A DNA stretch of 61,573 nucleotides, filler included, from Sphacelaria rigidula (taxonomy: Eukaryota): assembly GCA_964200075.2 (NCBI GenBank). It is 8 parts of 8 records of this genome, joined end to end, with 100 filler letters (N's around TTAATTAATTAA, not from the genome) between each part and the next. Parts side by side here need not be neighbours in the genome. Positions count along the whole stretch, not along the records: positions 53,965 to 61,573 come from CAXNAA020014110.1; 7 more parts are not named here. One strand, written 5' to 3'. A model generated the notes under the pieces. It saw only the letters and a list, made by a program, of their open reading frames with translations, did no database searches and had not been told where the DNA came from. Shown here piece after piece: positions 1 through 61,573 of this stretch; positions within the stretch are counted from its first letter, which is position 1; the number at the start of each line of letters is the position of its first letter. The position numbers were made by a program, and so were the translations under genes.

Positions 1-37
1 CGGCTATCACAAACCATGACTTTTCCCTCCCACTTAC

Positions 38-3000
38 AGAATATTTGCGTGTCGCACGGAGCCGCCTGGTGCGCCGCCGGGATTACCAGAGGGAACATGA
101 TGGCCATCGTGCCCCAGCTGGTTCCCGTGAGGAACGACAAAATGACGCTGATGACGAAGGTCAGGGTAGGGTAGGCCGCTGGGTCCAAGTTCTCGCCGAG
201 AGCTGACGCAACGTACTCACCTGTGGGGGGGGGGGGGGGGGGGGGTGACTGGTTTCCGTGGGTTCCAAGAAGGGGAGTTTTTTTTGGTGGGATATTGTGT
301 TTTTTTACATCATGTTGGGGGGGNNNNNNNNNNTTTGTTCGCTTGTTATTGTTTGTGTTTGTTTTTGTTTTTGTTCTCTTTGCCTGTTTCGGGTGGGGGG
401 GGGGGGGGTGGGTGGGGAATATCGTTCAGCAGTTTCCAGAAATGGAAGTTGATTTATCTGCGAATGAGTCATTTTTTCAACAATCTCTGGGAAGTGCGAC
501 CGGAATGTGAGAGATCAGAGGCGAGAACATCTTGTACGCTACGCGCATGCGTGGTATGAACTAAGTCTTCCCGGGTTTCGATGGTTGTAGCTGGTTCGAC
601 TGGAGCACTCCGTGTTTGCGGCCCTAACCGCGAGTGACTCGGGGGTGAGCGGGGTGGATGCCATGTCCTCATCGTAAACCTTCCCTCTCGAAGAGGCGCA
701 CGCTCTCAGCTCTCTCGAACAAGCACGCAGTCTCAGCGGTCGATCGCGATGTTTCGGGTCTCCACGCGCATATCGATGAGGATAAAAACGCTGACATGCG
801 ATCATGAGTAATGTCAGAAACCACGGGGGACACCAGAGGTGCAACGCACACTGAAACAGGGGACGGACAGGGAGATACGCCGGCTACGGGAGAACACTCC
901 CATTCGTACAGCATTGATTGGCGGCACGTTGATCTATTCATTTATCCCACACCAGCTGACCCAGTGCGAATCCAGCGACAGTTGCACTACAGTATGGAGA
1001 CATGAACGGTATGTATATATATATATATATATTTCGAGGGTCGGACAAATCATGATTCGTCTGAAAACTACTTGGTTTGAGTATAATGAGTCGACTCGTG
1101 ACGAATCAATTCCTAGGCTTTTTATTTTCAGCGTTGCAACCCAGGTACACGCAGCCCAGACACGTGGAATGGCGCAAAAGTTGCGTGGACCCTCGGACCA
1201 GCGATCAACTTTTTTCTCCCTTTTGGGCAATCAGGCCGAAAAAATCGTGAATTTGGTGATTTTGAGTCGTGATGATTTGTCCCAACTGTGATATATTTAC
1301 GCATACACGTGAGAAAATCGGTGAAGAGACGGAAAATCAAGCCGGTCATCGCTCACCTGTGCCGCAGGCCGTGAAGGCGGCGCCAATGGTCCAGGCCATC
1401 ATCAGAATCAACAAGGCCGAGGTCAACCCTTTCATGCCTTCGATCCACACCTCCAGGCTCTTCTTCAAGGATAGGATGGGCTTCGAAGGCCCCTTGGAAA
1501 AGGCGTGCGTCAGGGTACCGTCAGGCTTCACGTGGTGGAGCCAGGACACGATCCAGGCCGTTGCGGAGCCCAGGAAGGACCCCCACAAAAGCGAACCGAA
1601 TGTGTCCGAGTTGCCGAAGATGTTCTGCGCGTTTTTCGCGATCCCGGCCTCCTCACAGGCGTTCGCTCCCGTGATTCCCATGGCGAGCAGCACTGTCGAA
1701 TAGGGTGGAAATACAGGGGTGGGGCAGGGTTTTGGGGGTCACCACAACATCGTCAATCCAAGTTTGAATCTTGTCGAAAACGAAGTTTAATCTCTCACTC
1801 TTTTCACAAGGAGAATAAAGGTAAGGAGGAAGGAAGGAGGGAAGTCGCATTTGCCGAGCGCGTTCCGGGCGATATACAATTTCCGCGATCGCACATTTTA
1901 GTGTGATAGTTCGAAATAAACTTCTCAACTTGATTTCACGATACCTCACGGCAATGGGTGTGTGGGCTTGTGCTGAGGATCAAATGCTCCACTCACTGAA
2001 ACCCATGACATCACGGTTCATCATTCAAAAAGAGCGTACCTTCAAGCATTTCGTTGACGAGCTTTTTTTTTTTCTTGTTGCGGTCTGGACGTTCTGAACC
2101 AAGAGTGGTCCTTCATGGAGTACATCGTCAAAAAGTGTGCTGCGTGCAGTATCGACTATGGTGTCTATTTATTGCAATGGCCAATATATCCCAAACTTGC
2201 CGCGCCGCGGTGGTGTAATGGTCCGACTGTCGCCGTGAGGGTGGAGAGATCGGCTTTTTCCTTCGTATCATATTATAGTATCTGATTTCCACCGTGAAAA
2301 GCGCGAGAGCGTGATTAAACAAAGTAGTCGACTGAGTTTGCTTGATGCGAGTCGATGCGGTGCGGGGGTGCTGACCCAATCCGCGAGACCAAAATACAAG
2401 GCATGTACCGGGGAGAGATGAGCCAATCCCTTGAGACCACGGACTCGTCCCGAGGAACGGGAGGGATTCACAGTAGTGCGACAAATGAAAAAAATAATAA
2501 TAAAGAACTATACCTAGCACACTTTCAACAATGTGACCTGTTGTCCGGGGTGTGGACCTTTGTCCCCGCGCCCAGGCAGTCTGACTGGTGCAACTGAAAC
2601 AGATGAGGTCGTGAGAAAAAACAGATTCGATTCCCGACATATGCCAATATTTTTGCAATTGAGTAGTATCTGGTTTCGGTGGCAGTACTCGTAAGTGTAA
2701 GGAAATGATAAGCGAAGATATTGTCTTTGACGAGAATCCACGCCGTGCTGATAAGTCATGATCCACTTCGCGATGCCAAAAATGCACGGCGTTTACCGGG
2801 AGAGAAACAAACGTGTCTGTTTCTGGAGACCACGGACTCATCCCAAGAAGGGGGATGGGTTAAAATTGTAACAGAAGCGGAACATCCTGTCCTCATGAAG
2901 GGTGGTGGTTGAAAGTGTAACAAAAACAAGGTCGATCACTACTACGCCGGTAGATGACACGTGGTAGCCTAAAGCGAATGGTCGACTGTTGCTAACCGTT

Positions 3001-6000
3001 TCATTTGGCTGTTGCGCCGCTTCTCCAATCCCAATGGTACTTTTGGAGGGACGTTAGAAGATGCATACAGCGATAACAGAGACGTGGATGATATCGTTCG
3101 AGGGCCGAGTATCGCAGTATTGCGAACATGCACATCTCACGGCACACGATGGGTGCTGCACTCAAATGAACAGAATTGAGCACACCAAAAACATGGTCGA
3201 TTTGCTCAGAACGGATTTGTTGGAACCAACGCCAGGAAAACCAGCTTCCTCAGGAAGTCTGGGAAAAGACATGAAACCTGGGTACCCGACGTTTCAAACC
3301 CGCTGCCGTTCGCGAGCGACCAGCGTTCGAGGTTGACATAATGTACCGCTGCGGCAGCATGCTGAGCTGTCGCGCACTGGAAATCTAATCGAAATCATCT
3401 GGTTGATTTCCATCACATGCATGGTACCGTGATAACTCTCTCCTGTGCGGTTTATTCGCGTAATTACTTCCTGATAAAAAAAGAAGAGAAATGAGAGGTA
3501 CGAACTGACATCACTGCTTGCATCAAAACTTGGAGAAACCGTTCGGAACACCCTTCTTCTCCCACTGGTTCAGGTAGTCGAGCTGGTGGATCAATTGCAC
3601 ACAACGAGTCAGAGCCAGGGTAGTGATTTTGATCAGCACTTATTGACCCGAACCTACCTCACCCTAATGGTGAATTTCGATAGTTGTTTTGTCGCAGTTG
3701 TCACAATGTTGAACAGAAACGTGTTGGGGAAAGTGATTCTTCATCAGCTGCGGACAGTATGGTGGACCAAACAGAAGTCGACGGTCAAATGATTAGATTT
3801 ATCGTGGTTGATGTGCACACGCAACTGAAGCCTGTGTTAGATTCGAGCCGCCTTTTGCTCTCTAATTTGTGCAAGCAAAACGGAAAACCCAAATGTTCCA
3901 CCCAGCACCCGACCCGCGTGAGCATGTCTCGTGAAAGAGAATGTCTTACTTGTGTAACGGCGTACTATCACGTTTGGGCACACGGGTGACGCCCTGTGGG
4001 TGAAAGCAGGCCAGCTCACAACACACGGACGCGTACACCTTGAAACATACACTTGGACGCATATCCGATTCGCGTGACACGCAACGGGCATGCGATCGGT
4101 CTATTTCGTGCACCTTGCATGGGGGGTTACACAGGCTGGATGAACAATCTGTTCATATCAGCCCTACTTCTCAGCAAATAAACGGTTGAGCCCGACACGT
4201 CTCTCAATCCCAGTCATGTAGTAATGCCCTGGCGTACAAGAAAAAATTGAATTTAGATCAGACAGAGCACGACCGCTGTAGCACACAAGATGTATTGCTC
4301 GCTGGGGCTGCACCGTACGTATTTACAAAAGTACAGATCAAGCGAGCACGTGACTGTACACATGCATGCGCGTTCAAATGACAACGCTTTCAGGACTACA
4401 CCGCAGTCTCAATGCTTCATCACAAAATCTGCTGTCGTTACCCGAGTAGAATGGTAGGCACGCACTAGACCTGAAATCGCATCTACTATGTTTTTGTACG
4501 TTGAGAACCACTCCAGCGCACCTATGAAGATGGTCACAACGATGGGAAGGATCGCGTTCCACCAAAGCCGGGGCACGCCGTCCTCCGGTTCGAGGGATTC
4601 GTCGATCTTCGTCTGTGTCTGGTCTGAATTCTCCGACGCAAGTTTACCGGTGGTACGGGCCCTCCTCTCGGCCCTGAGCATGGGGCCTAGCTCGCGGCCG
4701 GTCACTAGCGTTTGGCGGCGGTATTAATAGCAGGACAGAGTACGCGGCGTGTTGATAAAAAACGTGTTTGGTACCGAGCCGACGGCACGGTGATCGGATT
4801 CCTCTGCGCCAGTAACGTGGTGATCATGGTTCGCATGTTCGCATGTTCCGATACGGACAAAAATCAAACACAGCTGTATTCTTTTTTGGGGGGGGCATTA
4901 CCCGATCCGTTACTCGAGCCAACTGGTTTGGATCTCAGTTCTAGATAGTCGACGTGCGCCGCGATGAACAAAGAAAGGTGGGGAAAACATTCGACTTTGT
5001 GTGTGTGTTCGTGTGCTTTCTTCTCGCATCCTCACCGATCAGCAAGAACTGGATGAGGAGGATGAAGAACGGATAGAAGCGGCTTGGAATTGTCTTGATG
5101 AAGATCACGAACGCGCTCGAATCATAGCAGGAGATATCTTCCCCGTCTTCCTCGAGATTCGACAACGCGTCGGCGATGAGGCCAATCTCGAAACCGATCC
5201 AGGAGGAGATTGGGCTGAGGCTGGCGATGGGTGCACTCGTGGCGTCGACGATGAAGGATAACTTCTCACGAGAAATCAGCAGGGAGTCCGTGACCGCCCG
5301 CATAGTCTGGCCCACAATCAGAGCGTTGGCGTAGTCTGTTTTCGTTCAAAAGGTCGCGCGCACGATATAGTGCAAACCGGAGCGTTTCATCCTGTGTTTC
5401 CATATTCCCAGCTACGTTACTTCCCCGCTACGTTCCGCCGCGCCCCCGGTGGTCATATTGGTGTACCGTCGATTCATTGGGGCGGCGTACAAGAATCTCG
5501 ATACTGGCGGTTCACACTATAATACTGGTTCTCACAGGTTAAAGCATCAGGTTGGGCGCGTCCGAGCAAATTGCTGAGTGTCCGATACGTTCTCTGTCCT
5601 GGTGAGAACGTGCTCTGATTTCAAGAACGTGAACGAACGATCAAGTGTTGCAACCACGACCACGTCGTGAGGGGAAATAATTACATCTATCATAACAGCC
5701 CGTGTGCTCAAGTACGTCAGAATCTTCAGTAGTGACTTGTAGTCGGAAGATCTGGGGGAGGGAGGCTGGTTATGATGAATGCACTCAACATTAGAGGACC
5801 TTGGTGCAAAGTCACACGCAAAGGGCACAAGGGACCATGTCCGATCGTACCGTTGAAAAAGATGAGGATGCCGACGCCCATGGTGGCAAGGGCCCCCGCT
5901 CTGGCTGTCTTAGCGTGCTTTCCGATTGACTCCGCTAACCCGTATCTGCGCGATATACAACGGTGAAACGGTGAGGCATTGTATTGATATAGGATCGCAC

Positions 6001-7000
6001 GGCGTCTAACTCAACAGAAACAACCAGGGCGAATCGTAGGTCATGGATTTGTCAGTCCGAGGTCGTCCACCTACAGCGCAACACTATGATAATCAGATGC
6101 CCTAGATTGCTCAGGAGTTGTGATGGTACAGGAGGTGTTCAACACGCAACTTCCCGTGTGTACAGACAGGCAGCAAGCACGTACCCGTTTTGTTTGCTTT
6201 TTTCTAATCTACAGGTTCTCACCCTCCACCGTTCTTGATCAGAACTGCAACCATGCCAGCCAAGAAGAGACAGAAGAGGATGACGTAAATGTGATCCTCA
6301 TCGGCGTACGAATCCAAGATGAAAGTGTCCAAGGTGCGCATGAACTGTAGTACGGACACACGACATACGGACAAGAATAAGGACAGGTTGTGTATGTGCG
6401 GTGGGGACGGCGGGACGGGGGGTAAAGGTGGGCAAAACGTTCACGCTTCGATCGTCACCGAGGAGTTCCTGTATCTTGTGAGCGTACCCTTGCATTGGAA
6501 CAACTGTGGTGTTGTTCTCGTTATGGAGCTGTTTCAGGATCGGCTTCAAAATAATACAGGCGGTATGCCGTACATGATCGGCTGCCTTGTGACAAAGCAT
6601 TTTTGACCGCACTGTAGCGGCACTACCACTACAGCTTGTTCACATTTTCCCAACGCCCCCATAAGTACAGCTCCAGAAGGTCCTATGGAAGCAACGGGAC
6701 CCTCGAAAGTCGTTCTCGTCATGGCGGGTATCTCGCCGACAAACCCTGTCTCCATACATACGCTGTATATCTCAATTGATCCCTACGGATGTTCCTGATC
6801 ATGGTGTAGAAAACGTCTCGACAAGTTGTCTGATCGCAATGTGCCCTCCATCGTGATGAAGACATCCTTCATAACTCACGGCGACGACGACATTGCCGTT
6901 GTACACCAGAAGGGCCGCGGCGTACACGCCTCCGAACAGCGACCAAAGAACGTTCCGAGTGGCTATCGCAGTGACCAACGTCACCATTGGGGGCAACAAC
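38..7000 (-). CDS. NhaC-family Na+/H+ antiporter-like membrane transporter, multi-exon, partial at both ends
   Basis: Exons (minus, all GT-AG, phases compatible): 7000-6880, 6344-6223, 5945-5851, 5335-5036, 4704-4522, 1692-1357, 220-38. The spliced protein contains NhaC-like motifs LLPP, IFFNDYANALIVG, SREKLSFIVDATSAPIASLSPISSWIG, GPMLRAERRA, ILMMAWTIG and GTSWGTMAIMFP, plus many hydrophobic helices. Confidence 0.9.
1034..1290. mobile_element. Small non-autonomous TIR element (MITE-like) in NhaC intron
   Basis: Left end GGGTCGGACAAATCATGA is inverted to right end TGATGATTTGTCCCAACTGTG and sits beside a (TA)n tract. The left part recurs in reverse orientation at 38547-38610. Confidence 0.55.
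2198..2468 (+). mobile_element. tRNA-derived SINE, family B copy
   Basis: Head GCCGCGGTGGTGTAATGGTCCGACTGT (A-box-like). Body AACAAAGTAGTCGACTG...ATCCGCGAGACCAAAATACAAGGC...GGACTCGTCCCGAGGAA is shared with copies at 38660-38790, 39100-39243, 45295-45545 and 47400-47602. Confidence 0.7.
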
Positions 7001-7610
7001 CTGCCGCACGGGGATGAACAAGGGCGAGGGGGCGGGGCGTGCGAATGAGTTCTAGTTGCACTGTGTGGTGACACCACAGCTCGTTCACTTGATTCCAATG
7101 TCGCTTCCACGGGCACGAAATGAGACCGTAAATATTATAAGGGTGTATGTTGGATAGGGTAATTCCTACATATGCGTACGAGCTGGGCCAGCTTAAAAGC
7201 TGCTAATACTTGCTCACACCACAGCTTCCCCAGTTTTTCCCGAATGAACCCGATATAAGCATATCACTGTGAAGTGCAGACCAACCTGGTGGCACACGGC
7301 ACCGCCGCTGAATGAAAAAAAAATGAAAAAAATGTACTGCATAACGTACCCTTGAAGAAAAAAAATGACGACGGACGAAACAAAAAAGAGAATCTGTCGG
7401 GATTCGAACTCATGACCTCCATAATTATTGGAGTCTCCCATCACTTGATTTGTAGGGGTGCAGCAGCGTCACGGAAAATGTTGAGCGCACGGCTCAATTC
7501 GACGACTCTCGAGCTGAAACTTCATGAAGACCTTCTGCACCCATGGGAGACATTTTCTACGATACCCCCCCCCCCCCCCCCCCCCCCCCCCAGCGGTGGG
7601 GGGGAGGGGA

Positions 7611-7710
7611 NNNNNNNNNNNNNNNNNNNNNNNNNNNNNNNNNNNNNNNNNNNNTTAATTAATTAANNNNNNNNNNNNNNNNNNNNNNNNNNNNNNNNNN
7701 NNNNNNNNNN
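7611..7710. other. Artificial contig linker (N44-TTAATTAATTAA-N44)
   Basis: Identical 100-nt spacer carrying stop codons in all six frames, repeated every 7709 nt at 7611, 15320, 23029, 30738, 38447, 46156 and 53865. Confidence 0.98.
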
Positions 7711-7779
7711 GGGAAAGCACTGTTTTAGGCTTGAGCCTCATCTCGAAGTTAAACCTCAATTCGCACAATTTGTTGTTAA

Positions 7780-7915
7780 TAGGGGTTCAAGAGTAGGAAA
7801 AATAGCACCAAAAAAGTCGCAAAACGGAGTCGCAAAAATCAAGTCGGAAAATTCCGGTTAGTAGAATTTTTACCCGGAGCAGAAACCAAATTCACTTCGT
7901 GAAATTGGAATATGT
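7780..7915. repeat. Dispersed repeat, probable DNA-transposon terminal segment
   Basis: GAATTTTTACCCGGAGCAGAAACCAAATTCACTTCGTGAAATTGGAA is closely similar to 51460-51610 on a different contig. Confidence 0.6.
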
Positions 7916-8649
7916 TACAAAACAATAACTAACTGCTGCAAGGCATATATGTACATGTATCATTTCGCATTTTTCACCACTTTTGCCGAGTTTTCTCTCG
8001 CTGAAAGGCATCTTAGCCTTCGCTTTGTTTTGCAGTGCACGAAGGAGGGTCAGCGGTACATTACAGTTCAGGTTTGGGTGTCATCTGATCCCTGTGGCGC
8101 GTGTTCCGGCCAACGAAAGTCGCCCACACTGGCTTTTTTTCGCGGGGTGTCGATCCCGAACCACAAAAGCCTCCTCGAGATCGTGAAAAACTCTCAATGA
8201 GAACCCGAACCAAAGCAGCGCATGTTCATGGCGGGGCATTTCTTCATCACAAACACAGGTCGGAACATCTGAAATTCCTTCCTCTTCAGTTTTGACATGA
8301 AGCGTCTAATACCGTCATATCTAGTTCACGTGGGTCCCCGTTGTGCGAACTCAACAGTCCACAAAAGCATGTTTAGGAACATTAGTGAGAATAAGTTGAA
8401 GGAGGATATCGGTGTTCATCCTTCGACCGCGAGGGCAGGTCACCTGCTGAAGCGGTATCAATATTCACTTGAAAAGAGCATGCGTGATTGAGATGGAGTA
8501 CCGGCGCCGCGGTCCAAGGGTTAAAACGTACACTCATGCAAAGCGAACAGCCTTTATTGTTTTACGTTGAGGCCTCACGGGTCCTGTCCATTGGAAACTT
8601 ATGACCAGGAGGAAAGTTCCTCGGGTGTCGGCTAGGTTGTACTGTTGCG

Positions 8650-8930
8650 TTTGTAGCGTGCCGTTGATTCTGGGCGCCAGTCTATACCTTTCGGTGTATG
8701 TACGCGCACCAGCCGTGACAGGTGGTCACATAGAACGAAGGTCAAAATGTGAGCTTTTTCTTTTTTATTTGTTTTTAGTACTTCATCTTCCTTTTGTGTA
8801 CCCACGACATAGTCACTCTCCACTGCTGGGCATGGTGTGAGAAAAAATCCCAGACCGCTCCGAGATTTCAATCCACGACTCAACCATCAGAAGGTGTCGA
8901 GGTTATTATCTGAGCGACTGGGGCGACCGG
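8650..8930 (-). mobile_element. tRNA-derived SINE, family A copy
   Basis: Minus strand starts CCGGTCGCCCCAGTCGCTCAG...GATTGAAATCTCGG (degenerate A/B boxes). Body GTACCCACGACATAGTC...CTCTCCACTG...GAGAAAAATCCCAG is shared with 22437-22701. Confidence 0.7.
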
Positions 8931-9479
8931 CACTGCAAATGGAGATTTCGAGAGCTGTCTATGTACCTTGGCAACCGCAGTACAGTGTTTTGAACAAGTC
9001 CTGCATGCAGCTGCTGTATTAGAAACATGGTCCTGCATACAGGGCTGCATCTATAGTGGAATGATATACTGTACAGCATAAAAACTTGACTAGTGAAAAA
9101 AATATCACTGTTGGCAGGTGAACTACAATATCCCCCATTCGGAGCCGTCCCTTTATATATATATATATATATATAGTTTAGGAATGTGGGGCGGATGCCT
9201 AGTATCTCTGATCCCGAAACTCCAGCATCAAACAGTCACTGGGATGAGCGGTGGCACCCGAAAAAAATCAGTGAAACTTGCCGACTACGAAAAAATTGCA
9301 AAAATCCCGTGATGCGGCTAGAAACTTCTGTCAATTCGAGATATTGCACGGAATGCACTGGAAGTGGATTTTCACCCCAGTTTTGATTGTGCTTTGAAAT
9401 GGGGTTGGGGAGGGTTTATTAATGATATAAGGACGTTTTGTGAAAACTTCACCTTGTTCTTCGCCCTCGACTCGTGAAG

Positions 9480-9612
9480 AAAAAAAAAAAACACGTGCAG
9501 AATACATTCTCTTTATATATTGTCTTTCCTTTCTCCAAAACATGAAATACAACCAACCATCCAACCAACCATCCCATCCCCAAACAATAATTAATTAATT
9601 AATTAATTAATT
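9480..9612. repeat. Dispersed repeat with (CCAA)n/(TAAT)n simple tracts
   Basis: Reverse-complement copy at about 44560-44680 (TAATTAATTATTGTTTG...GGTTGGTTGTATTT...GGAAAAGACAAT). Confidence 0.65.
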
Positions 9613-10849
9613 TGATATTCCCTGCGATTCTCAAAAATAAAAATTTAAAAGCATAAATTCCAAAACCGAGGTGGGAAATCCACTCTCAAACTCAACTTCG
9701 CTTTTAGGCTGGCCCATCTCTTACCAGATTCGATATCTTACACGGAGAAACAATAGTCGTACATGATCGTGAACACTGCAACTTCTATTATGCTGGGCAT
9801 ATTCTGCAGAAAACAGGCCCTGATGCTTTTCGTTCGTGGTACACACGATTTTGAACAGAAGGAATGTGATAAATATCAGCAAAAATAACAGAAAGGAACA
9901 TGTCTGAAGTGGCATACCGTAGCTGTACGATACAAACGTTGTTCGACTGTGGCGTGCTATGTGCTGTTTTTCTTTGCACACACGAAATATATCCGAAAGC
10001 AGCCGACTGTGCAGGGTAGCGGGTGAGAAATACCAACACCAACACTGAAAAGTAAAAAAATATACGAGAAGGGGTAAAGCAAGGATGTATCATATTGGCA
10101 TCAAGGCATGGTGCACAGTGAACACCAACACCGTTTGAAGCCCCATGCGCATGAACGAACGAATAAGTAATTCCGTTCGATTCGCCCTTTCCGATTGCAG
10201 GGTTTGCTGACACAAGTGTACAGTTCTAGTGTACTTCGCCAGTTCCTCGCAGGTGCTCGACCCTACACGACTCAAGTCGCCTCAACTTTCAATTTTTGCT
10301 CAATCGCTCGTCCTCGCCGCCCCAGACTCGAATCTTTCCCCGTACACGTATGACTCCTGCAATTCCACGACTCAAGTCGCTCTTGTCTGGCCTTTTGCCG
10401 AAGGACAATTGAAGACTCGAGAGTGATGAGTTGAGTCATCCTCTCTGACATTCTGCGACATGACTCGTAGGGTTCGAATCACACTCCTCATTATCGAACA
10501 CCTGTCATGATTCGAGTCAGTACATGACTCGTCGGACGTATGAAGTTTTCCCCGGGTATAGTGACGTCAAAAATCATGCAACCCTTTTTGTAACATAATA
10601 TCTGCAGGAGACGACATCCGGCTCCATTCTTACGCACTCGTCTGGATCAAACACACTAAACTACAACAAACCGCCGAAACACTCCATCATGCAACTACAA
10701 CAACGTGATACGAAACAAAGAACGATTGTCGCTTTCAGCAAAATACCATGGACTTTCACATACCAACTCCACAAATATTTTGCTTCTCTTCACAAACTCA
10801 TTTCATGGTGGGTGATGTCACTGGGGTAGTACTGGCAGGACGTTTGCAT

Positions 10850-13500
10850 AGCATACATGAAAACGCACAGGGGTTGTGGACGCGAGCAACCTAGTATCGA
10901 GTCTAGCAGGAGTTAGTTCACCAATGGCGTGGTTACATTCACGGACTTCAGTTTTACATCATCAAGCGCTTTATTGGCGCCGGAGAAACATCGATAAAGT
11001 TGGCGCACACAACAAACAGAGTAGCACCGTCGGCTCTAAATGACACGCGTCGAGGGATCTACTCCACCATTCCGAATCCCTCATCGAGTGACCCCAACCT
11101 TGCCTTTTGCATTGAAGCACATCAATAACTATACATCGCACCTCTCAAACCTCATGGAACAGTGCAAAACTCAAGTTCTAGTTGGTGACAGCTTAGGGAC
11201 GACCAATAAGCGACGTCCCTCTCCGTGCCGGGAAGAGCCTTCCTCGCCTTTGATACTAGTGCAGCCATCAAAGGTTACCATCAGGGGTTGCATGTCAGTG
11301 TGCGCAGACTTGCCCAACGGACCTACCTGCGAATGGACGGACACGTGACCGACCGAGTATGCAACCAAACAGGGAGAGGGGGGGACGCGAAATCCCCAGT
11401 GCACCACGAAGGATAAGCTTTCACGCTCACGATACAACACGCAAACGATGGGAGGACATAGAACGAGAGTTGCGTGAAATCCGTTGATGCCAGCCTTGTC
11501 GAATGTTTTGACAAGACTACCCCTCGGTATGAACGAACGATGGCACATTTTCGCCGGGTAGTATAATTCAATCGTAGTTACGCTAGTTGTTGCGATGGTA
11601 GTATGCTGGATCAACGCTTTAAACGGGCGACATCGCTTTTCATATCGCCTTCTTGGAGTTTGAAAAATGCAGAAAAATCATGCAGTGTTTTCCGGTTAAG
11701 GTGGTCAAACGACAAAGCCAAGCAAAAACTATTATGGCCACTGATCACGTCACTCTAGCGAAAACACGAGAAATCAAGTTCTGGGTAGTTGTCCTGCGAA
11801 AGAACTGCACAGAAATAAGTGGCCGATTTCACGAATTCAACAAAATGAGACATGGCGTACATGCTGTTGTACAAGAGAGGGTATTGAAAACTGTAAGTAC
11901 TTGGGGGACGGAAGAAAAATAATAATACTTGATGGAGGACCCCGGGGATGGCTTCCAAACGTCCCCCCCCGGGAATAGCCGGTGTTTTTCCAGGGTATAG
12001 CCGGTGTTTTTCCAGGGTAAACCGAGTCGATTTTAGGGGTAGTTGTCCCCTTCCACCATGACCGCAAAAAACGATATTTTTTTGCTTCATTTATTATTCT
12101 GTGTTTCCTGCGTGTTTCGGTCACCCGTACACAGTAGAAGCCCCTTCAATTAAATTACCACGCATGTCGATTTTAAAACGGAGGAAAATCAAAGTGAGCT
12201 CCAAAAACCACAACAAAAATATGAAAAAAGCGAAAGTTGAAATGAAGAAAAAAGCACAGCGATGCCGGAACTCGAAACCGCGCTACAATAATGGAAGGTG
12301 GGCAATGGTTACGCATCATTTGGTCTGTACCGGCCACGTATTTCGGTCCAGGGTGGAATTGCATATTTGAAATTAAACCCTATGCGCTGACGGTGTCGGA
12401 GGTACGAAACATCAGACGGACGACATAAACTAGTGACCGTCGTTGTCTTGCGCAAAATTTATAACGTCAAGAAAAGAAGCAATACCACGTGAGCACTCGG
12501 CAAAGCAGATTGCAAGAAAAAAGGGACACCGCGTATCCGAAACGGGGGGTATTCGTGTTCCTTGTGCTGCTTGGGGTCGAGCACTCACTCGCTATATGTA
12601 GCGCCGGCAGTAAAAAATGTCACATCCAAAAAGCCTGTACAACACTAATGGTGCAACTCATGCTGACCTGAGCACGAGTAATCTTGTACTGAACATAGTT
12701 AAACGCATGTCGCACGGCGTCAACAGGATGTCTAAGAGGTCGCCATGGAGCCCCCTCCAATTGGAACCAGCTGTCCTCGTACATATCGGTTCCTGTTTGA
12801 AACGAGTAGCGCGAGGGGCTTGGGTTGTGTCGATGGAGAGGGCATCACTCGCGTCTCGCATTGACTCAAAGCTGCACATCATTGTCCAACTGAACGCCAC
12901 ACGTGTTATCCTAAGCACCGAAAATTGTGCAGAGGAGAATTACCTGTGAGAAGGGTTCGCAGTACGGTGCCCTCAGGAATGCCCACTGTAGCGCGGGTTG
13001 AGAAGTGGCTGCAAGTTCGGTAATAGGCGTCCCGCATGCCCCCGAACCACCTGTAGAACCAACCTAACGGACCATGTACACGAGAGAACGGATAGGTTTA
13101 CGAGATATTGCACGTCTTGAGGGTCCAGTGTCCGCAGCAGGTCGGCATACATCTGAATATATAGCCGCGTGGCTTGCCTGAGTCTCCTGCGACGACGACG
13201 TTGGCTCCTTTAAGCATCTCCTCCAGCATACGGGTATGCACTTCTCCCTTGCACACGCCAAGTTTTCGACGCGCGTCCCTGCCGTCCGTACCGAAGCCGT
13301 CCACTGTTTGCCCATAGGCTGCCCATTCTTGTGCTGGCGTTGTTGAATCACCGGACTGAAAAAGAGGTAGAGGTGAAAATTCTTCAAGTGTGCGTCCATG
13401 GCCATTTGCATTACCACGGGAGACACTGCTTCGCAAGCTTCGGCCCTGCCAAAAAACCAAGCGTTGAGAGAAAGACAGCTTAAACGTGTTCAAACGTATT
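10850..13500 (-). pseudogene. Probable highly decayed DNA-transposon (possibly hAT-like) coding remnants
   Basis: Broken ORF fragments on the minus strand (VTFDGCTS, VLHCSM, RLDTRL) lie next to subterminal-type short repeats (ATAGCCGGTGTTTTTCC twice at 11975-12013). There is no intact ORF. Confidence 0.25.
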
Positions 13501-15499
13501 CATTCAGTACTGCCGTACTCGCGGATATATTCGATCTACGAATATATTCAGTAATGGCCTAGAAAATGTATACTTTCTCGTATTTTGCCTTGGAGAGGTA
13601 CGAAAAATGACCATAAACGAAAAAACAGCTCAAAACACAATCCAGACCGATTTCGCTCCGAATTTTTCACGCACAGCAATAGGGAGGCTTCTCGGCACGG
13701 GAGGCTCCTCGGCACCCGGGCCTCGAAACAAAAACCCAGAAAAAAAACATTTCACTCGCGAGATATGGCAATGCGCAGATTGAGGTCTCGCCTCCAGACA
13801 CCACCTTCCCTTTCTAGGCTTAATTTCGGCCAGGTATATCTGATGTAGGAATTATTTTTCAATCGTGCATTATCTAGGCCACCAGTCAGCCCAGAAAGTA
13901 CCTATCCTGGGCCATTGCTTCCCACACTGTACCTGATGCGGCACACTGCGCGCAAGGGAATTCACGCGCCAACTCCAAACATGGCGCCCGCACAGTCAGC
14001 TATTTTCCCGTTCATTTGCCGTTCACGATCGCCACAACGACCACACCCCTTTCTCACCGGAAATAGTTCCCGAGTCTCTCCGCATCGACACAAGAACTGG
14101 ACTTAAAATTCACAACGCGTCGATCTTTTGCGCTTGCGGAGTTTTTTTGTAACATGGTGCCATTGCGATCTGGGGCTGGTGTCGGCGTAAAGCTAGGCTC
14201 TTCTGTCACCAGGAACGGTCATCACATCATCGCGATGGTTGGTACAAGGGACGGACAAGAACCGTCACGCGTATCTGAATAGTGACAGCATGGTAATAGC
14301 GTTCAGCCCCAAAGAGTAACATGCGCCCAACATAAACACACACGCAACCATCACATACATCTCGATCGTGCGTGATAATCACCAATGACGAGTGAGAAGT
14401 TCTCGTCGAAATCGGTCTGGATTGTGTGTTCAGCTGTTTTTGCGTTTCTGGTCATTTTTTGTACCTTTCTAAGGCAAAACACAAGAACGTATGCCTTTTC
14501 TAGGCCATTGCCGAATATATATGGAGAAATACTGACCGTATGCTCTCCATCTGCACCGGTGGACCTACGGTACACAGTACAGAATCCAGCAGCAGCCGTG
14601 CAACGAGTCGCCGAAAAACAAGCGATGGACGCACAATATCAGGAGACCGGAGCCGCTGCACGAACCCCCATCCCATGAACAGGCCAACCATCATTCGAGC
14701 AGAAGATGCGAGCTACAGGAAAGGGACAAGCCGGCGTATGCCGTAGTACTCGAGTACAAAATGAAGACCAAGTGACGACACAGCTGTGCTGGGCACAGTG
14801 CACCGCGGGTACAGCGTACGGTCTGGACGAACGGCGAGCAATAGACTGTCTGCGGAACACCTCTAGTGGCAAGTCATGCGATACCGTAGTGTCCATAGAA
14901 ATGTACGGCAGCAGGCCTGGGTGGACGCATGGTTCACATATATGTGCATTACTGTGGCACGAACCTGGGGCTGCTCTACACGATCCTCGTTCGTCGGGAA
15001 AATGCACAGGCATTTGCACAGGCGAGCGGCAATAGTCCCGAGCAGATCAAGCTCTTCCTGCAGCGGTCCAGGTCGTGGTCCACCAAGCACCGGCGTTAGT
15101 GGTGTGGTAAAATACGCAGGTGCGAAACAGAATGTGCGCACGTATAATGGAACAAATTATCGTCAGTGATGTTTTCACAAAAGACGGCACATGCCGACTC
15201 AACATGGGAAGGGAGACCACAACTAGTACTTGACGGTGGATATGTCACAGAGCAATGCTACGGTAGGGGTGCACTTTTTTCGCGAAATTTTGTCTGGTTC
15301 AGGGGCTCCTTATGATTCTNNNNNNNNNNNNNNNNNNNNNNNNNNNNNNNNNNNNNNNNNNNNTTAATTAATTAANNNNNNNNNNNNNNNNNNNNNNNNN
15401 NNNNNNNNNNNNNNNNNNNCAACGACGATCTGACTCGAAATTTCGAGCAACAAATGCCCCAAAATACCCCCACCCCTATCGTAGGATGGCTCAAGTGAC

Positions 15500-15960
15500 A
15501 AAGCTAACTACTTTTTTCTTTGCATTGCCAGAACACAGATCGGACATAGACATGGAACAACGGAGCTAACAACCTTTTTCTTCGAGTCACCAGAACACAG
15601 ATCGGGTAAAGACATGAAAAAACACAGCTATTTTTCTCTTTGAATTGTCCAGAACACAGCCCGGACATGGACATGTAATAGTAAAGCTGACCATTTTGTT
15701 ATTTGCGCTCCCAGAACACAGACGGGATATCGCCATGAAATAGCGAAGCTACATTTTCCCCCTTGCATCAACTAGAGCACAGCCCGGACATGGACTTGAA
15801 ATAACGGGGCTAACCATCTTTTTCCTTGCATCACTATAACACAAACCGGATACAGACGTAAATAATGAAGCTGTCCATTTTCTCTTGCATTAATCAAAAC
15901 ACAAGCCGGATATAGACGCAAAAGAACGGGAATAACATTTCTCCTCATCACCAGAACGAA
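15500..15960. repeat. Degenerate tandem repeat, about 60-bp unit, about 7-8 copies
   Basis: CCAGAACACAG.(T/C)CGGACAT.GACATG.AA...AGCTAAC..TTTT recurs at about 15528, 15591, 15649, 15711, 15773, 15833, 15892 and 15951. Confidence 0.85.
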
Positions 15961-17289
15961 AAAATCGAGATGCTTCTCTCCATGTCACAAGAAAAGCAAG
16001 ACAAAAAACAAAGACCAAGCCCCAGACTTGTAAGTAATAGCGTGAGTGTTGACCACTTGACGTGCAAATTCGAAAGTTCAGGAATATATAACAGGTACAG
16101 ATAGAATAAAGTCGCCACATATTGAGTTCACATGAAAGTTAGGTCTCGTGGTGAGATACCCCGAAAACATACCGATTTTCATGGGGTGATGGAAATCTGG
16201 TCAGTCATTCTCCAAAAAATTCTGACATGAGGTGGACAGGCATCAAATGAAGGGAAGGGGTGGATACTTCATGACAAACACGTCAAGACCTACTGCACCC
16301 ATGAAACAAACACCCTGCCGATGACCGACCACATGGCCAAAGATGAGCACGAAGCGGTACGTAGATATCTTGAGATCTTGAAATAATAGAAGCTAGAAGC
16401 TAGGACATGATTTAGGGGAATCGTTGGCCAAGCTTTCGGCAGCGAAGGTCTACTCGAGAGCGTTAGTAGAGTAGCGGCCCATGGTGAACTGTACATGAAA
16501 TGGGAGGAAGTGATGATGTACGGGACATCCCGATGTGTGAGTAAGACTTCATGTTATACAAGCCGGCCTTAATTTTTACACGGTGAAAATGATCCTCCTG
16601 GAGGAAGGTAAACAGTACAGTAGCGGGGCAAGAAAATAGATGATACGATCGTGGGACGCCTGCATGGATTGCCATGCAGATCGCCTGGCACAAATGTGGG
16701 TACTTCTGTCGAGGGCGTTGAACTCGGCTTCAGGCTACGAGCCCGTGTTGGAGGCATTATTTAGTGGTCGGTGAGCCAAAAAAACCCGAAAGACAACAGA
16801 CCCCCGGCAGGTACTAGGATTGGGATATCCAAGTAGCTTGACTACGCCCCGCCGAAAAACTGAAAACAAACAAGCTGGAGGTACTCTCGAAAGACATCGA
16901 GAGCGATGGTAAGCAAGGCGGGATAGAGAAAAATAGAGTGGAGGGGTAAAGTATGAGTAGTGCTGATATTCGGAGTCCGTAGCGATATCACGAGATAAGG
17001 AATACAAGGAAATGCGATGAAGCAGGACTACTGTATAGTGTTTGGCAACAGGAAAGGTAGAAAGGGAGGGAGAACAATCCGAGCCACACCAAAACAGAGA
17101 GCGAGCAAGGAGTGGGAGAAGATAGAGACAAGTAAAGTGTCGGCATGGTTGAGGGGATAGGATGGAGGGTATGTGTAGCGAACGGAACAACAAATCCACG
17201 ACGTAGCCCTCGGGTAAACGGAGGAAACGGGAAGCAGGAATAACCAAATGCCCGGAGGGAGAAGGAGGAGAGATAGCAACCCAAAGCAG

Positions 17290-19235
17290 AGAAGAATCAA
17301 TCCGAAAACGGAAAAAGGAATCAAGCAAGGGAGAATAAAGTGAAACATGTTGAAAGAGAACAACAGACAAAGGGAGAGTAGACAATAATTCGAAGAGGAA
17401 GCTGAGAACAGGACCGTGGAACGTCTGTGGATTCGCCACGGAAGAGCGCAAAAAATAATAGAGATGAGAAGGATCAACTCGAAAACGGAAAATAAATCAA
17501 GCAAGGGAGAATAAAGTAAAAAAATATGGAGAGAAAACAACAGACAAAACGAGAGTGGATGATGAATGGAAGCTGAGAATAGGATCGTGGTCTGTGGATT
17601 CGCCACGGAAGAGCGTAAAATAATACAGATGGCCGAACAAATTAGTGAGCGCGACCTAGATATATTGGGAATCCAAAAGTTATGGGAGCAAGATGGGGGG
17701 AAATAGGTCGCACGATTAGAGCGTACGAATGGATAGGGAAGTAGAGGAAGGGACAGGAAACGCAGAAATAGGGATGTGGGGGAAGCAGTACGGTTATTAG
17801 TCAAGAAGTACCTTTGTGACGTAATAGAAGTGACCAAAGACACATCATTCGACGATAGATATGACTAAGGGTACCAGAGAAGTGGGGAACAAAATATTTT
17901 TTAGTACGGAGCGTCTATATGCCCTTAGGGTCGAGGAGTGCCGTAAACGATGTACAGAGGAGGTATGGAGAGATAGCAGCAGGTGCACAGAAGCATGAAA
18001 GGCAAGGAGTAATGTTAGTGGGAGAATTTAATGCAAGGGTTGGAGAGCAACTTGACCGAATGATGACATTGGCAAATACAAAAACGAAGAATACGGGGGG
18101 AATAAAGATGTTGAAGTTTCGTGAAAAAAGCGAGATGAATACGCTGAACGATAGAGTACAAGAGCCAGATCCGCAGTGAACATGGACTGTTGTTGTTCTT
18201 ATTGTTGTCTTGGACATGGACTAGACAGAGGAACCAAAAGAGAGAGAGCTCCCTTCTTGGCTTCGTAGTCGTAAAATATGGGAATGTCAAGGAAACGGAA
18301 GTGCCGGTATGCGCAGCGGATGTAGGAACTATGGATCATTGCCTAATACGGACAGCCAAGAGACGAGAGCTATCAAAGAGGGCAAGGCCGAAATTCGTAA
18401 AAATGGAGAGCAGATGAACTAGAAATAGAAGAAAAGCAGCAAGGGTTCCAAGAAGAGATATCCAGAAGTGTAGTGAAGGTTTCCGAGCTGTTGGAAAATA
18501 TAGGTACAGCTAATACAGAAATGAACAGGGATTGGGCAGGAGCGAAGATTACAGAAGGATGGGAGTATTCGGTCAAGACCATAGCAAGTAAAGTCATAAA
18601 TAGAGACGAAACTGGTCGTATGCAACAGAGCACTCAAATGGTGATTTTCGGAAGCGAAAGAGACTTCAAGAGTAAGGAGAGAGACGCACGCGAGATACAC
18701 ACCGAGTAGAACTACGGTAGGGAAGGAAGCGTACGCTGAAGCTAGGAAAGAGGTGAGAACTATGATGGAGAAAAGAAGTAGGAAATGCGGAGAGATGTAG
18801 TCAATGAAAACAAATGAAAATTTTGATGGCGGGGCGAAGCAAATATGAGGAGGGATACGAGGGATAAAGGGGATACTGGCAAACAGTCAGGAAAGGCAGA
18901 CAAGGAGATAGCCACACTAAGAGCACAGAGCGGCAAAATTGATAGTGTTAGAGGGGGATATGTGGGAAGTAAACGAAGGTGGCATGAAATGGTTTGGTAT
19001 ATCAGACAGTAGGCAATAGCGAGAAAACGGCCGCTATAGTAGGAGATAGATGGTGGCCACAGACGGCGCAACAGGAAAGGGATATGATGTTGTATAGAAG
19101 AGACGTAATGAGCGGCCAAATTTTGGAGGTGTCTCCATTAGGATTAGGAACGGTGCTCCGTCTCGAGAGGGATCTGTGGTCAATGGCCAAATGACTGAGC
19201 CAAGCACCGAATGAGTACACTCCCTCCCCCCGTCC
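17290..19235 (+). mobile_element. Decayed non-LTR retrotransposon (LINE): APE endonuclease region joined to the family 3' end
   Basis: Frameshifted APE motifs DLDILGIQKLW, VYMP, MLVGEFNARVG (GDFNA-like) and GTMDHCLI (SDH-like). 18950-19235 matches the 3' ends of the copies at 29560-29850 and 34090-34400. A duplication of about 170 bp lies at 17290-17450 / 17460-17620. Confidence 0.8.
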
Positions 19236-19589
19236 GCTACCAAGTGTTTTCCCCCCTCGGGTTTCCCGCAAAATGCGGCGACCGACCGCCTGAAGTCTGA
19301 AATTTGTCGTGGGGAAGTCTGAACACTGTTATCGAGTGATACAAGCTGGTTCACGGTTATCGACCTGAAAACAATCATCCGCAAAACTTCACGCCATTTT
19401 CTGGAGTTAGATCCTGAATTTTTGCACAATTTTGCTGTGGGTCTTTTCGCAAGCTTCGAAGGTCGGGATTTCTTGTTCCTTCACTTTTTCACTTTATAAA
19501 CTGTTTTTCGGGGATCCCAGGGTTTTTGGGAAAACTTCCAACGTCGGACGGATCAGTTCCCTATAGCTCAAGCTAGCTCTTTTTGAGCG

Positions 19590-20085
19590 TAGCTCCCGAG
19601 TGAGCTATGAGAGCTACATGAGCTACGCATGTTTTTCCTGGGGTGAGCTATGAGAGCTGTATGAGCTACGCATGTTTACCGTTCGTGAGCTACCAAGCCG
19701 TAGCTCATCAGCTCATATTCGTCCTGGGTGAGCTATGAGAGCTACATGAGCTACGCATGTTTGCCCGGGATGAGCTACTAACCCGTAGCTCATCAGCTCA
19801 TATTCGCCCTGGGTGAGCTATGAGAGCTGCATGAGCTACGCATGTTTGCCCCGGGTGAGCTATGAGACTACATATGTTCGCCCTGGGTAAGCTATGAGAG
19901 ATGTATGAGCTACGCATGTTTGCCCCGGGTGAGCTATGAGAGCTGCATGAGCTACATGTGTTCGCCCTGGGTGAGCTATGAGAGATGTATGAGCTACACA
20001 TGTTTGTCCTGGATGAGGTACGAGAGCTAGGTGAGCTGCGAGTTATTGCCCTGGATGAGCTATGAGAGCTATGAGAGCTACGATT
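19590..20085. repeat. Minisatellite, about 40-bp unit (GGGTGAGCTATGAGAGCTACATGAGCTACGCATGTTTGCCC)
   Basis: About 12 degenerate copies are directly visible. Confidence 0.9.
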
Positions 20086-20549
20086 GCCTATGCCCTTGAC
20101 CGCGAGGGTAGGAGGTCTCTAAAATGGCATCATTCACACCCGAAAAATAAAGTTTATTATGCTGATTTATTAGATCGCTAACCTTCGCGATCAAAGGGCT
20201 AACCCCTTGACGGCGAGCATAAGCCATCCGTTGAATTGGCTCCAATTTTACTCCAAAAATGTATGCATGACCAGATGGACTCGTATTCTCGCGGCCAAAC
20301 GATCAAAAGAAAAGAATCGATCGATTGTTTTAGACACTGAATACTAATATTTTTTTCAACCGTCCGACCAAGCGAACGAGGATATGTGTTGGCTTCTTTT
20401 CTTCCTATCGCTAAGAGTGCGGCAAAACATCACGACCTAATGTTACATGGCGTCATCCGTTTGAACAAGAATGTTACATCATAAGCTACACGGGGTGGGC
20501 TAGCGGCGATCTAGGCATATGACGTGAGTGAGCCACGACCATGTGTCCC

Positions 20550-21090
20550 TTGGGTGAGCTACCGGGCGTAGCTCATCCGCGCATGTTTTCCCCGAGTGAG
20601 CTACAAGAGCTGCGTGAGCTACACATATTTGCCTTGGGTGAGCTAACGAGCGTAGCTCATCCGCATATGTTTTCCCTGGGTGAGCTGTGAGAGCTACATG
20701 AACTGCACATGTTTGCCCTGGATGAGCTACCAACCCGTAGCTCATCAGCTCATATTCGTCCTGGGTGAGCTATGGGATCTGTACGAGCTACGCACGTTTG
20801 CGATAGGTGGGCTACCAACCCGTAGCTCATCAGTTCAGATTCATCCTGTGTGAGCTATGAGAACTTCATGAGGTACGCATGTTTGCCCTGGGTGAGCTAC
20901 CAACCCGTAGCTCATCAGCTCATATTTGCCTTGGGTGAGCTATGAGAGCGGCATGAGCTACGCATGTTTGTCCTGGGTGAGCTACCGACTCGTAGCTCAT
21001 CAGCGCACGTTTACCTTGTGTTGAGCTATCGGACGTAGCTCACATGTACATGCTTGACTGCAAGTGAGCTACCGCCCGCAGATGAGCTAG
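20550..21090. repeat. Second block of the same minisatellite
   Basis: Alternating GGGTGAGCTACCAACCCGTAGCTCATCAGCTCATATT and GGGTGAGCTATGAGAGC units, same orientation as the first block. Confidence 0.9.
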
Positions 21091-22399
21091 CTCATGAGCT
21101 GTCCTACGTGTGGAAAACTTGGATCCCGTCGGACACCCGAAAAACGGTAAAAATGTGAAATAAGTGAAAAACTTCGTCCATCGAAAGTTGCGTGATGACC
21201 CATAGCACATTTGTTCAAAGTTTCAGGTTCTAGCTCGTGAAAACGGCGTGGAATTCTGCGCGTTTGTGCGATGACGTGAGCTTGAAACGTGCAAACTCTT
21301 AACTCCTTGGTCTTAGTATGAATATATATCTTGGGGGTGTATTTAACGTGAAGGCGAGAAACACTCCATGACAGTTTCGAGGTTCTCGACCGAAAATTGT
21401 ACATATGTTCCTTGGACTACCCCGGGGTGCATCGTTTTATTTTCCTTATTTTGAAGCATTTCTGTACCACCTCACGGAGGTCTTCACACTAAGACCTCCG
21501 GAGGCTGGTCGAGAACGGAAAGGCTCTGAGCTGTGGTCAAGAATACACTTTTCCCATTTGAAGCATCAACTCCTGCGGAACTGCCAACTTTGAGGGCGAT
21601 CTGAGCTTTTTTACGACAGATGCAAGGGAAACCGTCACGAGGTTCCCCGAGTCGTTCGTTATTATCATCAGTGGACATTAGACAACGCCAAAAGCCCACA
21701 TCACCGACACACCACAGTTTCGGGTATAATTCGACCCCGTAGTAACCGTTTTTCACACCTGTTTTTTCCGTGAGAACCCGGGTCTGATGTCGGTCATTAC
21801 GATTGGAAGCATGCAGAGATTGGGTGAAAAAATGAGCTCGGAATTTGTATGTTCGATTTTAGAACAATTTGTAGGGCGCTGATTGGTCGAGGTACCTTTT
21901 CGCCCTTAGCGCCACCACTATGGCCTTAGACACAAATTCGGCTATGTCACGCTCTTCAGCTGTCCATGGCGGTCAGTTGATATCATGCATGCGACTATTG
22001 GGTAGGTATTGCGAAGGGCATTTGCTGATGACACAATTTTGGGTGATAAGCGTGAATCAGCCTGTATCTCGATAGCCACACGGATTATGTTTGACAGCAC
22101 GGGGCGTTTTACACGTAACCTAGGGTCAGGGTTTGAAATATCCCAGAGTGCTGCATTCTGCACTGTGCAATGAACACCGCACCGTAAGCTCAGACGTAGT
22201 TGTTACCCCCCGCGCTGGTGGGCAGTCAAACTGGTACATCGACCCAACCCTAGGGTTTGCGCTAATTTCATGGGTTCGATTCCTGACAGTTTATCATTCG
22301 TCTTTTTGTTTATTTCATTTGTGGTTTATTTCATTTGTGCTAAACCGTGGGGTCGTGACTGAGCTATTTAGAAAACCATCGAGACTCGACGGACCGCGG

Positions 22400-22401
<2 letters not shown>

Positions 22402-22434
<33 letters not shown>

Positions 22435-22701
22435 GTGTCTTGTCATCCCATCTATTCTGGACGCCAGTCTACACCATATGTGGACGCATCAGCCGGGGTC
22501 ACACAGGAGGAAGGCCAACACAGGAGTTTTTTTTTTTCTGTCGTTTCAGGACTACACCTTCCTTCTACGGCGCTTGCCTTTATTTTTTATCGCGAGAAGG
22601 GTTCAGCACCCCCTTTCCCTCGTCGACCGTTAGGTCGAATTTTTATGTACCCACGACATAGTCGCTCTCCACTGTTGGGCGTGGTGCGAGAAAAATCCCA
22701 G
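22402..22701 (-). mobile_element. SINE family A copy, 5'-truncated, with (CA)n tail
   Basis: Homologous to 8650-8853 but lacks the tRNA head. It ends in the (GT)n microsatellite at 22402-22432. Confidence 0.7.
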
Positions 22702-23465
22702 ATCGTGTAGTTGTTATGGAACATTCGATAGTTGGTTTTCAGGAAAGCACTGCAGTCGAGGAGAGATGGGGTGGTCCTGGATAGTACATTTTCAACGAAC
22801 TCGCCCTGCAGCAGGGGTCGGGTTGAAAATATGACAATGGGAGGATACATGCAGCAATTGGTGTGAGCGAGGAATCGGACAAGTTGTATGCATGTATCGA
22901 ATCGTGTTCGCGTCTCCCCCCACTTTTTCGATGTTTTTATTTTTTATTTTTTCTCATCTCGTGTTCCTTGTGCGTCCCCCCCCCCCCCCCCCCTCCTTCT
23001 TTTTTTTTTTTTCTGGCTTGTTTGTTTTNNNNNNNNNNNNNNNNNNNNNNNNNNNNNNNNNNNNNNNNNNNNTTAATTAATTAANNNNNNNNNNNNNNNN
23101 NNNNNNNNNNNNNNNNNNNNNNNNNNNNCGAACATCAGGCGCTGTATGGCCATTTATTTCGTGACACTTTTCGCTGGTTTTGGGGGGGGGCTATCGTAGA
23201 AAGTATCAGACTAGTCTTTTTCTCTTGCTTGGAGGAAGGAGGAAAACCTGACCCAACACTTACCCCGCGAGCCAATTCGTGTGCCGATTCCCCAGAAGGT
23301 CGGTTAGACCGCCCCGCGGCAGTCATGTGGGGTAGGCGCCTCGAGCGTTTGAAAGCTTTGGTCAAGGAGGGTGTAGGGATCCGACTCAGAAAACACCTCC
23401 TGTCAACCTGGCGCAGTGCGTGGGCCCCTACTCTCATTATAATCTTCGACTCTAAGCGGAAGACT

Positions 23466-23723
23466 TGTGACGAAAATTCGCCGTACGTTGAGTTGGTAGT
23501 GATGATATGGATAATGACTAGGGGCACGGAGATTCCGGAGGGTTCTGGATAACGACCATGGACACGGAGACGGTATCTGCAGATCTAGAAAGCTGGTGCC
23601 CTGGAAGGTCACTCCTGAAAAATGAGAATGTTGTAAAGGTTGACAACTGAAACTGAGGTCAGTGAGACTGGGGAGTCCCTCAACAGCAGTGATCCAACAG
23701 TGCTTCCACTGGCTGGCGTCACA
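23466..23723 (+). repeat. 5' LTR (258 bp)
   Basis: TGTGACG...CGTCACA termini; direct repeat of 28250-28484. Confidence 0.92.
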
Positions 23724-26699
23724 ATATCGATATTAGTGCTGGTGCTAGTGTTGAGTGCTAGAAACAAAGGATTTCGGTACGAGTCTGGGAGCTGTGGAAA
23801 CCTGATACACCACGGACGCGTGGAGAGGGTTCCAGCTGAGGCGGCTGCAGAACGGCGGCTGACCTGCCATTGATCCAGACTGGAGACTTGCTGAAGCTGC
23901 GTGCAGCGGGAGTTTGAAAGCTCCTACGACTGTGTGGTGCGGCGACGAAGCAAGGGAAGTGCAATTCGCGAAGGTCCGCTGGCCGGCAAAGGTTCGCAGA
24001 TAGCCGGTTACATCTGCAGCTCTGGCGAAACCCGTGGTCATGCGGGGAGATTTGCGATCTCCCCAACACGGGGATAGGTACTCAGAGAGTGCATCTCGCA
24101 CTTTTATTGCGAAGTACTTGGAGTACAAGAAGCGTGTGAAGCACGCTAACGCAGGGGGTGCTGTGAGGTATCAGGTGGTGCCAACGGCTCAACAAGTGCC
24201 AATTATGTGCAGAGAGTGTTTGCTTGTTTGGAGCACAAAAATATCACAATCACCCCGCCCCAATTGGTTGCGGCGATAGAAAATCATGCTTGGTATGCGG
24301 TGGGTACTTGCCACCGTTGTGGCCAGGTCGGCCATTACGCGCGCGATTGCCCAGCGTCTTCCGGTGGAGAGTCTGGCAGTCTCATGCCGCGCGCCATCAG
24401 CATCGCCAGTAAAAGGGCAAAATGATACAAACAGAATAGTGTTGGCGATAGTTGTTGTCAATATGCAGATCTCTACTGTGCGAGCCGAGTACTAGAGCGA
24501 AGCAACAATAGTATTTCGGTCATACAAGTTACGATGTCTCGCTAGCTCATGCATGATATGACTTACTTTAATATATGGTTACACATTCCACTATTCCATT
24601 TGTGCACACAATTCGTTTCTGACTACTGTGTCGACCTTCTTGCATCTGCTCACTGCTTGAATCAAACATCTTTACAGTCTCACCGTTACTCCTGAAACAA
24701 TCGTGAGCTCACAGCACGTGGGAAAAGTCCAACGCAGAACGATACACAACGAACGTCACGATATTCTCGATCACAGCTTCAGGCCGATTCTATTTCTCTT
24801 TCTTTCTTGGTGTTGACTTGCACTCCCAAGAGGTTCTGCACTTCAGAAGAAGAAGTGAAACGCCAGGGTGACAGCTGATTGAATCGATCCTTGGAAAGAA
24901 CGGAATCCAACGAGATGCAAAGAGGCATGTTTATGTATTCCGTCTCTTGATGGATTACATCACCTTCACCCCTGATTGCGGTACTAGCCAGTTCCCGCGA
25001 TCAGCCCTCCGGGCGTAGTGTCGTTTTGAAACCGACGCCCCATCATCGTACTACCCTTATCCACCACGCCACGCCGCGATCTGTAACAAAAAGACGAGGT
25101 GGTCGTGGTGGCGGCGGCGGATACTCCGGCGGCGGAGGGTCGCAGTCGAGTCCTCGGGAGCAACAGCAGGGGCAGCGGCGTCAGCATGGGATTGGTTATG
25201 AGTCCGGCGCCACCGTAGGTGCTGCTGCTCCGCAACGTGCGGTGCAGGTGGGACCGACTTCTACAGTGTCGAACACTGCGCTGGCGACACCGGCAGCAGC
25301 ACCAGGCGCGACGCCTGCTGACGCGCTGGTCGGAGGTTCGCCAAATTTTTGGTCTGCTGGCTGGGAGTCATACCCGCCGTCGGTGTCGTTTGAACTTCCC
25401 GGGGTGTCTTCGTCTGCTGCGCAGCCGTGGCGTCAAGTGGGGTTAGCGGCGCATCGGTCGGCGAATAAAGGGCCAGTAGAGTCTGCGCACAACTACGTTC
25501 CTGCGAAGCTGTGTCTTCCAAATCAACGGGAGCGTGGAGCCATTGCGGTTCAGGCTAAGTGGCATTCTGGCGCCCACTTGGCGGATCATGTGAGTATGTT
25601 GGTACAGACTGGAAATGTGTTGGAGAGTCTTCTCCCGGGTGTGCCGCTGCGCATTCCGTTTTCGCTCGGGGCGCTGCAGGCCGTCACCGCATCGGATCAA
25701 CATGTTTAAGTCACAGAGCGTATGTTCCGCTGCAGCTGACTTTGATGACTCCCTGGGGGCCGGCGTAGTTGCCTGCAATCTCGTTTGCAATCATGCCGGG
25801 GTCGGATGGCGTCATTCTTCTGGGGTTGCCGATGACTCAGGATATTAGAGTCAACGCTCGGCGGTTGTGCGACTCCATGAAGACGCGGATGTCTCCACCT
25901 AGTCCGCACTTGGAGACGCCCGCCGTTTTGGCAGTCGTCGCGTGAGCTTATCGGTGGATGCTTTTCAGGAGGCTGGAGGGCAGGTGACCGAAGAGCGGGA
26001 TGCGGGGATGGAACACTCAATAGAGCGCGGCCCGGAGATGTTAATGATTCCGGCGGAAGAGGGGTCCGCTCGGAAGGTCGCGCTGGAGGAGAGCGTGACG
26101 GATGCTGGGGCGACAGGCCTCAGCATCTCAGAACCGGAGCGCCTGCGTGGCATATTGCATTGCCGCGTCGACGCATTTTGTCGTGCGCTGCGGGGTGATC
26201 CCCCTGCGCGCGTGGAGCCCATGCGTGTTCAGCCAAAACCTGGGGCGATCGCGGTGGAGACGAAGCCGGGGCGGTACGATCCAGTGAAGTCGAGTTGGTT
26301 GGCATTGTGCATGGCGGCTCTTTTGGCGCTTGGGTTGGTGTTACGGATTATGCAGGCGGGGTGGTCCAGTCCAGAGATGGCGTTTCGGAAGAAGGCTGCA
26401 TCGTGGACGGAGGGTAGGCTGCAGGCGTGGGCGGCAGCGAAGGATCTGGTGGCTCATGCCGTGACACTATTCCATCCTCGTCTTGATTCTCAGGTGTCAA
26501 TGTTTCCGGATGCATTTAAGTGCCATTGGGGTAGTTTGGTCATGCAGGTGCCTACTGTTAAAATTGAAATACCTGTGCGCGCTGTGGCTGTGTATGGTCC
26601 GTGTGAACCTGATGACTCGATGCCGTCCACATCTGTTGTCCGCTAAGCGCAACGAAAGACCTTGGGGCCGAAGATGCGGATGTGCAATCTTTCGAGTCG

Positions 26700-28175
26700 G
26701 ACGTTGGTACTGCTATAATGGACAATGAAGGTCAGTTTCGTGTGCACATGCGTGGCCTAAACGTTTCGTGGATTCCGAGTTCTGACAAGCAGTTGCAGGT
26801 ACGTCTGATGATTTGCGCGCACATGCGCGACGCCGGGCATCGTGGTGTGGCTGCGACGCTCGTACGCTTGCAAGAGTTTTGTGTCTGGCAGGGGATAGAC
26901 ACTCTCATGTGCGCGAATTTGTCCGCCAGTGTCTTCACTGTGCTGACTCGAGGGCGGGCGATGTTGTTCCCCACCCGCTCGGCGAAACGGTCCATGGGAC
27001 CACGCCGAATGACGTCGTTCATTTTGACTTCTTGTACCTGGGCGAGAGTGGCCCGCTAGCTTCCTAAGGTTTGTGGGAGGATGCTGGGTTCCGATACAGT
27101 TTGGTAATCATGGATGATTTGAGCAACTTTTTGGCTCTGGAACCAGTAGTCGTGTGTACTGCTGAATCGGCCGTTGTATCTTTGCTGAATTGGTACAAAA
27201 CTTTGGGGGCGCCGCGTGTGTGGGTGAATGATACCGCCACGCATGTCAAGAATGCGATATTGGCCCGATTGCGAGAGGCTTTGCGCGTTGATCGCCAGTT
27301 TGCGGTGGCGTATTCTCAGTGGTCTAACGGCACGTGCGAACGCATGGTCAAGGAAGTAGTTCGTGCTCTTCGCTCTATTCTTCTCGAGCAGCGTAGAGGG
27401 GTTTCCGAGTGGGTGGACGTGTTGCCGGCGGTGCAATGGGCGCTAAATACAGCATATCGCCGTCGGTATGATAGTACGCCGTATCACGTGATGTTTGGCC
27501 GTGCCCCTCGGACGTATTTCTCGGTGCTGGCGTCCTCGTCGGCGGGGGAATGGAAGTGTGATGTTCTGGACGATGTTCAAATTAAGAGTGCATTTCAAGG
27601 AATCTTGGACTTGCAAGAACGTTTCCACGTTCAAGTGCAGGAACGTGCTGCCGCTGAACGTGCGCGTAGATGTGAGGGGTCATCGTCGGGGCTGGAATTG
27701 CCGAGTATTGAGGTAGGCGACTATATCTTGTATGCACGCGTGCGTCGTCCGGGTGTTGCGCCCAAGTTGATGGCGACTTGGACTGGTCCATGGAGAGTGG
27801 TTGGTGCTCACCACCCGCACGTGTTTGAGATTCAGGACATTGTTTCAGGTCGTTCGGACCGCCCATGCAGCTCGTTTGCGTTTTGATGCAGACTCGCAGC
27901 TTAATGTTACGGCTGACGTTAAGGACGTGGTCCAGCATGTTTTCAATCCGGGCCAATTTCAGATGGCTGGTATTGTCCGAGTGGCAGAAGCAGATGGTCG
28001 TTCGTTGCTCGTTTTGGTCGGCTGGGTTGGTTTCGAAGTTGAGGAGCGTACGTGGGAGCTTTCCAAGGATATTTTTGAGGCCGCTCCGGAATTTCTTACG
28101 AAGGAGTTGCGTACATTGCGCGTGACTCGTGCCGTTGCTGCTCGCATCACGAGTGAGTTTGGTATTCAATTGTGA
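26700..28175 (+). pseudogene. Gypsy integrase-chromodomain region, frameshifted
   Basis: CAHMRDAGHRG / VREFVRQCLHC, VHFDFL, IMDDLS, VWVNDTATH, WSNGTCERMVKE, KLMATWTGPWRV and LVGWVGFEVEERTWE are spread over frames 26682-27059, 26813-27067, 27071-27886 and 27801-28175. Confidence 0.9.
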
Positions 28176-28249
28176 CTCACTCATCGCTTTGGCGCTTTCT
28201 ATGTTCCAAGCTTGTTGATCGATTTTTGTCCAACGCGCTTTGGGGGTGC

Positions 28250-28484
28250 TGTGATGAAAAGACGCCATACGTTGAGTTGGTAGTGATGATATGGATAATG
28301 ACTAGGAGCACGGAGATTTCGGAGGGTTCCGGATAATGACCGGGGGTACGAGCTGGTGCTCCTGGAAGGTCACTCCTGCATAGTGAGAATGTTGTGAAGG
28401 CTGACAACTGACACTGAGGCCAGTGAGACTGGGGAGTCCCTCAACAGCAGTGATCCAACAATGCTTCCACTGGCTAGCGTCACA
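28250..28484 (+). repeat. 3' LTR (235 bp)
   Basis: TGTGATG...CGTCACA termini; about 90% identical by eye to the 5' LTR, with one indel of about 23 bp. Confidence 0.92.
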
Positions 28485-29559
28485 GACTGTATGGTCACCA
28501 TTATGAATGAACACAGCTGAATATGGGGAGCAGTTTGGTGGGCGAGTGGTGTAGTGACTACGCACAAAAGTGTGATTATTATGCTCAGAGGTTACCATAA
28601 CAGTTTCGCATCCTGGATTATGACTGGGGATTGCCAAAATCTATTTGACGAAGGAGACAGGTATCGATAAGGCGGGGGGAGTAAATAAATGGTGACATAG
28701 GGACACGATGCTGGTGCTGGTGCTAGTTTTTACTGATGTTGCTGCTTCTTTCTTTGTCCTAGAAAATACGAGCTGGGCCAGCTGACAGTGTTTTTTTTTA
28801 TTTTTCGGGCCAGGCGGTTGGTAATTGGAAGAGTAATTAGACGGTAAAATTTTGACACGACATTTTCATCATACACACGCGCAACCTGTTGTGAGAAGGT
28901 GCAAACAAGGAAAAAAAAACATAAATCAGAGCTACAATAGTACTTCATTGAACGTTTCCATGAAAACGGGAAAACTGCTGTAACTCCGTGAAATTAAGAA
29001 ATGCGACGGCGCCTTCTTACACGTTGTGGGCACTTGCATGCAGGAGATTCTGGTACAAGTTTGGCCCACAATACCTCAAATTAGGCGCGGCCGGGCACCG
29101 CTGCGCGCGTTTAATCCAAGTGATACAGGAGACGCCAGTTACGGGGGTCACGAGTTTGCATCCCAGCATAATCTCTTTTTCACGTTCCGTCGTAGAGGTC
29201 ATACATAATTGTGCAGTACATTTTGTTCACATGTTTCCCATTCAACGGCGGTGCCGTGCGTTACCAGGTTGGTCCGTACTTAGCAGCTACATACGCTCAA
29301 GTCGGACTGCTTTGGTTAGCTTGACAAGTTGTGGTGTGATGAGCAAATGCGGGATTTACTGCTGGTCCGGCTCGTATAAAGGGTCCTTCGTCCTTCTTGT
29401 CGCTTTTGGGGATAAAGGTGCTCGACACATACTTGAACTACTTCGATCTGACTCTGAGACATGACTTATGTGCACCAAGTGGAGCATATCCATGCTTGAT
29501 GACTGGTTATACTATCAATATATATATATCATAATCTATGGGGGGAGAGGGGAGGGGGG

Positions 29560-30737
29560 ACGTACTCATTCGTTGCTTGCCTTAGTCGTTTGACCATTGA
29601 CCACGCATCCCTTTCGAGACGGAGCACCTTTCGTACTCCTATTAGAGACGCCTCCAATATTCCGGCGTTCACCACGTCTTTTCCACACATGACACAACAA
29701 ACTTTTACATATCTTATCGCCGTCCTGTTTCGTCGTCGCTGACCATCACCCATTTCCTACTTCGTTCCCTCCCTGGTGTGTAGTGGATCGAACGATTTCA
29801 TGCCACCTTCGTTCACGTCCCGCATTTCTCCCTCTAGGACGTCCCGTTTCTCGTTGTATAGTTCAAATTCTGTCACTATATGACTTTTTGCTCTCTAATC
29901 CTTTGCCACAGAGGCAATTCTGTCCATCTTCTTCCTCCTCCTTCCGACTACTAAGGTCCACGTCCCCGATACAAAATCGCAGTTTCAAATTTTCGCAGCG
30001 TCCATTGGGCCATGCAAACATGCTTCATTCCGATCCCCTCTCTCAACCACCCGTATATCCCCAAGTGTTTTTCCTCGTCTACTTTGCGTGTGAGCGCTCT
30101 TTCCCCCTTATTTATTTTATCTCTTCTTATTTTATCTTGTACCCCGCGTCTTCATCTATAAACAGTATGTCGTCTTGGTTTCCTCCTATCTCCTTCCATC
30201 TCGACTCCATTATCCCACCCTACTCCAGCCTTCCCTCTCGTAATTCTCTTCCATACAGCCCTATCACCTATAGCTGGCAATCTCTTTCTCTGCATGTTCT
30301 TCACGCTATATTGCCATCGCAACTTTCTCGTGTCTATGTTTGTTTCAAGTGAGTACGTTCCCAACTCTGCTCTCAAAGCTGTGGTACTCGTCGTTTTCGA
30401 GCATACAAGTATATTGTTAGCTGCTGCCATCTGTACTGTCTCCAACCTTTCCACCAACTTCACGTTCCCCTCCCATACTTCTCCTGCATATTCCAGCTTT
30501 GGTACGATCACGTTCATCATGATACATCTCTTGATCCTAGTGTCTAGGTGCAGGTCTCTGAGGATCACGTCCAACCTGCCCATCTGTGCCTTACCCTTTT
30601 CTATTACTTTGTTCATGTGTGCATCCCAAGAACAGTTTCTTGAGATCTCTACGCCAAGGTATGTATACTGGTCTACGATCGGTAATTCCTCTCTTGCCCA
30701 CTTCCACTTGAACTCCACCGGATTTTTCTTATCTTTC
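29560..30737 (-). mobile_element. LINE 3' fragment (RT C-terminal/thumb region), decayed and cut by the contig end
   Basis: ELPIVDQYTYLGVEIS...WDAHMNKV...IVPKLEYAGEVW...ALRAELG followed by a Cys-containing C-terminus. Homologous to 34090-34942. Confidence 0.88.
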
Positions 30738-30837
30738 NNNNNNNNNNNNNNNNNNNNNNNNNNNNNNNNNNNNNNNNNNNNTTAATTAATTAANNNNNNN
30801 NNNNNNNNNNNNNNNNNNNNNNNNNNNNNNNNNNNNN

Positions 30838-30877
<40 letters not shown>

Positions 30878-30989
30878 GATAAGATCGTCTATAGCGTTTC
30901 GGAGCAGTGGCAAAACTGAATCGTCCAATATATTTCAGGCATGCGCATCAGCCTTGCATTCCATACAGCCCAGTCGTTGGCTTACTCAC

Positions 30990-33900
30990 CTGGTGTACCT
31001 TAGTTGCCGAGTCCGGTGGTAGCTCCCAAGCGCTTTCACCCGTGACGTCGTTGACGTAGTACATCTTCCCGGTATCATCTTCGTACGCTGACCACGATGC
31101 TGACGAGTCCCCTCCTCTTCCCTCTCCTATTTCGCCTCCTCCAGAGGTGGGCGCCACTGTCGATAACGTCTGAGGCCCTGGGTACTGTTCACCACCGTCT
31201 TGCTTCCAGACCGTGGTCCCTCTGCCCACTTGTTGTGACGACGGCCGTAAATCCCATCTGAAGTGCAACCGGGAACTATATATCAGTGAACAACGATCAC
31301 TCTGCAGCAAAGATGGACCATGATAACACCCCGTGAAATCAAGTTGACGAGCGGACAACTGTGCCTGCTCTACTGAACATTATCAGCCAAAAATGGTGCT
31401 AATTATTGCCTGCTTGTCGAATATTCAGCGGAAGAGGATGATGCCCCTTGCGAAGTACCCGCATTGCGTGACTGCACGGTATCTGTAGAGATATCACTCG
31501 ATTCTGAGGCGGTGAAACTACTTACTGTTTTTTTTGGTCGGCGTCGATTGTTCCACACGTTGGATATCTCAGGAAACACGGGATTTTACAAATTGGGGAT
31601 GGATATTTTATTGGGGATGAAAACCCGGAGAATTCAAATCCTCGTATCCTCACCAAATCTTCGAAGTATACTTCCATTTCTTCACTTGCTAGTAGCTATA
31701 GACAACTACTACACGCCACACAAATTTGGAATTCGATACCCGAAATGTTGGGGTCCTGGATGAAATGTTTTTTGGGGGGGTTTTAGGTGTCCGATCGGAC
31801 ACCAAAATTGTTTTTTTACCTACGACCCCGACATTTCGGTTATCGAAATCCAAATTTGTATGGCGTGTAGTAGTTGTCAATAGCTACCAGCAAGTGAAGA
31901 AATGGAAGCATACTTCGAAGATTTAGTGTGAATACGAAGATTTTAATACTCCGGGTTCTCAACCCCAATAAAAGATCCATCCCAAATTTGTAAAATCCCG
32001 TGTTAGGAGCTACCGAAATATTACTTGTATTGGGGTGCTGATCCGGATCATGAGCTAGCTAATTTGGCCCCCTTTTTCCATGTTTGCTCCCCACAGCGCT
32101 GAACGCTGGGCACGCGGAGTCGCACAAAGGTAGCGCTTTGGCTCCTCAGACTCTGCTGTAACGTATTTTGTGTCTTGGACAAGGGATCTCAGAGTCCTCT
32201 TCGATCAGTTATGCTTGATAGCCCATGAGCTGTCCGATGTGTGGATTATTGATCTTCACGCTCAGCTCACGTACTGTGCGCCCTACACTAGCATGGATTG
32301 GAGAAGTTCCATGGCTCCGTGAAGAATATGGCACGAGCGCCTGAATACGACGTCATCGCACATGCAAAAAGTTCAATCATGCTCCAGACAAAAGTAAGAG
32401 TGCGATCACGCACGCTTCCTCCGTCTCCCCTGTCGTCTCCCCCATGCCCTGCGCAAGTCCTCTGTCCACCCTATTTATTTCACAGCATCATGATTCTTAT
32501 TTACAATCTCGCTCATGGACAGATTTCGACAATGAGTAATGTTCAAGAAGTGATGATTTACTCACCCCCGCCGGGCAGCCCGCGCGACTATTGTCCGGCC
32601 GCTCATTTTTAGGCTTGCGGGTGTCGGAGCTTGGCGTCTTGGAGGCGGTGCGAGCCCTCCCCACCTCTCGGCGGTTTTGGTCCACTTCATGCTGTCGCCC
32701 GAAGCCGGAAGGCCCCGCTTGGCCGCGGCACGCAAGAGCATCTGCAGTTTCTTGTGTCGAGTTTCCCACGTGACCTGCATGGATATCGTTGTGTAAGACG
32801 TTTCGAACGGGGCATGCATGATCTATTCTCTGCTATCAGGAAAGGGATAGGGTACAGGACTCTAAAGTTACGCATCGGACAGGCCGTACTATATTATACT
32901 GGACGTCGATACGCCCTACCGAGGCCTTTGTTTTCGAAAGATGCACGAATAAAGATAACCAGAGAGACCGTGAAGGAATGGTGGAGTCAGACGTTCAGGT
33001 GTATTGAACCGTTGCTGCTCTTTTGAACAAAAGCCGTAGGGTGTGAAGTCTCCGCGATGCCGAAACCCAGTTCTCGCATACGACCCCCGATCACCCCTGG
33101 TGCCCTTCCTGTGCACTTACCGTTACCACCCCTTCATGAATAAAAATCCATCAAACCTTTTCAATTTACTTCACTCATGAAAGATCGAGTGTCTCGTGTG
33201 CCTCCACACTTTTGAAACCTCATCCCGTGGAGCTCGCAGATAAACGGAGATTCATTGATCCCTGCACAAGCGGGAACGCTTGCTTCGCTACAGAGCATAT
33301 TCACCAAAATCGCCGCAACTCCTTTTAACACATTTTGTTGACAATACATGCTGCCTGTGCCGCGTTTACCTTTAGTTGCGATCGGCGCGAAACGCCGGAA
33401 CGTGTAATTTTACCGAAGTTGGGGAAACATCTGTCGATCATCTAATGGCTCCCTTCTTTTCAGGGTGAGCACACACCGAAGTCAAACGTTTGGATCGAAA
33501 GAAAACAACCTTAATTGAACACACAACCTTCTACGCTCCATCACAGACCAAGGGGGCTGAGCACACACGATGCCAACAAATAGGGCTGACGTACTGCAGG
33601 TCCCTAGGCACTCTTAGGATCTAACCCTTTCCAACCCTACCCCCAGGCGCAACCCCCGCCGTAGCTCTCCTTGGCATCCTACAATCCTACCCCCGTACCC
33701 ATCAGCCCGCACGCGCGCCGTTGTCGAGCACAACCTCTCACCGTTGCTGCGTGTAGCCTCTCCGGTGCGCAAAGAGAATGCGCTCGACCTCTTCGACCCC
33801 TCTCGCGAACTGACGCAACGTCCGGATCCACCGAGCCAGGTCCAAAGCCTCGAAGGAACTTGTGAAGCGCGCGAGAACCGCGCCGTCCGCGCAGGGTACG

Positions 33901-36900
33901 CTGATCACCGAGCTTACGGCACTGGGGGTCGGTGAAGGCGGTGGGGGTGTGATATGGTCCAGGGGATTTCCAGGTTAAGCGCGTGGTTCTCAGTTCGTGA
34001 CAAGAGGGGAGAGTAGCGGGGAGCGGGGACGGTGGCGGGGGGGGGCGGTTTTAGCTTCGATGTTAATGGAAAAGTTAGGGTTGTTGGATCGAGCGTACTC
34101 GTTTGTTGCTTTTCTTAGCCGTTTGACCCTTGATCACGCATCCCTTCCGAGACGGAGCACCGTTCCTACTCCTAATAGAGCCATCTTTCAACATTCCGGC
34201 ACTCATTACGTTTCTTCCATACATTGCACAAAAAGCTTTTGCATATCTTATCCCCGTCCTGTTCCGCCGTCTGTGGCCACCATCTATCTCCTAGTTTAGC
34301 CATCGTTTTCTCGTTACTGTCTCATTCGTCGAACGATTTCATGCCACCTTCGTTCACGTCCCGTATTTCCCCCTCTAGCACGTCTCGATCCTCCTCGTAT
34401 ATTTCAAATTATGTCACTATATGGCTTCTGCTCTCTGTTGCTTTGCGACAGGGGCAACTAAGTGCATCTAATTCCTCCTCCTCTCGACGACTTGTATATT
34501 TCTTTCTTCTTTCTGGCAGGTCCAGGTCCCCCACCCGAAATCGCAGTTCCACCTTTTTCACCGCGTCCATTGGGCCATGCAGATATGTTTTAATCCCCAT
34601 CCCCTTTGTCAGCCCCCCTTATATCTTCAGGTGTTCTTCCTCGCCTACTTTGCGTCTCAGCACTCCTTTCCCCCTTATTTCTGTGATGCCCCTTACTTTT
34701 GTCTTGTACCCCGCGCCTTTACCTATGGACAGTATTTCGTCTTGGTTTCCTCCTATCCCTTTTCATACTTCCTCCACTTCTTTATCCAACCTTATTCCAG
34801 CATTCCCTTTCGTACTTTTCTTCCATACAGCCTTATCAACTGTCTTTCTCTGCATATTATTTACGCTATATTGTCACCTCAATCTCCTCACGTCTCTTTT
34901 AGTTTTCATTGAGTACATTCCCAACTCTGCTCTTAATGCTGTGATGGGGGTGGGGGCGGTGTGTGGCGCATATCTGGCCGTGTTGATGGATGGGTCTGTG
35001 ATGAAAGTAGTGCAACGACGCGAGGGGCATGGGGGCGATAGAGATGGATGAATGCGTGGTGTCTTCGTAGGGTGTGCGCGCGTGGCAGAAACAAGGGCGA
35101 CATCAGTGTCTTTTTCAAGCTCCCATGAGAAAACTGGGGCTGTATCGCCAGTGCCCAAGATGTCGCTGTTTGTCGTTGTGTGTCGCTAGGTGCTCTCGGA
35201 CTTTGACATGAAAAATTTCATTCGATCTTGTGGGACAGTCTCAGGGGAAGAGGAAAACCTCGTATCATACACGCCGTTCGTCGCACAGCGACGATGGTGC
35301 GGGTGTACTCTGTTCCTCAACTGTTTTTCTGTTTTTGTTTTCTTCGTTTTTTTATTCACGGGTTGCTCTATAATAGTACAAACATGGAGTGATACCTTCT
35401 TTTCGGAAATCTGAAGATATCTCGTTGCCCCCAGCGAGTTGTCCACTCCGTTCCAGTACCTGTTCGTATCCGGAGGGAGAAGGGGAGATTTCCATGTTAG
35501 TTGCCTCCTTTTCCCCTCCTCCGCAGAAGTTTCGGCCATGTGACTATCACGAAACTGATTGCATATCTCAAGGTATAAATTTCCACCCATGGTCTAATTC
35601 ACAAGAAAGCATGGGCAGCTCAACAGTGCAGCACACAACACGTGAACATTTCCACACACACCCGCCATTTTCCCACGCACACACGACTACTGTGACTCCA
35701 CCAATCCCCACGCCACGAGACTGTGATTTGTGGCCAGGATCTTTTTACTATTCTCGTACTCAACCCTTGTCCTGTAATGAGAAGCGGGAGCGCGAGGATT
35801 TGATAGACGAAAAAAAAGTGTGCGATCTCCATGCGGCGGATAGAGAAACGGTGAGACTATCGTGGGAAATCCGAGCAAGGGAATATCAACATTTCGTGTT
35901 TTAGGTCTATAATCATATTGGAAAACACGTTGAATCGCGGTGGGTACGTCAACAAAAACGAAGCATACGACAAAGGGGTGTATATAGCCCCAGGTACGTC
36001 GCTTGTGGTGCCCGCAGAAAAACTGCCCATAGTGCTGGAAAATGTGGCTATGCAGTTCCTTCTGCTGGAGGCTGCTTTGTAGCCTTATTGCGGAAGGATA
36101 TCCTGAAGCTGAGCGTATGCTCTCTTTTGCTCTACGGGCGAGGGTAGACTATGAATGCTCCTGGAGACCGGCGACTCTACTTGCTCAGCTCTTGACACGT
36201 TGCGCTACCGATGACCTACAGGTTACAGGAGATCTGCGGGGGAATAGACGATAGAACAAGGGGTCCTCAGGTTCATGCCACTACTATAATAGAGGAATAA
36301 TCTGTCTTGAAGGTTTTCACCCCTCCCTAATCCCGCATGTGCAAGCTGATGTTCCATCACATACACATGCATACATATACAACAAGCACCACAAGCGTTT
36401 TCATGACGACAGGGACCTTTTTCACTTGTTTTGCTTCGTCACAACAAAAGGTTCGCTCCGTGAGCACGAAACGCGGGAAGGGCGAAGGGGGAATTTCTTC
36501 GAGACTAACGAGCTTACCTTGACAGCATGGATGCCCATCGCAGGTCCTCGTCAGAGCGATGCTTGTCCACTCGAGTCGAACTGTAACCTTCATCAAAGCT
36601 CGACCTCCTCCTGCTGCTGAGCCGCCTAGCTTGAGCTGCCCGCATGTGTATCGCCCGCGCGTACAGCCGTTCAGGGGCGGCGATATCGACCGCTAGCCTT
36701 GTTCAGGTTCCGTGTTTCAACACGAGAGAGATGCGCAGAAGGGGCGGGCGGGGCGAATGGGGGTGATGCAATTTTGAGAGCTCAAGTGGGGGTCGGGAGG
36801 TGACAAAGGGGGGTAATACTTCGAGAAGAGTAGAGAGTTTAAGATCGGTATCCATGTTACCCTCTACATTTCGATCGATTCTTCCATGTGATCCACATTG

Positions 36901-38157
36901 CGATTACCACACCCGAGAATCTCGGTGTCCACCCCGGAGAACCTTCAAGGCTAAGACATTTTCACCCTCGCGTAGTCTTCGCTCAAAACTGCACACGCAG
37001 ACACTGTTCCACCAGAAATTCCTCGCATTACCCAACCCATCCTTGCTCTGACGTAGCTGTGTGTAACCTCCATGCGCAATCTGTTGCTGTGTGGTTGCGG
37101 CCCTCACCTCTTTCTCAGGTGCTGAGAGGATCGCAGCAAGGCATCCACGTCCGGATCTGGAACTCCCCCTAGTGCCGCCCCCGCGGCAGAGGTATCGTAA
37201 CAGCCACCCCCGCGACCCCCTCGAGAGAACCAGCCGGACGACCAACCGCCCGCCGGTAGAGCGGCCGTAAGTCTAACGAGGGACGCCTCGGTGAAGCGTA
37301 GAATCGGCGGGAGCTGCCGTTGATGCTGCCGCACCGCTCGGCGGCTGAACAGGGTGATGGTCTGTCGCGCGGCGTGACCATTGGCAACTCGAGGATCTAA
37401 TCTCGACTCCCGCGTCTCGAGCGTGACGCCTTCGCTGTTGTTTTGTCGGATGGGTGGTCGGTAGAGAGTTTCGGGCGGGTGGGTGAGTCGGTGAGTCCAT
37501 GGACGGGAGGTACGATAGAGGATGTTAGGAGTGTAAGATGATGTGGAGGGTGGCAAGGACGGGCATGGTGCGGGTACGTGAGTCGGAGACGTAGGCTGTG
37601 TTATGTAGGGGAGCGGGAGGAATCATCGGAGAAGTCGACGGAACGCGTTTTTTCGTCAAGTTCGCGGCAGCTATGCAAGGGGTGTGGGTTCTATAAGAAG
37701 CGATCGAAGTTGTCGACGTCGTGTTTCAGTGTCTGATAAAGTAGAATCGCAAATCGAAACAGCATTCCCGGTTTTACATTGTGTATGACTGAGTCGTTCA
37801 CAACAAGTTTTTGCTCGACGTTATTTGTTTGCTCTTCTCTTACACTGTGCATCGAGCTGCAGCGACTTGGCTATCTCTTCACAAATGCCACGGAGAGCAC
37901 AATACAAAGTGGTCTAATCGAGAGATCTTCGCACGCCAGGCGGAGAGATGATGATTCTCGCGGAGGAGAACACTACGCTGCATGTACTTCCCACCGCAAC
38001 GACAAAATCCGACAAACCGAGTGGAAAACTCCCTCAGGATCTCTCGCTGTTGATTTATAGCCTGCACTACCGGCTGCAGCTTGCAGTAGTAGCGGTAGAA
38101 TATTGATTCCACGTCTGCAGCGCCCATTCCCGCTCGGTTACGTTCCCGTTCTTCGTC
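30990..38157 (-). CDS. WW-domain-containing protein, multi-exon, partial
   Basis: Phase-compatible GT-AG exons 38157-37988, 37344-37108, 36697-36518 and 31257-30990. The last exon encodes WSAYEDDTGKMYYVNDVTGESAWELP, a canonical WW domain. Confidence 0.75.
31575..32004. mobile_element. Palindromic MITE (430 bp) with 4-bp flanking duplication AGGA
   Basis: Arms of about 190 bp, AACACGGGATTTTACAAATT...AATTTGTAAAATCCCGTGTT. AGGA lies at 31571-31574 and 32005-32008. Confidence 0.85.
34090..34942 (-). mobile_element. LINE 3' fragment, 5'-truncated, in an intron of the WW gene
   Basis: TALRAELGMYSMKTKRDVRRLR and GIKTYLHGPMDAVKKVELRFRVGDLDLPERRK...CPC; colinear with 29560-30380. Confidence 0.85.
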
Positions 38158-38405
38158 CTGCCAACAAAGTCGGGTGCAGTAGAGTATGATAGTGCCAACG
38201 CGTGGACGCTGGTATGTTTGCCAAACCGCTACTGGAGATGAGCAGTTCGGGATAAAAAGTAATTCCTGGTACACATCTATCATAGATGTTGCACTGCGTG
38301 GTCGCGATGCTATGCACGACTACGTGTGTATGTACTTCTCTCCTTTTTTCATCTTCTGCTTTATCCCTCTTGTTCTGTCTTTGACCCTTCTTTTCCCGTC
38401 CCCCT

Positions 38406-38436
<31 letters not shown>

Positions 38437-39099
38437 CCCCCCCCCCNNNNNNNNNNNNNNNNNNNNNNNNNNNNNNNNNNNNNNNNNNNNTTAATTAATT
38501 AANNNNNNNNNNNNNNNNNNNNNNNNNNNNNNNNNNNNNNNNNNNNAGTCGACTCATTATACTAAAACCAAGTAATTTCCAGACGAATAATTATTTGTCC
38601 GACCCTTGAAACCTTCCCCGCCCATCTTGTTGACAAAGTGGACTTGTTTGATGTGACACTCTGAACGACCAACAGTCCTTTCCCTCGGGACGAATATGGG
38701 GTCTCAAGGGGTAAATCCATCCTTCTCCGGTACATGCCTTGCATTTTGATCCTGCGGAATATTTCAGCACTCCAGCACGGCCTCAACTCTCGTCAAACAT
38801 ACCACCCATCACCAATAAATTCCTTGTCCGACGAATCAGGGCTGGTTCCAATCACCAAACCTTTGGTACGATTTCAGACACCTGAGTGCTCGAAGAGAGA
38901 GAAACGACGTAAACCGCGGGCTATACACGTCACTATGCGACTTTTTGCGATACATCACGTCCCTAGGGTGCACGTACAGCAGTACGTGCAGTGTAACGCT
39001 GAAAACAAACCCCCAAGGATGAAGTGACTCGTACGGTCCGAATCAATTCCACTAAAAAACGTCATCTCCAGACGAATTGTCATTCGTTCGAATCTCGTA

Positions 39100-39243
39100 C
39101 GTGTTGGTTCCTTACATGCTCACGCTTTCGACGGTGCATGTGAGATACTTCCAAGACAAAACCCAAAGCATCAGGAATCGAACCCATCTTCTCCCCCACC
39201 GTAATGGTGACAGTCGGACCATCACACCACCGGGACGCGGCAG
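39100..39243 (-). mobile_element. SINE family B head (tRNA-like)
   Basis: Minus strand reads GCCGCGTCCCGGTGGTGTGATGGTCCGACTG...GGGTTCGATTCCTG, giving an A box and a B box. The body matches 2270-2320. Confidence 0.7.
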
Positions 39244-40465
39244 TTACCCCTGGATGCGAAAAAACAAACTGCGTCAGGAAGGGTCCATCGAAACGTCTCT
39301 TATTGGGCAACTTGCTGTTAGAGACACATGACAGTAATTATGTGACGTATAGCCTAGCTACACACAGCACAACAGTGCATAGCGGCCATAGCAAACAGTT
39401 CAGTAGCTCTCACGTGTAAATAAACTACACGCATCAGACTCAAGCAACAACCGTTTCTGTTGTTCTGTTGTACATGGGTCGCGTGCAACGTACACCATGC
39501 TCGTCATTCTTGTTCTGTGAAGTCGCACGTATATTTTGGGGTATCGTGTATTATCTTCGCCCATGTAGTCGTAGAACCCCGTCCTGCGGGGCGCCGTGTT
39601 TTCGTGTTTATGGGTTTATTATCTTTGTATTCTTTCTCCTTGCCCCACGGCTTTGTGACAACGGGTGCTAAACTTCTGGACACTGACTAATGTGAGGGAA
39701 AACACGTGCAAGTGAACCCAAGTGCATGCTGAAGACGAAGAGAGGTACAACGTACGTATTCATTCTTCGTTTCATCACCCAGGTTGGGGGTATTCTGCAG
39801 ATGACTCATCAACCCTTCCACGGCCAGGGTAGGTCAACTGCTGATTGGGGGTCACTTTATTCAAGCTTCCCGACTTGTTTCGGAAAAATGAAGTTTTTTT
39901 CCCACTTTTTTCCAGAAAGGAAAAAAGGACAAAAAAAAAAAAATACAACGGAAGATTTTCGGAGTAAGCTGCCGTCAGCTTTATATTGACATGTTGGGGA
40001 CGTTGTTAATGGGGATGTTTTCGTCAAACTTTTCTGGCCTTTTTTGTAGAAAACTTTACTGAACAACATGACGGCAGATACCCGGGTCAAGGAAATAGAA
40101 CATTGCAAGCCTGATCAATACAACTCAATAAATGTCACTTGTAAGATCTAGGGTTGGATTCATATTCACTATATTTTTCAGGTCGGAAATTTTTCCTCGA
40201 GAAGTTGAAAAAGTACGAAAACGGAGTCCTGTGAAATGATCACCCTTGCCTGAATTGGCCAAAGTCTCCTCTCACATTCTTCGGAGCAGATTGTCTTCCA
40301 AAACAATCGGAGATTTCACCCGAGAATCAAGTCGCGTCCTTCCCATTTTAGCGCGATAAATATGAACAACACAAAAAGGTTCTTGACCCTTTGAGTTGGA
40401 GTGGTATTTCTTTTTATGAATCGGTACCACTTTTACTCAAAAAAAAAAAGGAAAAATATGTCGAT

Positions 40466-41240
40466 TCACAAATCGACCACCGCTCGCGGTTGAAGGATTA
40501 CACGCTCACAGTTGAAGGTTACTGGGGTAACTATTACATTGTAACAGAAAGAAATCGAAGCCAATGCTAGGGGCCGCTGCTTCCATGGCAGGATCAAGGA
40601 ATGGGCCGCTGTACTACTGCGGTTTTTTAACCTCCTCATTAGGGTTGGAAAAAAAAGTCGTACTCGCATCTGCGCCAGCGCGGATCTATGGGCAAGGCTA
40701 TGGATGACTTGCCGCACATGAGATTTTCACGCCGCAGACTTTTCTGCCGGAGGTGAAAAAATTATGCGGGGGTGTTTTTGGTCGGTAGACGAAAACCTTC
40801 TGTTTTTCGCGCCTGTTGATGTGAAAATCCTACCACGTTGTACATTTCTTGCCTTCAGCGGCCTCCAGGGGGGAGGGGGAGGCCCTTACCCTCCTAGGGG
40901 CCGAAGATGGCTCCGGCTCTCGTCTGTGCTGGCGCAGACGGGGCCTCCGTAATTATTCCAACCCTGCTTTTCCCTGCAGAGGTATCTCAACCTCAAGGTT
41001 CCCGATACATTCAACATTAAATCGATATTGAGCGGTAAATGTACAGGGAATCTTGAGTTTGAAGTATCTCTTAATTTCAAGCGTTTGTGAGAAACTGTTT
41101 TTGTCATGAATCCTTGTTAGAACGCGAGAAATGGTCATCTCTTGAATCGGCATCGATTTCACTTGGAAAACGTATGAACGGGCTGGATGGAGTATCGTCG
41201 CGGTATGAGGATTCAATTTGTTGCGGAAACGTCTCTGCAA
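40466..41240 (-). pseudogene. hAT-like transposase C-terminal remnant
   Basis: Fragments ATILHPA and LILPWKQRPLALA...VTPVTFNCERV resemble the hAT A.LLDP/HP motif and the dimerisation-domain WW...P.SS...ER.FS motif. Multiple stops and frameshifts. Confidence 0.5.
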
Positions 41241-42829
41241 GAACTTTTTCCGAAGAGGGCTGGCTTATGAACTCATCGAGTGATTGAAAAGGTTACAAGT
41301 CTGTTGCCGGAATACATGGTTGAACGGTCCCGACTATGGCCCCAAAATTGGCATCGACAGTTGCTCTGACATCTGTAGGAGGCTCGTCTACACCAGTCCG
41401 CCTCTAAACGACTACTATGATAGTCGACACATTTTCAAAAAATAACCCCCCAATTTTTAGCCCCTACACGGCGAGAGTAGGTCGTCTATTGATTCAACAT
41501 CAGTTCACTTGGGAAAATGTGCATGATCCCAGAAGACTACCCTCGCGATCTAAGGGTTAACCCTACCCCCGACCCAACCCAAGGCATAGAGAGAACCCTT
41601 CAGGCAAAGGGTTAGTTACGAAGGGTCCTCTTCCTCTAGGTGAAGTGTACTTTGGCAGACCTCAGATTCCGCGCCTGCAGCGCGGATTTGAGCAAAGGGA
41701 GTTCTGCGCACACTGTAACATATACCGTGATAGGAGGACTTGGGACAGCCAGCCCCACCAAAAGATACTCAGAACGCGAGCTACACTCAAATCAAGTGAT
41801 ATCAACCACGATTAATTTGCAGGCGAAACGTGTGTAAAACTCCACTGTTTCATACACAGTGCTATATGAACTTTCAAATATTCAAACAAGTCACTGCTTT
41901 CAGGCGAGCGTGGGTCCGGTGTAGATTACAGATGAACAGAGGAAGAGGATCCGTATGCAGCCGACCCTGCCCTTTCTTCTGCTTTCCACAGGGGCGAAAG
42001 CGAACTCCTTCCAGAATCAAGGACGGAGAGTAAAAAGCGTCGTGTCGGTGATCGATGCGTGCGATATGAAACGCGCGATATCCCGAGGCCAGACGAGGAG
42101 ACATTTTGCAGCACCCAAGACATGTGTAAATTTCTCGGAAGCGATATACTTTTCTACAGTCGGAGTGATTTTTAGCGTTCGGTATGAAAGCATTCAAGTT
42201 GCTTGGTCGCGCAGAGGAAAGGAAATGGGCTAACACTTCCACGGCAAAAGCACATCTTTCCCTCCTGCGTGGGGTTTCACGAGTAGTCAATGAAAAAGAC
42301 ACTCGCTCGTTTCCTTCAGTCAGTCGTACAGACTGGTAATGGCCACCTGTCGGACTGTCATCATTTTCTCTTCAACAATGAGTATCGGACACATCTGCGC
42401 TCAAATGGTTCTTGTGTTTCGTTTACCCCCTCCCCTGTCTTAGTTCGGAATCTTTACGCTGCTGTCCTACCGTCTGTCTGTACCACTGTCTGTATGTACC
42501 GTCCGTTTCGGGAAACGTCGGCAGAGCCGACAGCTCCGGCTGCATGTGCAAGATGGGAGTGGAAATAGATGGCGGAACATGCTAGAAGGATAAGCCCTCC
42601 ATTCGAAGCACAACATGACGAAGCTTGCGAGAGAAGCATGCAGCATGCATTTGAGAAATACGCGCGTTTCTACGCACTGCATTGTATTGCTCTCCCTGCC
42701 GTCTCATCATCTACTTTTACCCTCTCGGTTGATCATTTGGGCCATCATTGGAGACATCACGTTCGTTTTTTTCCTTCGTCTCAACTCGGACAGACACACC
42801 ACCCAGATCGCTGACCAGGAAACACTCAC

Positions 42830-43357
42830 CTGCGATGCCTCAACCCCGAACACCTCAAGCACAGCATCCTCCATTACCGCCTGCGTCAAATTTTGGATCT
42901 GCGAACACAGATGAAACTTGGTGATGGAAGTATAGGTAAAGCTCTCTTCTTCCTCCTGCAACGTACGACGACCGCTATTCCTTGTATTCGCGCCCGACTT
43001 GCTGTTATCGCCCAGAGCGTCGCCTCTGCCGCCGTGGTCGCCTAGAGACAGGGAAACCCAATCTTCCCCGCCAGCTCTGCCCGCTTTCCCTACCCCTTCC
43101 CACGCCACGATACCAGGACGTCGTATACTCCGCCTGCCGCCGCGTGTGCCGCTGGTACCAACGGGGATCTCCTCCACGCGCAAGCCGCGAAATATCGCCT
43201 CTGAGCTCTCAACGTTAGCTGCAGTCATCATCCCAAAAAGGGAAGATTGGTGTTGGGGGGGAGATTGAACGACCAAGACTTCCCATGCCAAACGCGAGGG
43301 AATCAACACCACACCCACAAAGGATATCAAAGCGTGCGCCACAAACGTCAGCGTCAT
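42830..43357 (-). CDS. First coding exon of a probable secreted/surface protein, function unknown
   Basis: ATG at 43357 opens a hydrophobic N-terminus (MTLTFVAHALISFVGVVLIP). GC-rich open frame with RRTLQEEEE and a strong donor CAG|GTGAGT at 42830/42829. Downstream exons were not identified. Confidence 0.55.
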
Positions 43358-45294
43358 ATTCTTCGGAGAGTGTCCCACTCTTCGTCCACCTCCTTGGTGT
43401 GCCGGGTTTGCTGCAATCAATCGGTGATCCTGGGCATGGCCAACCGAATTCTTCTGTTGTTGACAAATGTAGGAGGAGAATTCCGGGTTCCGCGCCATCA
43501 GACCTCTCCTTTCCCCTACTATGCTCACGTGCACATCACTGTCACGTCGTTGCCGGCATCGTGGCGAAGGTGGCTCCATGGGGTTGTTGGAGTCACCAGA
43601 CGCCCACCCTGCGCCGCCTTTGGCTGTCCGCCCTCTGCACCCTCCCCTCCTCGTTTCCCCGGTGGCTTTAATTTCCACGATTTTTCGTCCAATACTTCTG
43701 GTGAATGGGGAAGAAACAGGAGGAGCAAAAAAAAAAGCATGCCACTTTCGGTTATATTTCCTCGTCTGTCCCGCACCCGCCACTGAATGGCATGCACGTG
43801 AGAGGGTTACCGTTCGGTGGGCGAGCCCATCAAGTTACATGTTGGATAGTATGAGCATGATTGTATTTATTCACCTTCTGACATGAGAAAGTCAACGATA
43901 TTTGGCCACAGAGCTACGTGATTCTATAGTAGGGGTGCAAGTTTTAATCCAAAAGTTTTATGAGGCTGTACTCCAAGGCCTAGATGCTTATTATTTCCAT
44001 CGAGAGGCCAAAGTCCAGAGGCTCAGAAAAGAGAAAAAAATGTCCACCCCTACCGTGGAACCACTCAGGTGCAACAAGGTTCAAGGTTCGCCTCAGGGAC
44101 GCAATCATGTAATAATGTTCACGACACAAACAAATCATACTCACCACGTGTGTTTACTGAAAGACAGTAGGTACTACCATCTTATTAACAGTACAACAGT
44201 AGTAGCGTCACCCGTCAGTAATTTCTTTGTGCTCAGGCCGTGTCTTATCAAATTGTTTTCACCTCGAAAACGTACGATGGAATTGAATTTGCTCGTACCT
44301 GATACGTCTATGGCAATTATGCTCTCAACCATCTGAGAAAATAAATAGTGTAGGCGAATCAGAAACGAGCGAATTCGATTCGACCGCACGCTTTCGACAC
44401 GAGCAAAATTTGATGAGACACGGCCTCACTCAGCGGTCCTCCGGATGTCCGGATAAATAATATAAACAGTAGTTGAAATAATTAATTAATTTAGTAATTA
44501 AAGCTTAATTGAGGATGTATGGTTGAATGGATTTTATATATGGGATAACGTAAGGACATAATATATTAATTAATTAATTATTGTTTGAAGATGAGATGGT
44601 TGGTTGGTTGGTTGGATGGTTGGTTGGTTGTATTTTACGTTTTGGACAAGGAAAAGACAATTATATCCAAGAATAGTACATAAATAGAAAAAATGTAATA
44701 ATAACGGGTGGGTGCGAGGTGGGGAGGAAAAACTTCTCGGCCTAAACCGCCTCTGTTCTCTGTGTTGATTTTCGGCTCTCCAGGGAGGAGGGGGGGGGGG
44801 CGGCATACTAAGCCCTAAAATATATATATGCAAAACTTTTTCAGACGTCATCACATGTATTCCGGAGTAGTACCAAACAACCCACTTGAGGCAATTATTG
44901 CTCCAACTACTGGGCATGGACGGGTGAGCCAGGTCACTTGATAATAATAGACAAGCTGAGGCAAGTCGCTTGAACAGTCAGGGAGGGAAGTTACTACATC
45001 TGAGCATGGGGGAATCAAGTCTCTTGATCATGCAGTTGGTGAGCCAGGTCACTTGGTCTACTATAGATATACACTTACTACTTGATGGGCCATGGCATTT
45101 GATGTTGAAGTAGCTGCGGGGTAAGCTGAACTTGAACAAAAAAAAGTGAACGTAAACCAATGAGTCACTTGGTTTACAATGTATTATTGGGTGCTTGGGC
45201 TGTTGAGGCAACTTACTTGAACTGAGTACTCGTGATAAGTGTATACTGCTTTATATATTACGTATTATTGTATTTTATTTGTCTCAATTTGAAC

Positions 45295-45545
45295 CCCTCC
45301 TCTTCCTCGGAACGAGTCCGTAGTCTCAGGGGATCGATCCATCCCTCCCGTATACACGCCTTGTATTTTGGACTCGCGGATTGGATGAGCACTCCCGCAC
45401 CGCGTCAACTCACGCCAAACAAATTCAGTCGACTACTACTTTGTTTACTCACGTTCTCACGCTTTCCACGGTGATCACATACCACGAAGAAAAAAACCAA
45501 CACATCGGGAATCGAACCCTCATTTTCTCCACCACCCTAACGGTT
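45295..45545 (-). mobile_element. SINE family B copy
   Basis: Reverse complement of 2270-2468. The B box appears as GGGAATCGAACC at about 45507-45518. Confidence 0.7.
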
Positions 45546-46417
45546 ATTCACCATTGCCGTTTTGGGATGAGAGTCGATACAACCTGTGACATTTCTTGGA
45601 TGATTATGAACGGGGGGCACGAGGCTGATACTGAAAAAATTATTCGAAACAGAGCACATCGGGGATTTGCCATTCTCATTCGTAAGCCTTGGCAGCGAGC
45701 GGTAATGACAACATCACGCCCGTCACCCCGGAGATTGCTTTCGATTGACCTTTTCCCGACTGTTCCGCGTGTCATTTTCCAACAAGCCAAATTTCGTTCT
45801 GACGCCCGAGAAAGGTCCGCCCCGTCTGAAATCATTTCCTGCTAACCACAAATGGCCGTCTGCGGAGCGTCCTTTAGAACATTCGGTGAGTGTGGATTTA
45901 GGACAAATGAAGGTTGCTGACAGAGACGAACTTTGAACAGCGCCGTTGTTTAATTACCCTGTTGATTGACGGTATTCCTTCTTTCGTGTTGGTCATATGT
46001 ACTCCCTTTCCTCAGTATTGTTTATTCCTGTTTTGCTTGTATTGCGTTTTGTGAGTTTTTTAATCTGGGTCTAATTTGTTTTTTATGGCTTTTTTGCTAG
46101 CCTGTGACCACGGAAGGCGTCCGCATCAGATGCCCAGTACGAATGTACCGCGCAGNNNNNNNNNNNNNNNNNNNNNNNNNNNNNNNNNNNNNNNNNNNNT
46201 TAATTAATTAANNNNNNNNNNNNNNNNNNNNNNNNNNNNNNNNNNNNNNNNNNNNTGTAGGGATGCGAGGTCAATGGTCTTATGACTATCGCATGCATGA
46301 TCATGAGTACACCCTACACAGCTTAGAGTATTACTAAAGCGATAGAAGGTGCTTCTCGAGTACTACATATGCATTCACATTTAATAGTAGTGGCGGTTGG
46401 TGCCGACCGATGAGCAA

Positions 46418-46533
46418 ACCCCCTGGTAAAAGTGAAGATGCTCGCGAAGCAGCAACGCACGATGGTCGCACCTCACCCCCTGGTAAAAGTGAAGATGCTG
46501 GCGAAGCAGCAACGCACGATGGTCGCACCTCAC
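46418..46533. repeat. Near-perfect tandem duplication, about 58-bp unit
   Basis: CCCCTGGTAAAAGTGAAGATGCT.GCGAAGCAGCAACGCACGATGGTCGCACCTCAC occurs twice, followed by scattered CCCTGTGCGA motifs up to about 47380. Confidence 0.85.
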
Positions 46534-47399
46534 TTGATGACCCCTGTGCGAACACTACGCCCCTTGTGCGAAAATCGAATTAAATAATCTGGTACTGCTT
46601 CTCCATCGCACACCCCTGTGCCATTTCAACGACATGTACGACATTGAGTAAATAATTTCGATGACACCAGGGTCTTCGAACGCACACCCTGTGCGATAAC
46701 CCCGCCATGTGCGATACTGAGTAATTCTTTGCCGGGTGTAAAGGAACAATCTGCAACAGTACTGCAGTAGGAGCAAGGTCTGAATATGCCTGAAACACAG
46801 CAATTACATACAAGCACACAGCCACAGTACGACAGCATCGAGCACACTGCACAAACCTAAGGTAGTTGTCGTGGTACCGGTATACCGTTAGACGAAATGC
46901 CGAAGAGAGAGACGAGGTTGATCGCAACAAATATCGTTCGGTGCCAGTATGCGTTTGCTTTCGGGCTTCGGTCTTTCCGTCGGTGTAGGCGTTTGGTGAA
47001 AGGTTTCGGCTTTAGTGGTTCCATCCAAGGTGCACGACGAGAACTGAAGTAAAATCTATTGAAAAAGAAAACCACTCCGTATGTTGTTTGGTCTGCACTG
47101 CCACACCGCAGTGCGTAGTCCAGACAAGCCCCATGACGACCAGTGGAATAAAGAGAAAAATGGTGGCAACTCAGACTGTCCGCCCCAAAGACCCATCCGC
47201 GCCCACGCGTCCTCACACCCGGAAGGTGACTGAGACGCGTTTTATTCTTGAGATCACACCCCTGTGCGAAAACAACGCCCTCTGTGCGAAAAATTAATTA
47301 AGTCATTTGAAGCCGTGTTTTTGATCGCACAAGGGTGCGTCCCCACGACCCCTGTGCGAAATTCACGCCCTGTGCGATGACAGAGCAACTTACCGTACT

Positions 47400-47602
47400 T
47401 TTCTCTTCGTAATGTATGATTTCCAGGGAGGAAAGCGTGAAAACGTGAGTAAACAAAAGTAGTCGACTGTATTGGTGTGAAGTGAGTTGACGCGGTGCGG
47501 GAATGCTGATCCAATCCGCGAGATCAAAATGAGAGGCACGTACCGGGGAAGCGATGGGTTGATCCCTTCAGACCATGGACTCATCCCGAGGAAGGGGAAG
47601 GG
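47400..47602 (+). mobile_element. SINE family B copy (body only)
   Basis: AAACAAAAGTAGTCGACTG...ATCCAATCCGCGAGATCAAAAT...GGACTCATCCCGAGGAAGGGG. Confidence 0.7.
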
Positions 47603-50600
47603 TTCGAAGTGTGCGGAAACAAATAGAGAGTACAGATAGACAGTGCACACCGTACGCTATCCACTTCATAAGTAGATTGTTGTGTCTCTCTCGCGCGCCC
47701 CCAAAATGAAATTGATGCCGACACACACCACACCAGCCACCTCGCTGCTCGCGCAAGCACCAGAGCACACGCCCAGAACATGGCGAATCAACGGGTGATG
47801 GTGTGGTTGTGGTGTTCTTTCGAGGTCAGCACAGCATATATGCACAAAACAAAAGTACTGCGAGCACAACTTGACACAGACAGCGATTGACGTGACGTGT
47901 ATTCGGTTTGCACATAAGTTGTTGCAGACCACGATAATCATTTTGATCTGCACGAATCATGAATCACGTGGGCACACACGACGTACTTTTTACTCGTCGT
48001 AGCCTGTCTTTGCCGCCTGCCTGACCCCTCTTGTGTTGCCAACATAACCTCACACTGTAGTGTTGCTGTAGATCACTAACTAGAGACACCAGTAGCGTGC
48101 AGTAGACTGTGTTCGGTGCAGAACGATGCACGCTCACTGTTTCTCGCTGCTGAGTCCAGCGCAGATATACAACTGATACTCACTTTGTCCGCATTTTGAG
48201 TGCGGGTGGGTGTAAAGTCGTGAGGGTTTCTCCCGTACTATTTTCTCTATATTTGCGGAGCATCCACTTAAACCCTAGGTAACAGACAGTAGGTTGTATT
48301 GTAAAGTGTATTATCGGTGTTAACTCCCAAACCAAGTATCATTCCCCCAAAAGGCGATCAATGAGTTGATGCCACCCCAACTCTGTACATACCGAAACAC
48401 CGCATGCAGCACGACAGCTGTTCAGGCACTCTCGAGCGCCCATCGCACCGTGATCGTCCTAGAGTGTTTAGATGAAAAACAGCACAGCTACAACTACAGC
48501 ATGTAAATGGTGGGTTTGGGAAGCGACTTGTTCGTTTGACTCGAGACGAAATAGCCAACACTCCATGAAGGTGTAAGCAGGAACGGTGGCTAGAGGGCAC
48601 TACGTGTTAACAGCATGATTTTTCGAGGAGACGAACGACCAAACCGTCTTCATAAAGGTCTGGATACACCACAGCGTAGTGACAGCTACAGCACAGTGAT
48701 ATAGGACATGTGCCATGCGATAGTTCTTCCCCTGATTTCGGATGAGCTCGATATTGGCCGAATGGCGGTTTACAAACGCTGGGCCATAATTGCGCTTTTC
48801 ACGCGGAGCGCGATCATGGTCGAGCGTTCAAAAATTGGCACTCGGCAAAAAATGAGCACCCGTCTGAAATGGGGGGAAGAAATATTACATGGGACATCAA
48901 GGCAGACAGCCCCTGTCATCAAACGCTTGGGATAGAGCAGCTCCGTGCTGGCTCAGTTTGTGCGCCCCAACGTGCACGCGTCTGCCTTGCGTGTCTTCTC
49001 CGATCCCAGCACTAGACTACAGCTGGAGTACGGACGGGGACGCAACAGACAGCTGCACAACTGTGCAGCTGTCACTTGATCGTTATGTCGTTTCACCTTT
49101 GTGTACAGACAGTAGCTAGTGTACAGCACTACAACTGTTCAAGCACTCTCCAGGGCACATCACACTATGTTCGTCGTAGAGAATTCATATGCACAATAGC
49201 ACACCGACAACTACAGCATAGAAATGGTGGGTGTGGAAAGCGCTTCGTTCGTTTCATGGAAGACAAAAGAGCCAACACACAACATACAGGAGTGTGTAGA
49301 TAGCACTGCGTACCGAAAAACATATTTTCATCATTTTCTTTAAGAACCAAGGTAGTGACGGCCAGTAAGGCAACTGACGCAATCTCAGCGGACACCAAAC
49401 CATCTTTGTGAAGGTCCGACCACACCACAGGACACCACACCACAGTGTTAGCTACAGCACATGAGAGAGAGCGTGAGTATGTTTGTGCTGCAGCACGGTG
49501 AAATAGCAAATTTCCCATGTCATAGTTCTTCCCCTCCCTTTAGACGGATCCTCAATTCTTGCCGAGCGCCAATTTTTGAACGCTCGGCCATGATCGCGTT
49601 TCTCGCAAAAGTCTTGCAATTCACCTTGAGTTACCCTCATCTGTGGGAGGTGGGTAAATAAACGTCTCCTGCTCGCTGTATCACATGCTTGCTCCCTTCC
49701 CTTGCTCTGAACTTTCGTGCAAGCCGTATGCACGTCGCATTTGTTTCATGTTGTTCGAGCTACTCGCTGTCTGTGTCAAGTTGTGCTCAACACTACTTCT
49801 TTGTGCATAATATGTGCTGCTGTGCTGACTCCAAGAAAACACCAGTCACACCAACCGTTCTCGGCGGGTGGCCTCGTGTGCGCCCCACGCGCGATGATGG
49901 AGCTGTTGTGGTATGTGCCGGGGGAACGGAAACCCCTTCGGGCCTTTCGGCCAATAGCATGTATATCTGAAAGACCAAACCGAGGGAGGACCAGAATGGT
50001 CTTTTGGCTGCGGACTTCGGGGGCAAATATGCCCCCAAATAGGCTTTTGCTTCTTGTGCGCGCATATGATTGCGCATAAAACGGGTTTTTGCGCACAAGC
50101 ACATGCGAACATATGTTTTTGGAGATTTCAGCACGACAAAGGCAGAAAACCTAAGTTTTGTGCACAACTTGGCGCATATCATGCTCCAACGGGATTATGT
50201 ACCCCATGTCCAGTAGCTTGTAGCTGCCCACGAGTGCTTCATGTGGCGTGGTTCGTCGAGTAGTGGCGTTTTTGTTCGTAATTGTTTTTTGAACTTCGTT
50301 GCGGGTCTGATATCGGTTATGGTGCTGTATCTGAGCTACTTCATGTTCATGTGAAACTGGCAAAAAATATATGTGTCATATTTCACATAAAGCAGAGGAA
50401 TCCGCCAGGAACCGCCTCAAGAAGGACGCGAAAAAGGCGCATAAGTCGCGCATATTTCACCATTAAACGCATAAATCGGCGCATAATGCTTACTTTTGAA
50501 CATGAAAAAAAAATGGGAAAACGCGCAAAAAAACATAAAAAACGCATAAGAAGCAAAAGTTTACCCCCAAACCAGAGTCATCCTAACCGTAATGCAGACT

Positions 50601-51167
50601 TGGGATCATCGACCAATAGGGAAGTCCGGGGCCAAGACCCAAATTCGGTTCTCACATCATCAAAGTCGGTGGGGTCTTCAAAACCTAGTTGTTGAACCGA
50701 AATCGGGTGACATTCCGGTTCTGCTCTGGACTTCAAGACCGGACCCGATTTTAGTCTCCGCAAGCACCCTATTCCAGCTCGAGCAGTAAACTTTATCACT
50801 TGGTAGTTCAAGATAGTTCTCGGAAATTTACGGTTTGTGGACAGGTGCAGTGTTGGGTTCTACACCGAAATTCGGATCTTTGACCCTTTGACCCCGAGGG
50901 TACGTCACCTGCTGAATCGTCATCAATATTCACTTGGAAAAAGTATGCGTGATCCAGATGGACTACCCGATTTGAGGTCTGGCAACGCACACTTCGCCTA
51001 GGGAACACGTTGCACCCCCCGTGCCCGAGGGTTCTCGGTATGTCGTCGTTGGGATTGGGGTTAGGGTTGGGGGTAGGGTTAGGTAGTGTTCTCCGAAATG
51101 CATCAGCACCTGCGCAAACCATAAATTTCCGAGAAATATGTGTGAACTACCAAGTGGTGAAGTCACC

Positions 51168-51372
51168 TCGATTTTGAGTATAAATGTACATCATCCCTGT
51201 ACATGGGCACGAAACGCTGGGCTTTTCACTCAAGACTCCAATTTGGAAGATAATACTAGGTAGGCAGCGGGATTTTGAGCATATGATGTATATCACCCCT
51301 GTTCATGGGCACGAAACGCTGGGCTTTTCACTCAAGACTTTGATTTGGAGGATGATACTAGGTAGGCAGCGG
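51168..51372. repeat. Tandem duplication, about 100-bp unit
   Basis: GATTTTGAG...CATGGGCACGAAACGCTGGGCTTTTCACTCAAGACT...ATACTAGGTAGGCAGCGG occurs twice. Confidence 0.85.
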
Positions 51373-53071
51373 CAACTGCTGTGTGTCCAGGTGCCCCTTG
51401 GAGCAGGATGCGTTCGGTGTCCGTTTGACGGAGTCATTCCCCTCAAAACGAAATCGATGAGGGTTTCAGAGTGGAAAAATCTAGCAAAAAAAGTATCGCA
51501 AGGATCTAATCGCAAGAACCACGACTCAAAAACCGATTCGCAAAAATCATCTTGGTCGAATTTTTACCCGCAGCAGAAACCAACTTCACTTTGTGAAATT
51601 GGAAAATCATCCCGATGTATGGTTCCTGTGCCTGAAGTTCGTGACACGGTACATGGTCTCTCGTCGTGTACAATACACACAGTCTGTACTGCCTGCACCA
51701 CTTGCAAGTAGCGTGTCTTGAATGTTGCGTGCGTGTTTCGTTCAGGAGGATATGAAGGAGAAGCGGGCAACATGCCGTGCAGATAGCCCAGGACTATCAG
51801 TTCTCCCTGCTTACAATGCGACGTGAAGAGGACTTCAGCAACGTGCAGCTTTGTAGAGACTGCACAATCTATGAGCCTGCACGCAACTCGGTTGCCCATC
51901 GTACCACGCAGTTCTGTCGCTCATGCCCATCATGAGAGAAGACGTGCAAGTTTCCACCAACAAAAAAGAACAAAGCATACCCAGCTACTGTAGTGTATCT
52001 ATCCACAAGTGATAGCGTGCTGTTCACCTCCCCTGTCCGAGAACAGGCTGTACTCTGCAAGAGCAGAGAGTACAGTAGTGACGGTGTCATACTGTATACA
52101 GTCTGTTATCAGGTTTTAAAACAAAAAACACTGCAGAACTGCCGTGTTGTCTTGTGTCCAGTATAGTACTCTGCACTTCGTATACCACTGCAGAGTTGTC
52201 TTGTGTTCAGTGTACTCCACTGTACTCCAGATAATGGGGTCATGTTCTGAGCGGTTCTTGAAAAGTTCTCTTTGTTTTTTAAAAGTTCTCGAAAAGTATT
52301 GCTTGTTTTTCTGTCACAGAAATCAAATGCCGAGTCTGGAATAGCATGAGACAACAACGAATTTGAAAATTGGAATACGTTCACACATGAAAAGTCAACG
52401 ACTACAACATTCCAGCGTTGCCTACTTTTCCAATCCCAGGGTGCGCGGAAGGTCTACCTTCCGCCAAGTGGGAGGCGTGGAGGGGTTGTAGCGCATCTAT
52501 AGTCCGAGCCTACACGAGAATCGGTACACGAAACCCCAACTCAAAGCCACCGTACCCTATCTCACGTGAAATCGGCATGTACCATACGCGACAGTCGCGC
52601 CGCAATGCGGTATTTGGCAACTCACTGTCGATTCTATCGGGTATTTGAAGCAGTCGATGCCACGCGCTTGTCGTACACACTGTCAACGCGCACTTGTGCC
52701 GCTAGGCACAACCCGATCCCACCATGTGTATCGCGACGGAGGCGACAGCCGTGCGAGCAGTGCAATGACCATAGCTGCGCCATTCCTTCAAGATGAGTTG
52801 CTCAAGACGGTAAAAGTGCCCGCGAAACATCACAGATGAGCTTGGAAAAACGAAACACAAGGAGGGAAACACACACAGAATGCAAAATTGGCCAAGTTAA
52901 AGCGAATGACCAAAGCCACTCTCAATCAGCGCTCTACCCTCCCTCTCACGAAAACGTTGTTTGAACAAAGCAATATCGGAACGGCACCATCCGACTTCAG
53001 CTGCGAAAACGCGAGAGTAAATATCGCCATATCAAGCTATTTCTTTCGCCGGCGGATACCGTCCCATTACC

Positions 53072-53863
53072 TCAACTAGAGGGGGCGGACACTCGCAACT
53101 CGAACTTCACGTCGCCATCCTCTCCAGACACCAACCCATTTCGCACTGCCGTATTGGATGGGGATTTCATCGGCCCCACTCTGCGTAGCCGCTTGGCACT
53201 TTTCCTTGCACTGGCGTTACTTCTACCGCAGTTCCTGTCTATGATGTCGCTGGGTATGCGGTTGGCGATGCTTCTGTGCACAATAGATCGCGTAGCACCT
53301 AGTCCGTTGCTCGTTGCTGTCTCTTCACAACCACGCGTCGGAGGGAGAGTCATCTCCATCTTCACCTTCATGCGCGACGCTGCCCGATCCAAACAAAATT
53401 CATCAGCTGACGCAGCGCCTGCGTGCTGTCCCGAGCCAGCAGGCGGCGTGGTAGTGAAATTCACGCCACCTCGACTGGCACGATTGGCACACGACCTGCG
53501 AAGAGTACCAAGGTGATGACCACCGCAGCTTGCGTTGCGACCGGCACCATGCGGATGGTTGAGGTTGCTAATATCTTCCTTGCGGCACCGTGTGCCGTTT
53601 ACAACGACCATGCCCGCCACAGCATGAGTTGCGCAGAACTCCGCTGTTCGGCTACCCGCTACACCAAATGACGGCCATGTGGAGCAGCCCTCTTCGCCGC
53701 ACACCTTGCTTCTTACATTGACCATGCCCTTCCGAGCGTGCGTGGCGCAGAACTCCACCTTTTTGCCACCGGCCACACCGAATGACGCTCGTGTGGAGCA
53801 TCCTTCTTGCTCACACATCTTGCTTCTTACATCGACCATGCCGCCGCGAGCATGTTCAGCGCA
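53072..53863 (-). CDS. EsV-1-7 cysteine-rich repeat protein, 5' end missing
   Basis: Repeats C-x4-C-x4-F(G)-x8-FC-x2-H-x3-GM(V): CEQEGCSTRASFGVAGGKKVEFCATHARKGMVNV and CGEEGCSTWPSFGVAGSRTAEFCATHAVAGMVVV. The frame stays open to the contig end (CAEHARGG), and a low-complexity C-terminus runs to the stop at 53072. Confidence 0.88.
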   Translation of the reverse strand, partial: CAEHARGGMVDVRSKMCEQEGCSTRASFGVAGGKKVEFCATHARKGMVNVRSKVCGEEGCSTWPSFGVAGSRTAEFCATHAVAGMVVVNGTRCRKEDISNLNHPHGAGRNASCGGHHLGTLRRSCANRASRGGVNFTTTPPAGSGQHAGAASADEFCLDRAASRMKVKMEMTLPPTRGCEETATSNGLGATRSIVHRSIANRIPSDIIDRNCGRSNASARKSAKRLRRVGPMKSPSNTAVRNGLVSGEDGDVKFELRVSAPSS

Positions 53864-55223
53864 GNNNNNNNNNNNNNNNNNNNNNNNNNNNNNNNNNNNN
53901 NNNNNNNNTTAATTAATTAANNNNNNNNNNNNNNNNNNNNNNNNNNNNNNNNNNNNNNNNNNNNATCAGCCGCTGTATGGCAATTTTATTCGTGACACTT
54001 TTAGCTGGTTTTGGGGGGGGCTATCGTAGAAAGTGTCGTAGTCGCTTGTGGATAAATGCCGAAATCACGCATGGAAAGTGATCCTAAAGTAATTGTTGTT
54101 TTGCTTGTCACTCAGTATGTACACATGTACAGGTGCTCTACACGATACGGTGTCTCAGTACGAAAGTCCGGCTACAAGCACCCGTTGACAGAACATTATA
54201 GGCAGCAATCCTTTTTGCGTACTACCCGCGACGAGAAGAAGTTTTTCCAAGCATAATGCCAGTGCGACAGCGACGCCTGTTGCAGAATTTAGTCAGTCGA
54301 CAACAAGCATATATCCCATGGTCACACTGTCTTCGTGTTTCAAGCTTGTGCCATGTGCTAGCGGAATAGGCCGGGATGGTCTGTGTGAGAAGCCAAAGCA
54401 CCCTGCTCGTCAGTGAGCATGTACCCCCGCAAGGGGTTCGCCACTTGATCGCCGTGAAGGCTATCGTCGCGTGCTTAATCCGCCCTTCTTGTTGGCGTAC
54501 GCGATATTTCCGTTTGTTTTGTCTGTGAGCTGACCTACCCACTAACGGATCTGAGTTAGTTGCGATGCTGTGGTGCCGCGTCTCGCACGAAATCGACTGG
54601 TTCGCCCCAAGAATGTATTGGACGCGAAACCATTGCGCTCTCAATCTTGACTTCAGGACGGGTAATGTAAGTCGGCCTTCACTGGGTGGCACGGTTTCCT
54701 CGCGTATTTTTGCACCCACTGGTGCTGGTATATGATTGTTCTGGCTTGATCGGTATGCCTTACATTAATGTGATATAAGAACAACAGTCTCATCGTTACC
54801 CATGAAGGATTGCGCATTAGCCGCCGAAGACTCAAGACAAAATTGAATTTCAGGTACTGTACCGACCACGTTCCACGGAAATCCGCACAAGTTGAGTAGT
54901 TTACCGCCTTTCGGAGTAGAGGCTATTTCTCTACGACCTACCGTATTCCACTAAATGTCTGCACAGGAAACTCTACGCTTTCACCTGCCAAGCCTTTGCG
55001 CTCCCTCTGCCGTCTTGCACGTCTTTTTACCGAAGTTGAAGGAGTGTGGTAATAATGTCGAAAACTGAGCAAGTCGCCTGAAAAGATCGGGAGAGAAAAA
55101 CCGTACTCATGTGAACCTTACTAGTACAGCGGAGGCGAAGTACTGTGCAGCCATATCGCCATCATTTGTGGGTTGTGCCACTGACAATTCCAACGTTATA
55201 CGTATATATTACGAGTGTTCGTA

Positions 55224-55254
<31 letters not shown>

Positions 55255-55724
55255 TATTGAACGGCATGAAGAAGTTGATGAACAATATCTAAGCGTCATG
55301 AAGTTGATGGAGAGTATCTAAACGTTAGATTTGGAAAATTTGCCGCAGGATCATTCCTAGTGATAGCTGAATCAATGGAAAGCAACACCATGGGTGATGA
55401 CGCTCGCATGACAGTGGTTGCACTGTAGAGGCTGGTATCTAATCATGGTTGTATATCTGACCAACGACTGATGGCTCACGTCGCGCCCCCACCCCCCCTC
55501 CTTGCTCCGTTCACGCCGTTTTCCACCACCGCCTGGCATCACGACCATCTTCATCCCTATCCTGGCGGCGACATGATCATTACGCTAACGGATGGATTAT
55601 CGCGAAACAAAATGGAAAAAAAAAAAACCTCGTGCGGAAAAAACAAAACACAACCGAAAACCGCCGAAGACACCTCCAACATGGGAAGACTTCCCAACAT
55701 TCGCGAACAAACAGCACACGCCGA

Positions 55725-58700
55725 TGTCGTCGTCGTCGTCGTCGGGCTACTCTCCGCACCACCCCAACACCGCTATCAAGGCGCTACCATCGAGCGGTCA
55801 GCAACAAACATCTCTTATGAATCTTTCGGGAGCGATGGGAAGATCCAGTGTTTTCGCACTTCCCCTCATGCGTGGAGATCGCCCACAGTTGCCAGCTTTC
55901 GGTTCGCCGTGCCTGGCCGGTGGGCCGCAGATGAACAGCGGCAAGCAGTCGCTAGGGGGACTCTTGGGTGTTGGCTCTTTCTCCTCGAGCCATGGCGGGG
56001 AGAGCGATCTACAAGGTATTCTGTTATTGTAGACATGGACCGAATTGCTAGACTCATCTGAAAACGCCGAAACCTACTGAATGCAATGTATTCATCCACA
56101 GTGTATCTTGGAACCCAAACCTGTGCCCTTCATTGCTTCAACGTATGTCGGGGGGAAACAGAGACGGGTTCGGATTCGTAGCGTATCCGTTGTTGTGCGG
56201 CAATCAGTCAATCCGTTAGAGGGTCACTCGGAAAAGAAGAACATGATAACTGGAATGAACTCGCGCGATTCATCTGTAGAAAATATTCACTTTGATATGC
56301 TTATCCAAATACCACGCAAGTCTAGTCTCACAAGCTGTCACTCCAAGAGTCTTTGTGAAACAGAACATGAGAGGAACGGCATGCTGTGCTGTGCGTTCTG
56401 CTAGCGCGCTCACTCATGTTCGACCAGGCGTAAGGCTCGAGGTTGGTTCCGTGTCTCGAGCGAGGGCTACTATAGCGATTCATATGCTTCGACCAAAAGC
56501 AGGAATACACGCAACCGTAGTTCATGTCTCGCGAACGGCAAGGGTCGGAAAGAGCACCGATCCCCACGCCGTGGAAATAAATCACGAGCACATATTCAAT
56601 GACAGAACCGTACCAGTCACTCACCATGTGAGGCCACAGAAAACTAAATCGGTTGCACACAATATTTCGAGCTACTCACTAGCGGGCAAAGCTTGTTCGT
56701 GTCAGCACAAAAGGACCATCGCAATGACCATTTTGATTCTTAAACCGGTCCTCGGACTTTGTTTATGAAAATAAAAGCTGTTCCTAAATATAGTTCTAAG
56801 GTACTCGTGTCATTTATTTTTCTAACGGTCTTCGCCGGCGAATGTTCCCGCCACTGCGTCGCATGTGATGAGTAACTCGATCTGATCTGCACATACATAC
56901 GAAATACCTCGCCTTGGTTGCAAAATCCCCGAAAGCTTTGCCGTGTCGTGCCGAAGGAGTGACAAGGATGGAAAACCGCGCCTCCCTGTATGTCGATGTA
57001 ACGTGTACTCGTAGCCGCGGCGAGCAATCCTGGGGGAAGCATGTCGTCGGGAGGCGCCTCGATGCCCTCACTGTCCTCAATGATGAACCACAGCGGCCAA
57101 GGATCGCTTGCCGCTTGGCACGCTAGTGGAGGCGGGGAGGTCGGGGGTAAGGATGGAGGTGGAGGGGATCGCGCCTTGGGAAGTTGCGTCAAGGTACTCT
57201 TGAGTGGGCCATAGGGATGCATATGCCAAGTATTGTCTTGATACGGGACTTCTCTCATAGTTTCCTTGCGCACACCGTTGTACTCGCGACGCTACGGAAA
57301 TGTACTTGCTCGCAAACACACAACAGCCACAGCCTACCATCATGCTGTACAAGTGTACTGTACAAACGAGTAAAAAGAACACCGTTGGTACTAAAATTGC
57401 TGAAGGTAACCTCCAGTCATAATTTCACGTTGTGATTTACTTTCGTGGAAATCTATATAGTAAAGCAATACCATGCATTCGGGTACCGTCTGAGACCAAT
57501 AATTCAGGGTGACCGGCACGTGTTGTCTGTCCGATACTACATTGAAAATAGACGCCCTTCGATGTGTACAACGTACTTAAATTTCTTGGTACTTTCCCGT
57601 TCCGCATGCTACTGTATCGAGCGCGTCTCCCCCAGCTCCCTAGAGATGTGCGATTGCTATGCTGTTGTCATAAGGTTGAAAGACGATTATCGCCATGCCT
57701 TCGCAGGCCCGTGGATTTGGTACTTGACACCTTGTTTTGAGAGGTATCTTGTGAGGGTTGCACATATGATCTGTCGAATTAGGGATATTAGGGATAGGCT
57801 ACAGTTCACTTGCAATCTCGAAAAGAAATTTACTGGAAGTCACTCAATACGGCAAGACGAGTGACAGCCCATTGGGCGAGCGATATGAAACAAGAGAGGA
57901 CATGAATCCTGTCATTGAAGAAGACCTTTAACTAACCTTCAGCGTGACTAAGGGGACATTGCTACGAAGGGCGTTATCCGGCTATCAGATATAGCTGCTA
58001 GCTGTGAGATACAGCTGGGCTGATCTGCATCGAGCACGAAGTACTTGGCTAGTGAACATCAGTGCAATGTAACCACTTTACTCTGTCCCGTAGTAGTCAT
58101 GACAAAAGGACTACACCAGTGGCAACTCCACGCATAGAAACGCCTCATCTGCGTGAACATGGAAACATACCTCTTTTCAAGACTCGCGACCGTTGACTTT
58201 CCCGTTTTCAGTGGGCAGCTGAGACCTACCCTTACGCACGTCTCAATTTTACGCCATCCATGAATCTGTCCAGCCTCTCAAGCAGTCATGCCCTCCTGCC
58301 TATGTAGACTGTGTTGCTGTCATCAACCATCCACAGTTCAGCTTTTTATTTTGATCTTTGCGTTCTCCGCCGTGCTCACGGCACGCGACACTTGCCCGAA
58401 ACTTCATGTATGGGCACTTGTTTCCTGCGTCGAGAAATATGCCGAATTCGTCCCATGAGCAAATTAGGGGAGTGCCCGTTGCACATGTGGCAAAGCTGAA
58501 ATGATCCCATCCCGACCGCCTTACATCTTTGGGCGATACCCGCAGGCCGAAAGCACAGCGGCCAGAAGCGTACCCAACATTGGCGACGACACGCAACCAT
58601 CCGCGCACAATCCTGCCCGGAAACCTCCCTCGAACTACAACAACCGAAAGGGTAGTCGCCACCGCCTGACCCCTCAGGCCAAGAGTATCTTGGAAACATG

Positions 58701-60538
58701 GCTGGCCAAGCATTGGCTCAATCCATACCCCACCGAGGACGAGAAAACGTATCTGGCTTCGGCGTGTAGTATCACCGTCACTCAGGTAGGAAAGAGAATC
58801 CCTTTTGCGTCACTTGTTCTAATATTTGCCCCAGTCACTTGGGCGTCACGGTGTGTGCGGTTCGCTGCGGTGCCTATCGTCGCACCGTGCTACGGTATGT
58901 TTGGATGATCTGGATAGATGATATTTTGTGGGTTTCACGGCAATTCTGTTGCTGGAGTTTCAGGTAGAAACCGAATGACATCAGGTTTTGTTCCTGGAAT
59001 ACTGTATCACCGTAAAGCCCAAGTATTATAGGCGTTTTCGATTTGTGATGTGCTTTAAACGGTAGGCGTCTGTATCTCATCCGTTTGAGTCAGCACTGCA
59101 CGGTATCTGAGCGGGAGCAGCTATTTTCGCTGGAGTTCGTCTTGTAAGCTCCGGAGACGAATTTTCGAGTCAAGCGGCGGGACTAGCCTATCTTCATGTT
59201 TTGGGATAGCTCGGCAGATAAAATTCACCTGTGGGTGCGTTCCTGTTTCTTACATTTTGCAAATGTCTGTATCCGAAGTGATGCGGTGGCGTGGCATAAA
59301 GGCATTCATTGGATGGACAGAGAACTTGACGCTTTGCGAGCGGTGCTTGCTGTCGAAGCAGGAAGTGTTTTCTAAAGGAATGTATTACGAATCTATAAGA
59401 AGGGCAAATAACAGTGGGTTCTCGAAAATGGGGTTGAAACAAAAAATTAGGTTAAACTCAAAAGCCGTGCTTTCGCTGACCTAACTTCGTGACAAATGAC
59501 TTTCATGCGGACGACCTCATTCCTCCCGACCTCCCTAAAACTATTTCCGGGTATTTTCAGCCTTCCGCTCCCTCGAAGGGTATGTGCAAAAGGCACACTT
59601 TTGCCTCGATTTCGGGGTGAAAAAAGGACGTTTTGTTTTGCTCAAAATCGTGCTTTCGCACATACCCTTTGGGGAAACGGAAGGCTAAAAATCCCCCGAA
59701 ATAGTCTTAGGTGGGTCGGGAGGGATGGGCTCGTCCGTATGAAAATCATTTGTCATAAACTTAGGTCACGGAAAGCACGGCTTTTGAGTTGTACTCCGTT
59801 TTTATTTTCAACCCCATTTTCGAGAGTCCACTGTCAAATGTACCTATGTGACTGCTCCGCAAGACACCGCTGATATTGAGTCCTATCAATATCAACGTGA
59901 TTTTTTCACTTGATTTAAACGAAGCAAAGACCCCGAAAAATTCCGGCGGAAATTCTGAGACGATCACTGCTGCCCGGTCCATCGCAAGCATGACTTTCCT
60001 GCAGCAACGGTGATTCGAAGGTGATCACCTGTGCTGCGTGCGATGTTTCGTTTGACAGGTGAACAACTGGATGATGAACGTTAGGGTCCGAAGGTGCCGC
60101 ACTAAGAAGATTGGTGTAGCGACCGGCCCCGAACAAATAACCTACCCTACCAAGAAATCGAAAGCGACGGCGATGAACAAGGCTTGCGCTAGCCCGCGTG
60201 CGAAGCGGAACAAGTGCAACGACCAGGAAAACATCGCTAGCAACCAGTCGATCACGGCTACTGACCTGCTGGAGGGAGCTACTGCTCAAAGTAACGGCCG
60301 ACACCCCAACAACAGTAACGACTCTGATCGCAACGACGACATTCTGCCCGATCTATCGCAGTCGCAACATTGCGATGGCAGCAACAGGGACGGTCACAAC
60401 GCCAATGGCGACGGGCAGCACGAGATATTCCCAGGAAAAACCGAGTTCACTGACGATCAACCACCGTGTGGGTACGACCATCAGTCCAGCGGCTACCAAA
60501 GTCCTGTTGGCGTCACGGCTACACCTTGGCACACAGAC
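55725..60538 (+). CDS. TALE-superclass homeodomain transcription factor, multi-exon, ends uncertain
   Basis: Phase-compatible exons about 55670/55725-56015, 57015-57193, 58546-58785 and 60059-60538 (donor GAC|GTGAGT; the frame alternatively stops at 60553). Spliced homeodomain: RKGSRHRLTPQAKSILETWLAKHWLNPYPTEDEKTYLASACSITVTQ|VNNWMMNVRVRR, with the 3-aa loop extension and PYP. Confidence 0.9.
59412..59833. mobile_element. Palindromic MITE (422 bp) inside the homeobox intron
   Basis: CAGTGG.TTCTCGAAAATGGGGTTGAAA...TTTCAACCCCATTTTCGAGAGTCCACTG with arms of about 190 bp. Flanks GCAAATAA / TCAAATGT resemble a degenerate 8-bp TSD. Confidence 0.85.
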
Positions 60539-61573
60539 GTGAGTAGTTGTTGAACTGGGACGTACCAGCGATTGCGGTGTTCACTCCTTCCCTCCACGAA
60601 ATATAATTCAAACTCTCGGTGCTGAGCACTGACCCTTCCAACTTGAGAACACAGCAACTCTACAGGTCAACTTGCAATTTCGACTCATTCTGTCAGACTA
60701 CTTCCAACTGAAGAGTTTTTTTTGTGCTTTCTGAACGGGCCTTAAATAGCAGACAGCTTTAGACACCGTTCGCTTGGCCGACGATTGCCTCTCGTCTGGC
60801 TACCTGCAAGTATTGCCATTGCCTGCGATATGCAGCTTTAGAGCGTGACTCAACTAGAGTTTTTTCTCGAAAATCTCTGCAAAGGTGCTTAGGACAAGGT
60901 ATTTGACAAAAACTAATATGTTCGGCAGCTAATACCCCGGTACTCTAGATGTATTCAGTAGTTTAGCGCTCGATACTCCAGGGACTCGGAGGGTACTGAG
61001 TGCCATATTGAGTCGCCCAGTGCTAAACTGAATATTCGGGCGGGCGGGCGTGTACTCCACGTAGTCGGGGCACTGAGTACTATTTTGAGCACTCCAAGCA
61101 GCAGACTGGGTATGCTGTGGTGGGATCTCCAGATATTCTGAAGTACTCTCCAAAGCACCTATGCATTCCTTGTGTGTTGCGAATAATTTTATGATTCTAT
61201 GGGCGTAAAAGCCATATCGCTTGGCACATCCCACTCCCTGTTGGCACATGCAGGCTGGTCGTTCACTAGTAAACCGGGGTATTTCTGACACCAGGGTTGG
61301 TCGCGTTTCACTCTGAGCCAAATGTTGATGAAATGTTTTTCCAGACCGCGAACACGAGGAATCATACATACAAAACTCGCAATCAAGATTTTTGGCCCCA
61401 CGTTTCCAAAGCAGGAATAGTAGGCGATTGGCGATACAGTAGGCAGTGGCTCCGTTGAGGACAACGATCAAGGCCCCGTTCCCGGTTAGACACCCATGCG
61501 GCAGTGTAAAAGCCGTGGCTGTGTCTGGAAGTGGCGATACCACAAAATAAAGCAACTCATCGTTGGCTGTCAT

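Follow-up and report, generated by a model that had tools for sequence, protein, structure and literature searches.

The window (the whole stretch of 61,573 nt of Sphacelaria rigidula DNA that was analyzed) contains, at positions 55670-60538 on the plus strand, what are very probably exons 2-5 of the ortholog of Ectocarpus Ec-04_000450. This is the third of three brown-algal genes for TALE-class homeodomain transcription factors, and in this reading the gene is transcribed and is spliced as had been proposed upon first-pass annotation. According to Arun et al. 2019 (section 9, PMC6368402), no more than three homeodomain genes are present in brown algae, which agrees with the earlier remark that TALE genes are few in this lineage. 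The gene family, its sequences and a homeodomain alignment have already been published, in Supplementary file 6 of Arun et al. 2019 and, as given in the figure legend, in Figure S11B of Denoeud et al. 2024. As a discovery, the finding thus matters little, and its interest lies in the biology.

When position 58785 is joined to position 60059 (GT..AG, phase 0), a TALE homeodomain of 63 residues is obtained, with a helix 3 that reads V45-N-N-W48-M49-M50-N51-V-R53. The translation across the junction is ...ITVTQ followed by VNNWMMNVRVRRCRTKK. W48, N51, R53 and R55 are retained, and Met is found both at core position 49 and at specificity position 50. Exon 4 (58546..58785, plus strand) is preceded by an AG at 58544-58545 and encodes a basic linker and, starting at 58645, the first 44 homeodomain residues, which comprise helices 1 and 2 with the TALE loop between them. 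Exon 5 (60059..60538, plus strand) encodes homeodomain residues 45-60 (60059-60106), then KKIGVATGPEQITY, which is conserved, and a C-terminal tail that closes with ..PWHTD. As the intron splits the homeodomain between residues 44 and 45, the domain is indeed hidden from the ORF track.

Exon 4 alone matches Pfam Homeobox_KN (PF05920) with an E-value of 7.7e-9 and 35.7 bits, above the gathering cut-off of 24, and the three-residue insertion that separates helices 1 and 2 in the TALE class is present. Up to its last residue, Q44, and with the TALE loop included, exon 4 aligns without gaps to the solved homeodomains of PKNOX1, Exd and Pbx1 (E-values from 8.7e-6 to 3.4e-5). A protein search returned six matches with 71-87% identity, all of them brown-algal or unnamed proteins. 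The first-pass assignment to the brown-algal TALE homeodomain genes is correct. The homeodomain numbering used at first pass is correct: when the Ascophyllum ortholog P0008 is aligned to Exd, sqvnnwmmnvrvr is placed over sqvsnwfgnkrir. This alignment and the translation of the exon starting at 60059 also bear out the replacement of Phe49 by Met and the presence of Met at position 50. Full-length orthologs with the same helix 3 score 56-61 bits over all 40 positions of the Homeobox_KN profile. Thus, the family model accepts a helix with M49.

In the homeodomain, 54-57 of the 63 residues are identical to those of P0003, P0004, P0006, P0007 and P0008, which belong to the third-TALE group, and no difference falls in helix 3. 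Exon 4 has 79-87% identity to brown-algal proteins, and the spliced part as a whole has 42-49% identity to third-TALE orthologs. The flanks typical of the Ec-04_000450 group, NRKGSRHRLTPQAK and KKIG(L/V)ATGPE, were matched in the window by tblastn, and the group's helix 3 NNWMMNVRVRRCRTK is present. Five of the six protein matches read ITV(T/S)Q-VNNWMMNVRVRRCRTKKIG over the same junction; the sixth, P0005, continues into the intron. The orthology call is based on sequence identity and motifs, with the rows of OUROBOROS (ORO, Ec-14_005920) and SAMSARA (SAM, Ec-27_006660) compared by eye. In Denoeud et al. 2024, the homeodomains of the Ec-04_000450 group are aligned as "cluster 2" (legend of Figure S11B). 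All 13 rows of this group in Supplementary file 6 of Arun et al. 2019 (PMC6368402), which represent Ectocarpus and 12 orthologs from Ectocarpales, Laminariales and Fucales, read NWMMN, while ORO reads NWFIN and SAM reads NWFTN. Judged from these sequences, WMMN is a fixed, ancestral trait of the ortholog group and not a peculiarity of the Sphacelaria rigidula genome. The novelty that had been attached to WMMN is therefore lost, since the motif is the normal state of an already described ortholog group, being invariant in its 13 published members.

The remaining exons are located upstream on the same strand. Exon 2 (55670..56015, plus strand; acceptor ..ccgaag|ACA, donor CAAG|gtattc) contains the codons for ..TWED.. 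and for the conserved GRSSVFAL.LMR; its last codon is split after the first base. It was matched by tblastn with Ectocarpus P0004 (E 1.4e-4 over 55679-55999). Exon 3 (57015..57193, plus strand; splice sites cgtag|CC and CAAG|gtactc) encodes a Gly/Ser-rich linker and has a weak tblastn match (E 0.054). Intron 4 (58786..60058, plus strand) has the borders ...ACTCAG|GTAGGA at 58785|58786 and ...TTTGACAG|GTGAAC at 60058|60059. Spliced, exons 2-5 form an open frame of 415 codons with four GT..AG introns. A palindromic high-copy element of 424 nt is found inside intron 4 (59411-59834).

Three junctions are bridged by contigs of runs X6-X8, which are labelled "RNA?" by a tool guess and are presumed to be transcripts. 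The joint between exons 2 and 3 (56013->57013) is seen in X6, X7 and X8 (records 10, 18 and 21), and that between exons 3 and 4 (57191->58544) in X8 (record 22), so that three runs cover the two upstream junctions. The joint within the homeodomain is seen in intron-less contigs of two runs, X6 (record 12) and X7 (record 19), as 58782->60056, which equals 58785->60059 because CAG is common to both sides; the predicted 58785/60059 junction thus holds. Exon joints were taken from paired contig pieces, and uncovered stretches in X6-X8 were not counted as evidence. All three runs come from one study, which is different from that of the best DNA run. In other records, the boundary of intron 4 is seen in unspliced form: five genomic fragments read through after ..VTQ (one of them, P0036, matches the frame of the window itself exactly), and five start at QVNNWMMN behind unrelated residues.

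Exon 5 is followed by a GTGAGT donor at 60539. Given this donor (60538|60539), the coding region extends beyond exon 5, and the stop codon at 60551 falls within an intron. X6 record 13 and X8 record 24 end at 60541, with 67 and 49 further letters, respectively, that are not on the stretch. For annotation, this means that third-TALE gene models split easily, with exon 1 far off and a stop codon that is part of an intron.

In other species, one large first exon encodes an N-terminal domain that is conserved, defines the family and spans about 300 residues. The motifs of this domain in the group are DPLSFFL..GSVADGTFGGRKP..LFRSHRLLQAEAV..VLEQTN..ERRxCHR. Exon 1 was not found in the window: hmmsearch with two ortholog profiles against stop-to-stop frames of at least 12 residues on both strands gave noise outside exons 2, 4 and 5, and none of the 13 motif patterns tried for exon 1 had a credible match in the window. 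Exon 1 would have to sit over 55 kb upstream, unless it is on a different assembly piece. That exon 1 was not found across the 55 kb of the window upstream would also fit a truncated or rearranged copy of the third TALE, either a retained paralog or a pseudogene, that lacks the N-terminal domain. An EsV-1-7 repeat ORF, encoded on the opposite strand 1.8 kb upstream of exon 2, points in the same direction, as do the one or two extra paralogs of the third TALE that Denoeud et al. 2024 describe for some Fucales, and the Ascophyllum model P0008, which is just 284 residues long and lacks the N-terminal domain. We nevertheless consider a truncated copy unlikely. The 415-codon frame is open, and its splice sites are intact. 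X7 record 18 has 756 more letters upstream of 55668 that are not on 53965-61573 and thus come from elsewhere; their length fits that of exon 1 in other species. The record behind P0014 and P0015 likewise has its N-terminal exon predicted as a separate protein, so that gene models split by a long first intron seem to be common in this family.

It is highly improbable that the gene is an ortholog or close relative of ORO or SAM and functions as a life-cycle switch. It belongs to the same class and the same lineage as these two, which are the only brown-algal TALEs of known function (Arun et al. 2019, PMC6368402). By a by-eye count, however, its homeodomain has 25/63 identical residues to ORO and 21/63 to SAM, compared to 54-57/63 for the third-TALE group. 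Helix 3 has WFIN in ORO and WFTN in SAM but WMMN here, and the flanking motifs YNNRKGSRHR, KKIGVATGPEQITY and GRSSVFAL match third-TALE proteins only. The first-pass annotation had left the choice between an ORO/SAM relative and another divergent TALE; the latter proved right, in the form of the Ec-04_000450 ortholog, while kinship to ORO/SAM is not upheld. Upon homeodomain comparison, both individual assignments were rejected, as ENWFINIR of the ORO helix 3 and SNWFTNKR of the SAM helix 3 are lacking.

The chance that ATGATG arose by a mistake in sequencing or assembly, in place of a canonical TTY-ATH (Phe-Ile), is negligible: the one point in its favor is the general rarity of Met49 in homeodomains, but the same letters are found in contigs of X6, X7 and X1, and the same Met-Met residues in 13/13 published orthologs and in 8 library representatives. 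The codons are located at 60071-60076, within W48-M49-M50-N51 (60068-60079). Over 60056-60365, no differing letters are seen in the intron-less contigs (X6 and X7) or in the DNA-like run X1, which may be the same sample that the window was assembled from. The ATGATG codons therefore stand.

The N-terminal domain of the group is predicted to consist of three long helices, which we take as a putative protein-interaction module. An AlphaFold2 model of the Ectocarpus ortholog P0004 has pLDDT values of 55-84 across these helices, and a Foldseek search with the whole model returned homeodomains alone and nothing for the N-terminal helices. No PBC, Meis_PKNOX_N, KNOX1/2 or POX domain was found by Pfam in the orthologs P0004, P0008, P0012 and P0017, with E-values of up to 10 considered. 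When an N-terminal profile from nine sequences was compared by hhalign to one protein each of PBC, MEIS, KNOX and BELL/POX, the probabilities were 0.4, 0.2, 2.4 and 0.1%, a weak comparison because the templates are single sequences. Membership in the PBC, MEIS, KNOX or BELL class was rejected, as neither Pfam nor hhalign detected a class-specific N-terminal dimerization domain.

The homeodomain of the same model, which represents P0004 and not the window protein, has pLDDT values of 84-93 over residues 470-530 and adopts the three-helix homeodomain fold (475-487, 496-506 and 510-533). It superposes on Exd (4cyc_B) with a TM-score of 0.90 and an rmsd of 1.0 over 56 columns. Among the Foldseek matches listed for P0004, the top 29 are all TALE homeodomain chains, Exd being the best; the E-values are weak (5e-3) because the query has 620 residues, most of which are disordered.

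In homeodomains, helix 3 sits in the major groove of the DNA. Following this established mechanism, M49 would fill the place of Phe in the hydrophobic core, and M50, together with V52 and V54, may confer a half-site preference that differs from those of ORO (W-F-I-N) and SAM (W-F-T-N). Among the three brown-algal homeodomain genes, the third TALE is the only one for which the literature search found no reported function, and its recognition helix is frozen in a noncanonical form. The search found no DNA-binding experiment and no binding specificity for it either. NWMMN and WMMNVR had 0 occurrences in the full-text literature search, and among the WMMN matches listed, none concerns proteins. 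We offer a tentative and rather doubtful speculation that the W-M-M-N-V-R-V helix, which is invariant in brown algae and is also found in at least two divergent relatives, might read a half-site that no W-F-x-N homeodomain reads. The third TALE could then be a regulatory axis apart from ORO/SAM, or a third partner by which ORO or SAM is redirected to composite sites, and its helical N-terminal domain, for which no kin was detectable, could be a new TALE dimerization module.

Met49 is rare among homeodomains at large. It was found in 54 of 175 helix-3 motifs from the best 150 library matches and is thus not rare among the nearest relatives. Within these 150, other TALEs with M49 keep W48 and N51, mostly as K-K-W-M-A-N-K-R in two-homeodomain proteins; one TALE from Heterosigma akashiwo reads NWMANAR. 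Their residue at position 50 is A, S, T or Y, in contrast to the M49+M50 pair, which was seen only in eight proteins near the third-TALE family (WMMN in eight representatives among the best 150 of the library). Of these eight, P0025 (WMMNVR) and P0060 (WMMNAR) are more divergent full-length relatives. P0041 has the intermediate W-F-M-N, which suggests that Met50 arose before Met49. In a protein atlas, the divergent WMMN relatives are assigned to generic Homeobox_KN clusters, with Ascomycota and Oomycota as the commonest taxa (best score 0.93, with recognition below threshold). A homolog search with P0060 returned no other protein, and an atlas search with part of P0047, a two-homeodomain protein with W-M-A-N, gave scores of at most 0.80.

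Among characterized systems, the PDB sequences that match best are those of animal PBC homeodomains (Extradenticle and Pbx1; E 2.3e-11 with the ortholog P0008), which also include the best fold match (4cyc_B). They share with the third TALE the C-x-I-T-V-S/T-Q-V-x-N-W motif, and in both the residue at position 54 is branched aliphatic. The PBC class, however, has F49 and G50, while the third TALE has M49 and M50, and no PBC domain was detected in the latter. The third TALE falls outside the PBC class.

ORO and SAM, which have known mutant phenotypes and heterodimerize via their homeodomains (Arun et al. 2019, PMC6368402), are TALE-class proteins like the third TALE. The homeodomain is the only domain common to all three, and the flanking domains of ORO and SAM differ from those of the third TALE. 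The closest correspondence is to the Ec-04_000450 group. The gene from the window differs from this group in that the exon for the N-terminal domain is not in the window, that the linker and the C-terminal tail have diverged and that the transcript runs past 60538 into a further exon. It has in common with the group an identical helix 3 (VNNWMMNVRVRRCRTK), the same flanking motifs, GRSSVFAL in exon 2 and the phase-0 intron that interrupts the homeodomain after residue 44.

By its homeodomain, the gene is the known third TALE homeobox gene of brown algae, orthologous to Ec-04_000450 of Ectocarpus, and not a relative of OUROBOROS (ORO) or SAMSARA (SAM). Three homeodomain genes, all TALE (ORO, SAM and Ec-04_000450), are described for all brown algae by Arun et al. 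(2019, eLife, PMC6368402). In the homeodomain column of their Supplementary file 6, helix 3 reads NWMMN in 13 of 13 rows of the Ec-04_000450 group, which represent Ectocarpus and 12 orthologues from Ectocarpales, Laminariales and Fucales. The homeodomain from the window is identical to those of the third-TALE proteins P0003, P0004, P0006, P0007 and P0008 at 54-57 of 63 positions, without differences in helix 3. The assignment rests on this identity, the shared motif and the lower identity to ORO and SAM. A search with exon 4 (58546-58785) returned six proteins at 71-87% identity, from Scytosiphon, three Ectocarpus species, Ascophyllum and one more; five of these continue over the same junction into VNNWMMNVRVRRCRTKKIG, and the sixth reads into the intron. 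WMMN is the normal state of the third TALE and the feature is already known, an outcome that the first-pass annotation had itself named as lowering the novelty of its proposal.

These homeodomains are aligned as "cluster 2" in Figure S11B of Denoeud et al. (2024, bioRxiv 10.1101/2024.02.19.579948), where extra third-TALE paralogues are reported for some Fucales. Two distinct third-TALE N-terminal exon copies (P0014 and P0015), found on a single record of 505,741 bases, fit such extra paralogues.

Exon 4 alone matches Pfam Homeobox_KN with 35.7 bits (cut-off 24; E 7.7e-9) and its alignment to the solved TALE homeodomains of PKNOX1, Extradenticle and Pbx1 is gap-free up to the last residue of the exon, Q44, which bears out the TALE class. 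When an orthologue is aligned to Extradenticle, W-M-M-N lies over W-F-G-N, so that the residue numbering proposed earlier is right. The homeodomain is complete, with W48, N51, R53 and R55 retained.

The gene model was derived from contig joints, splice-site contexts and homology. It consists of exon 2 (55670-56015), exon 3 (57015-57193), exon 4 and exon 5 (60059-60538). When spliced, these form an open frame of 415 codons, and every intron is GT..AG. The donor of intron 4 (ACTCAG/GTAGGA at 58785/58786) and its acceptor (TTTGACAG/GTGAAC at 60058/60059) are canonical, with phase 0 on both sides; the exon 4 frame terminates with ...SACSITVTQ, that of exon 5 opens with VNNWMMNVRVRRCRTKK, and the two Met codons of helix 3 are at 60071-60076. 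The end of the ORF (..VSSC, with the stop at 60551, in the region 60539-60553) is intronic. There is a GTGAGT donor at 60539, and two contigs, one each from the public runs X6 and X8, stop at 60541 and continue with 67 and 49 letters that map elsewhere; therefore, at least one further coding exon follows beyond 60539, outside 53965-61573.

Among public runs, four contain most of the stretch, and four small runs from another study contain 14-20% of its sampled words. The run with the best cover, X1, and three of the small runs (X6, X7 and X8, which share one study and are labelled "RNA?", a guessed kind) were compared to 53965-61573. Pieces from X1 span exons and introns except for high-copy repeats, with 0 other letters. 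One contig each from X6 (record 12) and X7 (record 19) covers 58544-58782 and then continues directly at 60056; this is the proposed junction 58785 to 60059, since the cut slides over a shared CAG. The joint 57191 to 58544 is found in X8 (record 22), and the joint 56013 to 57013 in X6 (record 10), X7 (record 18) and X8 (record 21). No differing letters are listed. Because the X6 and X7 contigs bridge the junction without differing letters, intron 4 is removed in the way that the first-pass annotation had proposed, and ATGATG is the genuine codon sequence. In intron 3, contigs from X6 and X7 cover about 57338-57520 and are each preceded by 255 loose letters, and X6 has another at 57674-57824; candidates are an alternatively used exon, antisense transcription or a repeat.

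The third-TALE family has a well-conserved N-terminal domain with three long predicted helices (residues 143-251 of P0004, the Ectocarpus orthologue; pLDDT 55-84). Neither a Pfam match nor profile similarity to PBC, MEIS-N, KNOX or POX (a single example of each) was found for it; our guess, drawn from the analogy to other TALE proteins, is that it may be a protein-interaction module. In nine genomic records from other species, this domain is a single large exon ending in ..ESQQ before GT. This exon 1 was not detected in the window by two profile searches in all six frames or by 13 motif patterns, as would be expected of a truncated paralogue devoid of it. Such a paralogue is less likely, however, as the 756 letters that precede exon 2 in X7 record 18 lie off 53965-61573 and match exon 1 in size. 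Most likely, exon 1 is located beyond a first intron of more than 55 kb, or beyond an assembly break. Paired runs of 44 N, 12 bases apart, recur every 7709 bases (7611, 15320, 23029, 30738, 38447, 46156 and 53865; also at 324-333). They resemble masks more than assembly gaps and are too short for exon 1 to hide in.

An ORF with repeated Cys motifs (53075-53863, minus strand; Pfam EsV_1_7_cys, E 2.3e-34, 117 bits) lies on the opposite strand, 1.8 kb before exon 2, and is probably enclosed by the long first intron; high-copy repeats also intervene. EsV_1_7_cys is a family of brown algae and phaeoviruses that includes the IMMEDIATE UPRIGHT gene. Intron 4 contains a palindromic element of 424 nt (59411-59834), whose 182-nt arms are 60 nt apart and 83% complementary. 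Its summed contig depth in X1 is about 52,000-209,000 vs about 25 in the flanks, and it is also present in the RNA-like runs (run kind guessed); it resembles a MITE-like repeat of very high copy number. Very high copy number also marks two other stretches, 53965-54040 and 61331-61573, with summed X1 depths of about 124,000 and 394,000, respectively, and depths of about 750-25,000 in X6-X8; contigs often break or branch at 54037-54040. A frame of 214 codons (60929-61573, minus strand), open at the end of the window, has no Pfam match.

When 1.84 billion representatives were scanned by HMMER with the Ascophyllum orthologue (P0008) as query, 3,524 matches had an E-value of 0.001 or lower. Among the best 150 of these, 118 have one or more recognisable helix-3 motifs, for a total of 175 motifs, with position 49 being Phe in 108, Met in 54, Leu in 12 and Tyr in one, a ranking biased toward Met49 because the query carries it. 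The Met49 cases are mostly K-K-W-M-A-N-K-R in two-homeodomain proteins. P0042, P0047 and about 35 others have two TALE homeodomains, the first with K-K-W-M-A-N-K-R and the second with K-S-W-F-A-N-K-R. A table in PMC6368402 lists TALE proteins with NWMANAR (Heterosigma) and NWTTNVR (Phaeodactylum). Judged from these motifs, position 49 is variable rather than invariant among the nearest TALE relatives. Within the same best 150, Met50 occurs in 12 proteins and the M49-M50 pair in only eight: P0006, which represents Ectocarpus, five fragments of exon 5, and P0025 and P0060, which are divergent proteins of full length. P0025 reads WMMNVR and has an N-terminal domain that can be recognised, and P0060 reads WMMNAR. 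P0041, with W-F-M-N, is a possible intermediate state. In the Ectocarpus-like P0118, EQVNNWMMRVRAF stands in the same frame some 30 residues ahead of where exon 5 truly begins, and is a short decayed intronic duplicate of the helix-3 exon start.

For the Ectocarpus orthologue, the structure model shows a three-helix homeodomain with high confidence (pLDDT 84-93), and this fits onto Extradenticle with a TM score of 0.90 and an rmsd of 1.0 across 56 columns. By the established homeodomain mechanism, helix 3 would lie in the major groove. Residue 49 would pack into the hydrophobic core, making Met a conservative replacement, while residue 50 would point toward the bases and help to determine the half-site. 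Together with V52 and V54, M50 may confer a site preference unlike that of ORO and SAM. The third TALE is expressed in male gametophytes of Saccharina, as stated in PMC6742357, and PMC12629598 describes a comparison of Ectocarpus and Dictyota expression profiles for it, ORO and SAM. What remains of interest is that the literature searched reports no function for the third TALE and, in full text, holds no discussion of the WMMN helix (among the matches listed, none was about proteins).

The first-pass annotation had suggested an ORO/SAM relative or another brown-algal TALE. Class and lineage were correct and the second alternative applies; the first is rejected. ORO and SAM belong to the same TALE class, but their helix 3 reads NWFIN and NWFTN, respectively (PMC6368402, Supplementary file 6), vs NWMMN in the gene from the window. 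Its homeodomain is identical to that of ORO at only 25 of 63 positions and to that of SAM at 21 of 63, as counted by eye from the Supplementary file 6 rows.
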